Shown here in pieces: positions 1 through 64,000 of a stretch of DNA of 64,000 bases (position 1 is the stretch's first letter; each line of letters begins with the position of its first letter). The notes under the pieces are model-generated. The model did not search any database and was not told where the DNA came from. It saw only the letters and a program-made list of their open reading frames with translations. Position numbers and translations under genes: made by a program. The stretch is from NCBI GenBank assembly GCA_009842505.1, contig VYFG01000048.1:5082-69081 (forward strand), read 5' to 3'. Origin of the DNA: Gammaproteobacteria bacterium. Lineage in GTDB: Bacteria; Pseudomonadota; Gammaproteobacteria; Arenicellales; Poriferihabitantaceae.

Positions 1-1
1 G

Positions 2-268
2 GCAAAAGAACGCCTGGCCCTGCTCAGGGAAAGCAACGATGGATTCGTCATCGCACAAAAGGACCTGGAACAGCGTGGACCCGGGGAACTGCTGGGAACC
101 CGCCAGACCGGGCTGCAACAGATGCGCATCGCGGATCCGTGGCGCGACCGGGACCTGCTTTCACTGGCCGGGTCGCTGGCCGACAACCTGCAAAGGCACC
201 ATCCCGACGCCGTCGATCCCCTGGTCAGTCAGTGGATCCGTCGTACCGATGCCTACGCCAATGTCTGA
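2..268 (+). CDS. recG: ATP-dependent DNA helicase RecG, C-terminal part (5' truncated by window edge)
   Basis: Frame 2 reads AKERLALLRESNDGFVIAQKDLEQRGPGELLGTRQTG (RecG TRG motif); TGA at 266-268. Not in the ORF track. Confidence 0.93.
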   Translation, partial: AKERLALLRESNDGFVIAQKDLEQRGPGELLGTRQTGLQQMRIADPWRDRDLLSLAGSLADNLQRHHPDAVDPLVSQWIRRTDAYANV

Positions 269-289
269 CGGATCAGAGGACCGCCGCAG

Positions 290-1141
290 ATGATCGGCCC
301 CTACCTGCGCCTGATCAGGATGGACCGGCCCATCGGAACGTTCCTGCTCCTGTGGCCCACCCTCTGGGCACTGTGGCTGGCGGGCGACGGTTCCCCGGAC
401 CCCACCGTGGTCCTGATCTTCGTCGCCGGCACCTTCGTCATGCGGGCCGCAGGATGCGCGATCAACGACTATGCCGACCGGCATATCGATGCCCATGTCG
501 CCCGGACCAGCAACCGTCCGCTGGCTACCGGCGAATTGCTGCCCTGGCAGGCGCTGGCAACCTTCGGCGTTCTGCTGGCCGTCGCCTTTGCCCTGGTCTG
601 GCAGCTCAATGCCCTCACCATCTGGCTATCCGTCGCCGGGGCCCTGGTGGCGGTGGTCTATCCGTTCACGAAACGGGTCACCCACCTGCCCCAGCTGGTG
701 CTCGGCGTGGCCTTCTCCTGGGGTATCCCGATGGCCTACGCCGCGGTGGGTGGACGCCTGCCGGTGGAGGCCCTGGTCCTGTTCCTGGCCAACTTTGCCT
801 GGATCGTCGCCTATGACACCCAGTACGCCATGGCCGACCGCGAGGATGACGTGCTGATCGGCGTCAAGTCCACCGCCATCCTGTTCGGCAGATGGGACAA
901 CCTCGCCGTCGGGCTTCTGCATCTGGCGGCCCTGGCCGTGCTCTATGGCATCGGCTGGCAGCGTGGCTTCGGCTGGCACTACGATCTCGGCCTGCTGTCT
1001 GCGGCCGCGTTCGCTGTCTATCAGCAGTACCTCTGCCGGAACCGCGACAGGGACCTGTGTTTCCGGGCCTTCCTGAACAACAACTGGTTCGGTGCCATGG
1101 TCTTCGCCGGCATTGTGCTTGGACTGCTCGGTCCCGGCTGA
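290..1141 (+). CDS. ubiA: 4-hydroxybenzoate polyprenyltransferase
   Basis: RMDRPIGTFLLLWP, GCAINDYADRHID, YDTQYAMADREDD and GVKSTAILFG motifs; multiple TM helices. Confidence 0.96.
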   Translation: MIGPYLRLIRMDRPIGTFLLLWPTLWALWLAGDGSPDPTVVLIFVAGTFVMRAAGCAINDYADRHIDAHVARTSNRPLATGELLPWQALATFGVLLAVAFALVWQLNALTIWLSVAGALVAVVYPFTKRVTHLPQLVLGVAFSWGIPMAYAAVGGRLPVEALVLFLANFAWIVAYDTQYAMADREDDVLIGVKSTAILFGRWDNLAVGLLHLAALAVLYGIGWQRGFGWHYDLGLLSAAAFAVYQQYLCRNRDRDLCFRAFLNNNWFGAMVFAGIVLGLLGPG

Positions 1142-1194
1142 ACCGGTCTTCTGCGGCATTGTGGCGCTCCACTGGAAACCGATATGATCATGTC

Positions 1195-1743
1195 ATGACG
1201 TTCGACACATCCATCCGTTTCTGCAACAGCTGCGGTGCAAGCATCGAGATTGCCATACCCGACGGGGACACCCGTGAACGTCACGTTTGCAATAACTGCG
1301 GCAGGATCCAGTACCAGAATCCGAAAATAGTCACGGGATGCGTACCGCTGTGGCAGGACCGCATCCTGCTTTGCCGGCGGGCGATCGAACCCCGCCTGGG
1401 CCTCTGGACGGTTCCCGCCGGATTCATGGAAAACAATGAAACCCTGGCCGAGGGGGCGATGCGCGAGACACTGGAGGAAGCCTGCGCACCGGTCAGCGAC
1501 ATCCGGCTGTTCGGGGTCTACAGCCTTCCGAGGATCAGCCAGGTGTACGTCATGTTCCTGGGTAATCTCCTGCGGGAGAACGGATTCGCCGTCGGCGCGG
1601 AAACACTGGAGGTGCGGCTGTTCCGGGAGGACGAGATCCCCTGGGACGAAATGGCGTTCCGGGTCGTGGAAACCACCCTGAAACGGTACCTGGGAGAGCG
1701 GGAACACGGCGGATTCTCCATCGCCCTGACAGACCTGCATTGA
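1195..1743 (+). CDS. NUDIX hydrolase with N-terminal zinc ribbon
   Basis: FCNSCG...CNNCGRIQYQNPK zinc ribbon; Nudix box AGFMENNETLAEGAMRETLEEA; ATG at 1195. Confidence 0.9.
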   Translation: MTFDTSIRFCNSCGASIEIAIPDGDTRERHVCNNCGRIQYQNPKIVTGCVPLWQDRILLCRRAIEPRLGLWTVPAGFMENNETLAEGAMRETLEEACAPVSDIRLFGVYSLPRISQVYVMFLGNLLRENGFAVGAETLEVRLFREDEIPWDEMAFRVVETTLKRYLGEREHGGFSIALTDLH

Positions 1744-1788
1744 CGGAATTTTTTTGAAACCGCTTTCATTGGCGGTTCCCGGGGGTGC

Positions 1789-1801
1789 TAACTGATTGAT
1801 T
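1789..1801 (-). promoter_or_regulatory. IHF binding site (consensus match)
   Basis: Minus strand AATCAATCAGTTA matches WATCAANNNNTTR exactly. Confidence 0.6.
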
Positions 1802-1846
1802 CTGAACCACCTGCAACAGTGACTTTGCCGCGTTCGGTTAACGAAG

Positions 1847-1855
1847 TTATGCACA
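1847..1855 (+). promoter_or_regulatory. DnaA box
   Basis: TTATGCACA fits TTWTNCACA. Confidence 0.65.
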
Positions 1856-1926
1856 GCCGTCACATGATTGTCACATTCCTTTCAAGTTAGCAGTTATTTG
1901 TCTGAAAAATTTTTAATCTAAAGTCA

Positions 1927-1939
1927 TAATCTATTGATA
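1927..1939 (-). promoter_or_regulatory. IHF binding site (consensus match)
   Basis: Minus strand TATCAATAGATTA matches WATCAANNNNTTR, preceded by an A/T tract, within a very AT-rich patch. Confidence 0.7.
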
Positions 1940-2026
1940 ATAATAAAAAAATTGGAAATTATGCAAAAATTAATCAACTTTCACTCCACCGCATCAATAC
2001 AGGGCTTCCGGCCGGACAACGGCGTG

Positions 2027-2061
2027 TTATACACAAAGTTATCCACAGATTCTGTGTATAA
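2027..2061. promoter_or_regulatory. Cluster of three DnaA boxes (DARS-like core)
   Basis: TTATACACA(2027-35)-AAG-TTATCCACA(2039-47)-GATTC-TGTGTATAA(2053-61, inverted). Confidence 0.85.
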
Positions 2062-2075
2062 AGGCGGGTATCTGC

Positions 2076-4271
2076 ATGCCCGCCGCTGAAACCGTACACC
2101 AGATCGCGGTACCGGTTCCCCTGCGGAAATCCTTTGATTACCTGGGGCCGGGAAACCTGCTTCCCGGGGTCCGGGTCGTGGTGCCCTTCGGTCCGCGGCG
2201 GCTGACCGGTGTGGTGCTTTCGACCGGTCCTGCGAATACCGGCCACAGGCTGAGACCCATCATCCGCGTGCTCGACTCGGAGCCCGTATTGGACAGCTGG
2301 ATTCTCCGGCTGCTGCTGTGGGCGGCGGAATACCATCATCACCCTGTGGGAGAGGTGCTCGCGGCCGGGCTGCCCGTGAAGCTGAGGAGCGGCGAGGCGG
2401 CGGCGGAGCCCAGGGGAATCAGAATATACCGCGCCTCCCCGGATCCTGCTGCGGAAGCGCTGGACGCCCTGTCCGGGGCACCCGCGCAGCAGCGTCTCCA
2501 CCGGGCCCTGTCACGGGAGGGATGGCATACCTGGCCGGAACTGACCGAGGCTTCGGGCTGCGGCAGGCATGTACTGCGCGCCCTGCTCAAGCGGGGGCTT
2601 GCCGAGACCAGGGTGCGGCTCCCCCAGATCACGCCCCTGCCGGACGTCGAAGCCATCCGGCTGAACCCGGAACAGGAACAGGCCGCGAACCACATCGTGG
2701 AATCCCTGGGGACATTCCGGACCTGTCTCCTGCAGGGGATCACGGGCAGCGGCAAGACCGAGGTGTACCTCGTGGCCGCCCGGGAGGCCATTGCCCGCGG
2801 CAGCCAGGTGCTGTTTCTGGTTCCCGAGATATCACTGACCCCCCAACTGATCGCCCGGGTGCGCGGATACCTTGGAGACAACGTGCGCTGCCTGCATTCC
2901 GGCATGTCCGCACAGGAACGGTATGAAACCTGGTGGCTTGCCCGGGCGGGGCGCATCTCCGCAGTGCTGGGCACCCGCTCCGCCATCTTCACCCCGCTCC
3001 AGAATCCCGGACTGATCGTCGTCGATGAGGAACATGACCAGTCCTACAAGCAGCAGGACGGATTTCGCTATCATGCGCGCAACCTGGCGATCAAGCTTGC
3101 CAGCCTGAAGGACATACCCGTGGTGCTCGGGTCAGCCACGCCCTCGCTGGAATCCCTCCACAACGCACGGGAAGGGCGTCACCGTTTCCTCCAGTTGAGC
3201 GAACGCTTCGGCGCCGCCACGGTACCGGAGATTCGGGTCATCGACAGCGGGATTCACCCGCCGAGGAACGGCCTGACCGATCCCCTGCTGCAGGCGATCG
3301 GCAGGCGCCTTGACCGGGGGGAACAGACCATCATCTACGTCAACCGTCGGGGGTATGCCCCGGTGGTCCACTGTTACCAGTGCGGATGGCAGGCGGCCTG
3401 CAACCACTGTTCCGCACGCCTGGTGTACCACCGCGACAGCGCCCGGTTCCGCTGTCATCTCTGCGGCCACAAGGAACCTGCGGGGGCCCATTGTCCGCAA
3501 TGCGCGGCTACCCTGTTTCTCGGCGGTGCCGGAACGCAAAGACTCGAGCAGGCCCTCTACGGCCGCTTCCCCGGCGCCCGCCTTTGCCGGCTGGACAGGG
3601 ACGAGGCCGGCACCGCAGAAAAACTCCACAGCCGGCTGGAACGTATCCGCGAGGGCACGGTGGACATCGTGATCGGTACCCAACTGATCACCAAGGGGCA
3701 CGACTTCCCCCGCGTGACCCTGGTGGGCGTGGTGAACGCGGACCAGGGCCTCTTCAGCGTGGATTTCCGGGGTTCCGAGTTTCTGCTCCAGGAACTGCTG
3801 CAGGTCGCCGGGCGGTCAGGGCGGGCAAGAACGGCCGGCGAGGTGTTCATCCAGACAGCCCATCCGAAGCATCCCTGCATCATGAAGCTGCTGGACCATG
3901 ACTACATGGGTTTTGCGGATACCGAGCTCGATGAGCGTCGCCTGGCCGGCTACCCCCCGTTCGCCCACCTGGCCCTTTTCCGGGCCGAGGCCCGCGAAGC
4001 CGGGGATGCGCTCAGTGTCCTTGAGCGGGTGCGGCGCAGCGGTGAACAGATCCTGCGCCAGGAGGAGATCGAGGGAGTGGAAATCCTGCCCCCTGTCCCG
4101 TCACCGGTCGAAAGACGCGCGGGGCGCTATCGCCTGCAGCTGATGGTGCGCTCCCGGCACCGCGGTCCGCTGCATCGGCTGCTCGGCATGCTCAGCGTAC
4201 GGATGGAATCCGGCCGGTCCGGCAAGTCGGTCCGCTGGTCGCTGGACGTGGATCCCATGGAGATGGTGTAG
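2076..4271 (+). CDS. priA: Primosomal protein N' (replication restart helicase)
   Basis: GITGSGKTEVY, VVDEEHD, LGSATPSLES, two Cys-rich zinc modules, C-terminal WSLDVDP. Confidence 0.97.
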   Translation: MPAAETVHQIAVPVPLRKSFDYLGPGNLLPGVRVVVPFGPRRLTGVVLSTGPANTGHRLRPIIRVLDSEPVLDSWILRLLLWAAEYHHHPVGEVLAAGLPVKLRSGEAAAEPRGIRIYRASPDPAAEALDALSGAPAQQRLHRALSREGWHTWPELTEASGCGRHVLRALLKRGLAETRVRLPQITPLPDVEAIRLNPEQEQAANHIVESLGTFRTCLLQGITGSGKTEVYLVAAREAIARGSQVLFLVPEISLTPQLIARVRGYLGDNVRCLHSGMSAQERYETWWLARAGRISAVLGTRSAIFTPLQNPGLIVVDEEHDQSYKQQDGFRYHARNLAIKLASLKDIPVVLGSATPSLESLHNAREGRHRFLQLSERFGAATVPEIRVIDSGIHPPRNGLTDPLLQAIGRRLDRGEQTIIYVNRRGYAPVVHCYQCGWQAACNHCSARLVYHRDSARFRCHLCGHKEPAGAHCPQCAATLFLGGAGTQRLEQALYGRFPGARLCRLDRDEAGTAEKLHSRLERIREGTVDIVIGTQLITKGHDFPRVTLVGVVNADQGLFSVDFRGSEFLLQELLQVAGRSGRARTAGEVFIQTAHPKHPCIMKLLDHDYMGFADTELDERRLAGYPPFAHLALFRAEAREAGDALSVLERVRRSGEQILRQEEIEGVEILPPVPSPVERRAGRYRLQLMVRSRHRGPLHRLLGMLSVRMESGRSGKSVRWSLDVDPMEMV

Positions 4272-4301
4272 CCCGGCCCCTCGCCCGTTATACTCCCCAT
4301 C

Positions 4302-5399
4302 ATGGCGCGCACCCTCCGAATCACCGCCCCTGACGACTGGCACCTGCATCTGCGTGATGGCAGCCTGCTGGCCGCGGCGGTCGGACATTCCGCCGCACGC
4401 TTCCGGCGCGCCCTGGTCATGCCCAACCTGGTGCCGCCGGTCACGACTGCCGGGCGCGCCGCCGAATACCGGAACGAGATTCTTGCCTGCCTGCCGCCAG
4501 GCAGCGGCTTCGATCCCGTGATGACCCTCTATCTCACGGACAACACGACCACCGCGATGGTTGCCGAGGCCGCCGGCGCCCCCCATGTGGCAGGATTCAA
4601 GCTCTACCCCGCCGGCGCCACGACCCACTCAGATAACGGAGTGACCTCCATACACCGGGTGATGCCGGCCCTGGAGGCCATGGCCGACAAGGGCCTGGTG
4701 CTTCAGGTGCACGGCGAGGTGACCGACGATCACGTGGATGTCTTCGACCGCGAGGCGGTGTTCATCGACCAGGTGCTGGCACCATTGTGCCGCGAACTCC
4801 CGGAGCTCAGGGTGATACTCGAACATGTCACCACGAGCGACGGAATCGGGTTCGTGCAGTCAGGCGGCGACAACATCGCCGGCACCCTCACCGCCCACCA
4901 CCTCCTGTATTGCCGCAACGATCTGTTCCGGAGCGGAATACGACCGCACTACTACTGCCTGCCCGTACTGAAGCGCCGGCGCCACCAGGAGTCGCTGCTG
5001 GGGGCGGCGACCAGCGGCAACCCGTCGTTCTTTCTCGGTACCGACAGCGCGCCGCACCTGCGGGGGCAAAAGGAAAGTGCCTGCGGCTGCGCCGGCATCT
5101 TCACCGCCCATGCCGCCCTTGAGCTGTATGCGGAAATCTTCGACGGCATGAACGCGCTGGATCGCCTGGAGGGGTTCGCCTCGCACTTCGGGGCGGACTT
5201 CTACCGCGTGCCGAGAAACACCGACGAGGTGATTCTCGAAGAATTCGCCTGGGAGGTTCCGGCGTCCTACCCGGTGCCCGGACAACCCGGCGGCGACCCG
5301 GCCCTGTCGGAGTTCGTGCCGCTCAGGGCCGGTGAAACCGTTGGCTGGCGAATCAGGAGAACGGACGTCGGCGACTCCGGGGAAGCGGCAGTCGACTGA
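4302..5399 (+). CDS. pyrC: Dihydroorotase (homodimeric type)
   Basis: PDDWHLHLRDG, KLYPAGATT, FFLGTDSAPH. Confidence 0.97.
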   Translation: MARTLRITAPDDWHLHLRDGSLLAAAVGHSAARFRRALVMPNLVPPVTTAGRAAEYRNEILACLPPGSGFDPVMTLYLTDNTTTAMVAEAAGAPHVAGFKLYPAGATTHSDNGVTSIHRVMPALEAMADKGLVLQVHGEVTDDHVDVFDREAVFIDQVLAPLCRELPELRVILEHVTTSDGIGFVQSGGDNIAGTLTAHHLLYCRNDLFRSGIRPHYYCLPVLKRRRHQESLLGAATSGNPSFFLGTDSAPHLRGQKESACGCAGIFTAHAALELYAEIFDGMNALDRLEGFASHFGADFYRVPRNTDEVILEEFAWEVPASYPVPGQPGGDPALSEFVPLRAGETVGWRIRRTDVGDSGEAAVD

Positions 5400-5401
5400 T
5401 C

Positions 5402-7318
5402 TCAGAGTTGTTCGAGCTGCTCCTCGTTGATCTTGATATCGGCGGCCGATCTCAGTGTCTGGATAAAGCTGTGATAGACCTCTTCCCCGTCACGGTAGAC
5501 GAGCTGCTGTTCCAGGCCTGACTTGACGTCCGCATCCACGGTTTCTGCCTTCCCCGGCGTGACCGCCGTCAGCGCATAGACGGCGGCATCGCCGTTCGCA
5601 AGGACCGTATGCCCGTACACGGGCCACCCGTCCCGGGGCAGGGCGGCGGTGAAGACACTGTCCCCCAGCTGCGCCAGCCCGGGGAATATCCGGTCCCGTG
5701 TCGCGGGCAGCGTCTCCGCCCGCCACTCGTTCTTGGCCAGCATGATGTCCCAGGATGCGAGGTGAGTCAGGTCCGCCACAGACTCCTTCGCGACCTGCGC
5801 CGCCTTCGCGCGGGACTTCTCCAACTTGATTGCCGCGATGATTTCGTCGGCCACTTCCTCGAATTCCCGCGGGGACGACTCCTCGTGGTTCAGTTTCCGC
5901 AAGGCCACCAACCGGTCGAAACCGAGTTCAACGGCCGGGCTGTTCAGGTTCTCGTCCAGGACATCCGGGCTGAACGCGGCAGCCCGCACGGCTGCCTCCC
6001 CGGCGATACCGGCGCCCTCATGCCTGGTAAACCACTCACTGATCATGATCTCCAGGCCGGTGGCATCCGCGGCCGGCTCCAGGGTTTCCGGCTGCTCGAA
6101 GATGGCGTTGTCGAATGGCTCCACCAGGTCGTTGAACATCCTTTCTGCCGCTGCACGGCGCGCTTCCGCGATGACTTCCTCACGCACCTCGTCAAGGGTC
6201 TGCGACTGTTCGGCCTGGAGCTCGGTCAGCTTGATGACGTGATAGCCGAACTGGGTTTCCACCGGTCCGGCCAATTCCCCCTCGACCATGCCGAACACCG
6301 CATCCTCGAAAGGCTGCACCATCTGGCCCCGGGTAACCACGCCGAGATCGCCGCCGCTTCCGGCGGACCCGGTGTCATCGGAGAACTCGGCGGCAAGTTC
6401 GGCAAAATCCGCCCCGCCCCGCGCCCTGGAAAGCACCGTCTCCGCCTCGGCCAGCGCGGCTGCCCTGGCCTCGTCGGTGTCCCCGTTCACGCTGATCAGG
6501 ATATGGCTGGCCTTCCGGACCTCCGCGGTTTTCAGCCGATCCCTGATCAGCTCGTAGGTCTGCTCGATCTCTTCTTCGGAGGGGTCGGCGTCCGCCGCGA
6601 GCTCATCCACGCTCAGGTCGATGTACTCCACCCGCATTCTTGCCGGGTTGTAGTATTTCTCGATATTCGCGTCGTATTCCGCCCGCGCCTCGTCGTCGGA
6701 GACTGCAAACTCATCCACATAGAGATCGCCCCGAATGACCGCATACTGGGCATCACGGGACTGGTGCTGCAATGCGATCAGCCGGGAAACCTCCGGCTCG
6801 ACCACGAAGGCCGAACCCGCGATGGCGTCGGCGAGTTGCTGGACCATGCCGCCCTGGCGCTCCGCGGCCTCGTATCCCTGGGGGCTCATCCCGCTACTGG
6901 CGAGCAGCCGTTCGTACAGCGCCGGATCGAACCTGCCGTCAATCAGGAACGCCTCGTTTTCGCGGACTCTCCTGGCCACCTCTTCGTCCGTCAGTCGGTA
7001 GTTGCGCTCAAGGGTGTACTGGCCCAGCAGTTGCGATTCGATGAGACTGTCCAGCACCTGCTGCTGCAGTCCCAGGGTTCGCATCATTTCCGGTGAAAGA
7101 CTGCTGCCGAACTGGCTGATCAGTGCTTGGCGCTGGCGGGAAAGCTGGTTCTGGTAGGTGTATGCGTCGATTTCTTCCCCGTTGACGGAAGCCACCGGAA
7201 TCTGGCTGCCGCCCTCGAGATACGAGCCGATTCCCCACAAGGCGAATGTCAGCACGATGAGGCCGATGACGATGCCCGATATCCAGCCCTTGGACCCTTC
7301 TCTGATTGCAGTGAGCAT
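5402..7318 (-). CDS. ppiD: Periplasmic chaperone/peptidyl-prolyl isomerase PpiD
   Basis: N-terminal TM, SurA_N region, parvulin domain (KASHILI, GGDLG, PVETQFGYHVIKL); canonical position after hupB; start at MLTAIRE. Confidence 0.92.
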   Translation of the reverse strand: MLTAIREGSKGWISGIVIGLIVLTFALWGIGSYLEGGSQIPVASVNGEEIDAYTYQNQLSRQRQALISQFGSSLSPEMMRTLGLQQQVLDSLIESQLLGQYTLERNYRLTDEEVARRVRENEAFLIDGRFDPALYERLLASSGMSPQGYEAAERQGGMVQQLADAIAGSAFVVEPEVSRLIALQHQSRDAQYAVIRGDLYVDEFAVSDDEARAEYDANIEKYYNPARMRVEYIDLSVDELAADADPSEEEIEQTYELIRDRLKTAEVRKASHILISVNGDTDEARAAALAEAETVLSRARGGADFAELAAEFSDDTGSAGSGGDLGVVTRGQMVQPFEDAVFGMVEGELAGPVETQFGYHVIKLTELQAEQSQTLDEVREEVIAEARRAAAERMFNDLVEPFDNAIFEQPETLEPAADATGLEIMISEWFTRHEGAGIAGEAAVRAAAFSPDVLDENLNSPAVELGFDRLVALRKLNHEESSPREFEEVADEIIAAIKLEKSRAKAAQVAKESVADLTHLASWDIMLAKNEWRAETLPATRDRIFPGLAQLGDSVFTAALPRDGWPVYGHTVLANGDAAVYALTAVTPGKAETVDADVKSGLEQQLVYRDGEEVYHSFIQTLRSAADIKINEEQLEQL

Positions 7319-7526
7319 GGCTTGTTGCGATTGGCTGATTACTTCTTGGAGGGCAGATTCTATCGCATGCACGCGGTATTACGCAGCGGAACCCCTGTTC
7401 CCGATGCGGACCGGAACGATTCGGCTGTCCCGGTCTCGCGAAGCAGGCAGACGATCCATGGAAATATCCCGAACCCGGGATAATCCCCGTTACTTTCCGC
7501 ATTACAGGCAGATACACCCCTCGGGG

Positions 7527-7790
7527 CGTAATAAACCTGGTCGTGGTCGTCAATATCGATCAGACCAATCTCTTCGCCCGGAGTTCCAGTTCGAGCACAC
7601 TCCTATGGTTCATATTGATGGAGTCTGAAGATAGCGCCTCCAGGCTGCGCAGTCTCAGTGCAGGATGGCGGGGGGTCGAATTCCAGCAACTTAAGCGTTT
7701 CCTGTACTGGTTGCGTATCTCTGGTTGCTTCCGAGGAAATTTCCTGGCGCTCCGGCTACAGACATCCGGGTATACAAGTGTGAATGGCAT
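7527..7790 (-). pseudogene. Frameshifted RelE/ParE-like type II toxin
   Basis: Retains ARKF..K.P, Y.K and HPALRL..L; a TLKLLEFDP segment and the C-terminal EEIGLIDIDDHDQVYY lie in other frames; start overlaps the antitoxin stop. Confidence 0.7.
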
Positions 7791-8041
7791 TAATCCAGTA
7801 CGCGCTTCATATGATCCGCTACGCTTTCGGTGTTGCAGTTGCCGCTCTTAAGATCGCTGCGGGCTTCCCAGAGGGCGATATCCAGTTCGTATTCGCGCAG
7901 TCTGTTGTAGGCATTGAGGTCGAGGACAACATACCTGCGCTCTCCGTGTACGGTAATCACGGCTTCCCCGTCCTGCCGAAGAGCGGACTCGACAACGGAT
8001 ATTCCCTTGGTCCTGAGATCGTTCGCGGTGATGCTGGTCAT
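7790..8041 (-). CDS. Phd/YefM-family antitoxin
   Basis: MTSITANDLRTKG...EAVITVHGERRYVVL, acidic C-terminus, coupled to the toxin remnant. Confidence 0.8.
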   Translation of the reverse strand: MTSITANDLRTKGISVVESALRQDGEAVITVHGERRYVVLDLNAYNRLREYELDIALWEARSDLKSGNCNTESVADHMKRVLD

Positions 8042-8393
8042 GGGATGACCCCCGATTAAATTGTCAATGGCATTGAAAAAAGCACTCAATATAGTGCGGT
8101 TTGGCGATTTCCTGGAGAGAGCCGGCCGGATAGCCTGACCGCTTCTGGCCGCCTGTACGAAATGCCGGCACCGGCATGTTCAGCCCGAAACCGGGCTGGA
8201 TCGATTCCCCGGCGGGTGATTCGGTTGCGCAGCTTCCTTTCTGCTGCGGAACCGGGCCCGGATGGCAGTTCTCCCGGGCGCTGCTTCCGACTGACTGCGT
8301 ACTATGTGGCCGGTCCCGAATCCCCTCCCTGCACCAGCCCGCTGCCCGCTTCTTCGAATTGCCGGAAATTACCTCCGATACCGGGGGCATTCA

Positions 8394-8430
8394 AACGAAA
8401 ACGCGGGACCAGTACAACTGATCCCGCGTT
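8394..8430 (-). terminator. Rho-independent terminator after tRNA-Asp
   Basis: Minus strand AACGCGGGATCAG-TTGTA-CTGGTCCCGCGTT followed by TTCGTTT. Confidence 0.7.
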
Positions 8431-8438
8431 ACGGAAAT

Positions 8439-8515
8439 TGGCGGAGCGGACGGGGCTCGAACCCGCGACCCCCGGCGTGACAGGCCGGTATTCTAACCAA
8501 CTGAACTACCGCTCC
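8439..8515 (-). tRNA. tRNA-Asp(GTC)
   Basis: GGAGCGGTAGTTCAGTTGGTTAGAATACCGGCCT-GTC-ACGCCGG...GTTCGAGCCCCGTCCGCTCCGCCA; 77 nt with encoded CCA. Confidence 0.97.
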
Positions 8516-8521
8516 AGTGGT

Positions 8522-8597
8522 TGGTGGGCGCTGCAGGGATCGAACCTGCGACCCTCGCCTTGTAAGGGCGATGCTCTCCCAGCTGAGCTAAGCGCCC
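8522..8597 (-). tRNA. tRNA-Val(TAC)
   Basis: GGGCGCTTAGCTCAGCTGGGAGAGCATCGCCCT-TAC-AAGGCGA...GTTCGATCCCTGCAGCGCCCACCA; 76 nt. Confidence 0.97.
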
Positions 8598-8610
8598 CCG
8601 GAAAGGCGCG

Positions 8611-8883
8611 CTAGTTTACGGCATCCTTCAGGCCTTTTCCAGCCTTGAATTTCGGCACCCGGGTGGCGGCAATGCTGATGGTTTCACCGGTTCGGGGATT
8701 GCGTCCGGAGCGTGCGGCACGATCGCTCACGGAGAATGTGCCGAACCCCACCAGTGACACGGTGTCTCCACCTGCAAGGGCTTTGCTGATGGCTTCAAAG
8801 GTGGCGTCCACGGCAGAGGCTGCGTCGGTTTTCGTCAGGCTGGCGCTGTCTGCGACAGCATCAATCAATTCGGCTTTGTTCAT
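8611..8883 (-). CDS. hupB: DNA-binding protein HU
   Basis: MNKAELIDAVA...LVGFGTFSV..RAARSGRNPRTGE...PKFKAGKGLKDAVN; follows lon. Confidence 0.96.
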   Translation of the reverse strand: MNKAELIDAVADSASLTKTDAASAVDATFEAISKALAGGDTVSLVGFGTFSVSDRAARSGRNPRTGETISIAATRVPKFKAGKGLKDAVN

Positions 8884-9286
8884 GAGTTTGAATTTCCTCG
8901 ATTTACGGTTGTTGATGAATCGACGTGATGTTTGATGGTTACGATTTGGAATACAAAGATGCCCAGTGTGCGTTGGTCCGCCGTTAGGGTCGGCGGTTCG
9001 TTTTTCTATTCGAATCTGGGGCCCGAACAGCCCCGCCTGCACGGTTATCCGCCGTGGGAATCAGAAAGATTTGCCGGACATTCAGTGATCATAATCAATC
9101 ATCCAGAGGCAATGCAACCGGACTTTGTCCTGTCTGCGTCCCGGGCGCCATGGCGCCTCCGGTACCGTCCCGGGCATGCAGATTGTCCGGGGTGGCTCCA
9201 ATCAGGATGCATAACCAAAGCTATCTTTCTGATCACAATGGCACAATTTCCCGAGAGCACGCCCGGCTCACGGAAACCGGAGGGGC

Positions 9287-11737
9287 CTAATGGGCCGTCA
9301 GGCCCGTGGTGGCGTCCTCCTTGCCCTTGGTGGCGGATTCCCCGGGTGCGGGGCGGTCGTGCTCGGCGGCAGGGGCCGGTACCCTCTCCAGGGTAAGCTC
9401 GATCACCTCATCAATCCATTTTACCGGCCGGATTTCAATCTCCTGGGTGATGTTTTCCGGGATCTCTTCCAGGTCGCGGTTGTTCTCGTAGGGAATCAGC
9501 ACCCGCTGGACGCCGGCACGATGCGCGGCCAGCAGTTTTTCCTTCAGCCCCCCGATGGGCAGCACCTCTCCGCGCAGGGTGATCTCCCCGGTCATGCCCA
9601 CATCGGACTTGACCGGTATCCCGGTCAGTGCCGACACGATGGCAGTGCACATGCCAATGCCCGCGCTTGGCCCGTCCTTGGGTGTGGCGCCTTCCGGGAC
9701 ATGAATATGGACATCCTGCTTCTGGTGGAAATCCGGATCGATGCCCCACTGCCTGGACCGGCTGCGCACCACGCTGATCGCCGCGCTGATGGATTCCTGC
9801 ATGACATCGCCGAGCTTGCCGGTGAACACATGCTTGCCCTTGCCGGGCATCACCACGGTTTCAATGGTCAGCAGTTCCCCGCCCACTTCCGTCCAGGCAA
9901 GACCGGTCACCTGGCCGATCTTGTTTTCCTTCTCGATGCCGCTCTTGCGGAACCGCCTGACACCAAGGTACTGGTCCAGGTTTTCGGAGGTGGCCGTGAC
10001 ATGCTTGAGACCCTTGTCGAGCAGCAGTTCCTTGACCACCTTGCGGCAGATCTTCGAAATCTCCCGTTCCAGGTTCCGCACCCCCGCCTCACGGGTGTAG
10101 TAGGCGATGATGTCATGAATCACGGATTCCTCGATGGTGATCTCCTTTTCCTTCAGTCCGTTGTTCCGGTACTGCTTGGGCAGCAGGTAGCGATGGGCGA
10201 TCTCCACCTTCTCCTGCTCGGTGTAGCCCGAAATGCGGATGACCTCCATGCGGTCAAGCAGCGGGCTCGGAATATTGAGTGTGTTGGCGGTGGCGATGAA
10301 CATGACGTCCGACAGGTCGTATTCCACCTCGAGATAGTGATCGCCAAAGGTGTTGTTCTGCTCCGGGTCCAGCACCTCCAGCAGCGCCGAAGAGGGGTCG
10401 CCCCGGAAATCCATGGACATCTTGTCCACTTCGTCGAGCATGAACAATGGATTGCCCGTCTTCACCTTCGCCAGGTTCTGGATGATCTTGCCGGGCATGG
10501 ACCCGATATAGGTCCGCCGGTGGCCGCGAATTTCCGCCTCGTCCCGCACACCGCCAAGGGACATGCGGATGAACTTCCGGTTGGTGGCCCGGGCGATGGA
10601 CTGCCCGAGCGAGGTCTTGCCAACCCCGGGAGGCCCCACCAGGCAGAGGATCGCGGCCTTGGATTTCTTCACGCGCTGCTGCACGGCCAGATACTCCAGG
10701 ATGCGCTCCTTGACCTTCTCAAGGCCGTAATGGTCGTCGTCCAGGATCTTCTCCGCCTTCGTCAGGTTGCGGGATATCCGGCTCTGCTTCTTCCACGGCA
10801 AGGAAATCAGCCAGTCGATATAGTTGCGCACCACGGTGGCTTCTGCCGACATCGGGGACATCATCTTCAGCTTCTTGAGTTCTCCTTCGGCCTTCTCCTG
10901 GGCCTCCTCTGACATGCCGGCCTCCTTGATCTTCCGGGCCAGGTCATCGGTCTCGTTGGGCACCTCGTCCATGTCGCCCAGTTCCTTCTGGATCGCCTTC
11001 ATCTGCTCGTTCAGATAGTACTCCCGCTGGCTCTTCTCCATCTGTTTCTTGACCCGGCTGCGGATCCGCTTTTCCACTTCCAGCAGATCGATTTCCGAAT
11101 CCATCACCCCGAGGATGTGCTCCAGCCGCTCGGTCACGGTGAGCAGTTCCAGGATCTTCTGCTTTTCCTCGTTCTTCAGATTCAGGTGGGCTGCGATGGT
11201 ATCGCCGATGCGCCCGGCATCGTCGATGCCGGTCAGGGAGGTCAGGATTTCCGGCGGAATCTTGGCGTTCAGCTTGACGTATTTCTCGAATTCCGAAACC
11301 ACCGTGCCGGCCAGCACGCCCAGTTCGCGACTCTGTTCTTCGGTATCGTCGATGGGAAGCGCGGCGCAGACAATGGCCTCGTCCTCGTTCTCCGGGTCAA
11401 TGCCGAAGCTGTGGATCCTGGCGCGCTGCGTCCCCTCCACCAGAACCTTGACCGTTCCATCCGGCATCTTCAGCATCTGGAGGATGGTTGCGATGGTTCC
11501 CATCTGGTAGATGTCCTCCGGGTCCGGATTGTCCTGGGCGGCATCCCGCTGGGCGGACAGGAGGATGCTCTTCTCGGACTCCATGGCGATTTCCAGGGCA
11601 CGGATGGAGCGGGCCCGTCCCACGAACAGCGGTATCACCATGTGGGGAAACACCACCACATCCCGCAGGGGCAGGAGCGGCAGCTGCAGCAGATCGGAAC
11701 TTCGGGGATTGTCGGTACTATCCATAACGGGTCTCAT
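9287..11737 (-). CDS. lon: Lon protease
   Basis: [32 protein letters not shown]; start uncertain (11737 or 11725). Confidence 0.97.
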
Positions 11738-11811
11738 CTCATGCCGACCACCCCGCGACACCGGGTCGGCATCGGCGGAAAGCGGCGGGCAGATACAGTC
11801 TGTTGTTAATA

Positions 11812-11838
11812 ATGAAGGCGGGAAAGGCGCTTTGCAAG
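11812..11838 (-). promoter_or_regulatory. Possible sigma-32 promoter of lon
   Basis: Minus strand CTTGCAA-N14-CTTCAT resembles CTTGAAA-N13/15-CCCCAT, with mismatches. Confidence 0.4.
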
Positions 11839-11911
11839 CGCAATGTGCATCACATCCCCGGCCGCTTCCCGGCCAGCAGGACGGATGCCGCAGTGGACTG
11901 CGGCGCGGGAA

Positions 11912-13189
<1,278 letters not shown>

Positions 13190-13321
13190 ACCTACCGGGC
13201 GTCGGGCCCATTTACCTCATTGACCGGAAGTATAGAGGAAAATTTCGGCAAAGTAGTACGAAAATGCACATGAATGCCGAGAATCCCGCCGACGGGCCGA
13301 AGGGGTATTCTGCCCCCTTAG

Positions 13322-13945
13322 TTAGTCCCGCTTGGCCAGAACCGAATCGATGATCCCGTATTCCTGCGCCGCCTCGGCACTCATGAAATTGTCCCGGTCC
13401 GTGTCCTCCCGGATCACGTCAATGGGCTTGCCCGTGTGGTCGGAAAGAATCCTGTTGAGCCGGTCCCGGGTGCTGAGAATCTCGCGGGTATGAATCTCGA
13501 TGTCCGTGGCCTGGCCCTGGGAACCTCCCAGGGGCTGATGGATCATCACCCGAGAATGCGGAAGCGCGTGGCGCTTTCCGGGCTGGCCGCCTGCCAGGAT
13601 GATGGCGCCCATGCTGGCCGCCTGGCCCACGCAAACGGTGCTCACGTCGGGCCGGATGAACTGCATGGTGTCGTAGATCGCCAGTCCCGAGGTGACCATC
13701 CCACCGGGCGTGTTGATGTAGAGGGAGATGTCCTTCTCCGGGTTCTCCGACTCGAGGAACAACAGCTGGGCGACGATCAGGTTGGCCATGTGGTCCTCCA
13801 CCTGTCCCACCATGAATATCACCCGCTCCTTGAGCAGCCGAGAATAGATGTCGTAGGCGCGCTCTCCGCGCCCGGTGGTTTCCACGACCATGGGAACCAG
13901 GCCCAGGGCTTGCGTGTCGAGATCTGTCATTGTCGGTTCGCTCAT
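13322..13945 (-). CDS. clpP: ATP-dependent Clp protease proteolytic subunit
   Basis: [29 protein letters not shown]. Confidence 0.98.
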
Positions 13946-13971
13946 GTTTGGACGCCCTTGCGTACCCGGGA

Positions 13972-15273
13972 TCAGGCGGATTTCGGATTCATGAACTCGC
14001 GGAATCCGATATTCACCTCCTTGACGTCGGCCGATTCCAACATGGTGCTGACGACCTGTTCTTCAAGCACCATGGCCTCGATCTGCTGCAGTTTCTCGGG
14101 ATCGGAATAGTAGAAGTTCACGAAGGCATTGGCATCGTCGTAACCCTGGGCCATCTCCTCGATCCTGCTGCGCACCGTGTCGCCCCCTGCCTTGATATCA
14201 TGCCGGGTGATGACCTCGCGGGCTATCAGGCCAAGCGCCACCCGCCTGCGGGCCTGCTCGGTATAACGATCCCGTTCGATGCTGTCCGCGGGTATGCCCT
14301 GGGATTCCAGCTGTTGGGTGATCGCCTCCACCGCCCTGCCCACTTCCTCCTCGACCAGGGCTCTCGGGACCTCGATGTCGTTGGCCTCGTACAGCGCATC
14401 CATGACCCGGTCACGAATCGTGGCGCGCATGCGGTCCGCCAGTTCGCGCTCGAGACTGGACCGGACCTCCTCGCGCATCTTTTCCACGCCGCCCTCGCGG
14501 ATACCCAGGTCCTCGGCGAACGCATCGTTGAGTTCGGGCAGTTCGGGCCGCTCCACCTTCTTGACGGTGACTTCGAATTTCACGTCCTTGCCCGCCACGT
14601 CCCCGTTGTGATAGTCCTCCGGGAAGGTGAATTCCACGGTACGGGTATCCCCGGCGCCAGCGCCAGCAATGCCCTCGTCGAAATGCGCCAGCATCTGGCC
14701 CTCGCCAAGCACGAAGGGAAAGTCCGTAGCCGAGCCGCCGGCGAATGACTCCCCCTCGATGCTGCCGTTGAAATCGATGACCACGCGGTCACCCGCTTCC
14801 GAGGCGCCGTCCTTCTCGCTGAACGTGGCGTTGCGCTTCCGCAGATCGTCGAGGGTCCGCTCCACGTCCTCCTCGGTCACCTCGCACACCGGCTTCTCGA
14901 TGGCCTTTCCGCTGAGGCTGACCGTGGGGATCTCGGGGAAGACATCCACGGTGGCAGTGTATTCCAGGTCCTTGCCCGACTCGTAGGGCTCCGGATCGAT
15001 GGACACCAGTCCGGCAGCGTCGATCTGCTCCTTCGACAGCGCCTCCTGGTAACTGGCGTAGATCTTGTCGGAGATCACCTCGTTGATGACCCTGCCGGAA
15101 TACTGTTTCTGGATCACGCTCATCGGGGCCTTCCCGGGGCGAAACCCCGGAATCTTGGCCTGACGCGATACGTCCCGCAGGCGCTTGTCGACCTCGGCGC
15201 CCACTTCCTCGGAGGGAACGGACACTTTCAGTTTGCGTTCGATCACGCCGGTCTGTTCAACCGTCACTTGCAT
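13972..15273 (-). CDS. tig: Trigger factor
   Basis: [14 protein letters not shown] ribosome-binding loop, FKBP domain. Confidence 0.97.
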
Positions 15274-15396
15274 GAATATCGCTTCCTCGTGAAATTGTAT
15301 TGCCCGGAACACCGGGAGCGGAATGACCCGGGGGAACCGCCAAAGAGCAGGAGAAACCGGTCATCCTCCGCCCGGACCGGAAGCCGGCCGGCAGGC

Positions 15397-15482
<86 letters not shown>

Positions 15483-15534
15483 ACGGACATTCCGTCATCC
15501 CGCCAGGCGCTTCCGGCCAGGGCGGGCATTGTGA

Positions 15535-15611
15535 TGGGGTGAGCGATGGGGCTCGAACCCACGACCACCGGGATCACAACCCGGGGCTCTACCAACTGAG
15601 CTACGCTCACC
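15535..15611 (-). tRNA. tRNA-His(GTG)
   Basis: GGTGAGCGTAGCTCAGTTGGTAGAGCCCCGGGTT-GTG-ATCCCGG...CACCCCA; includes G-1. Confidence 0.96.
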
Positions 15612-15665
15612 ATACACAATTGACACAATTGTACCTGTTCAACAGCCCCCGGAACTCCGGAAAAC

Positions 15666-16072
15666 TGGTACGCCCGACAGGATTCGAACCTGTAACCTAC
15701 GGCTTAGCTTACCAACTACGGCTTTCGCCGCCCACTGTGCCCGGCCCGGTGGATACGTCGTTCCCCCAAGGCCCAGGCGCAGTGGTTTGTGGTCTGGACT
15801 ATATCTTCACCATCGCAGGTGGGGCACGTATAGTCTCTACGGATCCCGGGTCATGAATCACGCCCCGGTTTCCTCGGTGTTGCCAACACCCCGGCAACAG
15901 CAAAGCCCGGGATGCGAAGGGTCCACCGATACAGTGCCCTGCACTCCGACAGTTCAGTTCCCGCCGGAGGCTCCTGTTTGCGGTGCCGGGATATTACGGA
16001 GCAAACTCTTTTCCGGATTCCCGGAGGCCGCCACTCAAAGGCCGTTGCTCTATCCTATTGAGCTACGGGCGC
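15666..16072 (-). tRNA. tRNA-Arg(TCT), split by a group I intron (exon 1: 16072-16038; exon 2: 15707-15666)
   Basis: Joined exons give the 77-nt GCGCCCGTAGCTCAATAGGATAGAGCAACGGC-CT-T|CT-AA-GCCGTAGGTTACAGGTTCGAATCCTGTCGGGCGTACCA; Arg identity base A20; occupies the Arg slot of the Pro-Arg-His-Leu operon. Confidence 0.93.
15708..16037 (-). ncRNA. Group I self-splicing intron (330 nt, no ORF, IC3-like)
   Basis: Preceded by exon U, ends in G; R element GTAGAGACTA (15840-15831) and S element AAGATATAGTCC (15807-15796) form P7; P3 GGGCAC/GTGCCC; P4 TCGGTG/CACCGA; P9-type GCGGC-GAAA-GCCGT hairpin. Confidence 0.92.
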
Positions 16073-16091
16073 AAAGGATAAAACGTAAAAC

Positions 16092-16168
16092 TGGTCGGGG
16101 TAGAGAGATTCGAACTCCCGACATCCTGCTCCCAAAGCAGGCGCGCTACCAGGCTGCGCTATACCCCG
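16092..16168 (-). tRNA. tRNA-Pro(TGG)
   Basis: CGGGGTATAGCGCAGCCTGGTAGCGCGCCTGCTT-TGG-GAGCAGG...ACCCCGACCA; 77 nt. Confidence 0.97.
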
Positions 16169-16248
16169 TATCGCCACGATTCCCCGACACGAATGCCGGG
16201 ATACAAGGTAAAACTACGCCCCCCGGGGCCTCAGGTCAAGGGCGGCGA

Positions 16249-16277
16249 ACTATACGGATTATGCCCCCTGCCGTCAA
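16249..16277 (-). promoter_or_regulatory. Sigma-70 promoter of the tRNA operon
   Basis: TTGACG-N17-TATAGT followed by GC-rich discriminator TCGCCGCC. Confidence 0.75.
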
Positions 16278-16332
16278 TGCCGGCGCCGGTCGGCCAGGCC
16301 CCTGAAATTGCCCGCAAAGGCCTCCCCAAGTG

Positions 16333-16359
16333 CTTGAAATGGAAAAGGCGGACCCCCAT
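16333..16359 (+). promoter_or_regulatory. Sigma-32 (RpoH) promoter of htpG
   Basis: CTTGAAA-N14-CCCCAT, consensus match directly upstream of htpG. Confidence 0.85.
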
Positions 16360-16396
16360 TACCGCCAGATTGACAATGCCAATCGAGAACCAGCCC

Positions 16397-18295
16397 ATGA
16401 GCCAAGAGACCACGATGGAAAAACACGCCTTCCAAGCGGAAGTGCAGCAGCTCCTGCACCTGATGATCCACTCCCTGTACAGCAACCGGGAAATCTTTCT
16501 CAGGGAACTCGTGTCCAACGCCTCCGATGCCTGTGACCGGCTGAGATTCCTCTCCCTGACCGACAAGTCCCTGCTCGAGGACGAGGAGGCGCTCGGCATC
16601 GAGGTGGACGTGGATCCCAAGACCAGGACCATCAAGGTCCGGGACAACGGCATCGGCATGGACCACGACGAGGTGATCGAGAACATCGGCACCATCGCAC
16701 GCTCCGGCACCCGCCGGTTCCTGGAGCAGATCAACCAGGGGGAGCAGAGCGAAACCGCGCTGATCGGCCAGTTCGGCGTCGGGTTCTATTCCAGCTTCCT
16801 GGTCGCCGAAGAGGTTGTCCTGCTGACCCGCAAGGCGGGACAGCCGGCCTCGGAGGGCGTGAAATGGACGTCCGACGGCAGCGGGGAGTACTCGGTGGAA
16901 TCCGTCGAACGGCCCGAAAGGGGTACGGAAGTCATCCTCAAGCTGCAGAAGGCACACAAGGAATTCCTGGAAAGGTTCCGGGTCCGCGGCGTGATCGCGA
17001 AATATTCCGATCACATCTCCCTGCCCATCCGGATGCTGCAGGAACCCGAGAGGGACGACAAGGGCAAGATCATCAAGGGGCAGACCCTGGAATACGAGAC
17101 CGTCAACAGGGGCTCCGCGCTGTGGGCCCGGCCCAAGAGGGAAATCAGCGAAGAGGAGCACCGGACCTTCTACACCTCGCTGACCTACGATCCCGAGCCG
17201 CCAGCCATTACCCTGCACAACCGGGTGGAGGGGAAGCTGGAATACATCTCCCTGTTCTACATCCCGTCGAAGGCTCCCTACGACCTCTGGGACCGGGAGC
17301 AGCGTCACGGCATCAAGCTGTACGTGCGCCGGATCTTCATCTCCGACGATGCCAGGCAGCTCATGCCGAGCTATCTGCGGTTCGTCCGCGGGCTGGTGGA
17401 TTCGGCCGACCTGCCGCTCAACGTTTCCCGGGAGTTCCTGCAGCAGAATCGGGAGATCGACAGGATCCGCGCCGCCTCGGTGAAGAAAATCCTCGCTGAA
17501 CTGAAAAAGGTCGCCGCCAAGGATGCCGAGAAATACCTGAATCTCTGGAAGGAATACGGCAAAGTGCTGAAGGAGGGGCTGATTGAGGACCCCGAGAACA
17601 AGGACAACCTCGCGAAGCTGATCCGGTTCGCATCCACCCGGGGCGAGGACGACACGCAGAACGTCTCCCTGGAAGACTATGTCGGCGCCATGAAGGAGAA
17701 GCAGAAGGCAATCTACTACGTCACCGCGGAAAACCATGCCGCGGCCAGGTCATCTCCGCATCTTGAAATCTTCCGCAAGCACGACATCGAGGTGCTGCTG
17801 TTGTCCGACCCGGTGGACGAGTGGGTGGTGAACCATCTCACCACCTTCGAGGACAGGCCGCTCCAGTCCATCGCCCGGGGGGAACTGGACCTGGACGAAC
17901 TGGGGGACGCAAAGGACAAGGACGAAAGCGAAAAGGCGAACGAGACCCTGTCGCCGCTGGTGGACCGGTTCAAGGCCGTGCTGGAGGACCGCGTCAAGGA
18001 CGTCCGCCTGACCGACCGGCTGGTGGATTCCCCGGCGTGCCTCGTGGCCGACCAGTATGACCTCGGGGGCAACATGGAGCGGATCCTGAAGGCCATGGGC
18101 CAGGATGCGCCCGTCGCCAAGCCGATCCTCGAACTGAATCCGAAGCACGAAATCCTGGACCGGATCGATCTCGAGTCCGACACCCTGGAAGACTGGATCT
18201 GGGTGCTGCTGGACCAGGCGGTGCTGGCCGAGGGGGCCTCGCTCAGGGACCCGGCGGCCTACGTGGCGAGGGTCAACCGGTTGCTGGCGGGCTGA
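16397..18295 (+). CDS. htpG: Chaperone HtpG (Hsp90)
   Basis: FQAEVQQLLHLMIHSLYSNREIFLRELVSNASDA, IGQFGVGFYS, DLPLNVSRE. Confidence 0.98.
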   Translation: MSQETTMEKHAFQAEVQQLLHLMIHSLYSNREIFLRELVSNASDACDRLRFLSLTDKSLLEDEEALGIEVDVDPKTRTIKVRDNGIGMDHDEVIENIGTIARSGTRRFLEQINQGEQSETALIGQFGVGFYSSFLVAEEVVLLTRKAGQPASEGVKWTSDGSGEYSVESVERPERGTEVILKLQKAHKEFLERFRVRGVIAKYSDHISLPIRMLQEPERDDKGKIIKGQTLEYETVNRGSALWARPKREISEEEHRTFYTSLTYDPEPPAITLHNRVEGKLEYISLFYIPSKAPYDLWDREQRHGIKLYVRRIFISDDARQLMPSYLRFVRGLVDSADLPLNVSREFLQQNREIDRIRAASVKKILAELKKVAAKDAEKYLNLWKEYGKVLKEGLIEDPENKDNLAKLIRFASTRGEDDTQNVSLEDYVGAMKEKQKAIYYVTAENHAAARSSPHLEIFRKHDIEVLLLSDPVDEWVVNHLTTFEDRPLQSIARGELDLDELGDAKDKDESEKANETLSPLVDRFKAVLEDRVKDVRLTDRLVDSPACLVADQYDLGGNMERILKAMGQDAPVAKPILELNPKHEILDRIDLESDTLEDWIWVLLDQAVLAEGASLRDPAAYVARVNRLLAG

Positions 18296-18328
18296 GCACG
18301 CATCTTCCGGACCCGCCCGCGGGGCGGG

Positions 18329-18793
18329 TCAGATCAGCCACGGCACTGCATTTTCCAGCCGCAGCAGACCGATCTTGGTCTCGACCCCCGCGCCTCCGGA
18401 ATACCCGCCGATCCCCCTTGCCGCCAGCACCCTGTGGCAGGGAACGATGATCGGGAATGGATTGCCGCCGCAGGCGCCGCCCGCCGCCCGCGGGGTGGAC
18501 CCCAGCTGCCGGGCCATGTCCGTATAGGTGATCGTACTGCCGTAGGGGATCCGGGCCATCACGTCACAGGCCGCAGCCTGGAATTCACTGCAGCCGTAGG
18601 CCAGGGGCAGATCGAAGGTCCTGAGAATGCCGCCGAAATAGGCCTTCAACTGCTCCGCAGCCTCGGCCAGCAACGGGGAACGGTCAACAGCCGGCGCATC
18701 GCGCCATCCGAGCCTCGTGAGACACTCCCCTTCCTGCACCAGCAGCATCCGCCCGAACGGCGTCTCGATGGATTTTCTGAGTACGGCAGGCAT
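18329..18793 (-). CDS. ogt: Methylated-DNA-protein-cysteine methyltransferase
   Basis: IPYGSTITY and NPFPIIVPCHRV active-site motif. Confidence 0.92.
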   Translation of the reverse strand: MPAVLRKSIETPFGRMLLVQEGECLTRLGWRDAPAVDRSPLLAEAAEQLKAYFGGILRTFDLPLAYGCSEFQAAACDVMARIPYGSTITYTDMARQLGSTPRAAGGACGGNPFPIIVPCHRVLAARGIGGYSGGAGVETKIGLLRLENAVPWLI

Positions 18794-18859
18794 GTCCGGG
18801 AAGGAATATTCACCATGATCATCCGCCGTATACCGAATCCCGGGCCGGGCTGAATCCGG

Positions 18860-20941
18860 CTATCTGCCCAGACGTTCCCTGGCTTCCGCGATCACGATTT
18901 CCGCGATGTTCCTGGGACAGGGCGCATAATGATCGAACTCCATGGAGAACTGCCCCCGCCCGGAAGTCATGGTCCTCAGATCGCCGATGTAGCCGAACAT
19001 CTCGCCCAGCGGCACCTCGGCCTTGATGCGGGCACCGGTGGGGCCGGTGTCCTGGGCCTTGATCATACCGCGGCGGCGGTTGAGGTCGCCGATCACGTCG
19101 CCCACGTGGGCTTCCGGGGTGAACACGTCGACCCGCATCACCGGCTCGAGGAGCTGCGGACCGGCCTTGGGCATTGACTGGCGGTAGGCCGCCTTGGCCG
19201 CGATCTCGAATGCCACCGCAGAGGAGTCCACCGCGTGGAAGGCGCCGTCCAACAGGGTCACCTTGACGTCCAGGCAGGGATACGCGGCGAGGACGCCCTC
19301 TTCCATCATGTCCCTGAACCCCTTGTCGATGGCCGGCCAGAACTCCCGCGGCACGTTGCCGCCGGTCACCACGGACTCGAACTGGTAGCCGCTCCTGGCC
19401 TCTCCCGGCTCGATGATGTAGTCGATCTTGCCGAACTGGCCGGAGCCGCCGGTCTGCTTCTTGTGCGTATAGCTGTCCTCGACCCGCTGGGTGATGGTTT
19501 CCCGGTAGGCGACCTGGGGCTTTCCGACCGTCACTTCCACGCTGTGGGTCCGGCGCAGGATGTCCACCTTGATATCGAGGTGCAGTTCGCCCATGCCTTT
19601 GAGAATTGTCTCGCCGCTGTCCTGGTCGGTTTCCACATGGAACGAGGGGTCTTCGGCCACCATCTTGCCGAGGGCGATGCCGAGCTTCTCGGACCCGCTC
19701 TTGTCCTTGGGCGCCACCGCCATGGAAATCACCGGGTCCGGAAAGACCATCGGTTCCAGGGTCGCGGGGTTCCTTTCGTCCGCCAGCGTATGCCCGGTAT
19801 GCACGTTCTTCATGCCGAGCACGGCGATGATGTCCCCCGCCTGGGCGGCAGTGAGCTCGTTGCGGGAATCGGCATGCATCTCCACGATGCGGCCGATGCG
19901 TTCCGTTTTCCCGGTGAAGGTGTTGAGCACGTTGTCGCCCTTGGCGAGTTTGCCGGAATACACCCGGATAAAGGTCAGGGCGCCGTAGCGGTCGTCCATG
20001 ATCTTGAATGCCAGGGCGCGCAGCGGCCTTGCCGGGTCCACGACAGCATATTCGCCGGTTTCGTTGCCTTCCAGGTCCACTTCGGGCTGGGGTTTCACTT
20101 CCGTCGGATTGGGCAGGAAGTCCACTACGGCATTCAGCACCAGCTGCACCCCCTTGTTCTTGAACGCGGAGCCGCAGTAGGTGGGGAAGAAGTCCAGGTT
20201 GATGGTGCCCTTGCGCACGCAGGCCCTGATCGTGTCGAGATCCGGCTCCTCGCCCTCCAGGTACATTTCCATCGCCTCGTCATCCTGCTCCAGGGCGGTT
20301 TCGATCAGTTTCTCGCGGTATTCCTCCACCTGGGCGGCCATGTCCGCGGGCACCTCCTCGATATGGTACTTGGTGGGGTCGCCGGACTCGTCCCAGATCC
20401 AGGCCTTGCGGGTGAGCAGGTCCACCACGCCCCTGAAATCATCCTCGATGCCGATGGGCAGGACCATGACCAGCGGGTTCGCCCCGAGGATGTCCTCGAT
20501 CTGGTCGACCACGCGGTAGAAGTCGGCGCCCATGCGGTCGAGCTTGTTGACGAAAATGATCCGGGCCACCTCGGAATCGTTGGCGTACCGCCAGTTGGTC
20601 TCGGACTGGGGCTCCACCCCCCCGGAGCCGCAGAACACCCCGATGCCGCCGTCCAGGACCTTCAGCGAACGGTACACCTCGATCGTGAAGTCCACGTGGC
20701 CCGGCGTGTCGATGATGTTGAGCCGGTAGTCGTTCCAGAAGCAGCTGGTCGCGGCGGACTGGATGGTGATCCCGCGCTCCCGCTCCTGGTCCATGAAATC
20801 GGTGGTGGCCTCGCCGTCATGCACCTCGCCGATTTTGTGGATCTTGCCGGTGAGGCTGAGAATGCGCTCCGTGGTGGTGGTCTTGCCCGCATCCACGTGG
20901 GCGAAAATGCCGATGTTGCGATACTTGGAAAGATCTGTCAT
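18860..20941 (-). CDS. fusA: Elongation factor G (stand-alone copy)
   Basis: [39 protein letters not shown]; no rpsL/rpsG/tuf adjacent. Confidence 0.95.
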
Positions 20942-21135
20942 GACGGTAATTCGGTAAGTACTGGCAATCCCGGGCAGAATCGGCGAATCCCCGCGCCTGC
21001 CGCCCCCGGAAGGGGGCCCGGAAAAATGAGGCGCGATGATACATCAATCGGGCCGTCATTTCATGGGGGAAAAACAGGGAAAAAACCACCCCACGGGCCG
21101 TGCCCGGGCGGCGGCGGCGGGAAGGGGTCCCGGAG

Positions 21136-22215
21136 TCAGTACTTGCGGGCGCCGGCCTCGGAGGCCACGCGCGGCACCAGTGCCTTGACCAGCCGGGTCA
21201 TCTCGAGGGTGCCGATCGGCGCGCGGTCGCGGATCACGATGTAGGAGTGGGACGTGTCGCCGCCGGATTGGGCAATCACACTTTCCAGCGTGTCGTTGTA
21301 GCCGACCTCCCCATGGGCCTCGGGCGGCACGCTCCCGCCCTCCAGCGGCGTCATGATCGATCGGACCCTGAGCACGCGGGCGCGGTTGATGTCGCTCACG
21401 AAGTCCTCGATGTAGGGATCGTTCGGATTCAGGAGGATGTGCTGCGGCTCCCCTTGCTGCACGATGAAGCCATCCTTGAGGATCACGAGGTGATCGGCGA
21501 TCTTGAGCGCCTCGTCAAGGTCGTGGGTGATGAAGACGATGGTCTTGTGAAGCTCGGTCTGCAGTTCCAGCAGCAGGTCCTGCATGTCGGTGCGGATCAG
21601 CGGGTCCAGGGCCGAGAACGCCTCGTCCATCAGCATGATGGGCGAGTTGGAGGTCAGTGCCCGGGCGATGCCGACCCGCTGCTGCATGCCGCCGGAGAGC
21701 TGGTGCGGATAGTGGTTGCCGAATCCCTTCAGGCCCACGCGGTCGAGCCACTTGTTCGCCTCGGCTAGGTACTCGTCCTTGTTCACGCCGCGCACCTTCA
21801 GCGAGGTGGCGGCGTTGTCGACGACGGTGCGGTGGGGCAGCAGTGCGAACCGCTGGAATACCATCGACATCACCGAACGCCGCAGATTGCGCAGTTCCTC
21901 CTCGCCATAGGCCAGCACATCCGCCCCGTCGACCACGATCTGTCCGTCCGTGGGTTCGATCAGGCGGTTGAGATGGCGGATGAGGGTTGACTTGCCCGAG
22001 CCCGAAAGCCCCATGATGACGGTCACCTTGCCGTCGAGCATGTCGACATTGATTTCCCTGAGGCCCAGCACGTGCTGGTGCTTTTCCAGCAACTCCGTCT
22101 TGCTGATCCCCGCCAGGACGTGCTCGAGCACCGCCTGGGGCTGTTCTCCGAAGACCTTGTACAGGTTGCGGACCGATATTTTGACGGCGTCGGTCAAGGA
22201 ACCCCTTTCGCTCAA
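21136..22215 (-). CDS. Quaternary-amine ABC transporter ATPase (ProV/TmoV-like)
   Basis: GLSGSGKS, LSGGMQQRVG, MDEAFSALDPLIR. Confidence 0.9.
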   Translation of the reverse strand: MSERGSLTDAVKISVRNLYKVFGEQPQAVLEHVLAGISKTELLEKHQHVLGLREINVDMLDGKVTVIMGLSGSGKSTLIRHLNRLIEPTDGQIVVDGADVLAYGEEELRNLRRSVMSMVFQRFALLPHRTVVDNAATSLKVRGVNKDEYLAEANKWLDRVGLKGFGNHYPHQLSGGMQQRVGIARALTSNSPIMLMDEAFSALDPLIRTDMQDLLLELQTELHKTIVFITHDLDEALKIADHLVILKDGFIVQQGEPQHILLNPNDPYIEDFVSDINRARVLRVRSIMTPLEGGSVPPEAHGEVGYNDTLESVIAQSGGDTSHSYIVIRDRAPIGTLEMTRLVKALVPRVASEAGARKY

Positions 22216-23249
22216 TGCTTTTGCGCCGCGTTGACGCGGTCCAGGGCCGCCTTCGTCACGCGGTCGAGGATGATGGCGAGAAGAACGATCCCGAGGCCCG
22301 AGACCAGGCCGACGCCCAGCTCAAGATTGCGGATGCCGCGAAGAACCAGGACGCCCAGTCCAGGCGCCGAGACCAGGGAGGCGATGACCACCATGGCGAG
22401 GCTCATCATGATGGTCTGGTTGACGCCCGCCATGATGTTGGGAAGCGCCAGGGGAATCTGCACGCCGTAGAGTTTCTGGCGCTTGGTCATGCCGAAGGAA
22501 TTCGCGGCCTCGATCACGTCCTCGTCCACCAGCCGGATGCCGAGATCGGTCAGGCGGATCACCGGCACGATCGCGTACAGGATGATGGCGATCCCGTAGA
22601 GCTTCGGCTCGGTCACCGAAAACAGGAAGATGAGCGGGATGAGGTAGACGAACGGCGGCAGGGTCTGCAGCATGTCCAGTATGGGAATGATCATGCGCTG
22701 CAGGGTGTTGCTCCGGGACATCGCGATGCCGATCGGCACGCCGAACAGGACGCACAGGAACGCGCAGACGAAAATGATCGCCAGCGTCTGCATCGCAAAC
22801 TCGTAGTGGTCGATCACGGCCAGGAAGGCCATGCAGCCGGCCACGAAGAAGACAAGCCGCATGGACTTCGACGCCAGGTAGACGATGGCCATGAGGATCG
22901 GAAACATGATCCACCAGGGTGCCGTCTCGAAGACGGCCAGCGCGATCTCGAGCAGCCAGCTCAGGGGCTGGGTCATCGGATCCAGCACGAAGCGCAGGGC
23001 GTCCTTGATCGCCAGGAACCCTTCCTCGAGACCTTTCGTCAGGGCCCTCGACTGGATGATTCTCCCGCAGGCGTCGTTGAGGGCGTCCAGCGAGGGGAAA
23101 GGGAGTTCCCACAGCGTGGTTTCCTTGGCTCCCCCCCCGCTGCTTTGGGCGAGCAGGTCGGCCATCGACATCGGCGCATCGCCGGCACCGCCGGAATCGC
23201 ACCAGTCTCTCAGGCCGAGACCGTCGAAAACGAAGTCGTATGTCGCCAA
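22212..23249 (-). CDS. Quaternary-amine ABC transporter permease (ProW/TmoW-like)
   Basis: LDMLQTLPPFVYLIP, EAANSFG EAA loop, IMAGVNQTIMM. Confidence 0.9.
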   Translation of the reverse strand: MATYDFVFDGLGLRDWCDSGGAGDAPMSMADLLAQSSGGGAKETTLWELPFPSLDALNDACGRIIQSRALTKGLEEGFLAIKDALRFVLDPMTQPLSWLLEIALAVFETAPWWIMFPILMAIVYLASKSMRLVFFVAGCMAFLAVIDHYEFAMQTLAIIFVCAFLCVLFGVPIGIAMSRSNTLQRMIIPILDMLQTLPPFVYLIPLIFLFSVTEPKLYGIAIILYAIVPVIRLTDLGIRLVDEDVIEAANSFGMTKRQKLYGVQIPLALPNIMAGVNQTIMMSLAMVVIASLVSAPGLGVLVLRGIRNLELGVGLVSGLGIVLLAIILDRVTKAALDRVNAAQKH

Positions 23250-23363
23250 TTTACTTGCCAGACGCAGTGCCCGGGCCGGTCAGAACCCGCCCGGGCACTG
23301 GAACCGCATGGTTCGTGATGGTGAAGTTGCACGGCCACCTGCGGCGTCCGTGCAACCACCCGC

Positions 23364-24356
23364 CTACTTGATCAGGCTAGCCAGCTTCTCACGGGCCGCG
23401 TCATTCACCCACTGCGACCAGGTGTCGGACTGCGTGGTGAGGAAATAGACCGCAGCCTCTTCGGCAGATGCCTTGTTGTCCTCCTGCCAGGCAAGCAGGG
23501 CGCTCATCAGGTCGACGTCGAAACTGATCTTGCTCATGAGTTCGGCAATGTCCGGCTTCTGCGCGGCCAGTTCCGCCGTGGAAACGGTCAGCACGGGCGC
23601 GGGCGGGAAGTCGGAGACGCCGGGGGACGGGTTGTCCTTGTTCTGGTTGGCCGAGTGGACCATGGTGTCGATGTCGCCGATGGCCACCTTGGTCATGTTG
23701 TATTTGCCAAGCACGGAGGTCGGTCCCCAGTAGTAGCCGAACCACGGCTCCTGGTTCTCATAGGCGGCGGCGATCGAAGTCTGGAGTGTCTCGCCGGAAC
23801 CATGGTTGAATACCTCGAAGCCGGCACCCTCGAGCCCGAGGGCCTTGACCAGGTTATCGTTGACGATGCGGCAGCCCCAGCCGTCCGGGCAATTGTTGAA
23901 ACGCCCGCCGACCAGGTCGGGATTCGCCATGACGCCCTCGATCGTGGCCAGTTCCGGGTGGGCATCAGAGAGGTATTGGGGCACCCACCAGCCTTCCACG
24001 CCACCCGGCGCGATCACTTCCGCAAGGCGCGATACCTTGCCGTCGGCCTCCAGCTTTGCATAGACGTCACCGGTCGAGTTCAGCCACAGCTCGGTCACGA
24101 TATCCGGCTCGTTGTTCTCCGCCAGGGACGCCACCGACGTGGTGGTTGCGGACGGCACCTTTTCAATCGCACAACCATAACCCTGTTCCATCAGGAACTT
24201 GGCAACCTCGGTGATGATCTGGGAGGAGGCCCAGTTCATCTCGGTGATGGACACTTCACCGCAATCGGCATGCGTGGGGCCAGATGCGGTCAGCATCAGG
24301 CCGGCAACGGCGCCGGCGAATCCCCGAACAATCCTGCGTGAATACATTGAATACAT
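23364..24356 (-). CDS. Quaternary-amine ABC substrate-binding protein (TmoX/ProX-like)
   Basis: Signal peptide; CGEVSITEMNWAS, CPDGWGC, GYYWGP; RBS AGGAGG before ATG 24356. Confidence 0.85.
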   Translation of the reverse strand: MYSMYSRRIVRGFAGAVAGLMLTASGPTHADCGEVSITEMNWASSQIITEVAKFLMEQGYGCAIEKVPSATTTSVASLAENNEPDIVTELWLNSTGDVYAKLEADGKVSRLAEVIAPGGVEGWWVPQYLSDAHPELATIEGVMANPDLVGGRFNNCPDGWGCRIVNDNLVKALGLEGAGFEVFNHGSGETLQTSIAAAYENQEPWFGYYWGPTSVLGKYNMTKVAIGDIDTMVHSANQNKDNPSPGVSDFPPAPVLTVSTAELAAQKPDIAELMSKISFDVDLMSALLAWQEDNKASAEEAAVYFLTTQSDTWSQWVNDAAREKLASLIK

Positions 24357-24578
24357 TGACAGTTTCCTCCTAGTGGTAATTAATGGTCGCTCATAGATAA
24401 TATCCAGTCGCTCGCATATTGTCCGATATTTCACATTGATGCAAGAAGATGTTGTACCGGTCGGGATAAATACTGGTCGGAATTGAAACATAGGCACAGG
24501 GGAGACCGGCCGCAGGCGGTCCGTTGCCCTGTCGCCTGGCGGTACAATCCAGAACTCTTTCCGGGTGAGGAAATCCAC

Positions 24579-25352
24579 ATGAGCTGGTGGGGCAAACTGA
24601 TCGGCGGCACCCTTGGCTTCCTGGTGGGCGGACCGCTGGGCGCGATGCTCGGCGCCTATTTCGGCCATGGTTTCGACAACCGGGCCGGTGGTTCGTCACG
24701 CGCCCTTCCGGGCGACCAGGAAAGGGTGCAGACGATCTTCTTCGCCGCCACTTTCTCGGTCATGGGCCACCTCGCCAAGTCCGACGGCAAGGTCACCCGG
24801 GACGAAATCGAACTTGCCAATGCGCTCATGAGCGAAATGCGGCTCGGGGCGGACCAGCGGCAGCTGGCAAGAACCCTCTTCAACCAGGGGAAGGAGCCGG
24901 GATTCGACTTCGATGGCGTGATCGAGCAGTTTCTCCAGGAATGCCACCGCCGCACGACACTGATCCGGATGTTTCTGGAGATCCAGGTGCAGGCCGCGTT
25001 CGCGGACGGGCGGCTGGACCCGGCGGAAAACCGTCTCCTGTCCAGGCTGGCGGAGATGCTGGGCTTCGATCAGCGGACCCTCGAGCAGATCATCAACCTG
25101 GTCCGCGGCGCCGCCCACGCCCATGAGCAGCCGGGCAGGATCAGCCTGGCGGATGCCTACGAGATCCTCGGTGTCCGCCCCGAGACCCCGACCGCGGATA
25201 TCCGCAAGGCCTACCGGCGCCTCCTCAGCCAGCATCATCCGGACAAGCTCGTATCCCGGGGGCTACCGGAGGAAATGGTCCGGCTGGCGAACGAGAAGAC
25301 CGGCGAGATCCGCAGGGCCTGGGAAACGGTCCGGGAAGCGCGGGCGCAGTAG
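24579..25352 (+). CDS. djlA: Co-chaperone DjlA
   Basis: MSWWGKLIGG, TerB-like domain, J-domain QHHPDKL. Confidence 0.95.
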   Translation: MSWWGKLIGGTLGFLVGGPLGAMLGAYFGHGFDNRAGGSSRALPGDQERVQTIFFAATFSVMGHLAKSDGKVTRDEIELANALMSEMRLGADQRQLARTLFNQGKEPGFDFDGVIEQFLQECHRRTTLIRMFLEIQVQAAFADGRLDPAENRLLSRLAEMLGFDQRTLEQIINLVRGAAHAHEQPGRISLADAYEILGVRPETPTADIRKAYRRLLSQHHPDKLVSRGLPEEMVRLANEKTGEIRRAWETVREARAQ

Positions 25353-25366
25353 TCTGCGAAAGGGCC

Positions 25367-26083
25367 ATGGGGAAGGAAAACGGAAAACCCGTCATCGTCT
25401 TCGTCGACCACCATGAAAACGCCATGGACGACCGGGCGTGGACCTGCATTGGCGACATGGGACTGGGCCGCCGGCTGGTGTGTCCGTTTCGCGGGGAGGA
25501 ACTCGGCGACCCGGGTCCGGAGGTCGCGGGAACGGTGATCTACGGCGGCGCCCAGAACGTGAACGAACAGGACCGCTTCCCCTTTCTCAGGGGAGAGATC
25601 CGGTGGATCGAACGGTGCCTGGAAAAGGGCCTGCCGGTGCTCGGTCTTTGCCTTGGCGGACAGCTCCTGGCCCATGTCCTCGGCGCACGGGTGGGTGCAC
25701 GGGTGCCCCGGGAATGCGAATTCGGGTACTACCCCCTGATGCCCACCGCCGCAGGGCTTGGCTGGCTGCCGGACGGCATGCACGTCACCCAGGCCCATTA
25801 CGAGGAGTTCGACATCCCGGCGGGAGCGGTTCACCTGGCCTCCAGCGAACGCTTTGCCCACCAGGCTTTCCGCTACGGCGAAAACGCCTTTGGTCTCCAG
25901 TTCCATCCGGAGATCAGCAAGCATGTATTCCGCCGCTGGCAGGCGTCCGACTGGGCGATGTTCGGCGTGCCGGGTGCCCAGGAAAAACACGAGCAGGACT
26001 ACCTCATGGATAAACATGACGATGTCCAGGGCCGCTGGTTTCGCGGACTCCTGGAAAGCCTGTTCCATACAACCGCCGCCTGA
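25367..26083 (+). CDS. Class I glutamine amidotransferase-like protein
   Basis: LGLCLGGQL and LQFHPE catalytic triad motifs. Confidence 0.85.
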   Translation: MGKENGKPVIVFVDHHENAMDDRAWTCIGDMGLGRRLVCPFRGEELGDPGPEVAGTVIYGGAQNVNEQDRFPFLRGEIRWIERCLEKGLPVLGLCLGGQLLAHVLGARVGARVPRECEFGYYPLMPTAAGLGWLPDGMHVTQAHYEEFDIPAGAVHLASSERFAHQAFRYGENAFGLQFHPEISKHVFRRWQASDWAMFGVPGAQEKHEQDYLMDKHDDVQGRWFRGLLESLFHTTAA

Positions 26084-26425
26084 ATCCTTGCACCCGGTTC
26101 CGGCCGATGCCGCCCGACATGCACCCCTCCGGGCCCTGACCGGTATAATCGGCATGAAGACAGTCGTCCCGGTATTCGTCCAACCGCTCCGGCCTGATCG
26201 ATACATGATGTCCGACGAACCGACACCCGCCACCCTGTGCGCCCAGCCGGCGGAAGGCCCGTATACGGCCGGCCATCGGCCGGACCGGGGCCGCTTATCC
26301 GGGACGGCCTTCCCCACCGGAGGCGGCGGCACGGCCGCCGAAGGCCGATGACGAGGAGGCACGCCCGGCGCCGATCCGGTTCTTCCGCCGGGAGACGCGG
26401 GAGGCGGCGTTCAGGGCGGCGGACG

Positions 26426-26605
26426 ATGGTCGACAACACCGTGCCTTCACCCTGCAAGTCCATCTGTCGTTTCGACGGCGAGCCCTTCTGTATCGGCTGC
26501 TATCGCGATGCCGACGAGATCCGGGAATGGATGATCATGACCCGCAAGCAGAAACTGGCCGTGCTGGAACAGCTGCCGGCCAGGCGCCGCGCCGCCGAAA
26601 TATAG
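26426..26605 (+). CDS. Small Cys-rich protein (DUF1289-like)
   Basis: VPSPCKSIC...CIGCYRDADEIREW. Confidence 0.8.
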   Translation: MVDNTVPSPCKSICRFDGEPFCIGCYRDADEIREWMIMTRKQKLAVLEQLPARRRAAEI

Positions 26606-26684
26606 CCGGCGGATACCGGGACAGCCGATAGGGTCCGGACGGATCGGCAGCGAGGACGCCGCAGCCGGACGCCCCCCGGGAAAC

Positions 26685-28229
26685 CTACCGGGACAGCCGC
26701 GGCAGCTCGGAGAGGTCCCGGGCCACCAGGCCGTCGGCGACGAGGTCCCGGGCGACACTGAGTTCATCCGCCAGGTAGCGGTCCCCGGCCAGTGCCGGGA
26801 CGCGCTCGCGCAGCATGGCGATGACCCGCCGGAGCGGCGCGCTGGTCTCAAGGGGCGCGCGGAACCCGATCCCCTGGGCGCTGACCAGCAGTTCGATGCC
26901 CACGATCTGGGCGAGGTTACGGTTCATGTCCAGCAGCCGCCTTGCGCCGTGGCATGCCATGGAGACGTGGTCCTCCTGGTTGGCGCTGGTGGGTGTGGAA
27001 TCCACGGAACAGGGCGCGGCCTTCTGCCTGTTTTCCGCCATCAGCGCGGCAGCGGTGACCTCCGCCACCATGAATCCCGAATTGAGGCCCGGTTCCGGCG
27101 ACAGGAAAGCCGGCAGCCCGTAGTTCAGGGCCGGATCCACCATGGTGGCGATACGGCGCTCGGTGATGGCGCCGATTTCCGAGACGGCAAGCGCGATCTG
27201 GTCGGCGGCGAACGCCACCGGCTCGGCATGGAAGTTCCCGCCGGACACGATCCGTCCACCCTCAAGGATCACCAGCGGATTGTCCGTCACCGCATTGGCC
27301 TCGATTTCCAAGGTAGCGGCCGCATGGCGCAACTGGTCGATGCAGGCGCCCATGACCTGGGGCTGGCAGCGCAGGCAGTAGGGGTCCTGAACCCGGTGAT
27401 CGTTTTCCCTGTGGGACTCGCGGATTTCGGAATCCCTGAGCAACAAGCGCAGGACGTCCGCCGCGTCGGCTTGGCCCCGGTGTCCCCGCAGGGCGTGGAT
27501 TTCGGGACTGAACGGCTCCGTGGACGCCATCATCGCGTCGCTGGCCATGGCGCCTGTCACCAGTGAGCTGCACGCCGCCCGCCAGGCGTCCAGGACGCCT
27601 GCAAGGGCCAGTGCCGCGGAGACCTGGGTGCCGTTGATGAGTCCCAGTCCCTCCTTGGGTCCGAGGACCACGGGCGCGAGGCCGGCCCGCTCTAGGGCGC
27701 GGCCGGCCGGCATTTCCTGCCCCCCCAGCCTGATCCGGCCCTCGCCCAACATGGCGGCGGTCAGGTGCGCCAGGGGTGCGAGATCGCCGGACGCTCCCAC
27801 AGAACCCTGGGCGGGAATGACGGGCAGTATCCCCGCATTCAGCATGTCCAGGAGCTGCCGGACAATGGTCCAGCGCACCCCGGAAGCGCCGCGGGCAAGG
27901 GAATTGATCTTGAGCAGCATCACCAGCCGCACAACCTCGTCGGGAAGCGCCTCGCCCACCCCGCAGCAGTGGGACATGATCAGGTTCCGCTGCAGGGTCT
28001 CGGTTTCCCCGGCGTCGATCAGGGTGGTGGCCAGTTTGCCGAAGCCGGTGTTCACGCCGTACACCGCGGCTTCGCCGGCGGCGGCCCGCTCGACGATTCG
28101 CGCCGCCCGGTCCACGTCCTTGCGGGCCCCGTCGTCCAGGGCAACCGTGCCTTGGCTCCGGTAGTGCGATTCCAGGTCCGCGAGCGTCAGTGTGCCCGGG
28201 ACCAACTTGAGTGGGTCGGAGGAAGTCAT
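26685..28229 (-). CDS. hutH: Histidine ammonia-lyase
   Basis: [20 protein letters not shown] (MIO-forming ASG), [17 protein letters not shown]. Confidence 0.96.
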
Positions 28230-29611
28230 TGCGCCAGTTGGTTGATAGTCTGCCGAAACCGTTGAAGAACGTCGAGCCGCCCGGGATGACGGCCGTCCCG
28301 GACCACCGGCTTGCCAGCCACATAGACATCGGTCAGCGGGTTTTCATTGCCCGAAAAGACCCAGCTGTCCACCAGTGCGCCCCTTTGCCGCCCCAGGGTG
28401 CGCGGCTGGTCGGGATCAAGGACGATGAAGTCGGCCCGGGCACCCGGGCGGATGGCGCCGCCATCGATACCGCAAGCCCGGGCGCCGCCGAGCGCGCTTT
28501 TGGCCAGCAGGTTCTCGCCGGTGTGCGGACTGCCGCATCCCGCGTCGGCCAGCAGGTTGCGCCCCCGGTGCTGCAACCTTTGTCCGTATTCCAGCCAGCG
28601 CAGCTCCTCCACCGGGCTGACGGAGATGTGGCTGTCCGAGCCGATCCCGAAACAGCCGCCTTCGCGAAGGAAAGCCGGCGCCGGGAAGATCCCGTCACCC
28701 AGATTGGCCTCGGTGGTGGGACACAGCCCCGCCACCGCGCCGGATGCCGCCATCCGGCCGGTTTCCCCGTCGGTGATGTGGGTGGCGTGGACCAGGCACC
28801 AGTCCGGGCCGGGGGAGAATTGATCGTACAGCCACTCCACCGGACGCCTGCCGCTGAACGACAGGCATTCGTCCACTTCCCGCACCTGTTCCGCGACATG
28901 GATATGGACGGGCCGCCCAGGCGGGGTTCCGTCCAGGACCTCGCGCAGCAGGTCCTCGTCCACTGCCCTCAGTGAATGGGGGGCGATGCCGAGTTGCTGA
29001 CCGGGCTCCAGCCCGCCCTCGAGCCCGGCGACGATCTCGAGGAAGCCGTCCGCGTCGTTGATGAACCGCTTCTGTTCTTCGCCCGGCGGCAGGGAGCCGA
29101 ACCCGCCGAACCGGTAGAGCACCGGCAGCGCGGTGAAGCCGATTCCGGTGTCCCATGCGGCCCGGGCGCACTGGCGGGTCATTTCCGCCCTGTCGTCATA
29201 TGGCCGGCCGGCAGGATCGTGGTGCAGGTACTGGAACTCGGCGACATGGGTATACCCCGCCTCCAGCATCTCCAGGTAGAGCATCCTGGCGATATGGTAA
29301 ATCTGGTCGGGCGTAATCCGTGCCAGCATCCCGTACATGGCCTTGCGCCAAGTCCAGAAGGAGTCGTCGGCGTCGCCGGCAAGCTCCCCCAGTCCGGCCA
29401 TGGCCCGCTGGTGGGCATGGGAATGGAGATTGGGAATACCGGGCAGCATGACCCCGTCCAGCCGTACCGTGTCCGGGTCCGCATCCTTCAGCCGGATTCC
29501 GCTTCGCACCGTATCGAAGACGCCGCTCCCGTTCACCCGGCAATGCACGTCTTCCGCCCAGCCGTCGGCCAGCAAAACCGATGAACACCAATAGTTTCCT
29601 GGCCGGGCCAT
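28226..29611 (-). CDS. hutF: Formimidoylglutamate deiminase
   Basis: [47 protein letters not shown]. Confidence 0.95.
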
Positions 29612-29619
29612 TGTGCGAC

Positions 29620-29668
29620 TTGCTTTAGCGGGAACGGCAGTATAGCATACCAAGTACATGTATATACA
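29620..29668 (+). promoter_or_regulatory. hutI promoter and HutC operator
   Basis: TTGCTT-N17-TAGCAT (29620-29648); palindrome TGTATATACA (29659-68) fits the HutC site TGTA-N2-TACA. Confidence 0.75.
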
Positions 29669-30884
29669 ACTGCTCCAGAACGCCCTGCTGACCCGGCTGG
29701 TTGACGGGAACGACTACCACCTGTTGCCGGATGCAACCGTGGTGATCGGGGACGATCGCATTGCCTGGGTCGGCCCGGACGCCGATCTTCCCGACCGCTA
29801 CCGCGGAGCGGACCGTCTCGACTGCGGCGGACGGCTGCTGACACCCGGACTGATCGACTGCCACACCCACCTGGTCTACGGCGGCAACCGCGCCGGGGAG
29901 TTCGAGCGTCGCCTCCAGGGCGAGGACTACGGGGAAATCGCCCGCCAGGGAGGCGGCATCATGGCCACCGTCCGTGCGACCCGCTCCGCCACCACCGAAG
30001 ACCTGGTGATGCAGTCCCGCCCGCGTCTCGGGGCGCTGGTCTCGGAAGGTGTCACCACCGTGGAAATCAAGTCCGGCTACGGGCTTGAACGGGATACGGA
30101 AATCCGCATGCTCGAAGCCGCGGGGCGCCTTTGCCGGGAAGCGGGCGTTCGCTGCCAGCGGACCTTCCTGGGCGCCCACGCCCTCCCCCCCGAGTTCTTC
30201 GGGCGCGCCGACGACTACATTGCCCTCGTGTGCGATGACATGCTGCCGGCAGCGGCGGCAGCGGGCGTGGTGGACGCCGTGGACGCCTTCTGCGAGCACA
30301 TCGCCTTCAGTGTCGCGCAGACCGAGAGGGTCTTCGACCGGGCGCAGGGCCTGGGCCTGCCGGTGAAATGCCACGCCGAACAGCTCTCGCACATGGGCGG
30401 CGCGGTGATGAGCGCATCCCGGGGGGCACTGTCCGTCGACCACATCGAATACCTGCCGGCCGAAAGCGTCGGCAGCCTGGCCGAAGCGAATACCGTGGCC
30501 GTGCTGCTGCCCGGCGCATTCTATATCCTGAAGGAGCGGCAGCTCCCGCCCGTGGCGGCACTGCGGGAACACGGCGTTCCGATCGCGCTCGCCACCGATG
30601 CGAACCCGGGCTCCTCCCCCGTGTTCTCGCCGCTGCTCATCATGAACATGGGCTGCACCCTTTTCGGCCTCACCCCCCTTGAGGCCCTGGCGGGCTTCAC
30701 CATCAACGCGGCCAGGGCCCTCGGCCTTGCGGACCGCATCGGCTCTATCGAGCCCGGCAAGGCGGCGGACCTGGCCCTGTGGAACTGCGGCCACCCGGCG
30801 GAACTCAGTTACCACGTCGGCCTCAACTCCTGTGCGGGAGTGGTCCAGGGCGGCCAGTGGCGGGGCGGGGGGCCGCCGGCATGA
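29658..30884 (+). CDS. hutI: Imidazolonepropionase
   Basis: PGLIDCHTHLVYGGNR, EIKSGYGL, HAEQLS, ATDANPGSSP. Confidence 0.96.
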   Translation: MYIQLLQNALLTRLVDGNDYHLLPDATVVIGDDRIAWVGPDADLPDRYRGADRLDCGGRLLTPGLIDCHTHLVYGGNRAGEFERRLQGEDYGEIARQGGGIMATVRATRSATTEDLVMQSRPRLGALVSEGVTTVEIKSGYGLERDTEIRMLEAAGRLCREAGVRCQRTFLGAHALPPEFFGRADDYIALVCDDMLPAAAAAGVVDAVDAFCEHIAFSVAQTERVFDRAQGLGLPVKCHAEQLSHMGGAVMSASRGALSVDHIEYLPAESVGSLAEANTVAVLLPGAFYILKERQLPPVAALREHGVPIALATDANPGSSPVFSPLLIMNMGCTLFGLTPLEALAGFTINAARALGLADRIGSIEPGKAADLALWNCGHPAELSYHVGLNSCAGVVQGGQWRGGGPPA

Positions 30885-31636
30885 ACCTCGCCGAACTGCA
30901 GCACCTGGACAGGAACATCGCGTTGCCGCTGTACCAGCAGATCAAGCGCAACATCCGCACCAGCATCCGCACAAGGCAGTGGCAGCCGGGCACCCGGCTG
31001 CCGTCGGAAAACGCGCTGGTGAACGGTCTTGGCGTCAGCCGCATGACCGTACACCGGGCACTGCGTGAACTGACCCAGGAAGGCCTGCTCGAGAGAGTGC
31101 ACGGCCTCGGCACGTTCGTCGCCAAGCCGCCGCGCCACGCCAGCCTGATCACCCTGCAGGACATCGCCGACGAGATCCGCGAGGCGGGATTCACCCACAA
31201 CTGTGAAGTGCTCGAACTCGGGATCGTGAAGGCCGACGCCGCCCGGGCCGGGCTGATGGAGGTGGCCCAGGGCGACAGGCTGTACCACCTCCTTGCGGTC
31301 CACTACCAGGACCGGGAACCCATCCAGGTCGAGGACCGCCTGGTGAGCCCTTCCCTGGTGCCGGAATTCATCGATCAGGATTTCACCCGGTATACCGCCA
31401 CGCAATACCTCGTCGGCCTGATAAAACCGGACGAGATGGAACACATTGTCCAGGCGGTGCTGCCGGACCGCCGGACCGCGGGGGCCCTGAACATGGACCC
31501 CGCCGAGCCCTGCCTGCAGCTCAACCGCCGGACCTGGAAGGACGGCCGGGTCGTCACCGGTGTCCGCCTGACCTACCCCGGGTACCGCTACGCCCTGGCG
31601 GCCCGTTACCAGACCGACCAGTTCACCATCCGCTGA
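30881..31636 (+). CDS. hutC: Histidine utilization repressor
   Basis: GntR HTH (LPSENAL...[13 protein letters not shown]...GLGTFV) plus UTRA domain; within the hut cluster. Confidence 0.94.
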
Positions 31637-31647
31637 TCCGCCGAACC

Positions 31648-33321
31648 ATGAAAAGAACCCGCACCGATGACACCCGACGCGTCTCCGCCCCCCGGGGGTC
31701 CACCCTGCAGTGCAAGAGCTGGCTCACCGAGGCGGCCTTTCGCATGATCCAGAACAATCTCGATGCGGAGGTGGCGGAGAATCCGGCGGAACTGATCGTC
31801 TATGGCGGCATGGGCCGCGCCGCCCGGGACTGGGAAAGCTTCGACCGGATCCTGGAGTGCCTGCGGGAACTCGAGGATCACCAGACCCTGCTGGTGCAGT
31901 CCGGCAAGCCGGTGGGGGTCTTTGAAACCCACGCCGACGCGCCCCGGGTGCTGATCGCCAATTCCAACCTGGTGCCCGCCTGGGCGAACTGGGACCATTT
32001 CAACGAACTGGACCGCAAGGGCCTCATGATGTACGGCCAGATGACGGCGGGATCCTGGATCTACATCGGCAGCCAGGGCATCGTGCAGGGAACCTATGAG
32101 ACCTTCGCCGAGGCGGGCCGCCAGCACTACAGCGGCAAGACCTCCGGCAGATGGGTGCTGACATCCGGTCTCGGCGGCATGGGCGGCGCCCAGCCCCTGG
32201 CGGCCACCATGGCGGGCTTCAGCATTCTCTGTGTGGAATGCGACGAGACTCGCATCGATTTCAGACTCCGCACCGGCTATCTCGACAAGCGCGCCGCTCA
32301 TCTTGACGAGGCCCTGGCCATGATCCGCAGCGCCTGCGAGGCCGGTGAGGCGGTGTCTGTGGGATTGCTCGGCAACGGCGGGGAGATCCTGCCGGAGCTG
32401 GTGAGACGCGGCGTGACGCCGGACCTAGTCACGGACCAAACCTCGGCCCACGACCCGGTAAACGGCTACCTGCCGGCAGGCTGGACCCTTGCCCGGTGGC
32501 ACTCGGAACGCCGGAAGAACCCGCAGCTCGTGGTGGAACAGGCCCGCCGATCCATGGCCGACCATGTCAATGCCATGCTCGCGTTCCACAAGCAGGGGAT
32601 TCCCACGGTGGACTACGGCAACAACATACGCCAGGAGGCCATGCATTACGGCGTGGAAAACGCCTTCGACTTCCCTGGGTTCGTGCCGGCCTACGTGCGG
32701 CCGCTGTTTTGCCGCGGCGTGGGGCCGTTCCGCTGGGTGGCGCTGTCCGGCGACCCAGAGGACATCTACCGGACCGATGCCAAGGTCAAGGAAATGGTGC
32801 CGGACGACCCCCATCTGCACCACTGGCTCGATATGGCGCAGGAACGCATCCGCTTCCAGGGCCTGCCGGCGCGCATCTGCTGGGTCGGTCTCGGCATCCG
32901 CCACCGACTGGGGCTGGCCTTCAACGAGATGGTCCGGACCGGGGAGCTGAAGGCGCCAGTCGTCATCGGCCGCGACCACCTGGATTCCGGCTCCGTGGCC
33001 AGCCCCAACCGGGAGACGGAACTGATGATCGACGGTTCCGACGCGGTGTCCGACTGGCCTTTTCTGAATGCCATGCTGAACACCGCCAGCGGCGCCACCT
33101 GGGTGTCGCTTCACCACGGCGGCGGTGTCGGCATGGGCTACTCCCAGCACGCCGGCCTGGTGATCGTCTGCGACGGCAGCGAAGACGCCGACCGGCGGAT
33201 CGCGCGGGTCCTGTGGAACGATCCCGCCAGCGGCGTCATGCGGCACGCGGATGCCGGGTACCAGGACGCACGGCGATGCGCCCGGGAGATGGGTCTCAAC
33301 CTCGGCGCCATCGACCTGTGA
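31648..33321 (+). CDS. hutU: Urocanate hydratase
   Basis: [45 protein letters not shown]. Confidence 0.98.
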
Positions 33322-34325
33322 TGTCCGGACAGATCCAGATCACCTGGCTGAACGGCCGGGACATCGAGGCGCTGGCTTTCACGGACGACGAGATCCTGGA
33401 GGCGGTGGAAGCGGGTCTCCGGTTTGCGGGGGAAGGCGAGACCGTGATCGAACCGAGGGTGCACCTCCGGCCTGACCCCGCCTTCAACGGCCATTTCAAC
33501 GTGCTCCGGGGGTACGTCGCGCCCCTTGGCACGGCGGGGGTCAAGATCGTCGGCGACTACGTCGACAACTATCGCCGGGGCCTGCCCTCCGAAATGGCGC
33601 TGCTGAACCTGTTCGACCCGCAAACCGGTATGCCGAAGGCCATCCTCGACGCCACCGCCATCACGGAGATGCGCACCGGGGCGCTTACCGCCATCGGCGC
33701 CAAGTACCTGGCCATGAAGAATCCCAGAGTGCTCGGCCATGTCGGGGCACGGGGCACGGCGTACTGGAACGTGCGCCTGCTGGACCGTTTGTTCGATTTC
33801 GCGGAAATCCGGGTGCATTCCCGCCGGCCCGAAAGCCGCGAGGCCTTTGCCCGGCGCCTGTCCGCGGATCTGGAAAAGGAGGTCATCGCCACCGATGACT
33901 GGGAAAGCTGCCTCGACGGCGCGGACATCCTGGTGGAGGCCTCCCGCCTGCCGGAGCCGATGCCGCTGTTCCGGACCCGCTGGATACGCCCCGGTGCCCT
34001 GGTGATACCCTACGGCACCATGAGCGCCCTGGAACTGGACATCACGGACGACATGGACAAGATCGTGGTGGATGACCGGGGACAGATGAACGCCGGCCCC
34101 CTGGGCGCCCTCAGGCCCCATATCGACGCGGGCAAGGTGAGCCCGGAATCGGTACATGGCGAGATCGGTGAAATCGTGTGCGAACGCCTTCCGGGCCGGG
34201 AGAGCGAGGCCGAGACCATACTGTTCTGGCACCGGGGCCTTGCCACCAGCGACATCGCGCTCGGGGTCGCCATGCTGCAGAAGGCCGGACGCCTGAACAT
34301 CGGCCGGACGCTCGACTACACCTGA
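33321..34325 (+). CDS. Ornithine cyclodeaminase/mu-crystallin family protein
   Basis: GVKIVGD, TEMRTGA, GARGTA Rossmann loop, GLATSDIA; TGATG-coupled to hutU. Confidence 0.85.
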   Translation: MSGQIQITWLNGRDIEALAFTDDEILEAVEAGLRFAGEGETVIEPRVHLRPDPAFNGHFNVLRGYVAPLGTAGVKIVGDYVDNYRRGLPSEMALLNLFDPQTGMPKAILDATAITEMRTGALTAIGAKYLAMKNPRVLGHVGARGTAYWNVRLLDRLFDFAEIRVHSRRPESREAFARRLSADLEKEVIATDDWESCLDGADILVEASRLPEPMPLFRTRWIRPGALVIPYGTMSALELDITDDMDKIVVDDRGQMNAGPLGALRPHIDAGKVSPESVHGEIGEIVCERLPGRESEAETILFWHRGLATSDIALGVAMLQKAGRLNIGRTLDYT

Positions 34326-34362
34326 CGCGCCGGCCGGTCCGCGAAGGTGGCATAATCGCGCC

Positions 34363-35151
34363 ATGGAAGGTGAATTCAACGCCCTGAGATCGGGCATGTT
34401 CGCGGGCATCCTGCTGCTGATGCTGGTCATTGAACGGGTCTGGCCGAAGCGGCGGCAGATCGTCCCGGCCTGGCCCAGGCTGAGCACCAACCTGGGACTC
34501 ATCGTCATTGACACCCTGCTCGTGCGGCTGCTTCTGCCCCTGACGGTGGTGGGCACGGCTGTATGGGCCGCTCAGCAGTCCTGGGGGCTTTTCAACCAGG
34601 TGCAACTTCCGCCGGCGCTGGAACTGGTCGCCGCCCTGCTGATACTGGACCTCGCCATCTACCTGCAGCACCGCGCCGCCCATCACTTCACCTGGTTCTG
34701 GCGGATTCACCGGGTCCATCATGCCGATCCGCGGTTCGATACCACCACCGGCATCCGCTTCCATCCCCTGGAGATCATCATTTCAACCGTCTACAAGATG
34801 CTGCTCGTCGTCCTTCTCGGACCGTCCGCCATCGCCGTGCTGATCTTCGAGATCGTCCTGAACGGAACCTCGCTGTTCACCCATACCAACGTGGCGCTGC
34901 CGCGCAAGCTGGATGCCGTGCTGCGTCTTTTGATCGTGACGCCGGACGTGCACCGGGTGCACCACTCCCACCTGAGTCCCGAAACGAACAGCAACTTCGG
35001 TTTCAACCTCACGGTCTGGGACCGGTTGTTCCACACGTGGAAGGAGCAGCCGGACAGGGGGCATGCCGCCATGGACATCGGGCTGCCGGAGTATGCCGGC
35101 GACAGGCCCACCCATCTGGGCTGGTGCCTCTGGCTGCCGTTCACGAAATAG
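34363..35151 (+). CDS. Sterol desaturase/fatty acid hydroxylase family protein
   Basis: His boxes HRAAH, HRVHH, RFHPLE, HRVHHS; SNFGFNL. Confidence 0.88.
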   Translation: MEGEFNALRSGMFAGILLLMLVIERVWPKRRQIVPAWPRLSTNLGLIVIDTLLVRLLLPLTVVGTAVWAAQQSWGLFNQVQLPPALELVAALLILDLAIYLQHRAAHHFTWFWRIHRVHHADPRFDTTTGIRFHPLEIIISTVYKMLLVVLLGPSAIAVLIFEIVLNGTSLFTHTNVALPRKLDAVLRLLIVTPDVHRVHHSHLSPETNSNFGFNLTVWDRLFHTWKEQPDRGHAAMDIGLPEYAGDRPTHLGWCLWLPFTK

Positions 35152-35241
35152 CGTCCCCGTCGCATACGACGATCCGCTACTGGAGCGGGTGATGGCTGGG
35201 GTTTACACTCGGGTTCTTTCCACACCAAGCAGAATCAGACG

Positions 35242-36651
35242 ATGACCATCGCCCTGATCGGACCCTCGGGCGCAGGCAAGGGGACGCAGGCCGCCAGGCT
35301 GGTTGCAACCCGCGACCTGCTGCACATTTCAACCGGAGACCTGTTCCGCGATGCCCTGGAGAAGAGAACGGCACTGGGATTCCTGACCCGGCAGTACATG
35401 AATGCCGGCGAGCTCGTGCCCAACGAGGTGGTCGGCTCGCTGATCGAGGAATGGATGGTCAAGGTGATGCCCGGCAAGGAAATCCTGTTCGACGGTTTTC
35501 CCCGAACCCGTCACCAGGCCAACCTGCTGGACGACCTGTCCCGGGTCCAGGACCGCCACCTCAGGGCGGCGATCTACCTGAAGGTGTCGGATGAGGAAAT
35601 CACCCGGCGCCTGCCGGGGCGGATCATCTGCCGCACCTGTCAGACGCCCTACCATGTGGAGCACCGTCCGCCGGCGGTGGAGGGCCGCTGCGACCTGTGC
35701 CGGGGTGAACTGCATACCAGGGACGACGACATCCCGGCCATCGTGCGGACGCGCATCCGCACCTCCCACCGCACCCTGGAGCCCCTGCTGGATCATTACG
35801 CGGAATCGGGCAAGCTGCTGATCGTGGACGGCGAGGGAACGGTGGACGAGGTATACGAGTCCATTTCCCACGCCATGGATGCCGTTGAGCGGGGCATCGC
35901 GGCCTTCGCCACGCCCGCGGAACTGCACGAAATCCAGCCCCTCAAGGGCACCGTCACCGCCATCAGCACCAGCGAAGCCAGACGCACGCTGGATGTCGTG
36001 CTGCTGGGCGGCCCGGGTTCCGGCAAGGGCACCCAAGCCAAGCACCTGACGAGAAATCTCGGCCTGGACCACGTCGCCACCGGCGATATCTTCCGCCACC
36101 ACATCCATACCGAGACCGATCTCGGGAGGCTGGCAAAAACCTACATCGACAACGGCGAACTGGTGCCGGACGACGTCACCGAGGCCATGGTGGAGGACCG
36201 CCTGGAACAGATCGCTCAAGGCCGCGGATTCATCCTGGACGGCTTCCCCCGCACCACCCCCCAGGCGGAGGCGCTGACGGAGATCATGAACAAGCTGCAG
36301 CGGCGGCTGGCGGCGGTAATGCACATCAAGGTGGACGATGATGCCATCGTGGAACGCCTGTCCAACCGGCTCACCTGCCGCAGTTGCCAGACACCGTTCC
36401 ATCGGCGCTACAATCCCCCGGAGAAAGAGGGCATCTGCGACAAGTGCGGCGGCGAGCTGTACGTGCGGGACGATGACAATTCGGACACGGTTCGGACCAG
36501 GCTGAAGACATACCATGCCCAGACCGAGCCGTTGATCGCCTACTACCGGGACGCCGGCCTCCTGATGGATATTGACGGCGAACTGCCGCTCAACGAGGTG
36601 ACCCGGTCCATGGCCCACGAACTGGAAAACATCAGGGCGGCCCTTTCCTAG
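35242..36651 (+). CDS. adk: Tandem two-domain adenylate kinase
   Basis: Two full Adk units: GPSGAGKGT..DGFPRT..CRTC/CDLC..RDDD and GGPGSGKGT..DGFPRT..CRSC/CDKC..RDDD. Confidence 0.92.
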   Translation: MTIALIGPSGAGKGTQAARLVATRDLLHISTGDLFRDALEKRTALGFLTRQYMNAGELVPNEVVGSLIEEWMVKVMPGKEILFDGFPRTRHQANLLDDLSRVQDRHLRAAIYLKVSDEEITRRLPGRIICRTCQTPYHVEHRPPAVEGRCDLCRGELHTRDDDIPAIVRTRIRTSHRTLEPLLDHYAESGKLLIVDGEGTVDEVYESISHAMDAVERGIAAFATPAELHEIQPLKGTVTAISTSEARRTLDVVLLGGPGSGKGTQAKHLTRNLGLDHVATGDIFRHHIHTETDLGRLAKTYIDNGELVPDDVTEAMVEDRLEQIAQGRGFILDGFPRTTPQAEALTEIMNKLQRRLAAVMHIKVDDDAIVERLSNRLTCRSCQTPFHRRYNPPEKEGICDKCGGELYVRDDDNSDTVRTRLKTYHAQTEPLIAYYRDAGLLMDIDGELPLNEVTRSMAHELENIRAALS

Positions 36652-36668
36652 GGCCATCCCGCCGGCCG

Positions 36669-37589
36669 TTACGGAATGCGCGGGCGGCGGTTCACCAGGT
36701 ATACCCCGGCGCAGACCATGGCGAGGGCCCATAGCACGGAGGACGTCAGGCGCTCCCCCAGGATCAGCCAGCCGAATATCACACCGAATACCGGCGCAAG
36801 AAAACTGAACGACGCCATGTCTGCGGCGGGATACACCGACAGCACCCAGAACCAGACCAGGAACCCGAGGCAGATCACCACCAGCACCTGGAAGGCCACC
36901 AGCCAGGCCGTCAGCGCGGTGAACTGCCGCACCGGGTTGCCGACCAAGGCGGCGGCAGCCATCAGGATGATCGCCGACACCACGAGCTGGTACAGGAGCT
37001 GCATTTCCGGGCAGGCCCTGGAAAGGCTGGTGGTGCGGGCCACGAGGATGATGCCCGCCCAGAACACGGCGGCGACGAGGCAGTAGAGATCTCCGCGCAG
37101 GGTGGGGCGCAGCGTGTCGAAATGGTCGGACATTGCAACCACGACCCCCGCTACCGCGAGAACAAGCCCGGCCAGCCGGACCAGGGTCAGGTTTTCCCCC
37201 GGAATCATGAAGTGGGCCCCGACGGCCGCCCAGAACGGCATCGTGTAGAAGAATACCGAGGCACGGGCCACCGTCGTGTGGTCCAGCGCCGGGAAGAGCA
37301 GGAGAAATTCGCTGGCGAAGAAAACGCCGGCGAGAATCCCGGGGGCCAGGCTGCCGTCGCGCAGCATCAGCCTGCGGCGGAGGGCCATCGCCACGAGAAG
37401 GACCGGAAGGATGGCCAGGGCGGAACGCAGCCCGGCCTGGAACACCGGCTGCAACCCGATATTGGTCACCTTCACCACCACCTGGTTGAGCCCCATCAGG
37501 GCCGAGCAGAATATCAGGAGCCCCGCGCCCAGCCCGTCAATACGCTCGCGCCGCCGGGTAACCGGTAAACTCCTGGCCGTGTCGTTCAT
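36669..37589 (-). CDS. DMT/EamA family transporter
   Basis: About 10 TM, two EamA repeats, GWLILGE motif; start approximate. Confidence 0.85.
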   Translation of the reverse strand: MNDTARSLPVTRRRERIDGLGAGLLIFCSALMGLNQVVVKVTNIGLQPVFQAGLRSALAILPVLLVAMALRRRLMLRDGSLAPGILAGVFFASEFLLLFPALDHTTVARASVFFYTMPFWAAVGAHFMIPGENLTLVRLAGLVLAVAGVVVAMSDHFDTLRPTLRGDLYCLVAAVFWAGIILVARTTSLSRACPEMQLLYQLVVSAIILMAAAALVGNPVRQFTALTAWLVAFQVLVVICLGFLVWFWVLSVYPAADMASFSFLAPVFGVIFGWLILGERLTSSVLWALAMVCAGVYLVNRRPRIP

Positions 37590-37700
37590 GGATTTCTGAA
37601 TTCTCATGGGCGGATCGCGAGTGTAGCGGTTTTGAAACACACCCGGCTATTTGAGTACACTTCGCCCGTAACCCAACCCACAACCCATCGTTCATTCATC

Positions 37701-38405
37701 ATGCAAAGATTCAGCGGCAAGAAAGCCATTGTCCTCGGCGGCACCTCCGGTATCGGCCTCGCGGTTTGCCGCAGGCTCCGGGACGAGGGGGCGAACGTCC
37801 TCGCCGCCAGCCGCCGGGGCAGAACGGAAACCGGCGAGGAGGGCATCGAGACCGCCGCCTGCGACGTGCTGGACCGCGAGGCCCTGGACCGGCTTTTTTC
37901 CGCCCATGCATCCTTCGACTTCCTGGTTTGCGCCGCCACCGGCGGCCCCCGGGCCCGGGGGCCGTTCCTGAACATGGACCTGGACGCCTTCCAGGCATCC
38001 TTCGCCAAGCTCTGGGGCTATACCAACGCCGTCCACAGCGGCACGCCGCATCTGGTCGAGAACGGCGCCATCGTGCTCATCAGCGGGTCACCGGCCCGCA
38101 AGTCCGGCCCGGGCATGCTCGCCATTTCCACGGTCGGTAACGCCGTGGAAGGGTTCGCCCGGGCACTCGCCCCGGAGATTCCCCCCCGGCGCATCAACGT
38201 GGTTTCGCCGGGCACCATCGACACGCCGATGTTCCCCATGGAAGGCGACGAACGGGCACGGTATTTACGGGACCAGACCGGAAGCAACGCCATTCCGCGG
38301 GCGGGAAGGCCGGAGGAAGTGGCGGAGGCGGTGCTGTTCCTGCTCGGCAACGAATTCGTGACGGGCACCACCGTGGACGTGGACGGGGGCGCGCTGCTGC
38401 CCTGA
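37701..38405 (+). CDS. Short-chain dehydrogenase/reductase
   Basis: GGTSGIG, RINVVSPGTIDT, FVTGTTVDVDGG; no clear YxxxK. Confidence 0.85.
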   Translation: MQRFSGKKAIVLGGTSGIGLAVCRRLRDEGANVLAASRRGRTETGEEGIETAACDVLDREALDRLFSAHASFDFLVCAATGGPRARGPFLNMDLDAFQASFAKLWGYTNAVHSGTPHLVENGAIVLISGSPARKSGPGMLAISTVGNAVEGFARALAPEIPPRRINVVSPGTIDTPMFPMEGDERARYLRDQTGSNAIPRAGRPEEVAEAVLFLLGNEFVTGTTVDVDGGALLP

Positions 38406-38478
38406 CAGGACCGGGCAGCGGGCATTGATCTCCCCCGCCCGGACATCCGCCGCGCAATGCCCGGCAGAAGCGGATGCC

Positions 38479-39372
38479 CTACTGCAGTATGCGCCGCCGC
38501 TCCCGGAACCAGATCACCAGCCCCGCGACAATCACCACCGCCGCGCCGAGGAGTGTCCAGCGATCCGGCGGGTGGTGGAATACCAGGTAGCTGAGAGCGG
38601 TCATCCAGATGATGAAACTGTAGCTGAACGGGGTCAGCATGCTGGCCTCGGCGAATCCGTGCGCCCGGGTGATGCATTCGTGGCCCAGCCAGCCGAAGAG
38701 CGGCGTCAGCAGCAGGATCAGCCATTCCTGGGAGGATTCCGGAATCTGCCACGACCAGACGCCGAAAGGCAGCAGTACCAGCGTCCCCACCAGCCCGGCG
38801 TAGAACTGCTGCGTCTGTATGGCGACCACGCCCGCCAGCTTGCGCGTAAGCAGGGTGTAGAACGCGAACAGGGTGACGTTGGAGAGCGAAAGCAGCACCG
38901 CCGGATGAAACTCGGCATCGAACGGCCGGATCGCGATCAGGATCCCGAGGAATCCGGCGACGATTGCAGACCACCGCCAGACCCCCACGCGCTCTCCCAG
39001 GAACACCCCGGACAGCGCGCAGACGATGATCGGGGCGGAAAACATGATGGTGGAAGTCAGGGTCAGGGGCAGGTACCGGAGTGCCATGAAATTCAGTACG
39101 GTGGTCAGCATCAGCAGCACGCCGCGCAGCACGACCAGGGACATCATGGAAGTACGGAAGCGGCTGAGGGACAATCCTCCCCGGCAGATCAGCACCGTGG
39201 AAATCAGGAAATGCCCCGCATAGCGGACGAGCGACACTTGCAGCACGGACAGCCCCGCCAGCACCAGCCATTTCGCACTGCTGTCGAGCATGGCGAACAG
39301 CAGGTAGGCGAGACACATGAGCAGGATGCCCGGCATCGGGCGGTCGCTCCTGGGGTTGGCGACAATGGACAT
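38479..39372 (-). CDS. DMT/EamA family transporter
   Basis: About 10 TM; FLGERVG, GILIAIRP, PFSYS. Confidence 0.87.
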   Translation of the reverse strand: MSIVANPRSDRPMPGILLMCLAYLLFAMLDSSAKWLVLAGLSVLQVSLVRYAGHFLISTVLICRGGLSLSRFRTSMMSLVVLRGVLLMLTTVLNFMALRYLPLTLTSTIMFSAPIIVCALSGVFLGERVGVWRWSAIVAGFLGILIAIRPFDAEFHPAVLLSLSNVTLFAFYTLLTRKLAGVVAIQTQQFYAGLVGTLVLLPFGVWSWQIPESSQEWLILLLTPLFGWLGHECITRAHGFAEASMLTPFSYSFIIWMTALSYLVFHHPPDRWTLLGAAVVIVAGLVIWFRERRRILQ

Positions 39373-39411
39373 GGACTGGGTATCCCCTGCCGGGCAGGGG
39401 CATGCTGTGGA

Positions 39412-40911
39412 TCAGAGGTCTTCGCAGATGCCTCCGGCGATCCGGTCTGACAGGGCGTCTATGGCATCACCAAGCGGCCGTTCCGCCGCCGCCGGTTCCA
39501 CCACCTTCCTGACGCGGTCGTGAAGCTCCTCCAGCAACGGGGCCGAGGTCGGATCGCCCCGCAATTCCGCAGCCCGGCCCGCCACCATCATCTCCATGGC
39601 GCACAGTTTCCATCCCAGTTCGACCACGCCCTGCAGGCCCTTGACGGCGGCGGGCGCATTGGACTGGATGTCCTCCACGCCATCTGCGTTCACACTGGGC
39701 CAGACCGGCACCGGCATGGCCGCATGGCCAAGTTCCGCCACCACCGACTCGGCAACCTTCATGAGCGGGGCGAAGCCGTTGGAATCGAGGCCGGGCGCCG
39801 CCAGGTATTGCGGCAATCCGCTGAAGCGCTCGCAGAGCAGCTTGCTCATTCGGGCAAGCTGCGCCTGGGACAGCTGCACCAGCGCCTGGGACAGGGCGTG
39901 GGCGGCGACCGTCAGGAGCGGCGTGTGAAACGCGCCGCAGGAGATGATGCGGTCCCCGGCAAGGTCGACCACGGGGTTGTCGCTGGCACTGTTGATTTCC
40001 GCGCAGGCCGCCTCCTTCGCGAAATCCAGCGCGGCGAATGCGGCGCCGTGAACCTGCGGCAGGTTCCGTATCGACAGCGGATCCTGCAGTCGACGCGCAC
40101 CTCCCGGGTCGACGATCCGGCTCCCCGCCAGCAGCCGGCGCAGATCCCCGGCGGCCCGGGCCTGCCCCGGCTGCGGATGCAGGTCGTCCACCAAGGCATC
40201 GAGCGGAGTCGTGGATGCCGCGAACGCATCCATCGTCATGGCCGCCGCGCCCTGCACCGCGCCGAGCAGGCGTCCCGCGCCGTGGACCGCCAGTGCCATG
40301 GCCGCCGCGGAAAACCCGGAGTGGTTCGCCAGGGCGAGACCGTCCCTCGGTCCGGGCGACAGGGGGGCCAATCCCGCCGCGGACAGCGCCTTTGCGGCAT
40401 CCATCGTCCGGCCCCGGGCGTCGGTCATCCGCCCTTCCCCGCACAGGGCCAGACCCAGGACGGCCCCCTGGCAGAGGTCGCCGGCACCGATGGAACCGAT
40501 GCTGCCGACCACCGGCGTGAGCCCCCGGTTGAGACACTCGCAGAGGATCTCCGGCACCGAGGCATCCGCTCCGGCGGCGCCTTTCATCAGCGTGTTCAGC
40601 CGCACCGCCATCGCGGCCCGGACCTGGGTCCTGGACAGGGGCGTACCGATGGCATGGGCCCGGCCCCGCAGGGTTTTCAGGGAAAAATCCGCCGCCTCGG
40701 ACGCGGTCAGTGTCTCCGTTGCACGGGACCCGAGGCCGGTGGTGAGCCCGTAGACCTGTTCTCCCTTCCCGAAGGCTTGAAGCACCCGGTCCCGGGCCCG
40801 GCGCACCCGCTCAAGACCCGCCTCGTCCAGCGACACTCCGGCGCCGGGCGAGGCGGCGATCCGGGCAAGCTGGTCTAGGGTGAGGCTGCTGCCATCAACG
40901 ACGACAGCCAT
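39412..40911 (-). CDS. Aromatic amino acid ammonia-lyase family protein lacking the ASG/MIO triad
   Basis: YGLTTGLG, GSIGAGDL (ASG reduced to AG), LQDPLSIR, SDNP. Confidence 0.87.
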   Translation of the reverse strand: MAVVVDGSSLTLDQLARIAASPGAGVSLDEAGLERVRRARDRVLQAFGKGEQVYGLTTGLGSRATETLTASEAADFSLKTLRGRAHAIGTPLSRTQVRAAMAVRLNTLMKGAAGADASVPEILCECLNRGLTPVVGSIGSIGAGDLCQGAVLGLALCGEGRMTDARGRTMDAAKALSAAGLAPLSPGPRDGLALANHSGFSAAAMALAVHGAGRLLGAVQGAAAMTMDAFAASTTPLDALVDDLHPQPGQARAAGDLRRLLAGSRIVDPGGARRLQDPLSIRNLPQVHGAAFAALDFAKEAACAEINSASDNPVVDLAGDRIISCGAFHTPLLTVAAHALSQALVQLSQAQLARMSKLLCERFSGLPQYLAAPGLDSNGFAPLMKVAESVVAELGHAAMPVPVWPSVNADGVEDIQSNAPAAVKGLQGVVELGWKLCAMEMMVAGRAAELRGDPTSAPLLEELHDRVRKVVEPAAAERPLGDAIDALSDRIAGGICEDL

Positions 40912-41831
40912 CAGGGCGCGCCGGCAACCGCAGCAGCAGGTTTCCGGCCGAGCGCGCGATAGATCTCCCTGTTCACCCGGAAATAGCCGTGGCCGACATG
41001 GACCAGACGGTCGGATATCAGTCGGTTGGCCTGCGGCAGGCGGTGGAAGGGGATGCCCGCGTAGGCATGGTGCGCGGTGTGAAGATTCATGTTCCAGCAG
41101 AGCCGCTGCAGCAACGGGTTGGTCAGCGTGGTGCGGGTGTTGTCGAACATGTCGGGCACCTCGGGGCAACCGGTATGTTCCGCAAGCAGGAACATGCGCA
41201 GCGCCGGCTGCGCCACCATGACCGGCAGTATCCAGTACCACCACAGCGCCGCGGTCTGGAAAACTACGGACAGCGTTGCCAGTGCGCCGTAGATCAGCAG
41301 GAACCGCCGGGCCTCCGCTACCACCGCGTCGCGCCGGGACGCCGGCACGAAATCATCAACCCGACCGGATGCATACCGAAGGAACATGCGGCCCTGGGCA
41401 ACCCAGTAGGGCAGCCCGCTGACATGCCGGACATAACCCCACCTGGAGCCGGGTTTCGGCACCCCGAGTTCCGGGTCGCCGGGGACCTGGGTGTGGCGAT
41501 GGTGCGTCATGTGGAAGGACCGGAAGTACCGGGGCGGCAGGAACAGGATCAGTCCGCAAAGGAACGCCACGCCCCGGTTCAGGCCGCGCGACGCAAAAGC
41601 GGTTTCGTGAATGGTTTCGTGCAGGGGACAGAACGAGAAAACCAGCACCACCGCGTAGCCGCACCAGCAGAGCGCCGCCGGCACCGGCGGCAGCCACAGG
41701 GAGCCGGCGGCCAGCAGACCCAGCAGCAGCAGGTGCAGCGCCAAGGCTCCGAGGCCCGCCCCATCGGTCTTCATCACAAGGCCGGACAGGACATCCGGAT
41801 CGATGGCCTGGGATCGTCGTGCCTGGGACAT
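40911..41831 (-). CDS. Membrane fatty-acid-desaturase-like di-iron oxidoreductase (MocD-like)
   Basis: His boxes HETIH, HMTHH, HTAHH; LAEHTGC; TGATG-coupled to the lyase. Confidence 0.83.
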   Translation of the reverse strand: MSQARRSQAIDPDVLSGLVMKTDGAGLGALALHLLLLGLLAAGSLWLPPVPAALCWCGYAVVLVFSFCPLHETIHETAFASRGLNRGVAFLCGLILFLPPRYFRSFHMTHHRHTQVPGDPELGVPKPGSRWGYVRHVSGLPYWVAQGRMFLRYASGRVDDFVPASRRDAVVAEARRFLLIYGALATLSVVFQTAALWWYWILPVMVAQPALRMFLLAEHTGCPEVPDMFDNTRTTLTNPLLQRLCWNMNLHTAHHAYAGIPFHRLPQANRLISDRLVHVGHGYFRVNREIYRALGRKPAAAVAGAP

Positions 41832-42118
41832 GGATCGTTCGAAATTACAATAATACCAAGGTGAGTTTATCGGACTGCGGGAGGATGGGGAATCTTCACC
41901 GGGCGGCGGCATGGTGATTTTCATCATCATGTGCCGCGCCGGTTCCATGGTTCCGTTCCGCCCGCGGGGCCCATGCCGGGAACGGTCCCGGCCCCACATG
42001 GAATACGCTGGGCGGGAGTGCTATTCTCACTTCCGCGACATGGAAAACAGGAGACTGCGCCAGGGCAGGAGCCGCGCACCCGGTCCGGCTGCGGCTCCGA
42101 TCCGGAAGAGGTACGCCA

Positions 42119-44479
42119 ATGAACAGTTCCGAAGAGACAAGACGCGAATCCGAGAGGTCCGAGGAGCGGATGGCTGCGCTGAGCGCGGCCATCCTGCGTA
42201 TCAATGCGAGTCTGGATCTCGCCACCGTGCTGCAGGAGGTCGTCGACAGCGCCTGCGCGCTCACCGGCGCGCGCCACGGTGTCATCGCCGCTGCCGACGA
42301 GGCGGGTGAGATGCGCGAACTTGTCGCCTCCGGCTTCACCGACGAGGAGCACCGTCAGTTGGCGAAGTGGTCCGAAGAGGCGCGATTCTTCGAGCACTTC
42401 CGGGACTTTTCGGGGCCGGTGAGTCTCGACGACCTGCCGCCCGATATCCTCGCGGACGGCAGCCCGGAGCACCCGATGCCGACCAGGACCTTCCAGGTCA
42501 CCCCGGTGCGCCACGGGGGCGAGCACATGGGCAGCTTCTTCCTAGCCGGCAAGGAGGGCGCCCCGGAATTCACCGGGGAGGATGAAGAGGCGCTCGTGCT
42601 CTTCGCCTCCCAGGCCGCCACCGCGATCGCAAACGCACGCGCGCGCCGCGACGAACAGCGTGCCCGGGCGGACCTCGAGGCCCTGGTCGAGACTTCGCCG
42701 GTCGGTGTCGTCGTGTTCGACGCGCGGACCGCGCGCACGATGTCGATCAACCGGGAGGCGCGGCGCATCGTCGAGGGACTGAACACCGCGAGCCGCGCTT
42801 CGGGAAATCTGCTCGAGGTGTTGACCTGCCGCTTCGCGGACGGCAGCGAGGTCGCGTTCCCGGAAATCCCCCTGATCCGCGCACTCGGCAACGCCACCAC
42901 GATGCGCGCCGAGGAAATCGTGCTTTCGGTGCCGAACGGGCCCAGCGTCAGGACCCTCATCAACGTGACGCCGATCCGTTCCGACGACGAGGAGGTCGTC
43001 TCGGTGGTCGTCACCCTGCAGGACCTGGCGCCGCTTGAGGAACTGGAACGGCAGCGGGTGGAGTTCCTGAGCATGGTGAGCCACGAACTGCGCGCCCCCC
43101 TGACCTCCATCAAGGGCTCGTCCGCCGCGGTGCTGGGTGCCGCGCCCGCGTTGCCGCGGGCCGAGATGCTGCAGTTCTTCCGCGTCATCGACGGCCAGGC
43201 CGACCACATGCTGGGCCTGATCGGCAACCTGCTCGACGCCGGCCGGATCGAGGCGGGCACGCTGTCGGTGGAACCGGAATCCTCGGAGGTGGCCGCCCTC
43301 GTGGACCGGGCGAGGAACACCTTCCTGAGCGGCGGCGCCAGGCATGCCGTTCGCATCGAGCTGCCGCCCGATCTCCCCCGGGTGATGGCGGACCGGGAAC
43401 GCATTGTCCAGGTGCTGAACAACCTGCTGTCCAACGCGGCTCGGCACTCACCGGAATCCACCCCGATCCGCGTGGAGGCGGCGCACGAGGGGGTGCATGT
43501 CGAGGTCTCGGTCTGCGACTGGGGCCGGGGCATGCCGCCTGAGATGCTGGCGCAGCTCTTTCGCAAGCATGTCGCCCTCGACGGCGCCAACGCCGGGGGA
43601 GGGATCGGAACAACGGGCCTGGGGCTGGCCATATGCAAGGGGCTGGTGGAGGCTCACGGGGGCCGCATCCGCGCCGAGAGTGCGGGGCTCGGCAAGGGCG
43701 CGCGGTTCGCATTCACGCTTCCGGTGGCCGATGCCGAGGAAGTCCGGTCCTATCCCCAGCAGCCCCCGGGCCGCCCGGACCTGCCCGGCGACTCACGGGA
43801 GAAGCCACGCATCCTGATCGTGGATGACGACCCGAAGATGCTGCGCTACGCGCGTGACTCCCTCACCCAGGCGGGCTATACCGCGCTGGTGACCGGTGAC
43901 CCGGAAGAGATTTCCGATCTGATCAACACAGAAAAGCCCCGGCTGGTGCTGCTCGATCTCATGCTGCCGGGGGCTGACGGCATCGAGCTGATGGCGCAGA
44001 TTCCGGAACTCTCCGATCTGCCTGTCATCATCATCTCCGGTTACGGCCACGACGAGACGCTTGCGCGCGCCTTCGACAGCGGCGCGGCGGATTACATCGT
44101 CAAGCCCTTCTCGCCGACCGAACTCACCGCAAGGGTCGGGGCGGCGTTGCGCAGTCGGGTGAGCCCGGAGCCATTCGTGCTCGGCAGGCTCGCCATCGAT
44201 TACGAGCTGCGCCGGGTGACGGTGGGCTCGCGGGCGGTGATCCTCACCGCCACCGAGTACGAACTGCTGCGCATCCTCTCGGTCAACGCCGGGCGGGTAG
44301 TGACCTCCGGGTCGCTGCTGCGCCGGTTCTGGAGCACGCGGAGTCCCGACGATACCGAGCCCGTGCGCACCTTCGTGAAGAAACTCCGGGCCAAGCTCGG
44401 CGACGACGCGGGCTCTCCCACCTATATCTTCAACGAGCGCGGCGTCGGCTACCGCATGGCAAGACCGGGGGAGCAATGA
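42119..44479 (+). CDS. Hybrid regulator GAF-PAS-HisKA-HATPase-REC-winged-helix DNA-binding domain
   Basis: SHELRAPLTSI, NLLSNA, DWGRGM, GLGLAIC, IVDDD..LLDLMLP..KPF, LTATEYELL..LRAKL..RGVGYR; no TM segment. Confidence 0.9.
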   Translation: MNSSEETRRESERSEERMAALSAAILRINASLDLATVLQEVVDSACALTGARHGVIAAADEAGEMRELVASGFTDEEHRQLAKWSEEARFFEHFRDFSGPVSLDDLPPDILADGSPEHPMPTRTFQVTPVRHGGEHMGSFFLAGKEGAPEFTGEDEEALVLFASQAATAIANARARRDEQRARADLEALVETSPVGVVVFDARTARTMSINREARRIVEGLNTASRASGNLLEVLTCRFADGSEVAFPEIPLIRALGNATTMRAEEIVLSVPNGPSVRTLINVTPIRSDDEEVVSVVVTLQDLAPLEELERQRVEFLSMVSHELRAPLTSIKGSSAAVLGAAPALPRAEMLQFFRVIDGQADHMLGLIGNLLDAGRIEAGTLSVEPESSEVAALVDRARNTFLSGGARHAVRIELPPDLPRVMADRERIVQVLNNLLSNAARHSPESTPIRVEAAHEGVHVEVSVCDWGRGMPPEMLAQLFRKHVALDGANAGGGIGTTGLGLAICKGLVEAHGGRIRAESAGLGKGARFAFTLPVADAEEVRSYPQQPPGRPDLPGDSREKPRILIVDDDPKMLRYARDSLTQAGYTALVTGDPEEISDLINTEKPRLVLLDLMLPGADGIELMAQIPELSDLPVIIISGYGHDETLARAFDSGAADYIVKPFSPTELTARVGAALRSRVSPEPFVLGRLAIDYELRRVTVGSRAVILTATEYELLRILSVNAGRVVTSGSLLRRFWSTRSPDDTEPVRTFVKKLRAKLGDDAGSPTYIFNERGVGYRMARPGEQ

Positions 44480-44503
44480 CGGCCCCGCCTTCCCGCCCCG
44501 GGC

Positions 44504-45424
44504 CTATTCCCTGCGGGCTCTCCCAATCCCGGAGCCCGGGTCCCGGCCGACCGCCATCATCCGTTCCCGCTCCTCCCTGAGACCCAGAAGCGAGTTGACC
44601 ATCAGGGTGGCCACGACGATGGCACCCCCGACCAGGGAATGGGCCCCGGGATTCTCTCCCAGCGCCAGCCAGACCCAGACGGGTCCCAGCACGGTTTCCA
44701 GCAGCATCATCAGGCCCACTTCCGGCGCCGGCAGGTATTTTGGTCCGAGGAACATCAGCGCATTGGCCACTGGCAGCATGATCATGCCCATGACGATGAG
44801 CCAGCCGAGGTCGGCGTTGGTGGTTTCCCCCGGAGCCACCAGCGGGGCCAGGAACAGGGCGGTGAAAATCCCGCCAAGGCCCAGCGCGGGCATGATATCG
44901 CGGTTGCGGGCGGCCCGGATGAGGGAAAACTGGGTGCCGAGAATGAAGGCGGCGCACAGTCCGACAATGTCCCCGAGCCAGGCCCCCTCGAGGCGGACGC
45001 TGCCCCGGGTGATCACCGAGATCCCCACCATCACCATGACGATGGCGAACCAGGTGCGCCGCGGGACGCGCTCTCGCAGGAACAGCCAGGCGATCACCGC
45101 GGCCCAGATCGGTGTGGTGCTCAACATGAACAGTGTGTTCGCCACCGAGGTATGGGTAATGGAATAGATGAAGCAGGTATTGCCAAGCCCGAAACAGATC
45201 ATGATGCCGTATTCCGCGGCGGAGAACCGGCCTAGGTGTGCGAACAGCCGGCCGCGATAGCGCAGGACGGCGAACAGCGAGACGACGATCCCGTACAGCA
45301 GGCAGCGCCAGAACGTGATGGTCAGGGCTTCCGCCTGGATCAGCCGTGTCAGCAGGCCGTCGGGGCTGAGGGCGAGTACCCCGAGCATCGTGATCAGATA
45401 CCCCTTGGATCGGGTCGACAGCAT
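44504..45424 (-). CDS. DMT/EamA family transporter
   Basis: About 10 TM; WLFLRE, LLETVLGPVWVWLALGE. Confidence 0.86.
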   Translation of the reverse strand: MLSTRSKGYLITMLGVLALSPDGLLTRLIQAEALTITFWRCLLYGIVVSLFAVLRYRGRLFAHLGRFSAAEYGIMICFGLGNTCFIYSITHTSVANTLFMLSTTPIWAAVIAWLFLRERVPRRTWFAIVMVMVGISVITRGSVRLEGAWLGDIVGLCAAFILGTQFSLIRAARNRDIMPALGLGGIFTALFLAPLVAPGETTNADLGWLIVMGMIMLPVANALMFLGPKYLPAPEVGLMMLLETVLGPVWVWLALGENPGAHSLVGGAIVVATLMVNSLLGLREERERMMAVGRDPGSGIGRARRE

Positions 45425-46629
45425 CAGCAGCCAGGCAGGTGTTCTTTCACGGAGGCGGCCAGCGCCCGGGGAACCCGGCCGGACAGGTCGACGCCCTGGC
45501 AGCCGTTGAAGGCGGCGAAATCCCGCAATGCCCGGGCGAACGCCACGGCGAAGCGGTCCGTTGCCCGCAACCCGGGTTCCGGCACCAGGCACCGCACCTC
45601 CAACATACCCAGATTCCGGTGGGCCTTCAGGTCCGTGCGCGCTACCAGCCTGCCGCGCCAAAGCACCGGCAGGACGAAGTACCCGTACACCCGTTTCCCT
45701 TCGGGGACATAGCATTCCAGCTGGTAGTCGAAATCAAACAGTTCCCTGACTCGCCTGCGCTGTATGACCAGGTTGTCGAAGGGCGACAACAGGCAGGCCT
45801 TCTCCCTTTGCAGGCGATGGTTCAGCAGGTCCAGGGAATCCGGCAACACCAGCCAGGACCCGGCCCTGACCCTGACCTCGAGGATCTCGCCGGACCTGAC
45901 CATGGCGCGGACGACCCGGGCAACCGGATCCCGCATCCCCTGGCGCAAGTGGACGAAGTCGGTCACCCTGCCGAGGCCGTTGGCCCTGAGGAACGAGGTC
46001 ACGAGATACCGGGCGAATTCCTGGCTGCCGGGCGCGGAGGTGTCCGTTCCCTCGGGCAATACCCGCTCGGTCAGGTCGTAGACCTTGTTGAACCCCTCGC
46101 GGCGCACGGACATGATGCGCCCCTCGATGAACAGTTGCTCGAGCGCATATTTCGCCGGTTTCCAGTCCCACATCTCGCGCCTCCCGGAGCCGGTGTCCTC
46201 GAAGTCCCGCGACATCAGCGGCCCTTCCTCGCGAATCCGCGCCAGCACCCGCCGCATCAGCTTCACATCCTTGGAATGCCAGCGTCCGCCACCCCCGCGT
46301 TCCGCCAGCATGCGCGGCAGGGCGAACCGGTAGTCCTCCATCGGCAGGTAGGCGGCGGCATGGGACCAGTATTCGAAAACCCTGCCCTTCGCCACCAGCC
46401 GGTCCAGGTGTGCCTGCCGGTAGCGCGGATTGCGGTTCCAGAGGGTGTGGTGGTGTGCGCGTTCGATCACCGAGATCGTGTCGATCTGGACATAGCCGAG
46501 ATGACGTATGACCCGGCGGGTTGCCTCCTCGGCCGAACCGCCGGTGACAGAACGCGGTACACCCTGGCTGGCGAGGACCAGCTTGCGTGCCTCGTCGATG
46601 GAGAGCGATTCGGGAACGACTCGGGCCAA
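45424..46629 (-). CDS. YcaQ/AlkZ-like winged-helix DNA glycosylase (crosslink repair)
   Basis: YVQIDTISVIERAHH (QxD), FEYWSH, LLSPFDN, YQLECYVP..KRVYGYF; start uncertain. Confidence 0.87.
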   Translation of the reverse strand: MARVVPESLSIDEARKLVLASQGVPRSVTGGSAEEATRRVIRHLGYVQIDTISVIERAHHHTLWNRNPRYRQAHLDRLVAKGRVFEYWSHAAAYLPMEDYRFALPRMLAERGGGGRWHSKDVKLMRRVLARIREEGPLMSRDFEDTGSGRREMWDWKPAKYALEQLFIEGRIMSVRREGFNKVYDLTERVLPEGTDTSAPGSQEFARYLVTSFLRANGLGRVTDFVHLRQGMRDPVARVVRAMVRSGEILEVRVRAGSWLVLPDSLDLLNHRLQREKACLLSPFDNLVIQRRRVRELFDFDYQLECYVPEGKRVYGYFVLPVLWRGRLVARTDLKAHRNLGMLEVRCLVPEPGLRATDRFAVAFARALRDFAAFNGCQGVDLSGRVPRALAASVKEHLPGC

Positions 46630-46714
46630 TGTCAATGCAGGAAGGGTACCGGGACCGGATTCTAACCTGCTATCGGTGTCCGGCACCCGGACCGGGCACC
46701 GGAGTCCGGTCCCT

Positions 46715-47635
46715 CTATGCGCTCCCGGGCCCGGACTTTCCCTGCTTTCTCGCTGCCTTCTTCGCGGCCCTGGCCGCACGCTCCTTGGCCACCTCGCGCA
46801 GTTCATCCTCGATCATTTCCGGCGTCTCCAGGGTGATCCCCCCCAGGTGGCCCGCACGAAAGTCGTTGAGCAGGATTCTGGCGGCCCGGTCCATGTCCAC
46901 CACGCCGCCACGGCCGAGACAGCCGCGGCTCCGCCCCAGGGCCTCCAGGATCGCCTCCCCGCCGGCCAGCCCGGCATCCAGGGCATAACGATCGGCCATG
47001 GGCCCCGGGTATTGGGCAACGAGGAACCCGGCAAGGTACATGGCGATCTCGACATGGGATATCGCAGTTTCCCGGATCGCGCCGGTGACGGCGAGGCGGA
47101 AGCCGCTGTGTGCATTCTCCACGTTGGGCCAAAGGACCCCCGGCGTATCGAGCAGCACCACGCCATCGCCGACGGCTACCCTCTGCTGCCGTTTCGTGAT
47201 CGCCGGCTCGTTGCCGGTTTTTGCCACCGAGCGCCCCGCCAGGATGTTGATCACGGTGGACTTGCCCACGTTGGGTATGCCGGCCACCATGGCCACAACC
47301 GGGTCCGGACGGCGTGGAAACCCGGCGCTGCACAGTCCAACGATGCGCTTTACCTCCGCAGGCCGGCGGGCGGATACGGCGAGGGATTTGCCCTGGTGCC
47401 CCTTGCGGTACCAGTCGGTCCAGACCTCCGTGCGTGCCGGGTCCGCCAGGTCCGCCCGGGTCATCACCCGGATGACCGGCTTGTCACGGCGCAGTTCCGC
47501 CAGCATCGGATTCGCGCTCGAAAACGGCAGCCTGGCATCCAGCAGTTCCACCACCACGTCCACGCCGGCAAGCGCGGCCCGCATCTCTCGGGCCGCCTTG
47601 TGCATGTGTCCGGGATACCACTGTATCTTCACCAC
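46715..47635 (-). CDS. ylqF: Ribosome biogenesis GTPase YlqF/RbgA
   Basis: IQWYPGHM, DARLP, GIPNVGKST, LDTPGVLWP (circularly permuted GTPase). Confidence 0.93.
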   Translation of the reverse strand: MVKIQWYPGHMHKAAREMRAALAGVDVVVELLDARLPFSSANPMLAELRRDKPVIRVMTRADLADPARTEVWTDWYRKGHQGKSLAVSARRPAEVKRIVGLCSAGFPRRPDPVVAMVAGIPNVGKSTVINILAGRSVAKTGNEPAITKRQQRVAVGDGVVLLDTPGVLWPNVENAHSGFRLAVTGAIRETAISHVEIAMYLAGFLVAQYPGPMADRYALDAGLAGGEAILEALGRSRGCLGRGGVVDMDRAARILLNDFRAGHLGGITLETPEMIEDELREVAKERAARAAKKAARKQGKSGPGSA

Positions 47636-47642
47636 GGAGACC

Positions 47643-48695
47643 CTATTGCCGTTTCCTGCCGGGTCCGGACGCGGTCCGCCGGCCCCGGCCGCGGGACTCT
47701 CCGTCGCCGCGCCCAGACCCCGCAGGTCCGGTCGCCCTGGATTTTCCGGTCTTCCCAGCAGCGCTCCGCCGGGTCCCGCCGGCCCGGGCGCCGGGGCGCT
47801 TGCCGGGAGGCCTGTCGGGTCGGGTTCCTGCCCTGCCCGCCGGCAGTCTGTCCGAATCGCCCGGCCCGGCCAGGGTGATCTCCCGGTCCCCGATCACGAT
47901 GAGGCGCTCCCGGTAGAGGCCCCCCAGGGCCTTCTTGTAGTAGCCCTTGCTGACGCCGAATACCTCCAGGATGCGCTCGGGCGGCGCATGGTCCGTCAGG
48001 TCGGATCGTCCGCCGTGGGATTCGAGGTGGTCGATGATCTCCCTGGCAAGACCCCGCCTTGTTTTCGCCCGCTCCGGGGTGAGAGCGAGGTCAATGCGCT
48101 GATCGTCGCTGCGGACCCGCTTGATGAACCCCTTGATGTTCATGCCGGGACTGAGTCGGCGCACCGCATCCCGGTGAAAGATCATGCCGACGTGGGTATG
48201 CCCGATCACCGCCTTCCAGCCCAGGTCCGTCCGGGCTGCAATCAACAGATCCACCGGTTGCCCCACCCGGAAACCCGTGCCCTCCTCCTGCAGCCGGCGG
48301 CCCAGGCGTGAACTTGCCGCCACCCGGTCCGTGTTCTTGTCCAGGTAGGCGGTCACCACGTAGGAATTTCCCACCTCCATGCGCACGGCCTGCTCGGCGA
48401 AGGGCGCCAGGAGATCCTTGGGCAGTCCCCAGTCCAGGAAGGCGCCCACGTTATTGACCGCGACCACCCTGAGGAACGAACACTGGCCAACCTGGATTTT
48501 CGGGGTGTGCGTGGTGGCAATGAGGCGGTCCTCGGAGTCGCGGTACACGAATACCGTCACGGCCTCCCCGGGCGCCAGCCCCTCGGGGATCTCCTTCCCG
48601 GGCAACAGGATTTCCCTGCCGTCGCCCGCATCGAGAAACATGCCGGGGCCGGACTGTCTGATCGCCGTGAGGTTGTTGAGTCTGCCGATCTGCAC
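47643..48695 (-). CDS. CvfB-like S1 RNA-binding protein
   Basis: VFVYRDSEDRLIAT, GAFLDWGLPKDLL, FGVSKGYYKKALGGL; low-complexity C-terminal tail. Confidence 0.88.
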   Translation of the reverse strand: MQIGRLNNLTAIRQSGPGMFLDAGDGREILLPGKEIPEGLAPGEAVTVFVYRDSEDRLIATTHTPKIQVGQCSFLRVVAVNNVGAFLDWGLPKDLLAPFAEQAVRMEVGNSYVVTAYLDKNTDRVAASSRLGRRLQEEGTGFRVGQPVDLLIAARTDLGWKAVIGHTHVGMIFHRDAVRRLSPGMNIKGFIKRVRSDDQRIDLALTPERAKTRRGLAREIIDHLESHGGRSDLTDHAPPERILEVFGVSKGYYKKALGGLYRERLIVIGDREITLAGPGDSDRLPAGRAGTRPDRPPGKRPGARAGGTRRSAAGKTGKSRATGPAGSGRGDGESRGRGRRTASGPGRKRQ

Positions 48696-48988
48696 GGGGA
48701 CGCCCCTGATTGGATGCACGAGTGTACTGCATTTGCCGGTGCCCGGGTCGGACAGGCCCCGGCCCCGCAGTCCGCCTTGCGGGATTTACCTGCTTGTCCC
48801 ACAATAGGCCAACGGTCCGTTTCGCGGCTTTGGCCGGCCGTGATCATTCCCGATCGGAGCCTGCGGAACCGACCGGCGCGCAAGCGCACCACAGCCACGA
48901 CCCGGTCAATGGATGTGGGACCGGTTTTCACCCTGTCCCGATTCCATCAGGACAGACCGGACAACGGCGTCACCCGGATACCCGCTCA

Positions 48989-49762
48989 ATGTGCATACTG
49001 TTCGTCGCGCTGAACCAGCATCCGCGCTACCCCCTGATCATCGCCGCCAACCGGGACGAGTACCACGCCCGTCCCAGCCTCTCCATGCACTGGTGGGAGG
49101 ACCGGCCCCGCATCTTCGCCGGCCGGGACTTGAGCGCCGGCGGCACCTGGCTTGGCATCAACCGCGACGGCGCATTCGCCGCGGTAACCAACTTCCGCAC
49201 CGGGGAAGATCACCGCGCCGATGGCCGCAGCCGTGGAGAGCTGGCGGTCAGATACCTGGAGTCGTCCGGAACCCCGGCGGATTTCCACGGGTTTCTCCGG
49301 CAACACCACCATGAATACAATCCGTTCAACCTGGTGTACGGCGACCGGCGGGGCCTGCATACCTGGGGATACGACAATCCCGGGGCACGTGCCCTGGATT
49401 CCGGTTTCCACAGTGTCAGCAACGGCCCCATGGACACGATCTGGCCCAAGATGTCCCGCGGCGTGACCGGACTTGCCAGGCAGATCCGGGATCACCCGGA
49501 CATCGGTCCGGAAACCCTACTGCCGCTGATGCTGGACACCACCCCTGCCCCGGACGGGGATTTGCCCGGCGGGGGGCCGGATCTCGAAAGGGAACGCCAG
49601 CTGTCTCCCATCTACATCCGGGGAGAGGAATACGGCACCCGCACCACCACGATTCTCCTGTTCCGGGAAGACGGTATCGGCATCTCCGAATACGAACACG
49701 GACCCGAACGGCCGGCTACATCCGCAAACCGGTTCCACGTCCCGGACACCGCCGCCGGCTGA
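48989..49762 (+). CDS. NRDE family (TANGO2-like) protein
   Basis: MC start, AANRDEY, GGTWLG, SRGEL, YGTRT. Confidence 0.92.
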   Translation: MCILFVALNQHPRYPLIIAANRDEYHARPSLSMHWWEDRPRIFAGRDLSAGGTWLGINRDGAFAAVTNFRTGEDHRADGRSRGELAVRYLESSGTPADFHGFLRQHHHEYNPFNLVYGDRRGLHTWGYDNPGARALDSGFHSVSNGPMDTIWPKMSRGVTGLARQIRDHPDIGPETLLPLMLDTTPAPDGDLPGGGPDLERERQLSPIYIRGEEYGTRTTTILLFREDGIGISEYEHGPERPATSANRFHVPDTAAG

Positions 49763-49934
49763 GCGGGAATTCCGGCGTCCCCGGCGGCGGATCACGGGAC
49801 AGGCCTCCGGCGGCGGCGGCGTGGATCGGGTCGGTATTCCCGCACCGGACCGCGGAATCCGCCGAATCCGGCACAAATGCCGCGCCAGTCAAGTTAGAAT
49901 CCCGCTGTCAGAAACCGAAAATCCGGCTGTCGCC

Positions 49935-50315
49935 ATGCCCTGGCCCGAAAACCAGACGAGCGTTCTTGACGAACCGCTCGCCGTCTGCTCCATCAGTCCC
50001 ATGACGGGGTTCGTCCGCAACGGTTGCTGCGAAACCGGGCCCGAGGATGTGGGTTCCCACACGGTCTGTGTCGAGGTGACCGCCGAATTTCTCGAGTTCA
50101 GCAAGTCCCGGGGCAACGACCTGTCCACCCCGATACCGGCCTTTGAATTTCCCGGCCTCAAGCCAGGTGACCGCTGGTGCCTGTGCGCGGCGCGCTGGCA
50201 GGAAGCCCTGGAAGCCGGCGCCGCTCCCAAGGTGGTCATGCGGGCCACGCACCAGAGGGCACTGGAAATCATCGGGTTCGCCGACCTTTCCCGCCACGCC
50301 ATCGACATTTCCTGA
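49935..50315 (+). CDS. DUF2237-family protein
   Basis: PMTGFVRNGCC, GNDLSTP, FPGLKPGDRWCLCA. Confidence 0.88.
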   Translation: MPWPENQTSVLDEPLAVCSISPMTGFVRNGCCETGPEDVGSHTVCVEVTAEFLEFSKSRGNDLSTPIPAFEFPGLKPGDRWCLCAARWQEALEAGAAPKVVMRATHQRALEIIGFADLSRHAIDIS

Positions 50316-51547
50316 TGTCCGGCAAGACCGCCGTTGTGATCGGCGCCGGTATTGTCGGGGTCAGTGTTGCCCTGTGGATACAGCGGCGCGGTCATCGCGT
50401 CATCCTGCTTGACCGCGGCGAGCCGGGCATGGGCACCTCCTACGGCAATGCCTGCATCATCGCGAATTACGGCTGCATCCCGATCAACAGCCCTGCCCTG
50501 TTCACGGCGCTTCCATCGCTCCTGTGGTCCCGGGAAAGCCCGCTCAGGCTGGATCCGTTCCATGCGCTCCGCCATCCCGGCTGGATGCTGGACTTCCTCA
50601 GAAACTGCACCCCTGCCCGCGTGGACCGGACTGTCCGGGCCCTCAGCGCGCTGCTTTCACGTACCGGCGACGGTCTCGACCCGCTGGTGGGTGACGCCGG
50701 CGCGGAATCCCTGATACGCCGGGACGGCAGCATCTATGCCTACGCGACCCGCCGGGCCTATGAGGACGCCGTCCCGTCCAACCGCAGGCGTGCGGAGGAG
50801 GGGGCGGTCTTCGACACCATCGATGGCCGGGAACTCCGGGACCTGGAGCCGGCCATCGACATGGATTTCTACCGCGCGCTCAGGTTTACGGATGCGCAGC
50901 AGGTCGCCAACCCGAAAACCCTCGTGGACCGGTACATGGAGCATTTCAGCGCCCGGGGAGGCGTCTTCCGGCGGGCCTGCGTCAGGATGGTGGAACCGGA
51001 TCCGGGCGTGATCCTGGATGACGGGGAGCGGATTCCCGCAGACACGGTCGTGGTATCCGCGGGGGCATATTCGAGAACCATCGCCGGTGCCGGAACAAGG
51101 CGGCTGCCGCTGAATGTCGAGCGTGGCTACCATGTCCAGTTCCCCGGCCGGCAATCACTGCTCGGCAGGCCCGTCGCCTGGGCGGAGCGCGGCTTCTACG
51201 CCACCCCTACCACTGCGGGTCTTCGATTCGCCGGCACGGTGGAAATCGCCGCGCTGGACAAGCCCCCCAGCCCCGCGCGCATCGAATACCTCACCCGCAA
51301 CGCCAAGCGGATGTTCGGCCTGGAGGAGGACCCCGCGCAATCCTGGCTGGGATTCAGGCCCACGTTCCCGGACGCCCTGCCCGTGATCGGACCCAGCCCG
51401 GTTTCACCGGACATCCTGCTGGCGTTCGGCCACCACCATCTCGGCCTGACTCTGTCCGGCATCACCGGGATGCTGATTTCCGAAATCATGGAGGGCCGCA
51501 GGCCCTCGCTGGACATCACCCCCTACTCTGTCGGCCGGTTTTCCTGA
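50315..51547 (+). CDS. FAD-dependent D-amino acid dehydrogenase-like oxidoreductase
   Basis: GAGIVG, TSYGNA, ERGYH, WLGFRP..PDALPVIG, AFGHHHLGLT. Confidence 0.88.
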   Translation: MSGKTAVVIGAGIVGVSVALWIQRRGHRVILLDRGEPGMGTSYGNACIIANYGCIPINSPALFTALPSLLWSRESPLRLDPFHALRHPGWMLDFLRNCTPARVDRTVRALSALLSRTGDGLDPLVGDAGAESLIRRDGSIYAYATRRAYEDAVPSNRRRAEEGAVFDTIDGRELRDLEPAIDMDFYRALRFTDAQQVANPKTLVDRYMEHFSARGGVFRRACVRMVEPDPGVILDDGERIPADTVVVSAGAYSRTIAGAGTRRLPLNVERGYHVQFPGRQSLLGRPVAWAERGFYATPTTAGLRFAGTVEIAALDKPPSPARIEYLTRNAKRMFGLEEDPAQSWLGFRPTFPDALPVIGPSPVSPDILLAFGHHHLGLTLSGITGMLISEIMEGRRPSLDITPYSVGRFS

Positions 51548-51558
51548 GCGATTTCCGC

Positions 51559-52305
51559 TCAGCAGGTTACCGGCTGGCTGGAATACCGGTCATGGGGAAT
51601 GACCTCCGTGGTGCCTGCCGCGAGCGCGCGCACGTCGTCGATCTCGTTTTCCAGGGCGAGGCGGAAGCCGAACCGGAAGAAGAATTCCTCGTAGAGTTCA
51701 CCGCCCCTGGTGCCCACGGCATAAAAACGGTCATTCGCCCCGTCATATTCCAGGTCCACCGTGGTGAGCGGCTGCCGGGCCGGGCCGCCGATCACTTCCG
51801 CGCCCCGGGACGGGTCGTACACGCTTCGCTCCGAACAGCAGTAGATGATCTGACTGCGTTCGCTCACCTGCTCGTTACTGTCCATGTAGCGGGTCAGTTC
51901 CGGCCTGAAATTGAGAAAGCTCACCGTGCGGGTGGGATAGCTGAGCTTGTGGGCGCAGATGGCGGAAAAGGCCACCACCGAGGCGCCGGGGCCCGCCCCG
52001 CCCCGCCAGCGGTAGTGCCGGCCGTCCTCCGTGGCGAGATCACGGCCGGTGTCCAGGCTGCGGCCGATGTCCACCAGGAAGCAGGGCGTGGTGATGTGCG
52101 GGTAATGGAAAATGAACGCATCGCCCCGGGACAGCGCGTCGCTGCCGATCGGCTCCCCCAGGTGATCCACGAGCAATACCCGGTTGTAGCTGCGCAAGGG
52201 CTCCGATCTCACCACCATGGCGGGATTCGAGGCCACGGCCGCGACTGTCGCCAGGCAGGTCTTGACGAAACCGCGCCGTGTGGACAAACTGGATTTCTGC
52301 TTCAT
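51559..52305 (-). CDS. Tat-exported Rieske-like [2Fe-2S] protein
   Basis: TRRGFVK signal; AFSAICAH (box 1); CCSERSVYDP (altered box 2); GGPARQPL proline loop. Confidence 0.75.
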   Translation of the reverse strand: MKQKSSLSTRRGFVKTCLATVAAVASNPAMVVRSEPLRSYNRVLLVDHLGEPIGSDALSRGDAFIFHYPHITTPCFLVDIGRSLDTGRDLATEDGRHYRWRGGAGPGASVVAFSAICAHKLSYPTRTVSFLNFRPELTRYMDSNEQVSERSQIIYCCSERSVYDPSRGAEVIGGPARQPLTTVDLEYDGANDRFYAVGTRGGELYEEFFFRFGFRLALENEIDDVRALAAGTTEVIPHDRYSSQPVTC

Positions 52306-52329
52306 GTTCCGGTTGCTCAAGAACGGATT

Positions 52330-53091
52330 CTACCAGCCGAGGAAGAGCCGGGAGGACAGTTTCGTCTCCGTGCCATCCTCCCGGCGGACGATCAGTCGCC
52401 CCTCCCCGTCCACCCCGGCGCCGATACCCTGGATCGTACCGCCAGCATGCCGGATGGACACCTGGCAGTCCGCCACGTCCGCCCGTGCATTCCACGTTGC
52501 GAGCACATGACCAAAACCCCGATCATCCCACAGATTGATCCAGGAGACGAACTCCCTGGCCCATGACTCGAACAGGTCCTGGGGCGTGATGGAATCATTG
52601 CCTTCCGCCTGATGCAGGCTCATCTGCTCCGGTTCGCCGGATTCGGGGGCGCTGGCCACATTCACGGCCAGGGTGGCGGTCAGCCACCGTCTGGCGGGGG
52701 ATTCTCCCCGGTCCAGCCACACCGACGCGACGCGGTAGGAGGCGATCCGGATCTCGTTCGGCCAGCCGAACCTGAGTGCGGTCAGGGGCGAGACGTGGGC
52801 GGCGATCGCGCTGCACAGGCTGACCAGGGAGACGAACAGGATCTCGTGGTCCCGGTCAGGCGGAAACTCGGGCTCCAGCACCAGCGCCGCATGGAGATTG
52901 CCGGGGCCGGTGTCCGGGACCCCGGCGCCGCCTTCCCCTGCCGGCGGCGACCGTACCTCATCGGCCAGGAACAGGGTGCCCTCCTCGGCACCGCCGGACG
53001 CCGCTTCCATCGCATGGTCCCGCAGGTTCCCCACCTCGGGGAGATGAACCAGGCGATAGGCTGCCGGCAGAACCGGGGGGTCTCGGTCCAT
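52330..53091 (-). CDS. Biotin/lipoate-protein ligase-like protein (fdh-cluster associated)
   Basis: GAEEGTL, GNLHAALVLEPE, WPN, C-terminal GVDGEGRLIV; canonical GRGR and KWPND motifs degenerate. Confidence 0.75.
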   Translation of the reverse strand: MDRDPPVLPAAYRLVHLPEVGNLRDHAMEAASGGAEEGTLFLADEVRSPPAGEGGAGVPDTGPGNLHAALVLEPEFPPDRDHEILFVSLVSLCSAIAAHVSPLTALRFGWPNEIRIASYRVASVWLDRGESPARRWLTATLAVNVASAPESGEPEQMSLHQAEGNDSITPQDLFESWAREFVSWINLWDDRGFGHVLATWNARADVADCQVSIRHAGGTIQGIGAGVDGEGRLIVRREDGTETKLSSRLFLGW

Positions 53092-53838
53092 TCAGTTGAA
53101 CTTCCGGTTGATGTCGCCGAGCACCTGGACCAGGGTTTCATGGCCCTGCTCCTCGGCATAGGTGATCGGCGTGCGCCCCTCCATGTCCGGCATGTCCCTG
53201 CGGGCGCCGTGCCCGAGCAGATTGACCGCCACGGCCGTATGGCCCATGGCGGCGGCATGATGCAGTGCCGTGGCGCCCTGGTCGTCCCGCGCGTTGATCT
53301 CGATGCCCGGAGATTCCAGCAGCAGGTCCACCACGCTTTCCCTGTTCTCGTAGGCCGAGCGGTGCAGGGGCGTCCACAGGAACACGTCCCGGGTATTGAT
53401 ATCCGCCCCCGCGCGGATCAGCTGCCGGGTCACCGCCACGCTGCCCTTTGCCGCGGCGATCATGAGCGCGCTCCAGCCGTTGGCGCCGCGGGCGTTGACA
53501 TCGACGCCGGCTTCCAGGATCGGGCCGACGCAGCGAGGGTCGCCGGTGACCGCGGCGAACATCAGTGCCGTGCCGCCGTTCTCGTTGCTGGCACCCGGGT
53601 CCGCACCCATGGAAATCAGTTTTTCGACCTGGCCGCACCGGCCTGCCCGGGCCACCACCATCAGGGCAGTTCTGCCCGTCGCGGTGGACTCGTTGATATC
53701 CGCCACCGTATCGCTGAGACGGATCACCTGTTCCACATCTGCCGAGTGGATGGCGCGGCGGAAACTGTCGTCCGCTGGCGCCGGGAAGAAGGCCCCCGAC
53801 AGCACCAGCAATGCAAGGAGCCTACGCGCTTGCCACAT
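53092..53838 (-). CDS. Secreted ankyrin-repeat protein
   Basis: Signal peptide, then about 6 repeats (GRTALM, GGTALM, GWSALM, WTPLH, GATALH, GRTPI). Confidence 0.9.
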   Translation of the reverse strand: MWQARRLLALLVLSGAFFPAPADDSFRRAIHSADVEQVIRLSDTVADINESTATGRTALMVVARAGRCGQVEKLISMGADPGASNENGGTALMFAAVTGDPRCVGPILEAGVDVNARGANGWSALMIAAAKGSVAVTRQLIRAGADINTRDVFLWTPLHRSAYENRESVVDLLLESPGIEINARDDQGATALHHAAAMGHTAVAVNLLGHGARRDMPDMEGRTPITYAEEQGHETLVQVLGDINRKFN

Positions 53839-54373
53839 GGGTAGCATAGTGGCTCGTGACCTCCCGCATGGCGGCATCGGCGTCATAGCGGCCCGTGAGC
53901 CGGATCATGGCATCATGTTTCACGGCATCGCCAAGGATGGACCGGTAACCGTCGCGCTCGCGCTGGCCGAGCTGCAGCTGCTGGGAATGGATCACCCGGA
54001 ATTTTCCGTCGGCAAAAAAGAACCGCAGGTGCTGCTGCTCGGCCAGGCTCTCCAGCGTCCTGAACTGCAGTTTGCCAAGGCCCGGGGTAAGCAGCACCTC
54101 CCCGGCCAGCGGATCTTCCGGACGGGTGGCGACCTCAAAGCGCAGCATCACCACGGCTGCGCTCCCGCATTCGATCACATCCGCCTCCAGCGCCACCGGC
54201 ACCGGGGCCCGGCTCTTTCCGAGTATCCGCCGGTCCTCCCTGCACTCCGGACCGCCCAGACCGAAAAATACCGCGGTTTCCCATGTTCCGTGATCCAGGC
54301 GCACCGGCAGACAGGTGGTCATCACGCCGCCTGAACGCATTCTGCTCACGATTTCAGGAGGAAACTGCTGCAA
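53822..54373 (-). CDS. Hypothetical protein
   Basis: 183-aa ORF with globular composition, co-oriented with and overlapping the ankyrin gene start; no motif recognised. Confidence 0.6.
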   Translation of the reverse strand: MQQFPPEIVSRMRSGGVMTTCLPVRLDHGTWETAVFFGLGGPECREDRRILGKSRAPVPVALEADVIECGSAAVVMLRFEVATRPEDPLAGEVLLTPGLGKLQFRTLESLAEQQHLRFFFADGKFRVIHSQQLQLGQRERDGYRSILGDAVKHDAMIRLTGRYDADAAMREVTSHYATHVASA

Positions 54374-54534
54374 CGGTAATTACCGGTTGGATGCCTTCTG
54401 CCGGGCACAACACCCGGACAGTGCGATCGGGCCAGGGGGGAACCTCACGGCGGCGCCCCCGGGCTTCACTGGTCCCGCGCCGCCACGGGCCGGACGGAGA
54501 ACCCGCGCCTCCGGGCTGCCCGCCATGCCTGGCA

Positions 54535-54570
54535 CACTAAAAACCCCTGCAATGCAGGGGTTTTTTAGTG
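54535..54570. terminator. Bidirectional rho-independent terminator after the fdh operon
   Basis: CACTAAAAACCCCTGC-AAT-GCAGGGGTTTTTTAGTG inverted repeat with flanking A/T tracts. Confidence 0.85.
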
Positions 54571-54585
54571 GTCGGCGACGTCAGG

Positions 54586-55659
54586 TCAGGTCGTCGACGC
54601 ATCGGCAGCCACATCCGCATCTGCGCCGGCCTCGGCGGCCTCCGCATCGCTCTCAAGCCCTTCGTACCACAGATCGTGATGCTGCCTGGCCCATTCGACA
54701 CTCACCTTGCCGGTGGTCATGCCTTCCAGCGCGCCCTCGGTACCGATGGTGCCGATATAGACGTGTCCGAAGAACACCACGATCCAGATGATGGCCGCAA
54801 TGGCGTGCACCTGGTGCGCCCACTGCATGGTGGCCCGGCTACTGTCCATGAATCCCCATTGCGCAGCCCAGCCGATGAGCACCAGGCCGGTACCGCACAC
54901 CGCCACCAGGCCAACCAGGATGACGATCCAGTACCAGACCTTCTCGCCGCCATTGGCCTTTCCGGCGCTGGGGTGGGCCTTGCCGATGATGCCGCCCCCG
55001 GCGGCGAACCACTTCATGTCCACCGCGTTGGGGATGTTGTTCTTGACCCAGAAAAGCAGCATGGCGAACACGCCGATGGTGAAAAACGGGCCTACGTAGT
55101 TATGCACGTTGATGGACAGGTTGGCCCAGGCGGCGAACCCCTGGGGTCCCATCAGCGGGATCAGCACCGCGCGCCCGAACAGTATGCTGAGCCCGGTGAT
55201 GGTCAGAAGGACGAACAGGGTCGCCGTGTACCAGTGCATCAGGCGTTCCAGCGCATTCCAGCGGGCCACGGTAAGCCCCGATTTTTCCCCCTCGATGCGG
55301 ATCCGCCCGCGCAGGAGGAAAAACAGGAAGATCAGGCCCAGGGAACCCAGGACGGCCCAGCCGCCGTAGTTCGCGATCAGCCCGTTGCGCAACTGGCGCC
55401 AGTTCTGGCCGCCGTTGTTGATGAACACCCCGGCCTCGGGCCCCGTGACCGAGCTGTACCCTGCCTGTCCCTCGCGCACCAGGCGCCAGAAGTTGGCCCG
55501 CTGGTTGGTGTCGTTGGCCACCTGGGCATAGGCGTCCTCGCCCCCCGTCACGAGGTAGGACGCCATCGGCAGAGCCATCGCGCTGAGCACGATGAACAGG
55601 ATGGACCAGTTCATGGCGCGCCGGCGACGGCGGTTCTTGTCAGCTTTTTCTGTATTCAT
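54586..55659 (-). CDS. Formate dehydrogenase gamma (cytochrome b) subunit
   Basis: ERLMHW, VHNYVGP, KANGGEK, HVYIGTIGTEGA, WARQHH. Confidence 0.92.
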   Translation of the reverse strand: MNTEKADKNRRRRRAMNWSILFIVLSAMALPMASYLVTGGEDAYAQVANDTNQRANFWRLVREGQAGYSSVTGPEAGVFINNGGQNWRQLRNGLIANYGGWAVLGSLGLIFLFFLLRGRIRIEGEKSGLTVARWNALERLMHWYTATLFVLLTITGLSILFGRAVLIPLMGPQGFAAWANLSINVHNYVGPFFTIGVFAMLLFWVKNNIPNAVDMKWFAAGGGIIGKAHPSAGKANGGEKVWYWIVILVGLVAVCGTGLVLIGWAAQWGFMDSSRATMQWAHQVHAIAAIIWIVVFFGHVYIGTIGTEGALEGMTTGKVSVEWARQHHDLWYEGLESDAEAAEAGADADVAADASTT

Positions 55660-55679
55660 TGTTCTCCCCGATGACTGGT

Positions 55680-55859
55680 TTACCGATCCCGTTGCCCGTC
55701 CAGGCGCTCCTGCAATGCGGCGCTGTCGGCGCTGAGGTCATCCGACGGCCCGTAGTACTCGCCGGGCTGGTGAAAGGTCACGTCGGTGGATTCCCAGCAG
55801 CCGGCCAGTGCAAGGCATGCCAGCAACAGGATCAATGTATGGAGTGTTTTTCTGTGCAT
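55680..55859 (-). CDS. Small lipoprotein (59 aa) in the fdh operon
   Basis: MHRKTLHTLILLLACLALAG-CWESTDVTFHQPGEYYG...; lipobox LAGC; GAGG RBS upstream; not in the ORF track. Confidence 0.75.
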   Translation of the reverse strand: MHRKTLHTLILLLACLALAGCWESTDVTFHQPGEYYGPSDDLSADSAALQERLDGQRDR

Positions 55860-55951
55860 GTCGACCCTCGGATTGGGAATTGCCCGGCGCCGTCACCGAC
55901 GCCGGTAAACCAGGAAACCGGGGCGGGTGCGAAACCCGCCCCGACCAGGAC

Positions 55952-56536
55952 TCAACTACCGTAAGCGGTTTCCCAACCCCAAGTCTGCGGTCTTCCACCG
56001 CGGCGCAGGATCCGCTCGCGGTAGATGTCCGCGACCATGTCGCCGTCACCGGCGATGAGCGCCTTGGTGGAGCACATCTCCGCGCAGAGCGGCAACTTGC
56101 CTTCCGCAATCCGGTTGCCTCCGTACTTCTCGCGCTCGGCCACGGAATTGTCGTCCAGGGGACCGCCGGCACAGAAAGTGCACTTGTCCATCTTGCCGCG
56201 CACGCCGAAGGCCTCCTGCTGCGGGTACTGCGGTGCGCCGAACGGACAGGCGTAGAAACAGTAGCCGCAACCGATGCAGAGATCCTTGTCGTGCAGCACC
56301 ACGCCATCGTTTGTGGTGTAGAAGCAGTCCACCGGGCACACTGCGGAGCAGGGTGCGTCGGTGCAGTGCATGCAGGCCACGGAGATGGACTTCTCACCGG
56401 CCTGGCCGTCACCGAGCGTGATGACGCGGCGCCGGTTCACGCCCCAGGGAACCTCGTTCTCGTTCTTGCAGGCGGTTACGCAGCCGTTGCATTCGATGCA
56501 GCGTTCGGCGTCACACAGGAATTTCATTCTTGCCAT
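55952..56536 (-). CDS. Formate dehydrogenase beta (4Fe-4S) subunit
   Basis: CIECNGC, CMHC...C, CIGCGYC..ACP, KCTFC. Confidence 0.94.
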   Translation of the reverse strand: MARMKFLCDAERCIECNGCVTACKNENEVPWGVNRRRVITLGDGQAGEKSISVACMHCTDAPCSAVCPVDCFYTTNDGVVLHDKDLCIGCGYCFYACPFGAPQYPQQEAFGVRGKMDKCTFCAGGPLDDNSVAEREKYGGNRIAEGKLPLCAEMCSTKALIAGDGDMVADIYRERILRRGGRPQTWGWETAYGS

Positions 56537-56552
56537 GTTCGTATCCTCCAGC

Positions 56553-59417
56553 TTAAGCGAGTGTGATGCGGCAGAGAGTCACTTTGCTCTCCTGCATCTG
56601 GGTTACGGAATCGTATCCGTAGGTGAACGCGGTGTTCGCCGCCTCGCCCCGGACATATGGTGCGGTCCCCTCAGGGTACTTGTCCACGAGGTCCACGCCC
56701 TCGTAGTGACCGCCGAAGTGGAACGGGGTGAATACCACGCCCGGCCCCACGCGCTGGGTGACCATTGCCTTGACCTTGATCTTTGACCCCTCGGGGCTTT
56801 CGATCCAGATCATGTCGCCGTCCTTCACGTTGTGGTCATTGGCGTCCTTGGGATTGATCTCCGCGAACATCTCCTGCTGCAGTTCCGCCAGCCAGGGATT
56901 GGACCGGGACTCCTCACCGCCGCCCTCGTATTCCACCAGCCGTCCGCTGGTGTGAATGATCGGGAATTCCTTGGAGAAATCCTGGGCCTGGATGGAGGCG
57001 TACCTGGTGGGCAGGCGGTAGAACCGCTTGCGGTCCTCGTAGGTGGGATATTTCGCCACCAGCTCGCGGTCCGGCGCGTAGAGCGGCTCGCGATGGATCG
57101 GCACCCGGTCCGGGAAGGTCCAGACGATGGCCCGGGCCTTGGCGTTGCCGAACGGTGCGCAGCCATGCTTGATGGCCACCCGCTGGATGCCGCCGGACAG
57201 GTCGGTTTTCCAGTTCTTGCCGTCGGCCAGCGCCTTTTCCTCGGGGGTCAGGTCATCCCACCAGCCCAGGGTCTTCAGCATGTCGGCGGTGAACTCCGGA
57301 TGGCCGTCCTGGATCTCGTTGCCTACCGGCCAGGAATCCTCGGCGAGGATGTTGTTGCCTTCATGCTCCACACCGAAGCGGGCGCGGAAGTTCAATCCTC
57401 CCTCGGCCACGGGCTTGCTGGGATCGTACAGCACCGGGGTTCCCGGGTGCTTCATCTCGGCCGTTCCCCAGCAGGGCCAAGGCATGCCGTAGAAGTCGCC
57501 GTCGCAGGGGCCGCCCGCTGCCTTCAGCGTCGTGGTGTCGAAGGTGTGCTTGTTCTCCATGTGAAGCTTGAGGCGTTCCGGGCTCTGGCCGGTGTAGCCG
57601 ATGGTCCACATGCCCTTGTTGAACTCGCGGGTGATGTCCTCGATCAGCGGCTCGTCGTTGTTGACCTCGATGTTCTTGCACAGCTGGTCGGCGATGCCGA
57701 GTTTCTTCGCCAGCTTGTAGAGGATCGTGTGGTCAGGCAGCGATTCGAACAGCGGCTCGATGACCTTCTCGCGCCACTGCAGGGAGCGGTTTGACGCGGT
57801 GACCGAGCCATAGGTCTCGAACTGCGTGGTGCCCGGCAGCAGCCAGATGCCGTCGGTGCGGTCGTTCATGACCGCGGCATGGGTCGGATAGGGATCGATG
57901 ATCACCATCATGTCCAGCTTGGCCATGGCCTTCTTCATTTCCGGCCCGCGGGTCTGGCTGTTCACGGCATGCCCCATGTAGACCATGCAGCGGATGTTGT
58001 CCTTCTGGCCGATGTTCTCCTCGAGCACCCCGTCGACCCAGCGGGAGACCGGGATGCCGCGGTAGTTCATCGGATGGGTGGGTTTGCCGTTGTCGCCCTC
58101 CACCTCTTCCTGGCTGAACCGGGACTTGACCCATGCCGGGTCCAGATCCCATACCCGGGACCAGTGGCCCCAGGCGCCGTTGGACAGGCCGTAGTAGCCG
58201 GGGAGGGAATGGGACAGCACGCAGAAGTCGGTGGCGCCCTGCACGTTGTCGTGTCCCCGGAAGATATTGGCGCCGCCGCCCTCCTTGCCGATGTTGCCGA
58301 GGGCAAGCTGGAAGGCGCAGTAGGCGCGGGTGTTGTTGTTGCCGATGGTGTGCTGGGTTCCGCCCATGCACCAGACAAAGGTCGCCGGGCTGTTTTCCGC
58401 CATCATCTGCGCGGCCTTCTTGACGGTCGCTTCCGGCACGCCGGTGACGCGCTCGGTCTCTTCCGGCGTCCACTTGGCCACCTCGGCGCGGATCTCGTCC
58501 ATGCCGTAGACCCGCTGGCGGATGTACTCCTTGTCCTCCCAGCCGTTCTCGAAGATATGCCACATCATGCCCCAGATGATGCCCACGTCAGATCCCGGGC
58601 GGATCCGCACGTAGTGATCGGCATGAGCCGCGGTACGCGTGTAGCGCGGGTCGATCACCACCATCTTGGAGCCGTTCTCCTTCGCCCTGAAGATATGCTG
58701 CAGGGAAACCGGGTGGGCTTCCGCCGGGTTTGAGCCGATGAACAGCATGCACTTGGAATTGTGCATGTCGTTGTAGCTGTTGGTCATGGCTCCGTAGCCC
58801 CAGGTGTTCGCAACGCCCGCCACGGTGGTGGAATGGCAGATGCGCGCCTGGTGGTCGACGTTGTTCGTGCCCCACATTGCGGCGAACTTGCGGAACAGGA
58901 AGGCCTGCTCGTTGTTGAACTTGGCGGAGCCGAGCCAGTAGACCGAGTCGGGACCGGATTCCTCCCGGATCTTCAGCATGCCGTCGCCGATCTCGTTGAC
59001 GGCGTCATCCCAGGACTGCCGCTTCCACCGGCCGCCTTCCAGCTTCATCGGGTACTTGAGACGGCGCTCTCCATGCCCGTGCTCCCGTACGGCCGCGCCC
59101 TTGGCGCAGTGGGAACCCAGGTTGAAGGGGGAGTCGAAGTCCGGCTCCTGGCCGGTCCATACCCCGTTCTGCACCTCGGCCCGCACGCCGCAGCCCACCG
59201 AGCAGTGGGTGCAGACGCTGCGCTTGACGACGATGTCGCCGGTGGCGGCGCTGGCGGCATGGGCCTTTCTCACCCTGCCGGGCATCAGCGTGGTGGCCGC
59301 GGCGCCGGCACCCATGGCCAGCCCGGAACGCTTCAGAAAGGTTCTTCGGTCGATGGACTGTCCGATGCCCGGCTGGCCCTGGCCATCGGAGCCTGTTTGC
59401 TTGCGTATCAGTTTCAT
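56553..59417 (-). CDS. fdhA: Formate dehydrogenase alpha subunit (Mo/W-bis-PGD, Cys ligand)
   Basis: Tat motif DRRTFLK; CTHCSVGC; ARICHS; RGHDNVQGA. Confidence 0.95.
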   Translation of the reverse strand: MKLIRKQTGSDGQGQPGIGQSIDRRTFLKRSGLAMGAGAAATTLMPGRVRKAHAASAATGDIVVKRSVCTHCSVGCGVRAEVQNGVWTGQEPDFDSPFNLGSHCAKGAAVREHGHGERRLKYPMKLEGGRWKRQSWDDAVNEIGDGMLKIREESGPDSVYWLGSAKFNNEQAFLFRKFAAMWGTNNVDHQARICHSTTVAGVANTWGYGAMTNSYNDMHNSKCMLFIGSNPAEAHPVSLQHIFRAKENGSKMVVIDPRYTRTAAHADHYVRIRPGSDVGIIWGMMWHIFENGWEDKEYIRQRVYGMDEIRAEVAKWTPEETERVTGVPEATVKKAAQMMAENSPATFVWCMGGTQHTIGNNNTRAYCAFQLALGNIGKEGGGANIFRGHDNVQGATDFCVLSHSLPGYYGLSNGAWGHWSRVWDLDPAWVKSRFSQEEVEGDNGKPTHPMNYRGIPVSRWVDGVLEENIGQKDNIRCMVYMGHAVNSQTRGPEMKKAMAKLDMMVIIDPYPTHAAVMNDRTDGIWLLPGTTQFETYGSVTASNRSLQWREKVIEPLFESLPDHTILYKLAKKLGIADQLCKNIEVNNDEPLIEDITREFNKGMWTIGYTGQSPERLKLHMENKHTFDTTTLKAAGGPCDGDFYGMPWPCWGTAEMKHPGTPVLYDPSKPVAEGGLNFRARFGVEHEGNNILAEDSWPVGNEIQDGHPEFTADMLKTLGWWDDLTPEEKALADGKNWKTDLSGGIQRVAIKHGCAPFGNAKARAIVWTFPDRVPIHREPLYAPDRELVAKYPTYEDRKRFYRLPTRYASIQAQDFSKEFPIIHTSGRLVEYEGGGEESRSNPWLAELQQEMFAEINPKDANDHNVKDGDMIWIESPEGSKIKVKAMVTQRVGPGVVFTPFHFGGHYEGVDLVDKYPEGTAPYVRGEAANTAFTYGYDSVTQMQESKVTLCRITLA

Positions 59418-59485
59418 GCTTGGTTCTCCTGAGTCGCTGTGCGAATCATCAAGTTTGTATGTATTTCGGTTGCTCCGCCTTCGGC

Positions 59486-59674
59486 CTATCTGCGGGCCAG
59501 CCGGTAATAGACACGGACATGATCGGTTTCACGGTAGCCCTGCTTGGCCACGGGTTCCGTGGTCTCCTGTGTGCCGGCAAGCACGCCGGATGCAGCAGCC
59601 CCGGTACCGATCGCCGCGGTGGTCACGGCGGCGCCTTTCAGAAATGCGCGCCTGGCTTTTTCCGGTTTCTTCAT
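59486..59674 (-). CDS. Small twin-arginine-signal protein of fdh operons
   Basis: ARRAFLKGA...GYRETDHVRVYY. Confidence 0.8.
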   Translation of the reverse strand: MKKPEKARRAFLKGAAVTTAAIGTGAAASGVLAGTQETTEPVAKQGYRETDHVRVYYRLARR

Positions 59675-59725
59675 GGTGTGTACCTCAGCTTGATCAAGGT
59701 TGGTGTATGTCATTCAGATACAGTC

Positions 59726-60370
59726 TCAGTGTTGCTGAACATTCAGATACTGGCTTTCCAGTTGCATGAACCGTTCTCCGAGCAGCCCCACGGCCCGGTA
59801 GAAATCCGCGTTGCGCGCCGATTTCAGTTCATGGAAAAACTTCTCGCCCCAGGGAAGGAGGTGGCGCAGGAAGAACCGGCGCTGCCGGAACCCCTCGACG
59901 TCATCTGATTCGATCAGGATCGACATGGTCTCGCAGATCGCGGCGATGTGATCCTCCGGTTCCTTGTGATCCCCGTTTGCCTCGAAACCCAGCGAACGCA
60001 GGTCATCCCTGAGCTCACTGAGGGGCTTTTCCATCAGGAACCCGGTCAGGTGCCAGGATCCGTAGGGAACGATTTCGCCCCGGCCAAGGCCGATGAACAG
60101 GGCATGGAATTCATCATCCAGCCGGGCCGTGTCCGCCTCTTCGGCGGCGCGGCGCAATGCCAGCCAAGCCTCGCCGACATCCCCGGGGCTGTCGGCATCA
60201 GCCGGGTCATCGATATGGCAGAGATAGTCCAGCAGATCGCGGTCCGGGATATCGCTGAGCAGGGACGCCAGGACGGCATAGGTCGCGGCTCGCGCCTGAT
60301 CCTCCTGTGCGATCAGGGCAGCCGTTTCGAGATTCCCGTTTTCAGTCGTCAAGGGCTGGACGGTTTCCAA
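59726..60370 (-). CDS. TorD/DmsD-family molybdoenzyme chaperone
   Basis: LFIGLGRGEIVPYGS, EPEDHIA. Confidence 0.9.
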   Translation of the reverse strand: METVQPLTTENGNLETAALIAQEDQARAATYAVLASLLSDIPDRDLLDYLCHIDDPADADSPGDVGEAWLALRRAAEEADTARLDDEFHALFIGLGRGEIVPYGSWHLTGFLMEKPLSELRDDLRSLGFEANGDHKEPEDHIAAICETMSILIESDDVEGFRQRRFFLRHLLPWGEKFFHELKSARNADFYRAVGLLGERFMQLESQYLNVQQH

Positions 60371-60674
60371 TTAGGCGCTCCCAAGTGGTGTTCAGTACCA
60401 AGAAACCACCGGCCGTCCATTGGATGGATACGGCACGGCGCATTCCGGCGTAAGCCGTTTTTTGTTGTTTTGGTAGCGTAAAGATATACCCCGGGCATGT
60501 ACGGTTCAAGCTTGCCGCCTTCACGTAAATTTCACCTGACCGGCAGGCCGCAGCAATAGCTCCGGCTTATGGTTATTGAAAACAAAGACTTATCCCGGTT
60601 TTTCAGAACAGATGCAAAATTCACCGGCGGCCGCATAGAATTCCTTGCTGCCAAACCGGAAAAAAATGAAATAA

Positions 60675-62336
60675 TTATCCGATCATGTCCTTGCGATCAT
60701 AGAGGTCGGCGACCCGGCAGTCCTCGCACATCCGCAGGCGGTTCCGCTGCTCCGGCGTCTCGAACATCCAGTGGCCCGCCAGTTTCTCCATCATGCGATC
60801 GATCATCGCCACGGTTGCGAACGGCTTTCCGCAGGCAATGCACCGGAACGGCTCCTCCTCCTTCAGTGTGCGGCTCCTGGTCGCCGCATCGTCCGGATCG
60901 AACCGCGGGTCCAGGGTCAGGGCGGCCTCCGGGCAGGCCCTGGTGCAGATTCCGCACTGGACGCAGTTGCTTTCGATGAAGCGCAGCGCCGGGGACTCCC
61001 CCCCGGCTTCGAGGGCATTGCCGGGGCAGACCGATACGCATCCCATGCAAAGCGTGCAGGCCTCGGAATCCAGGATCACCTGCCCGAACGGGCTGCCCGC
61101 CGGCAGGGGCGCCGGACCTGCCGAGGCCGCGCCCTGCACCAGGTGCCGCAGCGCATTTCGCAGCATGCTGCGCTTGCCGCCCGCGGCCGCGAAGGTGGCG
61201 ACGGCGTCCCGCCCGGTTTCCTCCGGAACGGACGCCAGCACCGGGTCCAGGGATGCGGTCAGGCGGACGCTGCAGTGGTCAAGACCGGAGCCGTGCAGCA
61301 CGGCCCGGATGAATTCCGCGGTCTCCTCGAGACTGCGGCGGACCTGCTCGGGAACCTCTTCCCGGACATGGAGCCAGATGTCCCCGGCGCCATAGGCCAG
61401 CGCGCAGACCAGCAGTTCCGGGCCGACTGAGCCGATTTCCTCCACCAGCAGTGGAATGACATGCTCCGGCAGCTCTTGCGCGGCCGCTGCCACCGTCTCC
61501 CCGCCGTGTTCCCTGTCGTAGACAAGCAGTGTGATCTCCCGGGGCCCGAGACGCTCCCGCAGGTCGCGGCAGACCCGCCGCAGGAACTCCACCTGCTCCT
61601 CCACCGGCGGATAGCGGTAGGTGATCGCCCCCGACGGGCAACGAGCGGTACAGCTTCCACCCCCCTGGCAGAGATAGGGGTTGACCTCGATCTGTTCGCC
61701 CACGGAGATGATCGCATCCGTCGGACAGGCCTCCAGGCAGCGGTTGCAGCCCTCGATGCCGCTGCGGCCATGGGCGCAGATGTCCGGGTCGTACTGGAAA
61801 TAGCGGGGCTTCTCGAATTCCCCCACCAGTTCCCGCACCGCCCCGATCGCCTCGTCAAGCCTGCCGGGGTCGGCGCCGACATGGTGATAGCCCGGCGGCT
61901 TGATGGCGGCGCCGATCAGCACCTCGGCGCCCGCGTCGATCACGTGGTCGAAAAGGCCGTTGGGGATGCCCATCATCTGTCCGAGGCCGACCCGGTCCTC
62001 TTCACCCCCGTCCGGGCCCGGAAGACTCGCGGTGAAACGGCCGAGGTATCCCTCCACCGCAAGTCCGGGGGATTTCCAGGCATTGGGGGCGGCCAGGGGG
62101 CGGTCGTCCCCGCCAGTGACCGCGATGTAGCAGAGGAACCTGTCTCCCAGTGCGGCTTCCGCTTCGCGGCCCGGCCCCTCGTCCATGACCAGCAGCACCC
62201 GGTTTGCCGCTACGTAGGCGACGCTGGTGGTCGGCGCGGGCGACCAGGGCGCCCCGGACAGCACCTCATGGCGGATTCGCCCGGCCTGTGTCTGCGCTGA
62301 GAGGTTGAGCCCGAGGGCTTCCAGATAGCCTGTCAT
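60675..62336 (-). CDS. Polyferredoxin-like 4Fe-4S protein (fdh cluster)
   Basis: CNRCLEACP, CQGGGSC, CTLCMGCVSVCP, CVQCGICTRACP, CIACGKPF, CEDCR. Confidence 0.88.
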   Translation of the reverse strand: MTGYLEALGLNLSAQTQAGRIRHEVLSGAPWSPAPTTSVAYVAANRVLLVMDEGPGREAEAALGDRFLCYIAVTGGDDRPLAAPNAWKSPGLAVEGYLGRFTASLPGPDGGEEDRVGLGQMMGIPNGLFDHVIDAGAEVLIGAAIKPPGYHHVGADPGRLDEAIGAVRELVGEFEKPRYFQYDPDICAHGRSGIEGCNRCLEACPTDAIISVGEQIEVNPYLCQGGGSCTARCPSGAITYRYPPVEEQVEFLRRVCRDLRERLGPREITLLVYDREHGGETVAAAAQELPEHVIPLLVEEIGSVGPELLVCALAYGAGDIWLHVREEVPEQVRRSLEETAEFIRAVLHGSGLDHCSVRLTASLDPVLASVPEETGRDAVATFAAAGGKRSMLRNALRHLVQGAASAGPAPLPAGSPFGQVILDSEACTLCMGCVSVCPGNALEAGGESPALRFIESNCVQCGICTRACPEAALTLDPRFDPDDAATRSRTLKEEEPFRCIACGKPFATVAMIDRMMEKLAGHWMFETPEQRNRLRMCEDCRVADLYDRKDMIG

Positions 62337-62366
62337 GTCAGGATTCTCCTCCGGGTGGGCCCATGC

Positions 62367-63035
62367 TCATGCGGGGGTGTTCGATCCGCCGTCGGCATCC
62401 TCGGGATCATCCTTTGCATCCCGGTCCGGTGCGGCGTCCGCGTTCGAGGCCACTTCCGTCGGCGCGTCCTCGGGCGCCGGTTCGGGCGATTCCCGCGGCT
62501 CTTCGGTTTCCTCCGACGCGAGTCCCTCCCGCTCCTCGGCTTCCAGACGGCGCCTTTCCGCCACCTCGGCCTGGTGCTTCATGTCGGAGGTGACCATGTC
62601 GCCCAGCCCCTCGAACTGGGTGAAATCCTCGTCGTAGTCATCCAGGCCGTCGCGCACGTTGAAAACGGCCGCGGTAAACAGCTTGCGCATCGCCAGCCTG
62701 CGCAACTTTTCGCTGACGCCAGGGGACAGGAATCCGGAATAGTCGCTGTGCTCGTCGAGCGACTCCAGGGCGGGCATGTCCGCGTCCGTCAGCACCGGCG
62801 CATCGGCCTCGGTTTCCTCCCGGGACGACTTCAGCCGGTCGGCTTCCACGGTGGTCCGCATGCGCCCGGGGCTGTCCTCGGGCACGATGGTATTGAGGGG
62901 CAGCGTCTCCTCGCCATCGGCCCGGTCGTCCCCCGGTTGCCCCCGGGTCTCCCGGTCGCCGGAGCGCTTGCGGTCCGACCACCGCCTGAGGAAGCCCTCC
63001 TCCTGGTCCGCATCCAGGTCGGGTCGCCTGCTCAT
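62367..63035 (-). CDS. DUF3306-like protein
   Basis: FLRRWSDRK, DYSGFL, LRRLAMRKLF, DGLDDYDEDFT. Confidence 0.85.
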   Translation of the reverse strand: MSRRPDLDADQEEGFLRRWSDRKRSGDRETRGQPGDDRADGEETLPLNTIVPEDSPGRMRTTVEADRLKSSREETEADAPVLTDADMPALESLDEHSDYSGFLSPGVSEKLRRLAMRKLFTAAVFNVRDGLDDYDEDFTQFEGLGDMVTSDMKHQAEVAERRRLEAEEREGLASEETEEPRESPEPAPEDAPTEVASNADAAPDRDAKDDPEDADGGSNTPA

Positions 63036-63571
63036 TGCACCCCGTCCCCGGCGTCGCCGTCACGGGAGGCGGCATAGAGCGAGTCCTCCAGCCAGTCACG
63101 CCGCTTGCGCTTGCGCTTGATCTGCGGCTGGTAGTGACTGATCACGTAGCGCTCGAGCAGTTCCGTGATCTCCTCGGGCATGGGCGCCGACAGGACCATG
63201 TCGTCGGCTTCCATGTGACCGCTTGCCTCGTCCTGGTTGGCGGTCACCAGCATCGGGCGGATTTCCCGGGCACCGTATTCGCCTTCACAGACCACGAACA
63301 GGTGGGGCTTGTCGGACAGCAGGTTGTACCAGTAGCCCTCGCCGCCGTCCTTGTAGAGGTCCAGGGTGAATCCCGTGTGGATGAACCGGCTCGTGTTCCC
63401 GTCCACCTCGACCACGCTGTCCCCGCCAAGCGCCGTGATTCCCTCCCCGGTCAGGATCCCGTGGACGCGCCAGACGGGATAGCCCCATTTTTTCTCGGGA
63501 TCGATCCGGCGCTCCAGCACCACGGCCACGGGCACGGAGATTCTCGAGCCGGGCCCGGCCCGCTCCCCCAT
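63032..63571 (-). CDS. DUF3305-like protein
   Basis: VAVVLERR, LYKDGGEGYWYNL, C-terminal KRKRKRR; paired with the DUF3306-like gene. Confidence 0.83.
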   Translation of the reverse strand: MGERAGPGSRISVPVAVVLERRIDPEKKWGYPVWRVHGILTGEGITALGGDSVVEVDGNTSRFIHTGFTLDLYKDGGEGYWYNLLSDKPHLFVVCEGEYGAREIRPMLVTANQDEASGHMEADDMVLSAPMPEEITELLERYVISHYQPQIKRKRKRRDWLEDSLYAASRDGDAGDGVQ

Positions 63572-63614
63572 CCCCTGCCCGTGGACGGTTCCGGTCACGC
63601 CGCTCAGGCCCCGG

Positions 63615-63824
63615 TCATTCCTCGATCTCGAGGGTATCCACAACGTCGACATCCAGGCCAAGCTGGCGAATGGAAAGGGACATGGTGGCTTCCAGGCGGT
63701 CCCCGTTCCGGACGGTTCCGGCACGGATGCCATCGCGGACCGCCTGTTCGATGGCACGCTGGGAGGTAATGCCGGTTTTCTTGAGGAATTTTCTGATCTG
63801 GATGTTGAGCGCGTCTTCGTTCAT
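63615..63824 (-). CDS. Small conserved protein (DUF6494-like)
   Basis: MNEDALNIQIRKFLKKTGITSQRAIE. Confidence 0.75.
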   Translation of the reverse strand: MNEDALNIQIRKFLKKTGITSQRAIEQAVRDGIRAGTVRNGDRLEATMSLSIRQLGLDVDVVDTLEIEE

Positions 63825-64000
63825 GGGTCGTCGGCCTGCCTGGTCATGCCGGAAAGCATAGATGGAATGGTCCCCGAATTACAATAGCGCACCGTTCCCC
63901 GGCCCGGCCCCGGCGGACGGGCTGGGTCCCGCCGGAAGGGGGTGCGGCATCCGGCTGCCCCGGGACGGGCCTGCCGGGAATCTTCCGCCGCCCGTCATTG

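What the first reader, a model, noticed from the sequence alone, without database searches (positions are those of the whole stretch)
15666..16072. Group I intron splitting the anticodon of tRNA-Arg(UCU) at position 34/35
Seen: the Arg slot of the Pro-Arg-His-Leu tRNA operon holds two tRNA halves 330 nt apart. Only the junction ...GGC-CU-U | intron...G | CU-AA-GCCGU satisfies the group I rule (exon U, terminal omega-G), and it restores a 77-nt tRNA with anticodon UCU and Arg identity base A20. The insert has the ribozyme core: P3 GGGCAC/GUGCCC, P4 UCGGUG/CACCGA, P7 GACUA/UAGUC within R (GUAGAGACUA) and S (AAGAUAUAGUCC), a P8 hairpin, ACCA/UGGU pairing near the 3' end and a GAAA-capped hairpin. 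Established: the classic bacterial tRNA group I introns are in Leu(UAA) at 34/35, fMet(CAU), Ile(CAU) and Arg(CCU), the last after position 36. Inference: this host tRNA and site combination in a gammaproteobacterium is one I do not recognise as described. AGA codons occur in the window (e.g. hutU codon 3), so splicing is probably needed for translation and must precede U34 modification. Standard pipelines may report this tRNA as missing.
Basis: partly seen in the sequence, partly recalled or inferred. Interest (0 to 1): 0.92.

Follow-up and report, generated by a model that had tools for sequence, protein, structure and literature searches.

The report
Group I intron in tRNA-Arg(UCU)
The only gene for the arginine tRNA that reads AGA codons in this sponge-associated bacterium is interrupted by a 330-base ribozyme-type (group I) intron, which is real and well conserved but belongs to a kind already seen in other bacteria.

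Summary
Window 15666-16072 (- strand) is a tRNA-Arg(UCU) gene split after the wobble base U34 by a 330-nt insert (16037-15708) inside a Pro-Arg-His-Leu tRNA cluster.

The insert has a group I core. Rfam RF00028 aligns full length but weakly (23.6 bits; cut-off 50). Much stronger support comes from 69 homologues: 98.8% of cells pair in my P1-P9 model against 33-40% for slid controls, and 32 of 71 pairs show compensatory changes. Intronless relatives carry exactly the ligated exons.

No other Arg(UCU) gene was found in this 96%-complete assembly. AGA occurs in 944 of 1462 long ORFs, so splicing is probably required. Splicing itself was not observed.

The novelty claim fails. Arg-TCT group I introns were reported in Beggiatoaceae (PMC4853749). 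A 2020 preprint raised tRNA intron settings from 4 to 21. The same junction occurs in 87 of 243 genomes of this order, and in other phyla by record title.

Verdict: real, probably essential, new member of a known kind. Modest extras are a 63-nt insertion in loop L1 and endonuclease-bearing relatives.

The parts
16038..16072 (-). 5' exon of tRNA-Arg(UCU): acceptor 5' strand, D arm, anticodon-stem 5' strand and loop bases C32 U33 U34. The last base, U34 (16038), is the 5' splice-site U.
   Evidence: ARAGORN -i. The same exon end is seen in 30 of 30 related loci. It abuts the 3' exon directly in 14 intronless relatives (L172 and L173).
15708..16037 (-). Group I intron, 330 nt, with no ORF of 40 aa or more on its sense strand.
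   Evidence: RF00028 aligns full length at 23.6 bits, E 6e-4. Covariation in 69 homologues. ORF list.
15666..15707 (-). 3' exon: C35 U36 A37 A38, anticodon-stem 3' strand, variable loop, T arm, acceptor 3' strand, A73 and an encoded CCA.
15975..16037 (-). L1 insertion: 63 nt between the 5' splice site and the guide sequence. It folds as one irregular hairpin and its sequence is lineage-specific.
   Evidence: The distance from the 5' splice site to GGAGCC ranges from 5 to 88 nt in the 83 of 85 homologues that carry that hexamer. Fold -20.8 kcal/mol, z -1.35, not significant on its own.
15969..15974 (-). GGAGCC, nearly universal among the homologues. Its GAG (15973-15971) is the inferred internal guide sequence, pairing with exon C32 U33 U34 to form P1, with U34 paired to G as the splice-site wobble.
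   Evidence: The three P1 pairs are CG, UA and UG in 69 of 69 sequences. They never vary, so P1 is inferred from position and not from covariation. In short-L1 relatives the motif lies 5-8 nt after the splice site, as in a canonical P1 hairpin.
15944..15969 (-). P2 hairpin: 9 base pairs with an 8-nt loop.
   Evidence: 9 of 9 pairs show compensatory changes.
15934..15939 (-). P3, 5' strand (GGGCAC).
   Evidence: 4 of 6 pairs compensatory; 98.3% of cells paired.
15841..15929 (-). P4-P5-P6 domain. P4 is 15929-15924 with 15879-15874, P5/P5a is 15920-15883, and P6 is 15873-15841.
   Evidence: Compensatory changes in 2 of 6 P4 pairs and 2 of 5 P6 pairs. P5's two pairs are nearly invariant.
15831..15837 (-). 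P7, 5' strand (GAGACUA, with a bulged A). This is the inferred guanosine-binding helix.
   Evidence: 6 pairs, 99.8% of cells paired, 4 never vary, 1 compensatory. Aligned to the RF00028 consensus.
15822..15827 (-). P3, 3' strand (GUGCCC). It forms the P3/P7 pseudoknot.
15808..15821 (-). P8 hairpin.
   Evidence: 2 of 4 pairs compensatory; 100% of cells paired.
15796..15801 (-). P7, 3' strand (UAGUCC), preceded by J8/7 (AAGAUA).
15711..15793 (-). P9 domain. A closing helix ACCA/UGGU (15793-15790 with 15714-15711) encloses a variable hairpin (15785-15732) and a GAAA-capped hairpin (15731-15718).
   Evidence: Closing helix: 1 of 4 pairs compensatory (A-U 35, C-G 20). GAAA hairpin: 4 of 5 pairs compensatory.
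15708..15708 (-). Terminal (omega) G of the intron.
   Evidence: G precedes CTAAGCC in 30 of 30 loci found by BLAST, which were not selected on this base.
16092..16168 (-). tRNA-Pro(UGG), the upstream neighbour in the cluster.
15535..15610 (-). tRNA-His(GUG), a downstream neighbour.
15397..15481 (-). tRNA-Leu(UAG), the last gene of the cluster.
16249..16277 (-). Sigma-70-like promoter match (TTGACG, 17-nt spacer, TATAGT; 10 of 12) upstream of tRNA-Pro.
   Evidence: Consensus scan only.
15350..15369 (-). Terminator-like hairpin after tRNA-Leu.
   Evidence: Consensus scan only. 3 found against 1.3 expected in shuffles, so this is weak.

Best explanation
The Pro-Arg-His-Leu cluster is probably transcribed as one precursor. 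Within it, the tRNA-Arg(UCU) gene carries a 330-nt group I intron of the small tRNA-anticodon-loop type, inserted between U34 and C35.

Inferred mechanism:
1. The anticodon-loop bases C32 U33 U34 pair with the GAG of the invariant GGAGCC to form a short P1, with a U34-G wobble at the splice site.
2. The P3-P9 core folds around the P3/P7 pseudoknot.
3. A free guanosine bound at P7 cleaves after U34.
4. The terminal G (15708) then takes its place, and the freed 3' OH of U34 attacks the 3' splice site, joining U34 to C35.
5. The product is a 77-nt tRNA with anticodon UCU.

This is the only Arg(UCU) gene found in the assembly, so splicing is probably needed to read AGA codons, and it must come before any modification of U34.

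The intron has no endonuclease gene. Within this order it looks mainly vertically inherited, with repeated loss, and possibly some gain.

Shown here: the split gene, the exact junction, the conserved and covarying ribozyme fold, and the absence of a second copy in what is assembled. Inferred: P1 (it never varies), catalysis, self-sufficiency of splicing, and essentiality.
For: - ARAGORN with introns allowed rebuilds a canonical 77-nt tRNA-Arg(tct).
- In 14 of 61 relatives the two exon halves are contiguous. Two such alleles that I fetched read as the ligated exons.
- RF00028 aligns over its full length, positions 1-253. It is the only RF00028 match in the genome at E up to 1.
- Fit of the structure model, 28 relatives: 97.0% of cells paired, 17 of 74 pairs compensatory.
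- Fit of the structure model, 69 homologues: 98.8% paired against 33-40% slid; 32 of 71 pairs compensatory (P2 9/9, P3 4/6, P4 2/6, P6 2/5, P7 1/6, P8 2/4, P9 1/4, GAAA hairpin 4/5); 0 of 500 shuffles reach any of the five measures.
- The window's copy forms a standard pair at every modelled position. By construction it also carries every invariant column of the alignments.
- Only copy: ARAGORN finds 39 tRNAs, including Arg acg, ccg (2) and cct but no tct. BLAST of the exons finds no second copy. An intron-aware rescan finds only this gene.
- In four single-contig genomes of the same genus (G003, G006, G009, G011) the interrupted gene is the only hit to the exons.
- AGA makes up 2.69 per 1000 codons and occurs in 944 of 1462 crude ORFs of 300 aa or more.
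- Metatranscriptome contigs from 2 studies cover the intron and both splice sites with 0 differences (X15 records 5 and 6). This is compatible with a transcribed precursor, although DNA carry-over is not excluded.
Against: - The RF00028 score (23.6 bits) is under half the curated cut-off of 50. The hit did not appear at all when 3 kb was searched at E up to 1.
- P1 and most of P7 never vary, so they carry no covariation evidence.
- The genome is a 157-contig assembly, 96% complete, with only 39 tRNAs found. A second Arg(UCU) gene could therefore lie unassembled.
- The 63-nt L1 insertion puts the guide sequence unusually far from the splice site. A competing local pairing (exon GGCCUU with GGCGGCC) exists in this sequence.
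- 41 of the 69 aligned sequences were collected through a pattern across the 3' junction, so exon and junction conservation in them is by construction. The intron helices are not.
Confidence: 0.87

Rival explanations
1. The fold is a real group I intron, but it does not splice on its own in the cell. It would need a protein helper such as an RNA chaperone or a synthetase-like cofactor, perhaps because of the long L1 insertion.
For: The guide sequence lies 63 nt from the splice site, with an alternative local pairing available. The RF00028 score is low.
Against: All core helices are intact and covary. Relatives with an L1 of 5-8 nt share the same core, so the core itself looks complete. No candidate helper gene was identified, and none was looked for.
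Confidence: 0.08
2. This copy is a dead gene: a tRNA pseudogene disabled by a decaying intron. AGA would be read by an Arg(UCU) gene in the unassembled 4% of the genome, or by another tRNA.
For: The assembly is fragmented (157 contigs) and only 39 tRNAs were found.
Against: The intron and both exons are under clear purifying selection across 69 homologues. In four closed genomes of the same genus the interrupted gene is the only match to the exons. The window's copy pairs at every modelled position.
Confidence: 0.04
3. The insert is another kind of element, such as a miniature transposon, an integration scar or an assembly chimera, that happens to sit in the anticodon loop.
For: None, beyond the sub-threshold Rfam score.
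Against: Full-length alignment to RF00028. A pseudoknotted core with compensatory changes. The same insert at the same site in 43 of 61 relatives and in independent assemblies. DNA and RNA contigs of several studies span both junctions.
Confidence: 0.01

Closest known systems
[quoted passage not shown] Maribeggiatoa' and 'Ca. Thiomargarita nelsonii' Bud S10)
   Same: The same host tRNA (Arg, anticodon TCT), the same class (Gammaproteobacteria), the same consequence (the tRNA was missing from the annotation), and the same proposed intron class (PMC4853749, passages read; it cites MacGregor et al. 2013a).
   Different: The passages give neither the insertion position nor a structure. I could not read MacGregor 2013a (not held) and did not fetch those loci, so identity of site and homology of the introns are untested. 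Those reports call the introns 'putative'.
The 21 tRNA/anticodon-loop settings of bacterial group I introns in Williams 2020 (bioRxiv 10.1101/2020.01.27.920355)
   Same: The same approach and the same kind of object: an Rfam hit of about 20 bits inside an ARAGORN split tRNA, with U at -1 and a terminal G. In that paper's nomenclature this one would be written Arg.3Ug.
   Different: The text names only the four classical settings (Leu.3Ug, Arg.5Ug, fMet.2Ug, Ile2.5Ug) and Leu.3Cg. I therefore cannot say whether Arg(UCU) after U34 is among them.
Classical tRNA-Leu(UAA) group I intron (cyanobacteria, plastids and some proteobacteria; subgroup IC3 according to the database cited by Williams 2020)
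   Same: Inserted after U34, behind the same exon triplet CUU. The Leu(UAA) introns I found in two relatives also show a GAG a few bases into the intron and end in GGUA(A/U)G. Core identity to the window's intron is 55-56% over about 200 aligned columns.
   Different: A different host tRNA and 3' exon. The window's intron has a 63-nt L1 insertion.
Classical tRNA-Arg(CCU) intron of alpha-proteobacteria and the Azoarcus tRNA-Ile(CAU) intron
   Same: Small anticodon-loop introns without an ORF and with the same helix plan. Arg(CCU) introns occur in relatives of this genome and are 56-61% identical to the window's core. [quoted passage not shown]
   Different: They are inserted after position 36, not 34 ('Arg.5Ug' and 'Ile2.5Ug' in Williams 2020). 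Self-splicing has been shown for those introns (recalled; titles of Reinhold-Hurek and Shub 1992 and Tanner and Cech 1996, seen only in the reference list and table of PMC4033280) but not for this one.
Endonuclease-bearing tRNA group I introns (PD-(D/E)XK family, Pfam PF11645)
   Same: Three Arg(UCU) introns at the same site (L043, L061, L084; 634-645 nt) hold a conserved sense-strand ORF. The L061 ORF matches PF11645 at E 2.5e-37.
   Different: The window's intron has no ORF of 40 aa or more on its sense strand. That PF11645 includes the endonuclease of the cyanobacterial tRNA-fMet intron is recalled, not tested.

Membership tests
Group I intron (Rfam RF00028) | Covariance-model score at or above the curated gathering score (50 bits). 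| tested here: not met
   23.6 bits over model positions 1-253. E is 6e-4 in a 461-nt search and 1.2e-3 against the whole genome. Not listed in a 3-kb search at E up to 1. According to Williams 2020, none of the 12 RF00028 seed sequences were bacterial, and that study worked at 18-20 bits.
Group I intron | P1 helix between the 5' exon end and an internal guide sequence, with a U-G wobble at the splice site. | tested here: inconclusive
   C32 U33 U34 can pair with the GAG of the conserved GGAGCC, giving CG, UA and UG in 69 of 69 sequences. No column varies, so there is no covariation. Support comes from position only: the motif sits 5-8 nt after the splice site in short relatives.
Group I intron | Terminal (omega) G at the 3' end of the intron. 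| tested here: met
   G precedes the 3' exon in 30 of 30 loci found by BLAST.
Group I intron | Conserved core: the P3/P7 pseudoknot, the P4-P6 domain, P8 and J8/7. | tested here: met
   98.8% of cells paired against 33-40% slid. Compensatory changes in P3 (4/6), P4 (2/6), P6 (2/5), P7 (1/6) and P8 (2/4). J8/7 and P7 align to the Rfam consensus.
Group I intron | Guanosine-initiated two-step transesterification (self-splicing). | not testable with these tools
RNA contigs showed no ligated junction for this organism, but contigs cannot show its absence.
Subgroup IC3 (small tRNA anticodon-loop introns) | Located in a tRNA anticodon loop. | tested here: met
   Between positions 34 and 35.
Subgroup IC3 (small tRNA anticodon-loop introns) | Sequence and structure kinship with the classical tRNA introns. 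| tested here: inconclusive
   52-61% identity over about 200 core columns to the Arg(CCU), Leu(UAA) and Thr(UGU) introns of relatives. No subgroup-specific model or reference set was available. The IC3 label for the classical four comes from Williams 2020.
tRNA-Arg(UCU) | Canonical cloverleaf with anticodon UCU once the insert is removed. | tested here: met
   ARAGORN -i gives a 77-nt tRNA. All tRNA stems pair in 100% of cells in 69 sequences.
tRNA-Arg(UCU) | The ligated exons correspond to a natural uninterrupted gene. | tested here: met
   The exon halves are contiguous in 14 of 61 relatives. L172 and L173 read ...GGCCTT directly followed by CTAAGCC....
tRNA-Arg(UCU) | Arginine identity elements A20 and C35 (a rule recalled from E. 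coli work). | tested here: met
   The sequence shows A at D-loop position 20 and C35 as the first base of the 3' exon. The rule itself comes from memory, not from a call.
Mobile (homing) group I intron | Intron-encoded homing endonuclease. | tested here: not met
   No sense-strand ORF of 40 aa or more in the window's intron. Present in three longer homologues (PF11645).

The most novel reading that the evidence does not exclude
Arg(UCU) 34/35 introns may have arisen more than once by reverse splicing of tRNA-Leu(UAA) introns. Both settings share the same exon triplet (CUU) before the splice site, and the two Leu(UAA) introns I fetched also carry a GAG a few bases into the intron.

In this sponge-associated order one such intron lost its endonuclease and became fixed as an obligatory step in AGA decoding. 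It also acquired lineage-specific L1 expansions of up to 88 nt between the splice site and the guide sequence. These could make splicing, and hence the supply of a rare-codon tRNA, conditional.
Probability: 0.15. Interest if true: 0.45.

Novelty: new member of a known kind. Interest (0 to 1): 0.3.

Why it matters
Practical value comes first. This tRNA is invisible to default ARAGORN and to the Rfam tRNA model. tRNAscan-SE was not designed for such genes (PMC8450103). Genomes of this order will therefore often be reported as lacking tRNA-Arg(UCU): the junction is present in 87 of 243 genomes searched. That affects completeness checks and codon-usage reasoning.

Biologically, the locus adds a large and well-sampled set of natural variants of a small ribozyme, with L1 ranging from 5 to 88 nt, with and without an endonuclease gene, and with intron-plus and intron-minus species inside single genera. 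Such a set is useful for studying intron loss, gain and structural tolerance.

It does not change what is known about group I introns.

Tried and rejected
RNA evidence for splicing. I laid the contigs of four sponge metatranscriptome runs (X15-X18, two studies) on 15380-16180.
- No contig joins 16038 to 15707.
- The joints listed near there (15692 to 16046 and 15705 to 16048) carry 23 and 12 foreign letters. They read as the anticodon arms of other arginine tRNAs, so they are other genes.
- Loose ends at 16038 in X16 continue into a different T arm, so they come from another organism's Arg(UCU) tRNA.
- Contigs cover the unspliced form.
- Contigs cannot show the absence of a short, modified tRNA, so this says nothing either way about splicing.

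Rfam at 3 kb gave no group I hit. Only the 461-nt search and the genome search listed it.

Two origins of the Arg(UCU) intron. In a FastTree and an IQ-TREE quick tree of 82 introns over 219 columns, the Desulfogranum intron (L091) groups with the two Leu(UAA) introns (SH-aLRT 95), and the Oleiphilus intron (L116) falls outside the main Arg(UCU) clade. The program warns of long-branch joins, and the AU test does not reject a single Arg(UCU) clade (p 0.327). I keep this only as a hint.

P1 as drawn by Rfam (exon GGCCUU with GGCGGCC). Rejected as the conserved P1 because most relatives lack that complement.

My P5a pairs, taken from the window's sequence, did not hold in most of the 28 relatives (helix 8: 69% of cells paired). 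I left them out of the second count.

The L1 hairpin alone is not more stable than shuffles (z -1.35).

Literature.
- Searches found no paper describing this intron in Arenicellales (0 papers).
- Apart from PMC4853749, they found no paper mentioning an Arg-TCT group I intron in bacteria. One search returned 4 papers; I read passages of PMC4853749 only, and the other three titles concern a Klebsiella phage and DNA language models.
- MacGregor 2013a is not held.
- The table, figures and supplements of Williams 2020 could not be seen.
- A 2014 review lists bacterial tRNA group I introns only for cyanobacteria and alpha- and beta-proteobacteria (PMC4033280, passages).

Rows dropped.
- Of 30 BLAST-found loci, two near-duplicates (L010, L017) were left out of alignment A1.
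- Of the 55 pattern-found loci, those identical to earlier rows and the three introns giving precursors over 520 nt (L043, L061, L084) were left out of A2, leaving 41.
- 25 of the 80 listed genome-contig loci showed no split Arg gene across the pattern. Most of their titles are unrelated taxa, as expected for chance matches of a 16-base pattern. A few are Arenicellales records where the match lies near a locus end, and I did not examine those.
- ARAGORN labelled 5 of the 30 BLAST-found loci with another anticodon, because it chose another junction. Their exon ends are the same as in the other 25.
Full report
WHAT IS THERE

On the - strand the window holds four tRNA genes in a row. They are tRNA-Pro(UGG) at 16168-16092, a split gene at 16072-15666, tRNA-His(GUG) at 15610-15535 and tRNA-Leu(UAG) at 15481-15397.

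Default ARAGORN and the Rfam tRNA model see only Pro, His and Leu. When introns are allowed, ARAGORN calls a 77-nt tRNA-Arg(tct) whose anticodon loop is interrupted by 330 nt between ...GGCCTT and CTAAGCC.... That places the break after the wobble base U34 (window 16038) and before C35 (15707).

A promoter-like site (16277-16249) lies before tRNA-Pro, and a weak terminator-like hairpin (15369-15350) lies after tRNA-Leu. Both fit a single transcription unit, but these are consensus matches only.

IS THE JUNCTION RIGHT?

Yes. A BLAST of the 407-nt gene against 61 genomes (this one, its genus, its family and its order) matched 57 of them.
- In 43, by my reading of the rows, there are matches to the intron part, or the exon halves are separated.
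- In 14 the match to bases 1-35 abuts the match to bases 366-402 or 366-407 with nothing in between.
- In 4 (72-88% complete) nothing was found.

Two of the contiguous alleles were fetched. ARAGORN calls them ordinary 77-nt tRNA-Arg(tct) genes reading ...GGCCTT directly followed by CTAAGCC... (L172 and L173). So the intronless gene of relatives equals the predicted ligated exons.

In all 30 loci fetched the exon ends are the same and the insert ends in G. ARAGORN labelled 25 of the 30 as Arg(tct) and picked another junction in 5. Several introns begin with C where the window's begins with T (L032 and L033). That removes the one-base sliding ambiguity present in the window.

IS THE INSERT A GROUP I INTRON?

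Rfam's RF00028 aligns over its whole length (positions 1-253) at 15776-16047(-). The score is only 23.6 bits against a cut-off of 50 (E 6e-4 in 461 nt; E 1.2e-3 genome-wide), and the hit was not listed in a 3-kb search. On its own that is weak.

The comparative evidence is strong. From the sequence I wrote a helix model: P1, P2, P3, P4, P5, P6, P7 (crossing P3), P8, a P9 closing helix and a GAAA-capped hairpin, plus the four tRNA stems. I counted it on MAFFT alignments.
- On 28 relatives: 97.0% of cells pair, and 17 of 74 pairs have changes on both sides.
- On 69 homologues: 98.8% of cells pair, against 33-40% when the 3' partners are slid by 1-3 columns. 32 of 71 pairs have compensatory changes. 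0 of 500 shuffles reach any of the five measures.
- Compensatory pairs per helix: P2 9/9, P3 4/6, P4 2/6, P6 2/5, P7 1/6, P8 2/4, P9 1/4, GAAA hairpin 4/5.

P1 and P5 do not vary. The P5a pairs I first took from the window's own sequence failed in most relatives and were dropped.

A caveat on sampling applies. 41 of the 69 sequences were collected through a pattern across the 3' junction, so their exons are alike by construction. The intron helices were not selected on.

WHERE IS P1?

Rfam's alignment pairs exon GGCCUU with GGCGGCC a few bases into the intron, but most relatives have no such complement.

What is conserved is GGAGCC, immediately before P2. It is present in 83 of 85 homologues, and the other two have GGAG. 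Its GAG can pair with exon C32 U33 U34, giving a U34-G wobble at the splice site.

The distance from the splice site to this motif runs from 5 to 88 nt. In the short versions it forms an ordinary P1 hairpin with a 5-8-nt loop. In the window 63 nt are inserted in that loop. I therefore place the guide sequence at 15973-15971 and call 16037-15975 an L1 insertion. Its fold is not significant by itself (z -1.35).

P1 is thus inferred from position, not from covariation.

IS IT NEEDED?

The assembly (157 contigs, 96.3% complete) yields 39 tRNAs with ARAGORN, including Arg acg, ccg (twice) and cct but no tct. Three further checks agree:
- BLAST of the exons finds no second copy.
- An intron-aware rescan and a core-motif scan find only this gene.
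- In the four single-contig genomes of the same genus, the interrupted gene is the only match to the exons.

AGA is rare but widespread. It makes up 2.69 per 1000 codons and 3.3% of Arg codons, and it occurs in 944 of 1462 crude ORFs of 300 aa or more.

So splicing is probably required for translation. This is an inference, and a second copy in unassembled DNA is not excluded.

WAS SPLICING SEEN?

No. Four metatranscriptome runs hold the locus. Their contigs cover the intron and both boundaries, two of them without a single difference, but no contig joins the exons. The joints and loose ends near the splice sites belong to other tRNAs or other organisms.

Contigs cannot show the absence of a short tRNA, and DNA carry-over is possible, so I draw no conclusion from this.

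WHO ELSE HAS IT?

Record titles of the public contigs that carry the same 3' junction name the following:
- Arenicellales and the sponge-associated 'Candidatus Poriferihabitaceae', 'Ca. Poriferihabitans' and 'Ca. Spongiihabitans'.
- Acidiferrobacterales, Woeseiaceae, Chromatiales and an Oleiphilus.
- Outside the class, Desulfogranum marinum DSM 2058, a Hydrogenimonas and some unclassified bacteria.

By ARAGORN plus the junction test, 55 of the 80 listed loci are this split gene.

The runs that hold the window's own sequence are sponge metagenomes.

Counts of the junction pattern:
- Within the order it is in 87 of 243 genomes: family f1 45 of 68, f12 17 of 36, f6 10 of 20, f11 0 of 49, f2 0 of 46. 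The reversed-pattern control gave one hit.
- It is polymorphic inside genera: g8 3 of 8, g4 2 of 12, g9 1 of 7.
- In an even sample of the class it is in 6 of 401 genomes, including this one.
- The pattern misses some carriers, for example G049 and G058, so these are lower bounds.

RELATIVES OF THE INTRON

Genomes of the same family also carry group I introns in other tRNA genes:
- tRNA-Arg(CCU), after position 36: five loci.
- tRNA-Leu(UAA), after U34: two loci.
- tRNA-Thr(UGU): one locus.

The window's genome has none of these.

Over about 200 well-aligned core columns, the window's intron is about 70% identical to the six distant Arg(UCU) introns that I compared. It is 52-61% identical to the introns of other tRNAs and to the Arg(UCU) introns of Desulfogranum and Oleiphilus.

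A tree puts the Desulfogranum intron with the Leu(UAA) introns. However, long branches are involved, and an AU test does not reject one clade for all Arg(UCU) introns (p 0.327).

The Leu(UAA) and Arg(UCU) settings share the exon triplet CUU, and the two Leu(UAA) introns fetched also have a GAG a few bases in. That makes transfer between them by reverse splicing plausible, but I have not shown it.

Three longer Arg(UCU) introns (634-645 nt) hold a conserved ORF. The L061 ORF matches Pfam PF11645, a PD-(D/E)XK endonuclease, at E 2.5e-37. The window's intron has no sense-strand ORF of 40 aa or more.

So the family includes mobile members, and the window holds an ORF-less one.

WHAT IS KNOWN

- Flood et al. 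[quoted passage not shown] They credit MacGregor et al. 2013a, which I could not read.
- Williams 2020 (bioRxiv, whole text read) screened 80,413 bacterial genomes with the same logic. The screen found 5292 split tRNA genes and raised the known settings from four (Leu.3Ug, Arg.5Ug, fMet.2Ug, Ile2.5Ug) to 21. The list of new settings is in an image and in supplements that I could not see.
- A 2014 review still lists such introns only for cyanobacteria and alpha- and beta-proteobacteria (PMC4033280, passages).
- My searches found no paper on this intron in Arenicellales, and none beyond PMC4853749 for Arg-TCT.

VERDICT

The steps not shown are catalysis, P1 and essentiality.

The claim that this host-and-site combination is undescribed is not supported. 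The host tRNA has been reported with group I introns in the same class. The setting is common in public genomes, and a systematic survey probably already lists it.

I rate it a new member of a known kind, with interest 0.3. The locus is useful for annotation and offers a rich natural series of variants (L1 of 5-88 nt, with and without endonuclease, intron-plus and intron-minus species), but a specialist would not be surprised by it.

Noticed in passing
L164-L166, L170, L171 (Arg CCU); L167, L168 (Leu UAA); L169:306-654 (Thr UGU): Genomes of the same family carry further group I introns in tRNA-Arg(CCU) after position 36, in tRNA-Leu(UAA) after U34, and in tRNA-Thr(UGU). The order seems unusually rich in tRNA introns. 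The window's own genome has only the Arg(UCU) one.
   Followed up: partly
L061:6659-7072(-); also inside the introns of L043 and L084: Three Arg(UCU) introns of 634-645 nt hold a conserved sense-strand ORF of 115-141 aa. The L061 ORF matches Pfam PF11645 (PD-(D/E)XK endonuclease) at E 2.5e-37, 128 bits. It is a likely homing endonuclease, and the window's intron lacks it.
   Followed up: partly
window 15975-16037(-), and the same region of 85 homologues: The stretch between the 5' splice site and the conserved GGAGCC varies from 5 to 88 nt. Long versions form lineage-specific hairpins. In the window and its closest kin this stretch can also pair with the exon, forming an alternative P1-like stem.
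   Followed up: partly
G000 contig C130:2954-3054(-) and contig C39:7368-7453(-): ARAGORN calls a 101-nt tRNA-Arg(ccg) and an 86-nt 'tRNA-???' with a two-base anticodon elsewhere in the genome. Both are odd lengths or odd calls that I did not examine.
   Followed up: no
G000, whole genome: Only 39 tRNA genes were found. Several expected anticodons are not called, for example Thr(UGU), Leu(CAG) and Ser(CGA). A motif scan found no further group I core, so assembly gaps are the likelier reason.
   Followed up: partly
window 15380-16180: The runs that hold this stretch almost completely are sponge metagenomes and a few organism-labelled runs. Four sponge metatranscriptomes also hold parts of it, so the organism is probably a sponge symbiont that is present in RNA libraries.
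   Followed up: partly
L038, L068 (record titles): The same split Arg gene, with an Arenicellales-like intron, appears in MAGs titled Nitrospiraceae and Parasphingorhabdus. These may be mis-binned contigs and not cases of transfer.
   Followed up: no
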